DNA of 23,129 nucleotides from Elusimicrobiota bacterium (GTDB taxonomy: Bacteria > Elusimicrobiota > Elusimicrobia > F11). Positions 1-23,129 of the stretch are shown here, piece after piece (the first letter of the stretch is position 1; every line of letters starts with the position of its first letter). The notes beneath the pieces are model-generated. The model was not told the DNA's origin. It made no database searches and was given only the letters and a program-made list of their open reading frames with translations. The stretch is taken from the NCBI GenBank assembly GCA_046153645.1, contig JBJXGI010000025.1:1-23129 (forward strand), in the 5' to 3' direction. The position numbers were made by a program, and so were the translations under genes.

Positions 1-94
1 TCAAATAGAAGCGGTTTTGGAGAAAATGAGAATGGGGGTGCCTGGCCCTCACCCTAACCCTCTCCCGCAAGCGGGCGAGGGGAAAAGAGATTGA
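1..94 (+). CDS. 3' end of a gene truncated by the window edge; probable DUF559 / very-short-patch-repair-like endonuclease
   Basis: Frame 2 (nt 2-94) reads QIEAVLEKMRMGVPGPHPNPLPQAGEGKRD* (TGA 92-94). IEAVLEK resembles the C-terminal xEGVLExI helix of DUF559 proteins. The PHPNPLP..GEG tail is encoded by the boxC-like repeat. Only 30 codons are visible. Confidence 0.45.
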   Translation, partial: QIEAVLEKMRMGVPGPHPNPLPQAGEGKRD

Positions 95-150
95 TCCTTC
101 TTTTTAAAAAAATGTCCCCTCTCCCTCGGGGAGAGGGTCAGGGTGAGGGG
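46..150. repeat. Inverted pair of boxC-like GC-rich palindromic units (46-82 and 116-150)
   Basis: 46-82 is CCCTCACCCTAACCCTCTCCC-GCAAGC-GGGCGAGGGG. 116-150 is CCCCTCTCCC-TCG-GGGAGAGGGTCAGGGTGAGGGG, which is the same unit in reverse complement. A 33-nt AT-rich spacer separates them. Confidence 0.9.
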
Positions 151-232
151 TTCGTTGCGCGTTTGAAGCACCTGAAAAAATCCTTTTGACGAAGCATCTT
201 GCCTGTTTTTTCATTGGGGCGCCTTTTTTGCC

Positions 233-271
233 TTGAATAGGATGATTATTATGTTATATTAGACTGGTCTA
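233..271 (+). promoter_or_regulatory. Sigma70-type promoter and operator palindrome of TA operon 1
   Basis: TTGAAT (233-238), 16-nt spacer, extended -10 TGnTATATT (252-260). It is followed by TAGAC-tg-GTCTA (260-271), and TGGTCTA recurs just downstream. A GGGGGA SD precedes ATG 299. Confidence 0.6.
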
Positions 272-298
272 CAACTGGTTGGTCTATTTGGGGGATTT

Positions 299-559
299 AT
301 GACGATTTCAATTGGGGCATTTGAAGCCAAAGTTAAATTTAGTGAGCTTTTAGAAAAGGCGGCGGCCGGTGAAACTATTTTTATCACAAAACACGACCGG
401 CTTAAAGCGAAGCTTGTTCCTGCTGAAGATATCTGTGATGAAGATGGGTTAGAAAAAATCATTGAGGCCATGGAGCGGTTTCAAAAAGAAAATGTTCTAA
501 ATAAGCCCGGGCAGGACAATTTGACTCTTCGACAGATGATTGATGAAGGTCGAAAATGA
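299..559 (+). CDS. Type II antitoxin, Phd/YefM (prevent-host-death) family
   Basis: 86 aa. N-terminal motif IGAFEAKVKFSELLEKAAAGETIFITKHDRLKAKLVP. ATGA overlap with the PIN gene. Confidence 0.9.
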   Translation: MTISIGAFEAKVKFSELLEKAAAGETIFITKHDRLKAKLVPAEDICDEDGLEKIIEAMERFQKENVLNKPGQDNLTLRQMIDEGRK

Positions 560-975
560 GAAAACATATTGTTGTTGATTCCTCCCTTGTGCTTTCTTGG
601 TGCTTTCAAGACGAAAATTCTGATATTGCCAATCGTCTGAGGCGAGCCCTTATTAAAGATGTGATTCTTGTTGTTCCTTCACTTTGGTTACTTGAAATAT
701 CTAATGTTCTATTGGTTTCAGAAAGAAAGGGACGTATTTCTGAAGAAAAATCTCTCCAGTTTTTATCTTTTCTAAAAGAACTTCCGATCAATTTTGAAAT
801 TGAGGATATGGATCATGCTTTTTCCTCTGTTATTGGCTTTGCTAGAAAAGAAGGTTTATCAAGTTATAATGCCGCTTACCTTGAGCTCGCAGTTCGAAAG
901 GGGCTTCCGATTGCTACTTTAGATCAACAGATTCAAAAAGCCGCAACCAAGCTAGGTGTTGCGTTATTTTCTTAG
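556..975 (+). CDS. vapC: VapC-family PIN-domain toxin (third catalytic Asp replaced by Asn)
   Basis: VVDSS (D8), LLEISN (E47), LSSYNAAYLELA (N105 at the usual YDA position), ATLD (D123). Coupled to the upstream antitoxin. Confidence 0.9.
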   Translation: MRKHIVVDSSLVLSWCFQDENSDIANRLRRALIKDVILVVPSLWLLEISNVLLVSERKGRISEEKSLQFLSFLKELPINFEIEDMDHAFSSVIGFARKEGLSSYNAAYLELAVRKGLPIATLDQQIQKAATKLGVALFS

Positions 976-987
976 TAAAGTCTCTCT

Positions 988-1473
988 GTGGAAATTTATT
1001 TAATGCGGCACGCGGAAGCGGTGCCAGAATTTACTTGGGATGGGCCTGATAGTACTCGGCCTTTATCTAAACAGGGGAAAAAAGCGCTTATGGCTGCGGT
1101 TTCTTCTTTTGTAAAAGCAAACTTCCAACCTAAATGCATCGTTTACAGCACTCATGTTCGAACCACACAAACAGCTGAAATAATGAAGGGTATCGTTCCG
1201 GGAGTGTCTGTGTTTGCTCATTCAGAAATTGCCTCTGGAGCCCGAGTAGATAAATTTATTCAACTTATGCAGCAGTATAAATTAATGGCGCCCATTTTAT
1301 TTGTTGGTCATATGCCAGATGTGGCGATGGCAGCTGCTCGTCTCATTCCTGATCCCTATTTACTTGAAAAACGTTTTGAACCAGCCGAAATCATGGCTGT
1401 TAAGATCACGAACTGGGAAAACCCCTTAATGATGGGACAATTCTTATGGTCAAAAACCCTCAATCAATGGTAA
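988..1473 (+). CDS. sixA: Phosphohistidine phosphatase SixA (histidine phosphatase superfamily)
   Basis: GTG start. Motifs YLMRHAEA, RPLSKQG, S..VRT.QTAE and LFVGHMP. Confidence 0.88.
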   Translation: MEIYLMRHAEAVPEFTWDGPDSTRPLSKQGKKALMAAVSSFVKANFQPKCIVYSTHVRTTQTAEIMKGIVPGVSVFAHSEIASGARVDKFIQLMQQYKLMAPILFVGHMPDVAMAAARLIPDPYLLEKRFEPAEIMAVKITNWENPLMMGQFLWSKTLNQW

Positions 1474-2273
1474 GAGACTCGGTACCGGTTCTGAAGTGGA
1501 CACCTTTCAAAACCGATACCACTCTTAAAAACCAGTCCCCTCTCCCTTTGGGAGAGGGTCAGGGTGAGGGAAGAAGTGGGTGGGGAGCCCTCCTCACCCT
1601 AACCCTCTCCTCCCACTGTCGTGGGAGGAGAGGGGAAAGGAAAGATTCGCTTGTGTTTCAGGTGCTTATTTCCATCTTATTCATTTCATTTTTTCATCTT
1701 GTTTCTTTTTCGCAGGAAAACTCTCCGGCAGTTCAAACTCCTGGTCTTTTTGGGATGCCGGTGGGTTATGTTGTTGAGGGGAAAAGAAATGTTTTTATCT
1801 TGCGCGCTAAAAGTAAATTAGAGGCTTATAAAGGAGTCGCGGTTCATTGGGGCGACCAAATTATGACGGATTCAGCTTCTACTTGTCTCGTTGAATTTCC
1901 AAAACAGAAGGTAAAAATAAGACTGGGGCCTCATTCTCACTATGTCATTCCCGCATTTACTAAAAATACGCAGGTTCATAATTTAGAAGGAGGACTTCTT
2001 TGGATTTATAGAGAAGCTTCTCCACATCTATGGAGAATAAACACAAAATCTGCCATGCTTAGTTTTGGCGGAACAGATTTATTTTTAAAAAAAAGTAATG
2101 AAGATATTCAAATTGCTGTTCGAGCGGGTGATGTTTTGGTAAAAACAATGAACTTTGAGACAAGGTTGAAACCTTTTGCTTTATTTTCATACAAAGACAG
2201 TCAAATCCCCAGTATTCAAGGTTTAAGTAAAGACGATTTTCTCGATTGGGAGGAACCCTTTGAAAAATTCTGA
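1467..2273 (+). CDS. Secreted FecR-domain-like protein; start uncertain (ATG 1446, ATG 1467 or GTG 1653)
   Basis: Signal/TM segment VFQVLISILFISFFHLVSFS. FecR-like beta motifs GDQIMT, IRLGPHS, LEGGLLW, INTKSA..FGGTDL and IAVRAGDV. ATG 1467 overlaps the sixA stop. Confidence 0.65.
   Translation: MVRDSVPVLKWTPFKTDTTLKNQSPLPLGEGQGEGRSGWGALLTLTLSSHCRGRRGERKDSLVFQVLISILFISFFHLVSFSQENSPAVQTPGLFGMPVGYVVEGKRNVFILRAKSKLEAYKGVAVHWGDQIMTDSASTCLVEFPKQKVKIRLGPHSHYVIPAFTKNTQVHNLEGGLLWIYREASPHLWRINTKSAMLSFGGTDLFLKKSNEDIQIAVRAGDVLVKTMNFETRLKPFALFSYKDSQIPSIQGLSKDDFLDWEEPFEKF
1536..1636. repeat. 101-bp boxC-like composite palindrome (MITE/REPIN-like), copy A
   Basis: 10-bp terminal inverted repeat TCCCCTCTCC...GGAGAGGGGA. 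Hairpin 1 is CCCTCTCCC-ttt-GGGAGAGGG. Hairpin 2 is CCCTCTCCTCCCAC-tgtc-GTGGGAGGAGAGGG. 96/101 identical to 3047-3147, and about 64% GC by manual count. Confidence 0.93.
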
Positions 2274-3027
2274 ATCATTAATTCCCTCAGAAGCCTTAGA
2301 AGGATTAATGAAAAAAGCTTTTATAGAAAATGCCGCTCCTCCAGGGCTTTTTTGGGATGCGCTTATAAAAGCAAAACTATTTGTCCCTATTGATTCAAAA
2401 GAAAAAATTCAGCATAACGACGATTTGCCAGATCGATTGCCGATGCGCTTAGGTTTAGATTCCAAAGGACAATATATTGCTTGGGCGTTTACATCTCCTC
2501 AGGCGATGGTTAGTTATACTGAAAGCGATATGACTTTTCTTGGGATGCCGGCACAACTGTTATTAAAACGATTGCAATTCTTGGAATTTGACATGGTCTT
2601 GATTGGACCAGAAGGGTTAACTTTGGGTCTTGATTCTAAGTTGGTTGATAACTTGATTAAAGGTGAAGTTCCAGAAGCGCCTATTAGTGAAATTCGCAAT
2701 ATTCCTCAGGACGCTCAAATGTTGGTAGGGGCGCCAACAATTTCAACAGAAATGTTAGAAAAAAAATTGCTCACCCTTTTTTTGGAGTTGAAAGAAGTTG
2801 TTGCGGCGAGTTTTCTACAAATTCAAGATGATAAAGGGGATCGGTTGCTTTTGGGTTTAACTCTCTCAGATGAAAGTAAAGATGATTTACGCCGTGTTGC
2901 TTCTTATGTTGCTGGCGCCGCTGAAGGGGTCCTCGAAAAAGGGAACAGTATTGATATCACGCTTATCAATGGTTCTCTTAAAGCCGCCTTTGAGAAGTAT
3001 GGTAAGAATTTTTTTAAAAGAGATTAA
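2260..3027 (+). CDS. SseB family protein (SseB N- and C-terminal domains)
   Basis: Motifs FWDALIKAKLFVP and AWAFTSPQAM, then a C-terminal domain MLVGAP...EVVAASFLQ...LLLGL...SIDITL. The TTG start overlaps the upstream ORF. Confidence 0.7.
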   Translation: MKNSESLIPSEALEGLMKKAFIENAAPPGLFWDALIKAKLFVPIDSKEKIQHNDDLPDRLPMRLGLDSKGQYIAWAFTSPQAMVSYTESDMTFLGMPAQLLLKRLQFLEFDMVLIGPEGLTLGLDSKLVDNLIKGEVPEAPISEIRNIPQDAQMLVGAPTISTEMLEKKLLTLFLELKEVVAASFLQIQDDKGDRLLLGLTLSDESKDDLRRVASYVAGAAEGVLEKGNSIDITLINGSLKAAFEKYGKNFFKRD

Positions 3028-3046
3028 TTTGCAAGAAACAAGAGAA

Positions 3047-3147
3047 TCCCCTCTCCCTGAGGGAGAGGGTCAGGGTGAGGGAAGAAGTGTGCGGGGAGCC
3101 CTCCTCACCCTACCCCTCTCCTCCCACTGTCGTGGGAGGAGAGGGGA
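3047..3147. repeat. 101-bp boxC-like composite palindrome, copy B
   Basis: Same architecture as 1536-1636 with 5 substitutions. It ends 1 nt before ATG 3149. Confidence 0.93.
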
Positions 3148-3148
3148 T

Positions 3149-4666
3149 ATGAAACGGAGAATATTTTTTGGCTTATTGAGTTCTCTGTTGTTTTTTTTCT
3201 CATTTTTCATTCCTTGTTTTGCACATGCCAATCCCTTTGAAACGATCGTTAAGAAAGTTGAAAAAATAACTCTCAAAAATGGGATGCGAGTCCTTTTGGT
3301 TGAACGCCCTGATTCTCCCTCAATTTCATTTACCACTTATATTCGCACGGGTGGTGTGGATGATGAAATGGGGTTCTCGGGTCTCGCGCATATGTTTGAA
3401 CATATGTTATTTAAAGGAACCAAAACGATTGGAACGCGCGATTATCAAAAAGAAAAAAAGATTTTAGATGCAATGGATCTTGTTCAAGAAAAAATCCTTT
3501 TAGAGAAATCTCAAAAAGTACCCAACCAACAAATACTGGCGCAATATTCTGCAGAATTTAAGAAGTTAGAAGAGGCACACGAAAGTGTGTTGATTCGTCA
3601 AGAATTTTGGCAGATTTATGAACAAGCTGGCGGTGAAGGTCTTAATGCCAGCACCGGATATGACTTCACTAATTACAGAGTAACTCTTCCAAAAAACCAA
3701 TTAAAACTTTGGATGATTATGGAGTCAGATAGAATTTTAAATCCTGTTCTTCGAGAATTTTACAAAGAGCGCGATGTTATTATGGAAGAGCGCCGTCAAC
3801 GAACGGAGGCTTCTCCTCAAGGAAAATTATGGGAGCAATTTTTGGCCGCGGCCTATATAGCCCATCCCTATGGACGCCCTATTGTTGGGTGGGAAAGCGA
3901 TATTCATCGAATGCTTCGCCGAGACGCCGAACTTTTTTTTAGTAAACACTATGACATTAGTCGATTTGTTCTTGTGATTGTTGGCGGTTTTGAATCAGCC
4001 CAAGTTAAAACTTATTTAAAACAATATTTTGAAACTATTCCTTCGCGCTCTTCTTTACTCAATAATCGTGATCTGATTCCTGTCGAGCCTCCTCAAGAAG
4101 GGGAGCGAAGGGCCAAAGTGTTTTATGACGCGGAGCCTTCTGTTCTCATCGGTTTTCATGTCCCTTCAATAGGACATGCCGATGCAGCACCTCTTTATAT
4201 TCTTGGCGAATTATTTGATCAAGGAAGATTTTCTCTCTTTTATAGAAATCTAGTGGAAAAAAAGAAGGTGGCTGCTTCTGTTTGGGCGGGTTCTACAGCT
4301 CCTGGTGACCGGTATCCGAGCCTCTTCACGATTGGTGGATCTCCTCGATTTCCCTATACCAATGCGGATTTAGAAAAGGCCATTTATGAAGAGATAGAAA
4401 ATTTAAAGAAAACAGGCGCCTCTTTGGCTGACCTGAATCGAGTTAAAAACAATATTGAAGCTTCATTGGTTCGTGATTTGGTTTCTGATTCCGGGTTGGC
4501 TGATAATCTTGGTATTTTTGAGTGTTTAGCGGAGGATTGGAACACTTTGTTCCACTTCATTAATAAATTACGTGAAGTCACACCGCAGGACGTTAGTCGT
4601 GTTCTTTCGACCTATTTAATTGAGAAAAATAGAACGGTGGCCACTTTGGAGAGGGAGAAGAAATGA
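3149..4666 (+). CDS. M16 (pitrilysin/insulinase-like) zinc peptidase, catalytic subunit, secreted
   Basis: Inverted zinc motif HMFEH (GLAHMFEHMLFKGT), plus NASTGYDFTNY, ERDVIMEE and HPYGRPIVG. Signal peptide MKRRIFFGLL...FAHA starts from ATG 3149. Confidence 0.92.
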   Translation: MKRRIFFGLLSSLLFFFSFFIPCFAHANPFETIVKKVEKITLKNGMRVLLVERPDSPSISFTTYIRTGGVDDEMGFSGLAHMFEHMLFKGTKTIGTRDYQKEKKILDAMDLVQEKILLEKSQKVPNQQILAQYSAEFKKLEEAHESVLIRQEFWQIYEQAGGEGLNASTGYDFTNYRVTLPKNQLKLWMIMESDRILNPVLREFYKERDVIMEERRQRTEASPQGKLWEQFLAAAYIAHPYGRPIVGWESDIHRMLRRDAELFFSKHYDISRFVLVIVGGFESAQVKTYLKQYFETIPSRSSLLNNRDLIPVEPPQEGERRAKVFYDAEPSVLIGFHVPSIGHADAAPLYILGELFDQGRFSLFYRNLVEKKKVAASVWAGSTAPGDRYPSLFTIGGSPRFPYTNADLEKAIYEEIENLKKTGASLADLNRVKNNIEASLVRDLVSDSGLADNLGIFECLAEDWNTLFHFINKLREVTPQDVSRVLSTYLIEKNRTVATLEREKK

Positions 4667-6063
4667 AGATTGTTTTGTTTGCCATTTTATCGCTGGTTCT
4701 TCCTTCTTTTATTATCGGGGCTCCTCCAAAGGTTGATATTCCTGCTCTTGATTACATTCCACCTCAGCCGGAGAGAGTTTTATTGTCGAATGGTGCGGTG
4801 GTTTACTTAAGAGAAAACCATGATCTTCCTGTTTTTAATTTATCTCTTTCAATTCGGACAAGCCCCGCGGATCAACCTGATAAGGTTCCTGATGCTTTTG
4901 TTTTTTTGGGAGACTTATGGCGATCGGGCGGAACAAAAAATAAAACGCCCGATAAATTAAATGAGGCGTTGGAATCTCAGGCGATATCAATTGAGATGGG
5001 GGTTGATTTTGAATCGATGAATATCGGCTTGTCTTGCCTCACTGATAAGGAAGAATTAGGGCTCCAATTTTTAAAAGAAATTTTATTTGAACCTGCTTTT
5101 GAGAGAAAACAATTAGAGTTGTCAAAGTTAAAGTCACTGGAAGGACTTAAAATAAAAAACGACCAATTAACGGGCATTGGTCGAAGAGCTATACGTGATT
5201 TAATGTATGGGAAAAACCATCCATTTGCTCATTCGGCTACAGCGGAATCTATCGCACGAGTGCAAAGATCTCATTTGATTGATCTTCATAAGAAAATTCT
5301 TTCCCCGGAAAATACAATTATTTCTGTGAGTGGTGACTTTGATTCGAAGTCTATTGTTTTAGAACTTGAAAAGATTTTTTCTCAATGGAAAAAAACAAGT
5401 CGAGTTGTTCCTGTGGTTAATTTGGCTCCAAAACCTGAAAATTTAGGGCCGATTGTTTTTGTTCAAAAAGATGTTCCTCAGTCTTGGGTGTTAATGGTTC
5501 GAATGGGAATTTTTAGGAATGATCCTGACCGATTTGCATTAGAAGTGGCAAATCAAATTCTTGGTGGAGGCGGCGCTTCACGTTTGTTTACGGAGGTCAG
5601 GTCCCGTCTTGGTTTAACTTATGGGATCTATAGTTTTTTTACTGAACCTCAATGTCAAGGCGTTGTGGGGATTGGAGCGCAAACGGCTTCCGGAACAACA
5701 ATTGATCTTATTAAAGCAACGCAAAAAGAGGTCAACAACTTTCTTTCCAATGACATTGATTCGTTTGAGTTAAACCGTGCGAAAGATAGTTTGATTAATG
5801 CATTTTCAACTCGTTTTGAGACTTCCGGAGATATTGTTGGGCAATGGGCTTCATTGGAAATCTTAAAGTTAGACCCAGATTTTCTGAAAACTTACACTCA
5901 AAAAATAAGAGCTGTCACCAAAGATGAGGTGAAGAGGGTTTCTCAGAAATACTTTTTAATTGAAGGATCTCAGCTTTTGGTTGTCGGAGATAAAAATAAA
6001 TTTAAAGGATCGCTGGAAGAATTGGGAAAAGTAACAGATTTGCCATTAGAAAAAATTGATTAA
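4663..6063 (+). CDS. M16 peptidase partner subunit (non-catalytic, R/Y pair)
   Basis: M16 motifs LSNGAVV and ILGGGGASRLFTEVRSRLGLTYG. Lacks HXXEH. Has a signal peptide and an ATGA overlap with the catalytic subunit. Confidence 0.9.
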   Translation: MKIVLFAILSLVLPSFIIGAPPKVDIPALDYIPPQPERVLLSNGAVVYLRENHDLPVFNLSLSIRTSPADQPDKVPDAFVFLGDLWRSGGTKNKTPDKLNEALESQAISIEMGVDFESMNIGLSCLTDKEELGLQFLKEILFEPAFERKQLELSKLKSLEGLKIKNDQLTGIGRRAIRDLMYGKNHPFAHSATAESIARVQRSHLIDLHKKILSPENTIISVSGDFDSKSIVLELEKIFSQWKKTSRVVPVVNLAPKPENLGPIVFVQKDVPQSWVLMVRMGIFRNDPDRFALEVANQILGGGGASRLFTEVRSRLGLTYGIYSFFTEPQCQGVVGIGAQTASGTTIDLIKATQKEVNNFLSNDIDSFELNRAKDSLINAFSTRFETSGDIVGQWASLEILKLDPDFLKTYTQKIRAVTKDEVKRVSQKYFLIEGSQLLVVGDKNKFKGSLEELGKVTDLPLEKID

Positions 6064-6699
6064 TTATTTAATGCGGGAGCGAAGGATCATTCCTATTGCG
6101 CCCAGAATGGCTGACCATATCCCACTTTTGATAAGCATAGGAATGTGTTGTGGGCCGATCATGGGAATATTAAGTTTAGGGATAAAGGGTGCTAATAAAA
6201 TAATTCCCAGCCCCGAAACAATGTTGCAAATAGAGAAAAAGAATAAGAATTTTGATAGTCCGCTTGACGCTTTGGCTTCAGTGACATTAACTTTGTCTGG
6301 AATGAGTGCCATTGAAATAGCAATGATTGTTTTTTTGGCTTTTTCCAAGTTCGTATTATTAGGGTTTTCTTCAATCCATTGAGAATATTCTTCAAGTAAC
6401 TCGTCGAGTCGATTTAATTTTTGTGCTGTGCTAATATATTTTTGATGGGCTTCATCATGACTCAAATTTAACCGGGAGGCTTGTCTGAACGCCTCAAAAG
6501 AGTGTTTGTAAAAGAGAGGATCTGTTTTGGCTTTGTCCCAACACATACGCCCAATTTCAAGTTGGGCTTCAAATAGTTTGGGGTTCATGAGGGCGGCCCT
6601 TCTGAATTCGGTCAGGGCGGCGTCCCATTGGTGGGAGGCTTTAAGCTCTATGGCTTTAGTTAAGTGGGCTTGAGCGGATGCGGTTTCATTATTTTCCAT
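6064..6699 (-). CDS. TPR-repeat protein with two C-terminal transmembrane helices
   Basis: TPR-like helices (AALTEFRRAALMNPKLFEAQLEIG; AFRQASRLNLSHDEAH). Two hydrophobic segments lie near the C-terminus. The ORF fills the gap between + strand genes exactly. Confidence 0.72.
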   Translation of the reverse strand: MENNETASAQAHLTKAIELKASHQWDAALTEFRRAALMNPKLFEAQLEIGRMCWDKAKTDPLFYKHSFEAFRQASRLNLSHDEAHQKYISTAQKLNRLDELLEEYSQWIEENPNNTNLEKAKKTIIAISMALIPDKVNVTEAKASSGLSKFLFFFSICNIVSGLGIILLAPFIPKLNIPMIGPQHIPMLIKSGIWSAILGAIGMILRSRIK

Positions 6700-6745
6700 T
6701 TGATATTCTTAATTTTGAAGTAAATTGCTATTGAAGTCAAGGTCT

Positions 6746-7213
6746 ATGAAAATTTCTCTTATTAATATTGTGTTAATTGATCCTGAAATTCCAGGAAACA
6801 CCGGAAATGTAGGGCGGACTTGTATTGGCTTAGACGCCACCCTTCATTTGGTAGGAAAAATCGGATTTTCTTTGGAAGATAAATACTTAAAACGGGCAGG
6901 GCTCGATTATTGGCCTAAAATAAAACTCGAAGTTCATTCTAAATGGGAGGATTTTTTGGCACAGGTCCCACAAGGAACACAGATGCATTTTTTTTCCACT
7001 CATGGGACGGTACCCTTTTGGGATAAAAAGTTTGCCCCTCCGGTTTTTTTGATTTTTGGCTCTGAGGGGCATGGGTTTCCAAAGAATTTTTATGAAACAT
7101 ACAAAAGTGATTTGGTTAAAATTCCAGTGACGGAAAATATTCGATCACTTAATTTGGCCACGGCCGTCGGTGCGGCGGCCTTTGAAGCCGCTCGACAATT
7201 AAAATTTCATTAG
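6746..7213 (+). CDS. trmL: tRNA (cytidine/uridine(34)-2'-O)-methyltransferase, SPOUT family
   Basis: Motifs PEIPGNTGNVGRTC, LKRAGLDYW, FGSEGHG and IRSLNLA. ATG 6746 is preferred over TTG 6725. Confidence 0.95.
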   Translation: MKISLINIVLIDPEIPGNTGNVGRTCIGLDATLHLVGKIGFSLEDKYLKRAGLDYWPKIKLEVHSKWEDFLAQVPQGTQMHFFSTHGTVPFWDKKFAPPVFLIFGSEGHGFPKNFYETYKSDLVKIPVTENIRSLNLATAVGAAAFEAARQLKFH

Positions 7214-7223
7214 AAGGGTATTT

Positions 7224-8606
7224 ATGATTGAACATGATTTAAGTTTATTGCCTTTAAAAATGACCAAGGCTCGCATTCCCTTAGCGGTGCTTTCTGAGGC
7301 CAAAAAGAGAGTTTTAGATACTTTGGGATGTTATTTTGGGGCTTTTAATGCCAAACCTGTTTCAATTCTTCGAGAAGTGATGTCTCGGGAAGTTCAAGGC
7401 TATCATGTGATATGGGGAACTCAAAAAAGAGTGTCTCCTGAGGTTGCCGCTTGGTGTAATGGAACAGGCGTTCGTGCGCTTGATTATAACGATACTTACC
7501 TCTCTAAAGAACCTTGTCATCCGAGTGATATTATTTCATCCCTTTTCGTTGCCGCTGAATTATCAAAAAATCGCTCATCAGGGTTAGATTTATTAAAAGC
7601 CATTGTTCTCGGTTATGATGTGATGTGTCGACTATGTGATGCCACTTCCCTTCGAACTCGAGGATGGGATCATGTGACGTATTTGCCCTTAGCAAGTGCG
7701 GTGGCTTGTTCTTATTTACTCGAACTAACACCAGATGAGACAAAGAATGCCATTGCCCTATCTATTATTGGTCATTCGGCCATGAGGCAAACAAGAGTGG
7801 GAGAAATATCTGATTGGAAAGCTTCTTGTGCTTCTTATGCGGCGAGAGCCGGTTTGTGGGCAGCTCGATTGGCCAAAGAAGGCTTTACAGGGCCATCAGA
7901 TATTTTTTCTGGGAAGCATGGTTTTTTTCATCAGGTGTCGGGTTCATTTGAACTTAACTTAAAGAGTTTTGGAAAAAGATGGAGAATTTTAGACACACAC
8001 ACAAAGTTTTTTCCAGCAGAGCATCATGCCCAAAGCGCCATTGAAGCTGCCGTGATGATAGGGTCAGAGCTTCGTAACCAAGATATTCAAAAAATTGAGA
8101 TTGTGTGTTTTGATGTGGCTGTTTCAATTATTGGCAGCGAAAAAGAAAAATGGATTCCAAAAACAAGAGAGACAGCTGATCACAGTATGCCCTATCTTGT
8201 GGCGGCCGCATTGGTGGAAGGAAATGTGAATCTTTATCAATATGAGTCAAAACTTTTTACCAAGAAAAATATTCAAAGGTTGATGGCAATGACGGTGGTT
8301 AAGTCGTCCAAAATTTATACCCAACATTATCCTAAGAAGATGGGGACCCTGTTGAGAGTGCAGACTCGCAATAAATCAAATGGAAAAATTGAATGGAGAG
8401 AGTCAGAAGTCTTATTGCCAAGGGGATACTCCGGTAACCCCATGAGTTGGGAAGAGGTTGAAAATAAATTTACAAATCTAACGAAAGGCGATCATTCTTC
8501 TGGTCTTCTTCTTCGCGCGCATCAGCAACGAAAAATAATAGAAGCTTGTGCTTCATTAGATGAAATTGATGATATGAAAGTTTTTTCTCAATTGCTGAGC
8601 GAATGA
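7224..8606 (+). CDS. prpD: 2-methylcitrate dehydratase (MmgE/PrpD family)
   Basis: Motifs RALDYNDTYLSKEPCHPSD, GWDHV, RQTRVGEISDWK, KFFPAEHHAQ and RETADHSMPY. Confidence 0.93.
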   Translation: MIEHDLSLLPLKMTKARIPLAVLSEAKKRVLDTLGCYFGAFNAKPVSILREVMSREVQGYHVIWGTQKRVSPEVAAWCNGTGVRALDYNDTYLSKEPCHPSDIISSLFVAAELSKNRSSGLDLLKAIVLGYDVMCRLCDATSLRTRGWDHVTYLPLASAVACSYLLELTPDETKNAIALSIIGHSAMRQTRVGEISDWKASCASYAARAGLWAARLAKEGFTGPSDIFSGKHGFFHQVSGSFELNLKSFGKRWRILDTHTKFFPAEHHAQSAIEAAVMIGSELRNQDIQKIEIVCFDVAVSIIGSEKEKWIPKTRETADHSMPYLVAAALVEGNVNLYQYESKLFTKKNIQRLMAMTVVKSSKIYTQHYPKKMGTLLRVQTRNKSNGKIEWRESEVLLPRGYSGNPMSWEEVENKFTNLTKGDHSSGLLLRAHQQRKIIEACASLDEIDDMKVFSQLLSE

Positions 8607-8610
8607 ATTT

Positions 8611-9477
8611 GTGATTAAAAAAAATCCATCGTTGGTTTTTCGCCAATCCCTTAAAAGAGGCCCTTTTATTTTACCGGGAGCCTTTGATGTTTTGAGTTCA
8701 CTCTTAATCGAACAGCAAGGATTTAAGGGGGTTTACTTGAGTGGTGGAGGCCTTTCTGTCAGTTATTTAGGTAAGCCCGATATGGGTTTTCTTCAGCGGG
8801 AAGATATTATTTCTCAAACGAAAAGAATAACGGAAGTTGTCAAAACGCCATTGATTGTTGATATCGATACTGGTTTTGGCGGGCCTCAAGAAGTCGCAAA
8901 AACAATCCGATATTTAGAAGAAGCGGGTGCCGCCGGCGTTCAGCTTGAAGATCAAGTGACACAGAAAAGATGTGGTCATTTAGAGGGGAAATCGGTTATT
9001 CCATTGTCGCAAATGGTTTTAAAAGTGAAGGCAGCTGTTCAAGCCAAAAAGAATTCAAATTTTATTATTGTTGCCAGGACAGATGCGAGGTCAGTGGAAG
9101 GTTTAGAAGCGGCTTTGATTCGTGCTGAAGCTTATCAGCGCGCTGGGGCGGATGTTATTTTTCCAGAAGGTCTCATGAGCAAAGCTGAGTTTTTGGCCTT
9201 TGGGCAAAAAAAGACACTTGGAACCCTTATGGCAAATATGACAGAATTTGGTTGTTCCCCAGCGCTTTCAGTTTCTGACCTGGTTTCCATGGGATACCGC
9301 ATTATTCTTTATCCAATGACAGCCTTTCGGGTGGCGGCCTTTTCCATGAAAGAGGCTCTTTTGAAGCTTAAGCAACAAGGGCACAGTCGTGATCTCCAAA
9401 AGAAAATGCAAACAAGGTCCGATCTCTATAAATTAATTAACTACAAAGCGAAAGTATTAAATCGTCATTTTCGATAA
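8611..9477 (+). CDS. prpB: 2-methylisocitrate lyase (ICL/PEP mutase family)
   Basis: Motifs YLSGG, VDIDTGFG, QLEDQ, catalytic KRCGH, ARTDA and ANMTEFG. 288 aa, flanked by prpD and prpC. Confidence 0.92.
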   Translation: MIKKNPSLVFRQSLKRGPFILPGAFDVLSSLLIEQQGFKGVYLSGGGLSVSYLGKPDMGFLQREDIISQTKRITEVVKTPLIVDIDTGFGGPQEVAKTIRYLEEAGAAGVQLEDQVTQKRCGHLEGKSVIPLSQMVLKVKAAVQAKKNSNFIIVARTDARSVEGLEAALIRAEAYQRAGADVIFPEGLMSKAEFLAFGQKKTLGTLMANMTEFGCSPALSVSDLVSMGYRIILYPMTAFRVAAFSMKEALLKLKQQGHSRDLQKKMQTRSDLYKLINYKAKVLNRHFR

Positions 9478-9496
9478 TAAAGATTGGGAATGACGA
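9462..9496 (+). other. Intercistronic RNA hairpin overlapping the prpB stop codon
   Basis: TCGTCATT/AATGACGA forms a perfect 8-bp stem, extended to 14 bp with three G-U pairs. 7-nt loop, no U-tract. Confidence 0.55.
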
Positions 9497-9522
9497 ATAA
9501 CAAATGTTGAAGGAAATTCATT

Positions 9523-10671
9523 ATGATTGAAACTAAAACCGCCTTACCAGAAGGATACAAACCTGGACTTGAAGGCGTCATCGCTGGTGTTAGTAATATT
9601 TCAGAGGTCAATTCTGAAAAAGATACATTGTGTTATCGTGGCTATGCGGCTCATGAATGCGCTGAAAAAGGAACCTATGAAGAAATTGCCTATCTCATGC
9701 TTCTGGGTAAACTTCCCAATTCTTCTGAACTAAAAGATTTCAAAGATGAATTGTCCGCTTCTCGAGAACTTCCTTTAGCGCTTCTTTCTCATATAAAACT
9801 TTTCCCGAAATCAGCACATCCCATGGTTATTTTAAGGACGGCTATTTCGATTGCACAAACATTGGACGTTGACGGTGATAAATCAGGTCACTCTGCTAAT
9901 TTAGCCAAAGCAAAACGACTCATTGCATTAACTCCGACAATTATAGCTGCCACTCAACGGTTTCAAAATAATCAAGAAATTATTTCTCCTGATCCTTCTT
10001 TGGGACATGCCGCTAACTTTCTCTATATGATTTCTGGTAAAAAACCAGATGAACAAGTGGCAAAAATCTTTGATGCCAGCCAAGTTCTTTATGCTGAACA
10101 TGGTTATAACGCTTCTACTTTTTCCGCTCGCGTGACCGCTTCAACTTTATCTGACATGCACTCGGCTATTGTTTCAGCTGTTGGAACATTAAAAGGTCCT
10201 CTTCACGGGGGAGCCAATGAAGCGGCGATCGATATGCTTCTTAAAATTGGGGATGTTGAACAAGTTGAATCCTGGTTAAAGGCGACGTTAGAAAGAAAAG
10301 AAAAGGTGATGGGGTTTGGTCACCGCGTTTACAAAAAACAAGATTCCCGTGCGCCTTTTATGAAAATTTTGGCTAAGAAAATGTCAGAGCGAGTAGGGAA
10401 TATGAAGCTTTATGAGATTTCGAATAAACTTGAAGAGTTAATTAAAAAAGAGAAAAATTTATTCCCGAATGTCGATTATCATTGCGCTGTTGCCTATTAC
10501 TTAATGGGCTTACCCATCGTCACCTATACACCCATATTTGCCATGGCTCGAATGGCAGGATGGGCGGCTCATGTGATTGAACAGCATGATGCCAATCGGC
10601 TTATTCGCCCGGAATGTATTTATTCCGGAGAAAAAGATTTGCCCTTTTTACCAATAGAAAAAAGAATTTAA
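9523..10671 (+). CDS. prpC: 2-methylcitrate synthase / short-type citrate synthase
   Basis: Motifs PGLEGV, YAEHGYNASTF, GPLHGGANE, MGFGHRVYK and FPNVD. 382 aa, in prpD/prpB context. Confidence 0.88.
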   Translation: MIETKTALPEGYKPGLEGVIAGVSNISEVNSEKDTLCYRGYAAHECAEKGTYEEIAYLMLLGKLPNSSELKDFKDELSASRELPLALLSHIKLFPKSAHPMVILRTAISIAQTLDVDGDKSGHSANLAKAKRLIALTPTIIAATQRFQNNQEIISPDPSLGHAANFLYMISGKKPDEQVAKIFDASQVLYAEHGYNASTFSARVTASTLSDMHSAIVSAVGTLKGPLHGGANEAAIDMLLKIGDVEQVESWLKATLERKEKVMGFGHRVYKKQDSRAPFMKILAKKMSERVGNMKLYEISNKLEELIKKEKNLFPNVDYHCAVAYYLMGLPIVTYTPIFAMARMAGWAAHVIEQHDANRLIRPECIYSGEKDLPFLPIEKRI

Positions 10672-10695
10672 ATTATTAGAATCTGGAGTTAATAA

Positions 10696-12075
10696 ATGAT
10701 CAGTCACAAAAAAATCAAATCTACCCTTCTTCTTGGAGGTTTGGCATTTTGTTTTTATTCTTATCCCTCACATCTTCACGCTACTGCCGATGAACAAACT
10801 CTCATCATTGGGAAAAAAGTTTATGAAGCTCATTGCGCCAGGTGTCATGGCCTGGATGGGAAAGGTGCTGGTTCCGATTGGCAACGACTTCCTGTTCGAC
10901 CGCGGGATTTAACTTCTGGAAAATTTAAATTTAAAAGCACCATGTCTGGTACTCCACCAACAGATGCTGATATTAAATACACATTAACCAAAGGCTTGGC
11001 TGGAAGCGGAATGCCCAGTTTTGCCAATCTAGACAATGTTTCTATGAATGGGGTTATTCAATACATAAAATCTTTTTCAACCATATTTAATGAATATCAA
11101 CCAAAACCCTTGGCAAATCCCTCCAATATGAAAGGGAAAGTAGACCTTAAGAAGGGGCAAGAAATTTATGCGAAATTACAGTGTGCGTTGTGTCATGGCA
11201 ACGGTGGGCGTGCCAATGGGGCCTCAGCCTTTACCTTAAATGATTCATGGGGATTTCCGATTAAACCAGCAAATTTAGAGCATGGTTGGACGTATCGTGG
11301 CGGCTCCAAGCCCATCGATGTTTATCATCGTATTATGGCTGGAATTGAAGGAGCGCCTATGCCTTCTTATGATGGTGCCGTGAGTCCAGAAGATGCGTGG
11401 CAGTTGTCGAATTATGTTTCTTCTCTTCAGCTTGATGCCAATTGGATTTATGAAATAATCGCAGTGAAAGTTGATTCATTGCCTGCAACCTACGGCGATC
11501 CAAAGTGGGAGAGAGCACCAAAAACAAATATTAATCTCCAGGGGTACCATTATAAAGATGGAAAAATGAAACAACCCTCTATTAAAGAGATCTCCGCTCA
11601 AGTGCTTTTGGGTCAAGATCATTTGGCGTTTAGATTAAGTTGGGCTGACCCCGTTTTAAATGACAAAACGACCTCCGATGCCATGATGATTTCTGTTTTT
11701 CCAAAAAATCATGATGGTGATCCTCGAGCCAATTTACACTCGCTTTATACACCCAATTCCTCTGCGCTTGATGTGATGCTTTGGAAAGCATCTGAGCCTA
11801 CTATTATTGGCCAAGGAAATGGAAATTTAAGCGCAGTCACTCGACCTGGTTGGATTCCAACAAACTCATATAATTCAACGGCTGAATATAAAGATGGCCT
11901 CTGGACATTGGTATTTACTCTTCCTTTAGGGGCAGATAGCCCTTTTGGCAAAGATTCAGAGTCAAGAATTGGATTTTCTGCATGGGATGGGTATGAGAGC
12001 GAATCTGGGTTAGATTACTCTGCGTCTCAATGGATCCGATTAATTAAAGAGTCCAAGGGAATAAAACATCACTAA
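10696..12075 (+). CDS. Secreted dihaem cytochrome c with C-terminal EbdC-like (DMSO-reductase gamma / DOMON-type) domain
   Basis: Signal peptide. CARCH (C47) and CALCH (C163), each followed by a MPS distal-Met motif. The C-terminal domain has FRLSWAD, YKDGLWTLVF and AWDG...S.W. Confidence 0.82.
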   Translation: MISHKKIKSTLLLGGLAFCFYSYPSHLHATADEQTLIIGKKVYEAHCARCHGLDGKGAGSDWQRLPVRPRDLTSGKFKFKSTMSGTPPTDADIKYTLTKGLAGSGMPSFANLDNVSMNGVIQYIKSFSTIFNEYQPKPLANPSNMKGKVDLKKGQEIYAKLQCALCHGNGGRANGASAFTLNDSWGFPIKPANLEHGWTYRGGSKPIDVYHRIMAGIEGAPMPSYDGAVSPEDAWQLSNYVSSLQLDANWIYEIIAVKVDSLPATYGDPKWERAPKTNINLQGYHYKDGKMKQPSIKEISAQVLLGQDHLAFRLSWADPVLNDKTTSDAMMISVFPKNHDGDPRANLHSLYTPNSSALDVMLWKASEPTIIGQGNGNLSAVTRPGWIPTNSYNSTAEYKDGLWTLVFTLPLGADSPFGKDSESRIGFSAWDGYESESGLDYSASQWIRLIKESKGIKHH

Positions 12076-12841
12076 TATAAAAGTAAGCGGGAGTGGAACC
12101 CCGCTTGTTTTTTTGCACGCGTTCCCTTTGTCAAAAGCGATGTGGGAACAGACGCATCATTTTTTTTCTAAGAATTTCCAAGTTATATCATTAGACCTTC
12201 CTGGGTTTGGTTATTCTCCAGAGGCCAAACATGTTCATACCATGGATTTTATGGCTGAACAGGTTGAATTCCAACTATCAAAAATTATTCAAAATCAAAA
12301 AATAGTCCTCTCCGGTATCTCAATGGGGGGATATGTTGGGCTGCGGTATTTTAAAATGTTCCCTGAGAAAATTCGCGCATTGGGCCTTATCTCAACACGG
12401 GCATTACCCGATTCGCTTGAAACGAAAGAAAAACGAAAACAAAATATCGCCTTAATTGAATCCGCTGGTGTTTCCGCATTTGCTGAGCGTATGATTCCGG
12501 CTTTATTGGGAAAAGAAAGTTTTGAATCCGATAAGATGTTGGTGAATAAGGTGAGAGAAGAAATAATTAAAAATAAGCCTGAGGGGTTGTCTGCTGCTTT
12601 AAGAGGAATGGCTGAAAGGTTTGATTCCACTGCGCTTTTGTCAGATATCAATTGCCCGGTCTTGGTGCTCTCCGGAGAAGAAGATTCTGTTATTCCTTCC
12701 TCAGAAATGGAAAAAATGGCCCATCAGTTGAGAAAAGCTGATTTCCGGGTGATAAAAAAAGCAGGGCATCTTCTCCCTCTTGAACAATCAAATATGTTTC
12801 ACGAATCTTTTCTTTCGTTCTTAAAGAAAAATGTGTTGTAA
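12068..12841 (+). CDS. Alpha/beta hydrolase (PcaD / enol-lactonase-like); true start probably non-canonical, upstream of TTG 12113
   Basis: Motifs GSGTPLVFLHAFP, DLPGFG, nucleophile GISMGG, GEEDSVIP and AGHLLP. The frame is open from 12065. AAGGGA (12055-60) lies 7 nt before ATC 12068. Confidence 0.85.
   Translation: MTNIKVSGSGTPLVFLHAFPLSKAMWEQTHHFFSKNFQVISLDLPGFGYSPEAKHVHTMDFMAEQVEFQLSKIIQNQKIVLSGISMGGYVGLRYFKMFPEKIRALGLISTRALPDSLETKEKRKQNIALIESAGVSAFAERMIPALLGKESFESDKMLVNKVREEIIKNKPEGLSAALRGMAERFDSTALLSDINCPVLVLSGEEDSVIPSSEMEKMAHQLRKADFRVIKKAGHLLPLEQSNMFHESFLSFLKKNVL
12085..12114 (+). terminator. Intrinsic terminator-like hairpin after the cytochrome gene, inside the hydrolase 5' coding region
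   Basis: AAGCGGG-agtggaac-CCCGCTT followed by G and T7. It begins 10 nt after the cytochrome stop. Confidence 0.6.
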
Positions 12842-12856
12842 AAGACACGTTTGAGG

Positions 12857-12911
12857 TAGACAAAAAAATGTTTATCAGGTAACCTTTTAGTATCTAAAAA
12901 GTTACCAGGAG
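12857..12911 (+). promoter_or_regulatory. Promoter and operator inverted repeat of TA operon 2
   Basis: TAGACA (12857-62), 17 nt, TAACCT (12880-85). Inverted repeat GGTAACcTTTTAG-tat-CTAAAAaGTTACC (12878-12906, 12/13 paired). SD AGGAG at 12907-11. Confidence 0.62.
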
Positions 12912-12916
12912 ATAGT

Positions 12917-13282
12917 ATGAATGTTATTGGTTTGTTTCGGTCCACTGAATATATTGGAGCCAAAGAACTTAGGGTTCATTTGGATAAAATATTGAAAAGT
13001 AATCACCCTCTTCGAGTGATGCTTCATAATAAACCCACTGTTGCCATCATTCCGGATGATAAATATATGGAGCTTTTAGAGTTCATGGAGGATATGCGCG
13101 AGTCTGGATTGTTATCGAAAGCGGTGAAAAGGTTTCATTCTAAAAGTCGTAAAAAAAATGCTTGGTTTTGGAGTGAAGAGTGGCAGAAAGGTGAAAAGGA
13201 AGTAGAAAAGGAAATTCGTTTTGGAAAAAAGCCCCGCCGCGCAGCATCAGCAAAAGATATTATTGACGAATTAAATACATGA
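12917..13282 (+). CDS. Type II antitoxin: Phd/YefM-like N-terminus plus WFWxxEWQ C-terminal domain
   Basis: IGAKELRVHLDKIL...MLHNKPTVAIIP is Phd-like. It is followed by NAWFWSEEWQKGEKEVEKEI..G. ATGA overlap with the toxin. Confidence 0.75.
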   Translation: MNVIGLFRSTEYIGAKELRVHLDKILKSNHPLRVMLHNKPTVAIIPDDKYMELLEFMEDMRESGLLSKAVKRFHSKSRKKNAWFWSEEWQKGEKEVEKEIRFGKKPRRAASAKDIIDELNT

Positions 13283-13539
13283 TTTTTGAGCGCTCAAAAC
13301 ATTTTAAAAAATGTTATCAAGCCCTCCCTGATAAAATAAAGAAGAAAGTTAATAAAGCTCTTTTTTTTATGGAAAAAAATCCTCGTCACCCTTCGCTCAA
13401 TGTTGAAAAATTGGAAGGAAATGAAAATATCTGGTCAGGACGGATTGATAGAGATTACCGGTTTACTTTTCAATGGATTCCTGGTGGAGTATTTTTACGG
13501 AAAGTGGGATCACATGAAAATAGTTACAGAAAACCTTAG
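13279..13539 (+). CDS. RelE/ParE-superfamily toxin (probable mRNA interferase)
   Basis: Basic 86-aa protein with SKHFKKCYQALP, NPRHPSLNVEKL, WSGRIDRDYRFTF and LRKVGSH. Confidence 0.85.
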   Translation: MIFERSKHFKKCYQALPDKIKKKVNKALFFMEKNPRHPSLNVEKLEGNENIWSGRIDRDYRFTFQWIPGGVFLRKVGSHENSYRKP

Positions 13540-13542
13540 CGT

Positions 13543-13573
13543 GGAACCAATTTTATCGATGATGTGTTATAAT
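13543..13573 (+). promoter_or_regulatory. Autoregulatory ECF promoter (GGAAC-N18-GTT) overlapping a sigma70 extended -10
   Basis: GGAAC 13543-47 and GTT 13566-68 give exactly 18-nt spacing, matching the SigR/SigH consensus. TGnTATAAT occupies 13565-73. Confidence 0.7.
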
Positions 13574-13577
13574 GGCC

Positions 13578-14258
13578 ATGACTAAAATTGAAACACTTCC
13601 CCAAATAAATATGAGTCATACGATCGACGAAAAAACCAGTAAAGAATTTTCTGACATTGCTTTTCCTTTTATGGATGAGATGTATGCTGGCGCCTTAAGA
13701 ATGACCAGAAACCCTCAAGGCGCGGAAGATTTGGTTTCAGAAGTATTCACCAAAGCCTGGAAATCGTTTCATCAATTTGAACGCGGTACCAATATGCGTG
13801 CTTGGCTTTATCGAATCCTCACGAATTCCTATATCAATCAATATCGGCAAAAAAAACGTACTGGAGTTCCCGTTAATATTGATCAATATGAGAATCAAGA
13901 TGAATTTTATATTTACAATAAAATTGCAGAGACGACTGAGGATAAAAATCAAGATCCTGCTAAAGTAATAGCTGAAAAATTTGCGGAGCAAGATATTTTG
14001 TCTGCAATGGATAAACTCCCCGATGGATATCGTGAAACCGTTATCTTGTCTGATTTGCAGAGTTTATCGTATGAAGAAATTGCTAAATCGTTAGATATTC
14101 CTATAGGAACTGTTCGTTCTCGTTTAAATCGCGGGCGCCGATTACTTCAAAAAATGCTTTGGGATGAAGCGGTCCGCTCAGGATATGTCACTGATAAAAA
14201 AATGAACCCTATGAAACGCTGGTCATTTAGGCTTTTTCGATCTCTAGGAGGGAAGTAA
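13578..14258 (+). CDS. ECF RNA polymerase sigma factor, SigH/SigR-like (start may be 13572, 13578 or 13611)
   Basis: Region 2: [39 protein letters not shown]. Region 4: [23 protein letters not shown]. Confidence 0.93.
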
Positions 14259-14261
14259 CAT

Positions 14262-14486
14262 ATGGCCAGTTGTGAGAAAATTCTCCATAGTATTTGGGAG
14301 TATTTAGATGGAGAAACGACAGTTGCTAGTAAAAATGATGTCGATAAACATTTGGAGCTTTGCAGAGGCTGTTTTTCTCGCTTTGAATTTGAAAAAACTC
14401 TTAGAGAGCAAATGAAAAATAAAACTTTTAAATCATGCCCCGAATCAATTAAAAAGAAAATACAAGACCTAATAAAACGCTATTAA
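14262..14486 (+). CDS. Zinc-binding anti-sigma factor (ZAS / zf-HC2, RsrA/RshA-like, soluble)
   Basis: C4...YLDGE...HLELCRGC (HxxxCxxC) and a C-terminal CP. No TM helix. Starts 3 nt after the sigma stop, with SD AGGAGG. Confidence 0.92.
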   Translation: MASCEKILHSIWEYLDGETTVASKNDVDKHLELCRGCFSRFEFEKTLREQMKNKTFKSCPESIKKKIQDLIKRY

Positions 14487-14530
14487 AAAAATGAATCATT
14501 TCGATATTTAACCAGTTAATAACTCTCCTC

Positions 14531-16000
14531 ATGAATTTATTTAATTTTTCTTTATTTTTCATCTACATGGGTGCTCTTTTTCTGTTAATGGTTTATGGGC
14601 TGCACCGTTTTTGGATTCTTTACCTATATTGGAAATTCCACAAGAAACCATCCGTTTTGTCCCAGCCAGTTTTCTTACCACAGGACACCATTCCTTTTGT
14701 TACTGTTCAACTTCCTCTTTATAACGAATTTTATGTTTCAGAAAGATTAATACAAGCGGTCGCGGATTTAGACTATCCAATAGAAAAATTAGAAATTCAA
14801 GTGCTGGATGATTCAATTGATGAAACAGTTGAAAGGGTCGCAAAGGAAGTTGAAAAATTCCAACTTAAAGGAATAAATATAAAACACATCCGGCGTTCTA
14901 ATAGAGACGGTTTCAAAGCAGGCGCTTTGGCTTATGGCCTTCAAACAGCGCAGGGAGAATTTGTCGCTATTTTTGATGCAGATTTTATTCCGCCCAAGGA
15001 TTTCCTGAAGAAAACAATACCACATTTTCAAAAACCTGAAGTTGGGATGGTCCAAACACGTTGGGGGCATATTAATGCATCCTATTCTCTTTTAACTCGC
15101 CTTCAGGCACTTTTTCTTGATGGTCATTTTATGTTGGAGCATACCGCACGATACAAAAGTGGATCTTTTTTTAATTTTAATGGGACCGCGGGTGTTTGGC
15201 GGAAAAAAGCCATTGAAGATGGGGGAGGCTGGAGCCCTCGAACATTGACCGAAGATTTAGATTTGTCTTACCGGGTTCAACTGGCAGGGTGGAGATTTAT
15301 TTACCTGCCTGACTATGTTTGCCCTGCTGAACTTCCGGTTGATATTTCTTCTTTTCGATCTCAACAACATCGTTGGACGAAAGGGGCTTTGCAGGTGGCT
15401 CGATATATCTTGAAAGATATTTGGAAAGCTAAAATTCCTTTTCATACAAAAATGGAATCAACGATACATCTGACAGGGAATGTCGGTTATTTATTATCTT
15501 TAATTATCTCTATTTTAATACTCCCTAGTTTGTATTGGAGGAGTGAGTTTGAATCTTGGCTTCTTTATATGGTGGAGCTTGTTGTGTTTTTTACCACCAC
15601 TGTGTCAGTTGTCTCATTTTATATCGTTTCCCAGAAAGAAATTTATTCTGATTGGAAAACGAGAATTAGAGACATTCCAGCTCTTCTTTCTTTTGGTATA
15701 GGCATGGGACTTTTTAATACACGTGCTGTTATTGAGGGCCTTCTGGGGCATCAATCAGAATTTATTCGAACTCCAAAATATAACATTCAAAATAAAAGTG
15801 ATTTATGGATAAAGAAAATATATTCAAATAAAAAGAAGAAAATTTCTTGGATGGCTTTGTTTTTTTCTCTGTATTCAGTTGTAACTATTTTTATTGCTGT
15901 CATCTTAAATCATTGGTTTGTTTTGCCATTTTTATTCCTTTTTGTTTTTGGGTTTTTCTATATAGCTTCTTTATATTTACGGCCCTCTTTTCAAGAATGA
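14531..16000 (+). CDS. Membrane GT2 glycosyltransferase, cellulose-synthase-like (D,D,D,QxxRW), no PilZ
   Basis: Motifs VTVQLPLYNE, QVLDDS, FKAGAL, IFDADF, TEDLDLSYR and QQHRW. N- and C-terminal TM helices. Confidence 0.92.
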   Translation: MNLFNFSLFFIYMGALFLLMVYGLHRFWILYLYWKFHKKPSVLSQPVFLPQDTIPFVTVQLPLYNEFYVSERLIQAVADLDYPIEKLEIQVLDDSIDETVERVAKEVEKFQLKGINIKHIRRSNRDGFKAGALAYGLQTAQGEFVAIFDADFIPPKDFLKKTIPHFQKPEVGMVQTRWGHINASYSLLTRLQALFLDGHFMLEHTARYKSGSFFNFNGTAGVWRKKAIEDGGGWSPRTLTEDLDLSYRVQLAGWRFIYLPDYVCPAELPVDISSFRSQQHRWTKGALQVARYILKDIWKAKIPFHTKMESTIHLTGNVGYLLSLIISILILPSLYWRSEFESWLLYMVELVVFFTTTVSVVSFYIVSQKEIYSDWKTRIRDIPALLSFGIGMGLFNTRAVIEGLLGHQSEFIRTPKYNIQNKSDLWIKKIYSNKKKKISWMALFFSLYSVVTIFIAVILNHWFVLPFLFLFVFGFFYIASLYLRPSFQE

Positions 16001-16026
16001 TTTTTCTTTCTTAAATGATGTCTTGA

Positions 16027-17349
16027 ATGGTTAAGCTTTCTTCTTCCAAAATAATCCTGTTTTTAGGACTTTTATCGGCGATTTTATATGGTTTTTTCCT
16101 GATCATTGATCCTTTAAATAGAAATATCATTCCTTTTTTAAGTCTATTTTTTTCTATTTTTTTAATTTACTTAATAGGAATTTTTCTTTTGGAGAAGAGT
16201 CCCTTCCAGCTTAAAAACTCTCTTTTTTTGTTAATTGGTTTTTCATTTTTATTTCGAATCCTCATGTTTTTCACTGTGCCCACTTTGTCTGATGATATCT
16301 ATCGATATGCTTGGGACGGTATTGTTCAGAAAAACGGGATAAACCCTTATATTTTTCCGCCGACATCGAATCAGTTAGCTTCGTTAAGGCCGGAATGGCA
16401 TTCTTTGATTAATCATCCCGATGTGCGAACGATATACCCTCCCGTTGCTCAAATGTTCTTTTTGATTGGTTCTTTTTTTTCATCATCAATTATGGCGCAG
16501 AAGTTTTTATTTTCATTCTTTGATTTGGCAACAATAGGGGTTTTGTTTCTGATTTTAAAGAAGAAGCAGTTGCCACTGAAAAACATATTTATTTACGCTT
16601 GGAACCCCTTGGTCATTTTGGAATTTTCTGGTTCGGGCCATATTGATAGTTTGATGATATTTTTCTTGTTTCTTGGGTTTTACTTTTGGGAATGCTGTCG
16701 GATTAAATGGTCGCATTCATTCTTTGCTATTTCTTTTTTATCTAAATTTACATCTGTTGTTATGATTCCTTGGTTATTGTTAAAAGAAAACGTGCGGAAG
16801 ATTTGGGTGTTTGTTTTTGTCATTATCCTGTTGAGTCTTCCTTATCTTTTTCATATGGGGGAAATAATCCACGAGTGGTCAAGCGCTGTTAGCGGAGTAA
16901 CGACTTTTAGCAAGGATTGGGCATTTAATTCCAGCTTCTATGGTTTGTTGGGTTGGGTTATTAAAAACACTCTATATCGAAAGATTTTTATTGGTTTATG
17001 TCTGATTCTGTTCTCATTTTGGTGGGCACAGAAAAATAAATTAAACCCCATTCAATATGCGTTTGGATGCTTTTTTTTGCTTCTATCTTTTAGTCCCATT
17101 GCTCACCCTTGGTATGTTTGTTGGTTGGTTCCTTTTATGGTGTTCATTCCCTTGCTTGGAGGGATCCTTTGGTCGGGATTGATTGTGCTAACTTATCATG
17201 TCCTTATTAGTTACGTCTCAGAAGGGATTTGGAATTTATCATCATCCATTTCTATCATTCAATATTTCCCCGTGTATTTGTGTTTGATTTTCGAATTCTT
17301 TTATAGAAAGAAAAAAGGAAAATTAATAATCAATTATGACAATGCTTAA
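16027..17349 (+). CDS. Polytopic GT-C glycosyltransferase (DUF2029/GT87-like)
   Basis: Many TM helices. Motifs LSDDIYRYAWDG, GINPY, IYPP, WNPL, GHID and HPWY. Confidence 0.8.
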   Translation: MVKLSSSKIILFLGLLSAILYGFFLIIDPLNRNIIPFLSLFFSIFLIYLIGIFLLEKSPFQLKNSLFLLIGFSFLFRILMFFTVPTLSDDIYRYAWDGIVQKNGINPYIFPPTSNQLASLRPEWHSLINHPDVRTIYPPVAQMFFLIGSFFSSSIMAQKFLFSFFDLATIGVLFLILKKKQLPLKNIFIYAWNPLVILEFSGSGHIDSLMIFFLFLGFYFWECCRIKWSHSFFAISFLSKFTSVVMIPWLLLKENVRKIWVFVFVIILLSLPYLFHMGEIIHEWSSAVSGVTTFSKDWAFNSSFYGLLGWVIKNTLYRKIFIGLCLILFSFWWAQKNKLNPIQYAFGCFFLLLSFSPIAHPWYVCWLVPFMVFIPLLGGILWSGLIVLTYHVLISYVSEGIWNLSSSISIIQYFPVYLCLIFEFFYRKKKGKLIINYDNA

Positions 17350-18016
17350 CGTTAATATCATTATTCCTGCACTCAACGAAGAAGAAGCCATTCAAAAAGT
17401 ATTAGAGGAAATTCCTAAAAATTTGGTTAAGAAAATTATCGTCGTTGATAATGCTTCAACAGATCGAACAGCTGAGAAAGCAAATGCATTGGGAGCCACG
17501 GTTGTTTCTCAAAATAAACGCGGCTATGGTCGATCGGTTCTTAAAGGGTTGGAATCACTTGATGAAGATTGCGATACTGTTGTTATTTTAGATGGAGATC
17601 ATTCTGACTTTCCTGAAGATTTAGAGCGTTTGTTAGAACCGATAGAGAAAGAGGGGGCCGATCTCGTCATTGGAAGTCGTACTAAAAATGCGTCTCCGGG
17701 TTCACTTATGCCTGTTCAGCGGTTTGGGAATTGGTTGACGTGTGCGCTTTTGAAAATTTTCTACGGACAAGGTTTTACTGATATGGGACCTTTTCGAGCC
17801 ATGAAAAGAAGCTCTTTATCCAAATGGAAAATGGAAGACCCTACCTTTGGGTGGAATGTTGAAATGCAAATTAAAGCCCTTAAACATAAAATGAAAATTA
17901 TTGAAGTACCTGTTAGGTATCGCCCTCGAATTGGAGAGAGTAAAATTTCTGGTAGTGTTAAAGGGTCTATTAAGGCAGGGACTAAGATTCTTTGGTCGCT
18001 TTGGAAATATAGCTAA
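17336..18016 (+). CDS. GT2 polyprenol-phosphate glycosyltransferase (DPM synthase-like)
   Basis: Motifs IIPALNEE, VVDNASTD, RGYG, ILDGDHSD, VIGSR, TDMGPFRA and EVPVRYRPRIGESKIS. Confidence 0.9.
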   Translation: MTMLNVNIIIPALNEEEAIQKVLEEIPKNLVKKIIVVDNASTDRTAEKANALGATVVSQNKRGYGRSVLKGLESLDEDCDTVVILDGDHSDFPEDLERLLEPIEKEGADLVIGSRTKNASPGSLMPVQRFGNWLTCALLKIFYGQGFTDMGPFRAMKRSSLSKWKMEDPTFGWNVEMQIKALKHKMKIIEVPVRYRPRIGESKISGSVKGSIKAGTKILWSLWKYS

Positions 18017-19356
18017 TTTTTAGAATAGAACACTTTTCGAACGATGGTGGTTAAATTTCCAGCGCTGTCTTTTGCCACTATTTTAATGTTATTTATTCCT
18101 TCGGAAAGGGAAACACTTTGACTAAATTTCCCATTTGGCCCAATGAAAATAATTTTCCCATTGGCTTCAATGGCAACGGCGCCCTCGACTGTGCCATAAA
18201 CATCGCAAAATGACTCTAATCCGCTAAATTTTTGACCATCCGAGGGTGTTTCAAGTGTTAGTTTGGGTGCTTGAGAATCTTTATTTATTTTAGATGGAAC
18301 AGAATAAGCTCCCATAATTCCCAATGCGTCAACAAACGCTACTCTCAAATAATATTCGCCATCTGGGATATTTTGTTTTTTAATGTCGAGAGCTTCTCCG
18401 GTAGGTGACATTTTTTCCATGAGAACTTTTTCAAATTTTTCGTCGGAAGAAATTTGAAATTTATAATTCGATAGCAGTCCTTGTGCCAGAATCGATTTTG
18501 ATTTTCCTGTTTCAGTTTCTTTTTTATTTTCTTTTTGTGTTGGAGGAGAAATGACGATGGTTCCATTGTTTTGTTTAATTTCAGGCGGACTTATATTGCT
18601 CGATTTCATCATTTCAGGATGGAAATCTTTAATCCGGGCCAAGGGAACCGGCGTTTGAGGGGGAGACGATTTAGGTACTTCTGTACCAAACCCTTCTGGA
18701 ACTGTAATGGTTTTTCCTTGTGCGGTGACGTCAACTTTCCCTTTATAAACATAAACTACTTCGGTTTCATCTGAACGAACGCGGGCTTGGAAGTCGGAGT
18801 TTGTTGATTTTGGTTTAACAACCATACCGCTGGGCATGATAACTTTGGCTTTTGAGGCACGAACATCTCCTTGAAGTAACTGAACTTCTTGTAAGATTTT
18901 TTCTGGTTTTAACACCACCAGCGAATTTTCATTTATTTGAATGATTTCTTTTGATGGAAATTTAACTCTGGCCTGAGCGCCTTTCATGGTGCGCAGGGTG
19001 TCTTCGTATTTGAGAATTAATTTTTCCTTCGCTGTTTTCCATTCTTCTTCCCCTTTTCTTTTATATCGTACTTCAGGAATCATGGTTACCAACTCGGCAT
19101 TTCGATATTCTTCTTTAATTAATAGAACAGGAACTTTAATTTTTGTTCCTGGTAATGCGATGGTGGGATCTGATGATAATTGATCGTTGTATTTGACGAG
19201 TTCAGGCCACTTTTGTGGATCTTTTAAATACTTGTTAGCAATACTCCACATGGTGTCCCCAGAGTTGACGGTAATTTCCTGTAATGGTTCTTGAGACCAT
19301 AGAGGTTCAAATCTCATTAAAAAAATAATAAGTGTAAAATAAAAAATCTTTTTCAT
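18013..19356 (-). CDS. Secreted LysM + FecR-like + C-terminal Ig-like domain protein
   Basis: Signal peptide. LysM motif ITVNSGDTMWSIANKYLKDP.KWPEL..N....PG.KIKVP. FecR-like region (DTLRT, INENS, VYKGKVDV). Ig-like tail (LSEGINNIKIVAKDSAGN). Confidence 0.82.
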   Translation of the reverse strand: MKKIFYFTLIIFLMRFEPLWSQEPLQEITVNSGDTMWSIANKYLKDPQKWPELVKYNDQLSSDPTIALPGTKIKVPVLLIKEEYRNAELVTMIPEVRYKRKGEEEWKTAKEKLILKYEDTLRTMKGAQARVKFPSKEIIQINENSLVVLKPEKILQEVQLLQGDVRASKAKVIMPSGMVVKPKSTNSDFQARVRSDETEVVYVYKGKVDVTAQGKTITVPEGFGTEVPKSSPPQTPVPLARIKDFHPEMMKSSNISPPEIKQNNGTIVISPPTQKENKKETETGKSKSILAQGLLSNYKFQISSDEKFEKVLMEKMSPTGEALDIKKQNIPDGEYYLRVAFVDALGIMGAYSVPSKINKDSQAPKLTLETPSDGQKFSGLESFCDVYGTVEGAVAIEANGKIIFIGPNGKFSQSVSLSEGINNIKIVAKDSAGNLTTIVRKVFYSKN

Positions 19357-21551
19357 GCGGCTTTTTGTTCTTCCATTTTTTTATTAATGTTTTTGGGCAA
19401 GATAAAAATAAAAGACGATCCGACTCCCATTTCAGATTCAACCCATATCTTTCCGTAATGGGCTTCAATAATTTTTTTACAAATAGTTAAACCCAGTCCT
19501 GCGCCACCTTTAAAATGGCCTTCTACTTGTTTGAATTTATCGAACACAGTAAGTAGGTAGTTTTCTGGGATTCCTTCTCCGGTATCAACAACAGCGCATC
19601 TCATTTGATTTCCTTCATCTCTTATCTTAACCGTAATGGCTCCACCATCGGGGGTAAATTTGATTGCATTTCCAATGAGATTTGTGAAAACTCGTTCAAT
19701 TAAATTGGGGTCAATTGAAATTGAAGGGACGGTTGTATCCAATTGAATTTTTAGTTTGATGTTTGAACTCTTGGTTTGAGGGGAAAAAAGTTCAATAACT
19801 CGGTTAGAGATATCTTCAATATGAGATTCTTCAATGTGCAAAAGAAGCCTGTTTGATTCAAGTCTGGCCAAATCTAAAATATCGTTGATCATGTTCATTA
19901 AGCGAAGAGAAGCTTTATCCATCGTTTCAAACATTTTCTGTTGTATTTCAGTTAAGGATCCCGTCTGTCCGGATTGAAATAATCTAATGAATCCTCGAAT
20001 TGCTGTTAGTGGATTTCTAAGGTCATGGGTAATAGAATGGAGAAATTCTTCTTTCATTGAATCAATTTCTTTTTCCAATGTAATGTCGTGGAACACAGTG
20101 ACCATTCCAAGCGTTTCTTTTTTCCCTGGTGTTTGGACTTGAGAAGAACTCAAATCATAGTAGCTTTCTTTTGATTCCTGGTTTGTTAGTTTTACTTCTA
20201 TTGATTTCTGGTTTTCGGGTTTTGTTAATAAATCAACACAAGCTGTTTTGAGTTCTGGGGAAGGCAAAAACTTCCAAAGTTGTTCTCCTAAAATAGAATC
20301 TTTTTGTCCGATATTTAAGATGTTTTTCGCGTTCTCATTAATGAGTTGAACACGTCCTTGATAGTCGGTCATGATAATCCCATCTCGAATAGAAAAAATG
20401 ATGGCTTCGGTTTTCTTCTGTTCAATAATGACCTTTTCTACTTGAATCTCGGCGTAACCTTTCAATTTTTTTAACATTTCATTAAAGGTGCGATTTAAAT
20501 CTTCTATTTCATCTTTACTTTTTATTTCAATGAGTTCAGGAAAATGACCATTTATGAGGTCAACTTCTTTAGCCACTTTCGTTATGGCGATGAGAGGAGA
20601 GGTTAATGATCTGGCTAAGAACCCTGCGACAAAAATAGCCAATATAATGGTTATGAAAACAAAAATAAGCGCTCTTTGTTTTCCCTTCGAACTATAACGG
20701 TAAGCTTCTTTGATGGTTTGTTGAGTGAGAATAGCTCCGCCTAACTTACTTACAGGCGCCGATGCCATGATCCATGATTGATTTTTAGAATCAGTGAATT
20801 CATGTGAACCCAAGCTCCCATTAAGAGCTGTTTGAATCATGCTTTGGTTGAGAGGAATAGGTTCTCCATTGGGTAAATTTCTATCTTTTGAGACGATTTC
20901 TCCATTTTTCCAAACGTAGGTAGCAAAACCGGTTAATCCAATAGATTCCTTTGCAATCATTTCACATAAGTCATTGAGAGAAAGTTTTACATAGACAGCA
21001 TTTTTTCCGGTGGGGGTGTCAAAGGGAACATATACTTCCGCGTAGGTTAAGCTCTCGGTTTTTGTGACCTGAACTTCTTGTCGCTCGGATTTCCTAAAGG
21101 CTTGGTATAACGCGAAATTGCTGTGTTTTAGCAGTGAAGGATTTTTATCTACTTCTGGGGCGATGGTAGGATTGTAGGCTTTAATTAATTCTTGACCTTC
21201 ATGTGAAACGGCCGCAATAATTCCAAAATGAGGAGAAGAATCAATGAGAGCACTAAGAAGTTTTTGACGTTCTTCCCAGGTTGTTTCTGGGTTTTTTATG
21301 GCTGATATGCCTATGTTAAGTTGGGAGACAAGTGAATGTAATCGTTCGTCAAATTTTTCAGATAATGATTGTGCCAATTTAAGGTGATATCGTTGAACTT
21401 CAAACTGTAGACTTTCATCGTTAATTTTAACAATGATTCTTCCAACAAGAGCCACAGGAATAACTGCGAGTGCCAAGAGTAAAATGAGAAATCGAGGGAA
21501 TAATCTAAGATGAAATGAAAAGATTGAATTTTTAGGTCTTATTATCGACAT
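19353..21551 (-). CDS. Membrane sensor histidine kinase (Cache-like periplasmic region, HAMP, PAS, HisKA, HATPase)
   Basis: Two TMs. HAMP SKDEIEDLNRTFNEM, PAS SIRDGIIMTD, H-box THDLRNPL, N-box NLIGNAIKFT, then DTGEGIP and GAGLGL. Confidence 0.95.
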   Translation of the reverse strand: MSIIRPKNSIFSFHLRLFPRFLILLLALAVIPVALVGRIIVKINDESLQFEVQRYHLKLAQSLSEKFDERLHSLVSQLNIGISAIKNPETTWEERQKLLSALIDSSPHFGIIAAVSHEGQELIKAYNPTIAPEVDKNPSLLKHSNFALYQAFRKSERQEVQVTKTESLTYAEVYVPFDTPTGKNAVYVKLSLNDLCEMIAKESIGLTGFATYVWKNGEIVSKDRNLPNGEPIPLNQSMIQTALNGSLGSHEFTDSKNQSWIMASAPVSKLGGAILTQQTIKEAYRYSSKGKQRALIFVFITIILAIFVAGFLARSLTSPLIAITKVAKEVDLINGHFPELIEIKSKDEIEDLNRTFNEMLKKLKGYAEIQVEKVIIEQKKTEAIIFSIRDGIIMTDYQGRVQLINENAKNILNIGQKDSILGEQLWKFLPSPELKTACVDLLTKPENQKSIEVKLTNQESKESYYDLSSSQVQTPGKKETLGMVTVFHDITLEKEIDSMKEEFLHSITHDLRNPLTAIRGFIRLFQSGQTGSLTEIQQKMFETMDKASLRLMNMINDILDLARLESNRLLLHIEESHIEDISNRVIELFSPQTKSSNIKLKIQLDTTVPSISIDPNLIERVFTNLIGNAIKFTPDGGAITVKIRDEGNQMRCAVVDTGEGIPENYLLTVFDKFKQVEGHFKGGAGLGLTICKKIIEAHYGKIWVESEMGVGSSFIFILPKNINKKMEEQKAA

Positions 21552-21719
21552 GAATGTTCCTTGTGACTAGTGTAATGACTCGTGGGCTCGATTCAATGGA
21601 ATAATTAAGTTTTCTTATGTCAAAACACCGCTAAAAATCAATATTAAACTTAGGTACAAAGTTGATCTGTATCTGTGATCAATTTAGTAGACTTTTCATT
21701 AAATAAATTAAAACTATTT

Positions 21720-22379
21720 ATGATTCGAAATCTCTCCATTTTTTCTTTTTTAATCTTTATATGCTCATTCATTTCAGCGCAATATTCTCCTCAAATTGCT
21801 TTAACTTTTGATGATGGTCCTCGGCCTGCTTCAACTTATCGGTTAAGAAAAGTTCTTAATCGATACTCAATTCCTGGCACATTTTTTATTGTTGGACGGG
21901 TTGCCGATTTAAATCCTCAAGAAATTATGAATTTGCATAATGAAGGGCATGAAGTTGCCAATCATAGTTGGAATCACTCTGATTTTAAAATCTTAAGAAT
22001 GAACTCTATTTTGTGGGAACTGAACAATACCAGAACGCTTATTCATCGTTTGACTGGGGAAAAAACACCTTATTTTAGACCTCCTGGGTTATCAGAAAAA
22101 TATTTGAAAAAGAAATTTATTGTTCCGCATGGGTACAAAATTGTTTTATGGGATCTTCATAGTCTTGATCAAGAAGGTCATTCTTCTGAGGAAATAGCAG
22201 AACGAATATTATCGCAAGTTAAAGATGGGGATGTTATTTTAATGCATAATGGAATTATTCCGACTGTTGAAGCATTGGATTGTATTATTCCTGAGTTAAA
22301 ATCCCGCGGATTTGAATTTGTAACTATTTCAAAATTACTAGAAAGTAAAAATAGAAGATGGTTTATGGTGGAGAGATGA
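21720..22379 (+). CDS. Polysaccharide (peptidoglycan) deacetylase, CE4/NodB family, secreted
   Basis: Motifs ALTFDDGP, ANHSWNH, FRPPG, VLWD and ILMH. Signal peptide from ATG 21720 (the ORF track starts at GTG 21675). Confidence 0.92.
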   Translation: MIRNLSIFSFLIFICSFISAQYSPQIALTFDDGPRPASTYRLRKVLNRYSIPGTFFIVGRVADLNPQEIMNLHNEGHEVANHSWNHSDFKILRMNSILWELNNTRTLIHRLTGEKTPYFRPPGLSEKYLKKKFIVPHGYKIVLWDLHSLDQEGHSSEEIAERILSQVKDGDVILMHNGIIPTVEALDCIIPELKSRGFEFVTISKLLESKNRRWFMVER

Positions 22380-23129
22380 AACGATTTCTTCTTAATAGAA
22401 AAAGGGGAGGAATAAAGGTTTTTTCCCTTATTTTTATCGTTTTTTTTACCATGGGAGCAGGATTGGTTTTTTGGCCAGGGTTTAGTCACTCGACAATTGA
22501 GATTGATGTTCTACAAGGGCAAACGGCGGGAATTATCGGGAAACATTTAGAAGAAAAAGAGCTTATTCGCAGCGTGCCACTGTTTAAATTTTGGGTGAAA
22601 ATTCTAAGAGTGGAAAATAAAATTGCCGTTGGTAGATATCGACTCAATCAGGGGCAATCTTCTTTTTGGATTGTTCAGAAGCTTGTGCAAGGTGATACTT
22701 TTAAGGTTCGAGTTATTATTCCTGAAGGATACTCTTCTTGGCAAATTGCTGAGCGGTTAGAAAATTTAAATATAACCAAGAGAGATGAATTCTTAAATTG
22801 GGTAAAGACTCATAATTTAGAAGGATATCTTTTCCCTGCGACATATGATCTTGATATCGGGTTAGGCGCTTCCCATGTGGCCACTCTTATGACAAAAGAA
22901 TTTGAACGACGCTGGAGCCTAGAATTTGCGGAGCGCTCAGCAGCTCTTGGTCTAAATCAAAAAGAAGTTGTTGTGTTAGCCTCAATTGTAGAAAGAGAGG
23001 TAAAAATGCGAGATGAATTACCTCTTATTGCTTCCTTATATTTAAATCGGTTCAAAAAAGGAATGAAGTTGGAAGCGGATCCAACAGTTCAATATGCCTT
23101 AGGTGAATGGAGAACTCGATTAACTTATG
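22376..23129 (+). CDS. mltG: Endolytic transglycosylase MltG (YceG), truncated at the window end; absent from the ORF track
   Basis: Manual translation from ATG 22376 (ATGA overlap): MKRFLLNRKRGG, a TM helix, then IIPEG, LEGYLFPATY, LASIVERE, NRFKKGMKLEADPTVQYA. Confidence 0.95.
   Translation, partial: MKRFLLNRKRGGIKVFSLIFIVFFTMGAGLVFWPGFSHSTIEIDVLQGQTAGIIGKHLEEKELIRSVPLFKFWVKILRVENKIAVGRYRLNQGQSSFWIVQKLVQGDTFKVRVIIPEGYSSWQIAERLENLNITKRDEFLNWVKTHNLEGYLFPATYDLDIGLGASHVATLMTKEFERRWSLEFAERSAALGLNQKEVVVLASIVEREVKMRDELPLIASLYLNRFKKGMKLEADPTVQYALGEWRTRLTY

Follow-up and report, generated by a model that had tools for sequence, protein, structure and literature searches.

INTRODUCTION

RAYT proteins are Y1 transposases that act through a covalent intermediate, and the Rickettsia palindromic elements (RPE) are palindromes lying in frame within protein genes, including those of housekeeping enzymes. 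RPE are listed in a table of PMC3184786, where the RAYT gene of the REP, REPIN and BIME systems is placed between inverted repeats. In the NTS-ssnA-NTS arrangement (PMC11893778) the gene of a small single-domain nuclease is located between hairpin repeats with an asymmetric tail; nuclease and repeat form cognate pairs, and the repeats occur genome-wide. Ssn is a GIY-YIG enzyme for which cleavage has been demonstrated. The boxC repeat of Escherichia coli, also termed PIT or TM_ECO, is described in the main text of Holder et al. 2015 (PMC4666352) as exclusively intergenic in K-12, with no transposase or integrase remnants nearby, and the words nuclease and ycjD are absent from that text. The same text reports that the motif folds as a triplex by NMR, which applies to oligonucleotides in vitro and is unsupported in vivo. 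The Vsr-type fold has been recruited for gene mobility once before, in the EDxHD homing endonuclease I-Bth0305I (PMC3239194).

We describe a DUF559 nuclease gene and its associated repeats in a stretch of 23,129 nt at the start of a contig from an Elusimicrobiota bacterium (the window). As with RAYT the gene lies between inverted cognate repeats, gene-less inverted pairs and arrays occur elsewhere and no target duplication is seen, but the genome has no PF01797 (Y1/RAYT transposase) match and the unit is of boxC type without a GTAG-type lead. The NTS-ssnA-NTS layout, tail asymmetry, cognate pairing and genome-wide repeats are all shared, whereas the DUF559 protein is a putative nuclease of predicted Vsr fold, and its repeat comprises a polypyrimidine tail plus hairpin. 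The likeness to boxC/TM extends to 21 nt shared with the K-12 copy near ycjD, a TTA linker on the G-rich strand, occurrence both singly and as inverted pairs, and wide distribution; here, however, many copies are genic and in frame, and pairs bracket a nuclease gene. In-frame palindromes recall RPE, but the sequence is different and a candidate enzyme is attached. Fold and active-site residue spacing resemble those of Vsr, VsrA and I-Bth0305I (PMC3239194, PMC12907096), yet there is no linked methylase, intron, intein or N-terminal DNA-binding domain, and unlike a homing endonuclease the gene occupies unrelated sites (25 addresses among 26 loci) rather than one allele.

RESULTS

The repeat elements of the window

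The features at the start of the window are the following.

2–94, + strand: 3′ end (30 codons) of the DUF559/Vsr-fold nuclease gene, truncated where the contig begins, its last codons encoded by a repeat unit
30–150: right-hand direct-repeat composite of the cassette, comprising a 16-nt lead, unit A, an A/T spacer and unit B (convergent)
46–84, + strand: unit A, a pyrimidine tail and G/C hairpin (boxC/TM type) pointing away from the gene
115–149, − strand: unit B, likewise a tail with a hairpin, read from the other strand
299–975, + strand: Phd/PIN toxin–antitoxin pair directly behind the cassette (PF02604, PF01850)
1536–1636: gene-less divergent pair, between sixA and a FecR-like gene
1653–2273, + strand: FecR-like gene behind the second element (PF04773, E 2.2e-5; predicted start codon)
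3047–3147: second gene-less divergent pair, between sseB and an M16 peptidase gene

The reading frame entering the window reads QIEAVLEK...PHPNPLPQAGEGKRD and terminates with the stop codon at 92–94. A preliminary description of this DNA had called it probable DUF559, and an intact copy on contig C98 confirms this. Window 1–95 is identical to that copy over 95 nt, and the C98 copy matches PF04480 in a profile search with E 4.5e-40 (137 bits, curated cut-off 20.6); the assignment passes through this identity because the 30-residue fragment alone has no Pfam match. The 5′ end of the window copy and the left composite, the repeat sought on the 5′ side of the gene, are located on contig C62. This copy is read as two ends, with the 259 nt between C62 and the window missing from the assembly. 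The cassette is ∼0.6 kb long and the protein ∼124 residues. From its lead onward, the composite at 30–150 can be aligned with both composites of C98, left and right, and with the left one of C62.

Four DNA sequencing runs from one study, none listed as RNA, yield fragmentary contigs. In one X1 contig (depth 4) a C62-type composite is joined directly to window 150–359. It resembles a gene-less allele, which is only a hint, as 44 shared nucleotides permit an assembly jump. One X2 contig carries a C62-type composite followed by 345 different letters.

Three composite elements had been proposed at 46–150, 1536–1636 and 3047–3147, with 96/101 identity between the latter two and no target-site duplication, and all of this holds; judged from the flanks alone, neither the window elements nor the B-type cassettes (see below) have such a duplication. 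The three are not alike: 46–150 is convergent with its hairpins inward, and the other two are divergent with their hairpins outward and a spacer of 20 nt. The polarity of 1536–1636 is that of DUF559-bracketing units, with a 20-nt spacer where the gene would be, and the purine-rich end of 3047–3147 lies just 5′ to the likely start codon at 3149. Both pairs have 10-bp inverted termini. Folding z-scores are −5.2 to −6.9. An Rfam search of 1–3300 gave sub-threshold hairpin matches only, and this section therefore contains no known RNA family. No unit is found beyond ∼3160, leaving the remainder of the window repeat-free as first described.

The orthologous sites in relatives, where empty sites were to be sought, lack the elements. 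The sixA–sseB junction carries no unit of the 1536–1636 type, and sseB and the M16 peptidase gene abut or nearly so in 6 of 11 relatives. Neither the Phd/PIN pair nor the FecR-like gene was found in 11 syntenic loci; the former is probably an insertion separate from the cassette. A nucleotide-exact empty site was not found among the genomes searched, which include no same-genus relative. All Azospirillum records carry the gene and hence offer no empty site; Shinella was rejected as too diverged, and a shorter Sinorhizobium record because it is a deletion.

Nuclease sites and repeat units across the genome

The genome has six DUF559 sites, each bracketed by repeats. There are two subfamilies, each with its own unit variant.

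A-type DUF559 sites: C98; C62 + C70 (the split copy ending in the window)
B-type DUF559 sites: C79, intact; C86, C87 and C31, decayed

The six copies occupy unrelated, scattered sites, and none of this genome's cassettes has an outer inverted repeat. Both the anatomy of the cassette and the fact that units and cassettes have inserted repeatedly, at sites unrelated to one another, are established.

The repeat unit, a pyrimidine tail followed by a hairpin, is indeed of the E. coli boxC/TM type, and its first 21 nt are those of the unit 3′ to ycjD in K-12. Of 5426 E. coli genomes, 4334 have blastn matches to the element, all of them spanning less than 80% of it. The tail mirrors the hairpin arm, which would allow a third strand, and all six units of the window pass a tail-plus-hairpin detector allowing ≤2 mismatches in 8. 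A G-quadruplex had been suggested as a possible substrate; it is disfavoured by the NMR analysis of the E. coli motif as a triplex (PMC4666352) and was set aside. Applied to the whole genome, the detector gives 68 raw matches, among which some overlap and a few are false positives; two 6-mer-block shuffles give 1 and 2. The units are present above chance.

There are 41 copies on 21 contigs, of which six are in the window, and because of this spread the clustering in the window is partly a window effect; the post-hoc Poisson P for finding two further elements no more than 3.2 kb from a cassette is ∼0.008. The suggestion that spread is mainly local is not supported, because most copies are far from any DUF559 gene. 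Many copies lie in frame within genes, and in-frame insertion is seen in methylase-like genes. Of 40 parsed paralogues, 10 carry units in frame within one loop (two regex positives having been removed by eye); either orientation occurs, and the carriers are dispersed over the tree. Single units are also inserted, tandem arrays and direct-repeat flanks are present, and a ParE-type module on C74 lies between direct B-type units. A search for three transposase families gave one DDE transposase gene (DDE_Tnp_1). ISL3 parentage of the repeats was rejected, the genome having no PF01610 gene. C5 methylases are located on C25 and C52, unlinked to the cassettes.

The nuclease

The predicted model of the DUF559 protein has a pLDDT of 90.9. 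Its fold appears Vsr-like, the model matching 3hrl (Foldseek E 2.5e-9), I-Bth0305I (3r3p, E 3.8e-4) and Vsr (1vsr, E 0.028). The putative active-site residues are conserved: D46, E57, D59 and H63 are invariant in 50 sequences and E17 is at least nearly so. E17, D46, D59 and H63 have the same spacing as four residues predicted to form the active site of VsrA (PMC12907096). Values of dN/dS are 0.04–0.18 in the eight of 15 pairs that are not saturated, including two paralogous copies of this genome. The TIGR00632 vsr profile scores 18 bits for one copy, against a cut-off of 98, and has no match to the other.

Association of gene and repeat in other genomes

Of the 23 loci scored in the class, three of them from this genome, 19 have outward-pointing units on both sides of the gene; the weak or partial PF04480 matches L013, L014, L032–L036 and L042 were left out of the count. 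The same arrangement is found in 43 of 77 GTDB loci, where the query contained the repeat-coded tail and the count of 3′ units is therefore biased. With a strict detector, and with three edge loci skipped, bracketing is seen in 12/29 and 5/28 loci of two other phyla, a minority outside the class. Unit density beside the gene is ∼17 to >60 times that beyond 600 nt. Units occur in 17/18 genomes with a full-length gene and 5/23 without, and those five have 2–21 exact units each with no DUF559 gene detected. Co-occurrence of DUF559 and boxC over phyla, put forward as a check, is thus observed; no paper linking the two was found in the literature.

The 26 loci have 25 different addresses, only one pair sharing flanks. 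Genome G045 has two closely similar cassettes at unrelated sites, with outer inverted repeats of ∼20 nt beyond the hairpins. The repeat type is matched to the protein subfamily. Unit similarity is 0.71 within one cassette and 0.52 between cassettes, and it correlates with protein identity (Mantel rho 0.37). Because kin genomes are not independent, permutation and Fisher values are overstated. Unit polarity is reversed in six in-frame loci of one phylum, and in one Sinorhizobium record a microhomology deletion joins gene and unit. The flanking ORFs number 48 (17 unnamed), and the 31 named include neither a transposase nor a C5 methylase. A quick DUF559 tree has 62 of 101 forks open; therefore neither donor nor order of events is claimed.

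The enterobacterial gene has a single address and 3′ units only. E. coli ycjD is DUF559, with no unit visible on its 5′ side. The suggestion that it ends in a repeat-derived tail is partly right, since a degenerate unit provides the short tail SPSP while the full unit lies ∼170 nt beyond.

DISCUSSION

The DUF559 enzyme is likely the agent, as yet a candidate, that spreads the boxC/triplex repeats. The best reading is a nuclease-plus-hairpin mobile system that would act as REP-RAYT and NTS-SsnA do, but through an enzyme of a third fold. We regard it as evenly balanced whether the nuclease recognises and nicks its own repeat, host repair and recombination then copying the cassette and gene-less derivatives to new sites. 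The substrate would be a folded single strand exposed during replication or repair. A nick adjoining the hairpin would leave a free end that could prime strand displacement or invade another site, and such an end would account for tandem arrays, direct-repeat flanks and the absence of target duplications. Recombination between direct-repeat composites could result in gain or loss of the gene, and the elements at 1536 and 3047 may represent non-autonomous products, the one a local copy of the other. The reaction of Vsr-fold enzymes is DNA hydrolysis, and they are not known to perform strand transfer. Against a nuclease mobiliser stand the five genomes with repeats and no gene, the minority bracketing outside the class, the six loci of reversed polarity, and the fixed enterobacterial address with 3′ units only.

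A broader proposal is advanced tentatively, as something possible but rather doubtful: that DUF559/YcjD is the boxC mobiliser and that, beside REP-RAYT and NTS-Ssn, a hairpin-repeat system has evolved independently for a third time. A stand-alone Vsr-fold nickase would here read folded, possibly triple-stranded DNA and spread not only itself but also gene-less repeats, protein inserts in frame and passenger genes, with no transposase involved. The association links two E. coli orphans, ycjD and the boxC/triplex repeat, whose origin has by the account in PMC4666352 been unexplained since the 1990s. If true, a nuclease of ∼120 residues would recognise single-stranded DNA in a structured form, its natural variants each matched to a different repeat, and would provide a route to mobility without a transposase. 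This would account for the Pro/Gly-rich inserts of many bacterial proteins as well as for the reported genome instability around the motif, and would give the phenotype of Caulobacter VsrA an alternative reading.

Other explanations make the nuclease a passenger. The repeats might be the ends of MITEs moved in trans by an ordinary transposase with DUF559 as cargo, for which the 10-bp inverted termini of gene-less pairs, the outer repeats of the G045 cassettes, the ParE-type module on C74 and the single DDE transposase can be cited. We consider this distinctly unlikely, given that this genome shows neither target duplication nor outer inverted repeat and has no ISL3 or Y1 gene, that the 31 named flanking ORFs (of 48) include no transposase, that single units are also inserted, and that a cargo gene would lack reason to track repeat type. 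A process with no dedicated enzyme, in which replication stalls at the folded motif, and slippage and host recombination spread it together with a once-captured gene, draws on the motif being a polymerase block in vitro and a marker of unstable loci (PMC4666352), and on the tandem arrays and direct-repeat flanks, the units surviving in genomes without the gene and the Sinorhizobium deletion. It leaves unexplained why one nuclease family, with conserved catalytic residues and under purifying selection, is bracketed in many phyla, and is improbable.

The remaining explanations give the protein a task for the host. Very-short-patch T:G mismatch repair, the repeats being incidental or marking transfer of the gene, would suit the predicted Vsr fold, the C5 methylases on C25 and C52, and the genetic interaction of Caulobacter VsrA (DUF559) with an unlinked cytosine methylase (PMC12907096). 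But the repair role is a hypothesis in that paper, the named neighbours include no methylase, the TIGR00632 scores fall far below cut-off or are absent, and repair has no need of six bracketed copies; we find this very improbable. It is unlikely, too, that the nuclease recognises its own repeat yet works for the host, like SsnA of Neisseria, in ssDNA trimming and the tuning of recombination, with copying of repeats a side effect or in the past. The repeat–gene–repeat layout and cognate pairing are as described for NTS-ssnA-NTS (PMC11893778), and the fixed address and purifying selection of the enterobacterial gene are in keeping with such a role, but a mobile element, more than a housekeeping gene, would be expected to occur six times at unrelated sites of one genome (three times in decayed form) and to insert in frame in methylase-like genes. 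This genome also has three small GIY-YIG genes, with no tail-plus-hairpin units beside them.

Repeat units of the window and of the genome

The assembly of the Elusimicrobiota bacterium comprises 2.63 Mb in 105 contigs, with the window as the whole of contig C70. The three repeat elements lie at the positions given for them in the preliminary description; the features discussed are:

2-94, + strand, 3′ end of a DUF559 gene of the first subfamily (A-type)
30-150, composite of a 16-nt lead, unit A (46-84, + strand), an A/T spacer and unit B (115-149, − strand)
299-975, Phd/PIN gene pair
1536-1636, gene-less pair of units at the junction of sixA and a FecR-like gene
3047-3147, gene-less pair of units at the junction of sseB and an M16 peptidase gene

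Throughout the three elements the unit consists of a G/C hairpin joined by a short linker to a pyrimidine tail of 10 nt. The element at 46-150 is a convergent pair, unlike the other two, which are divergent, with outward-facing hairpins, a 20-nt spacer and inverted ends of 10 bp. These two are identical at 96 of 101 positions with no target duplication found, as originally described, and a search of the remainder of the window likewise found no further units. Local spread of the units had been proposed; instead, 41 matches are spread over 21 contigs of the genome, eight of them adjoining an A-type DUF559 gene. Raw matches numbered 68, compared with 1 and 2 in shuffled sequence, and the units fold with z between −5.2 and −6.9. 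Both gene-less elements are open in the reading frame of the following gene. In the regions 1630-1655 and 3137-3151 the purine-rich right end of the element lies directly 5′ of the likely next start, and may form the ribosome-binding site for that gene.

DUF559 cassettes

The reading frame that ends at 94 does belong to a DUF559 gene, as had been suspected; over 95 nt it is identical to an intact gene on contig C98, which matches PF04480 with an E-value of 4.5e-40. Contig C62 starts with the left composite followed by 80 nt of leader and gene start matching the A-type cassette, and in 4 of 11 syntenic loci of relatives the giant gene that it carries immediately precedes sixA. This makes it most likely that C62 and C70 are a single locus broken at the second cassette copy, with 259 nt unassembled between them. 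In both A-type copies the gene is located between composites arranged as direct repeats, each starting 16 nt ahead of unit A, and thus the units adjoining the gene point outward. One low-depth contig may represent a gene-less allele with a single composite, or else an assembly jump.

Four further sites form a second subfamily (B-type), 47% identical to the first, each between inverted copies of a unit variant different from that of the A-type:

C79, intact
C86, two stops
C87, internal deletion
C31, remnant

On C86 (10300-11600) the end of the neighbouring gene occurs twice, as 194-nt copies 94% identical to each other, one on either side of the decayed cassette. On C74 (23850-24510; L152) direct B-type units enclose a module of two genes, one of them for a ParE-type toxin. 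This module has a trailer that matches the one of the C79 DUF559 gene and a leader like those of the B-type genes, as if a passenger took the nuclease's place.

Insertion at junctions and within genes

Syntenic junctions were compared in other genera of the same family. A search for empty sites in these related genomes showed no A-type units at the junctions of the window elements. In 6 of 11 loci little or nothing separates the sseB and M16 genes, and in 6 of 11 the sixA-sseB gap is 33 nt or less; neither A-type units nor phd/PIN nor fecR were found at the sixA-sseB and sseB-M16 junctions of these relatives. A different unit pair occupies the M16 start in one relative and an unrelated hairpin repeat in another, and in one a B-type unit lies behind the giant gene; these junctions therefore accept insertions repeatedly. 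The site behind the giant gene is an insertion hot spot. It holds the Phd/PIN pair in the window, and in two relatives (L055 and L062) different inserts, 1.2-1.8 kb long.

Among 30 other unit loci examined in the genome, 21 are in frame inside long open reading frames (one possibly 5′ of the true start), including genes for an Ile-type tRNA ligase, a CoaB-like protein, an AIRS-family protein and dihydroorotate dehydrogenase. The giant-protein family has 44 members in this genome; of the 40 that were parsed, 10 have units in a single loop, with both types and both orientations represented. They are scattered on the tree, requiring nine changes (at least five forced by strong branches), and clustering relative to shuffles was not found for them. 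This scatter in the sequence tree points to repeated insertion. The loop lies within a shared N-terminal domain (e.g. on C29, C38 and C86), where two to three more copies have another hairpin repeat; few units occur in the far longer remainder of these genes, a bias that may reflect tolerance or target preference.

DUF559 cassettes are also fused in frame within large proteins, methylase-like by eye from their motifs (L066, L068, L070, L075, L079, L082, L086, L093, L094 and L103), whose genes hold further lone units. Small GIY-YIG genes are located directly 3′ of genes that appear tRNA-like by eye (C66, 2942-3154; C71, 36714-36920); that on C71 contains a stop, with a partial tRNA duplicate after it.

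Association of units with DUF559 genes across bacteria

Units flank DUF559 genes in loci from many phyla, bearing out the proposed co-occurrence. In a profile search, outward units were present on both sides of 19 of 23 scored loci of the class (25 loci given, three from this genome, weak matches left out). A set of 80 GTDB loci, spanning many phyla and including 14 of enterobacterial kin, was retrieved with a query that included the repeat-coded tail; a unit was found 5′ in 48 of 77, 3′ in 66 of 80 and on both sides in 43 of 77. In two other phyla sampled without bias, 12 of 29 and 5 of 28 loci were bracketed. By eye, variant units are present at many non-scoring loci, in some cases with a linker that holds a hairpin, and at six in-frame loci the unit polarity is opposite. 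Flanking units with a second linker hairpin occur at L174 (1540-1700) and several other alphaproteobacterial loci; these resemble rhizobial RIME repeats and may be of the same family.

Beyond 600 nt from the gene there were 15 units in 126 kb, compared with 174 in 34 kb near it; in two further comparisons the distant and near counts were 11 (52 kb) and 58 (16 kb), and 2 (51 kb) and 38 (15 kb). Of 18 genomes with a full-length DUF559 gene 17 have units, as do 5 of 23 without, related genomes not being independent. Flanks are common to only 2 of 26 loci, and neither methylase nor transposase was found among 31 named neighbours (of 48). Within a cassette the left and right units are alike, the own partner ranking first in 25 of 62, and unit similarity tracks DUF559 protein identity (rho = 0.37). 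Genome G045 has two similar cassettes at unrelated sites (L240 and L241), whose homology continues for ~30 nt past the hairpins and reaches an outer inverted repeat of ~20 nt.

Protein fold and a model for spread

The model of the C98 protein (pLDDT 90.9) matches the fold of 3hrl, I-Bth0305I and Vsr. E17, D46, D59 and H63 are conserved among DUF559 proteins, with the spacing of four predicted VsrA active-site residues (PMC12907096). Eight of 15 pairs gave dN/dS of 0.04-0.18; the other seven were saturated.

Units and cassettes have entered new sites on many occasions, and a conserved Vsr-fold protein has a cognate unit as its partner. We suggest that this protein would nick the folded unit, and that host repair or recombination would complete the copying of unit or cassette; we give such nick-and-copy spread an even chance of being correct. 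Tandem unit arrays (the right end of C98, and in G008 and G032), the direct-repeat flanks of A-type cassettes, the 194-nt duplication on C86 and the missing target duplications all fit it. Against it, the Vsr fold is that of a hydrolase not known to carry out strand transfer, units occur in five genomes with no DUF559 gene, and not all loci are bracketed.

A host-serving role like that of Ssn is unlikely. That DUF559 is the cargo of a MITE moved by a transposase is decidedly unlikely. We give little chance to passive spread of the repeats, and very little to a function in mismatch repair.

Relation to known systems

The repeat belongs to the boxC/TM class, and the protein to DUF559. The system would work like REP-RAYT, but no Y1 gene was found in this genome, and like NTS-SsnA, but the DUF559 protein has no GIY-YIG fold; it is thus a member of neither. 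By the features examined, the protein does not fit Vsr proper or the EDxHD homing enzymes, and the element does not fit a classical MITE. The feature is real, and undescribed in the open-licence literature searched, where no paper found links DUF559 to the repeat in its title or the opening of its abstract. The window contributes a recent duplicate, the coexistence of two cognate pairs, gene-less derivatives at junctions that are empty in relatives, and in-frame insertion on repeated occasions.

Genes flanking the motif are listed in Table S2 of PMC4666352, which may name ycjD. The E. coli gene had been put forward as a DUF559 member ending in a repeat-derived tail and associated with boxC. 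It is DUF559 and ends in a degenerate unit; a full unit lies ~170 nt downstream in K-12, and its first 21 nt are those of window 46-66. For the 1.2-kb region at this K-12 ycjD-fabI locus (L144, 2663-2745), coverage in one place falls short of 80% in 2080 of 5426 E. coli genomes, and in those sampled the match stops just past the boxC unit.
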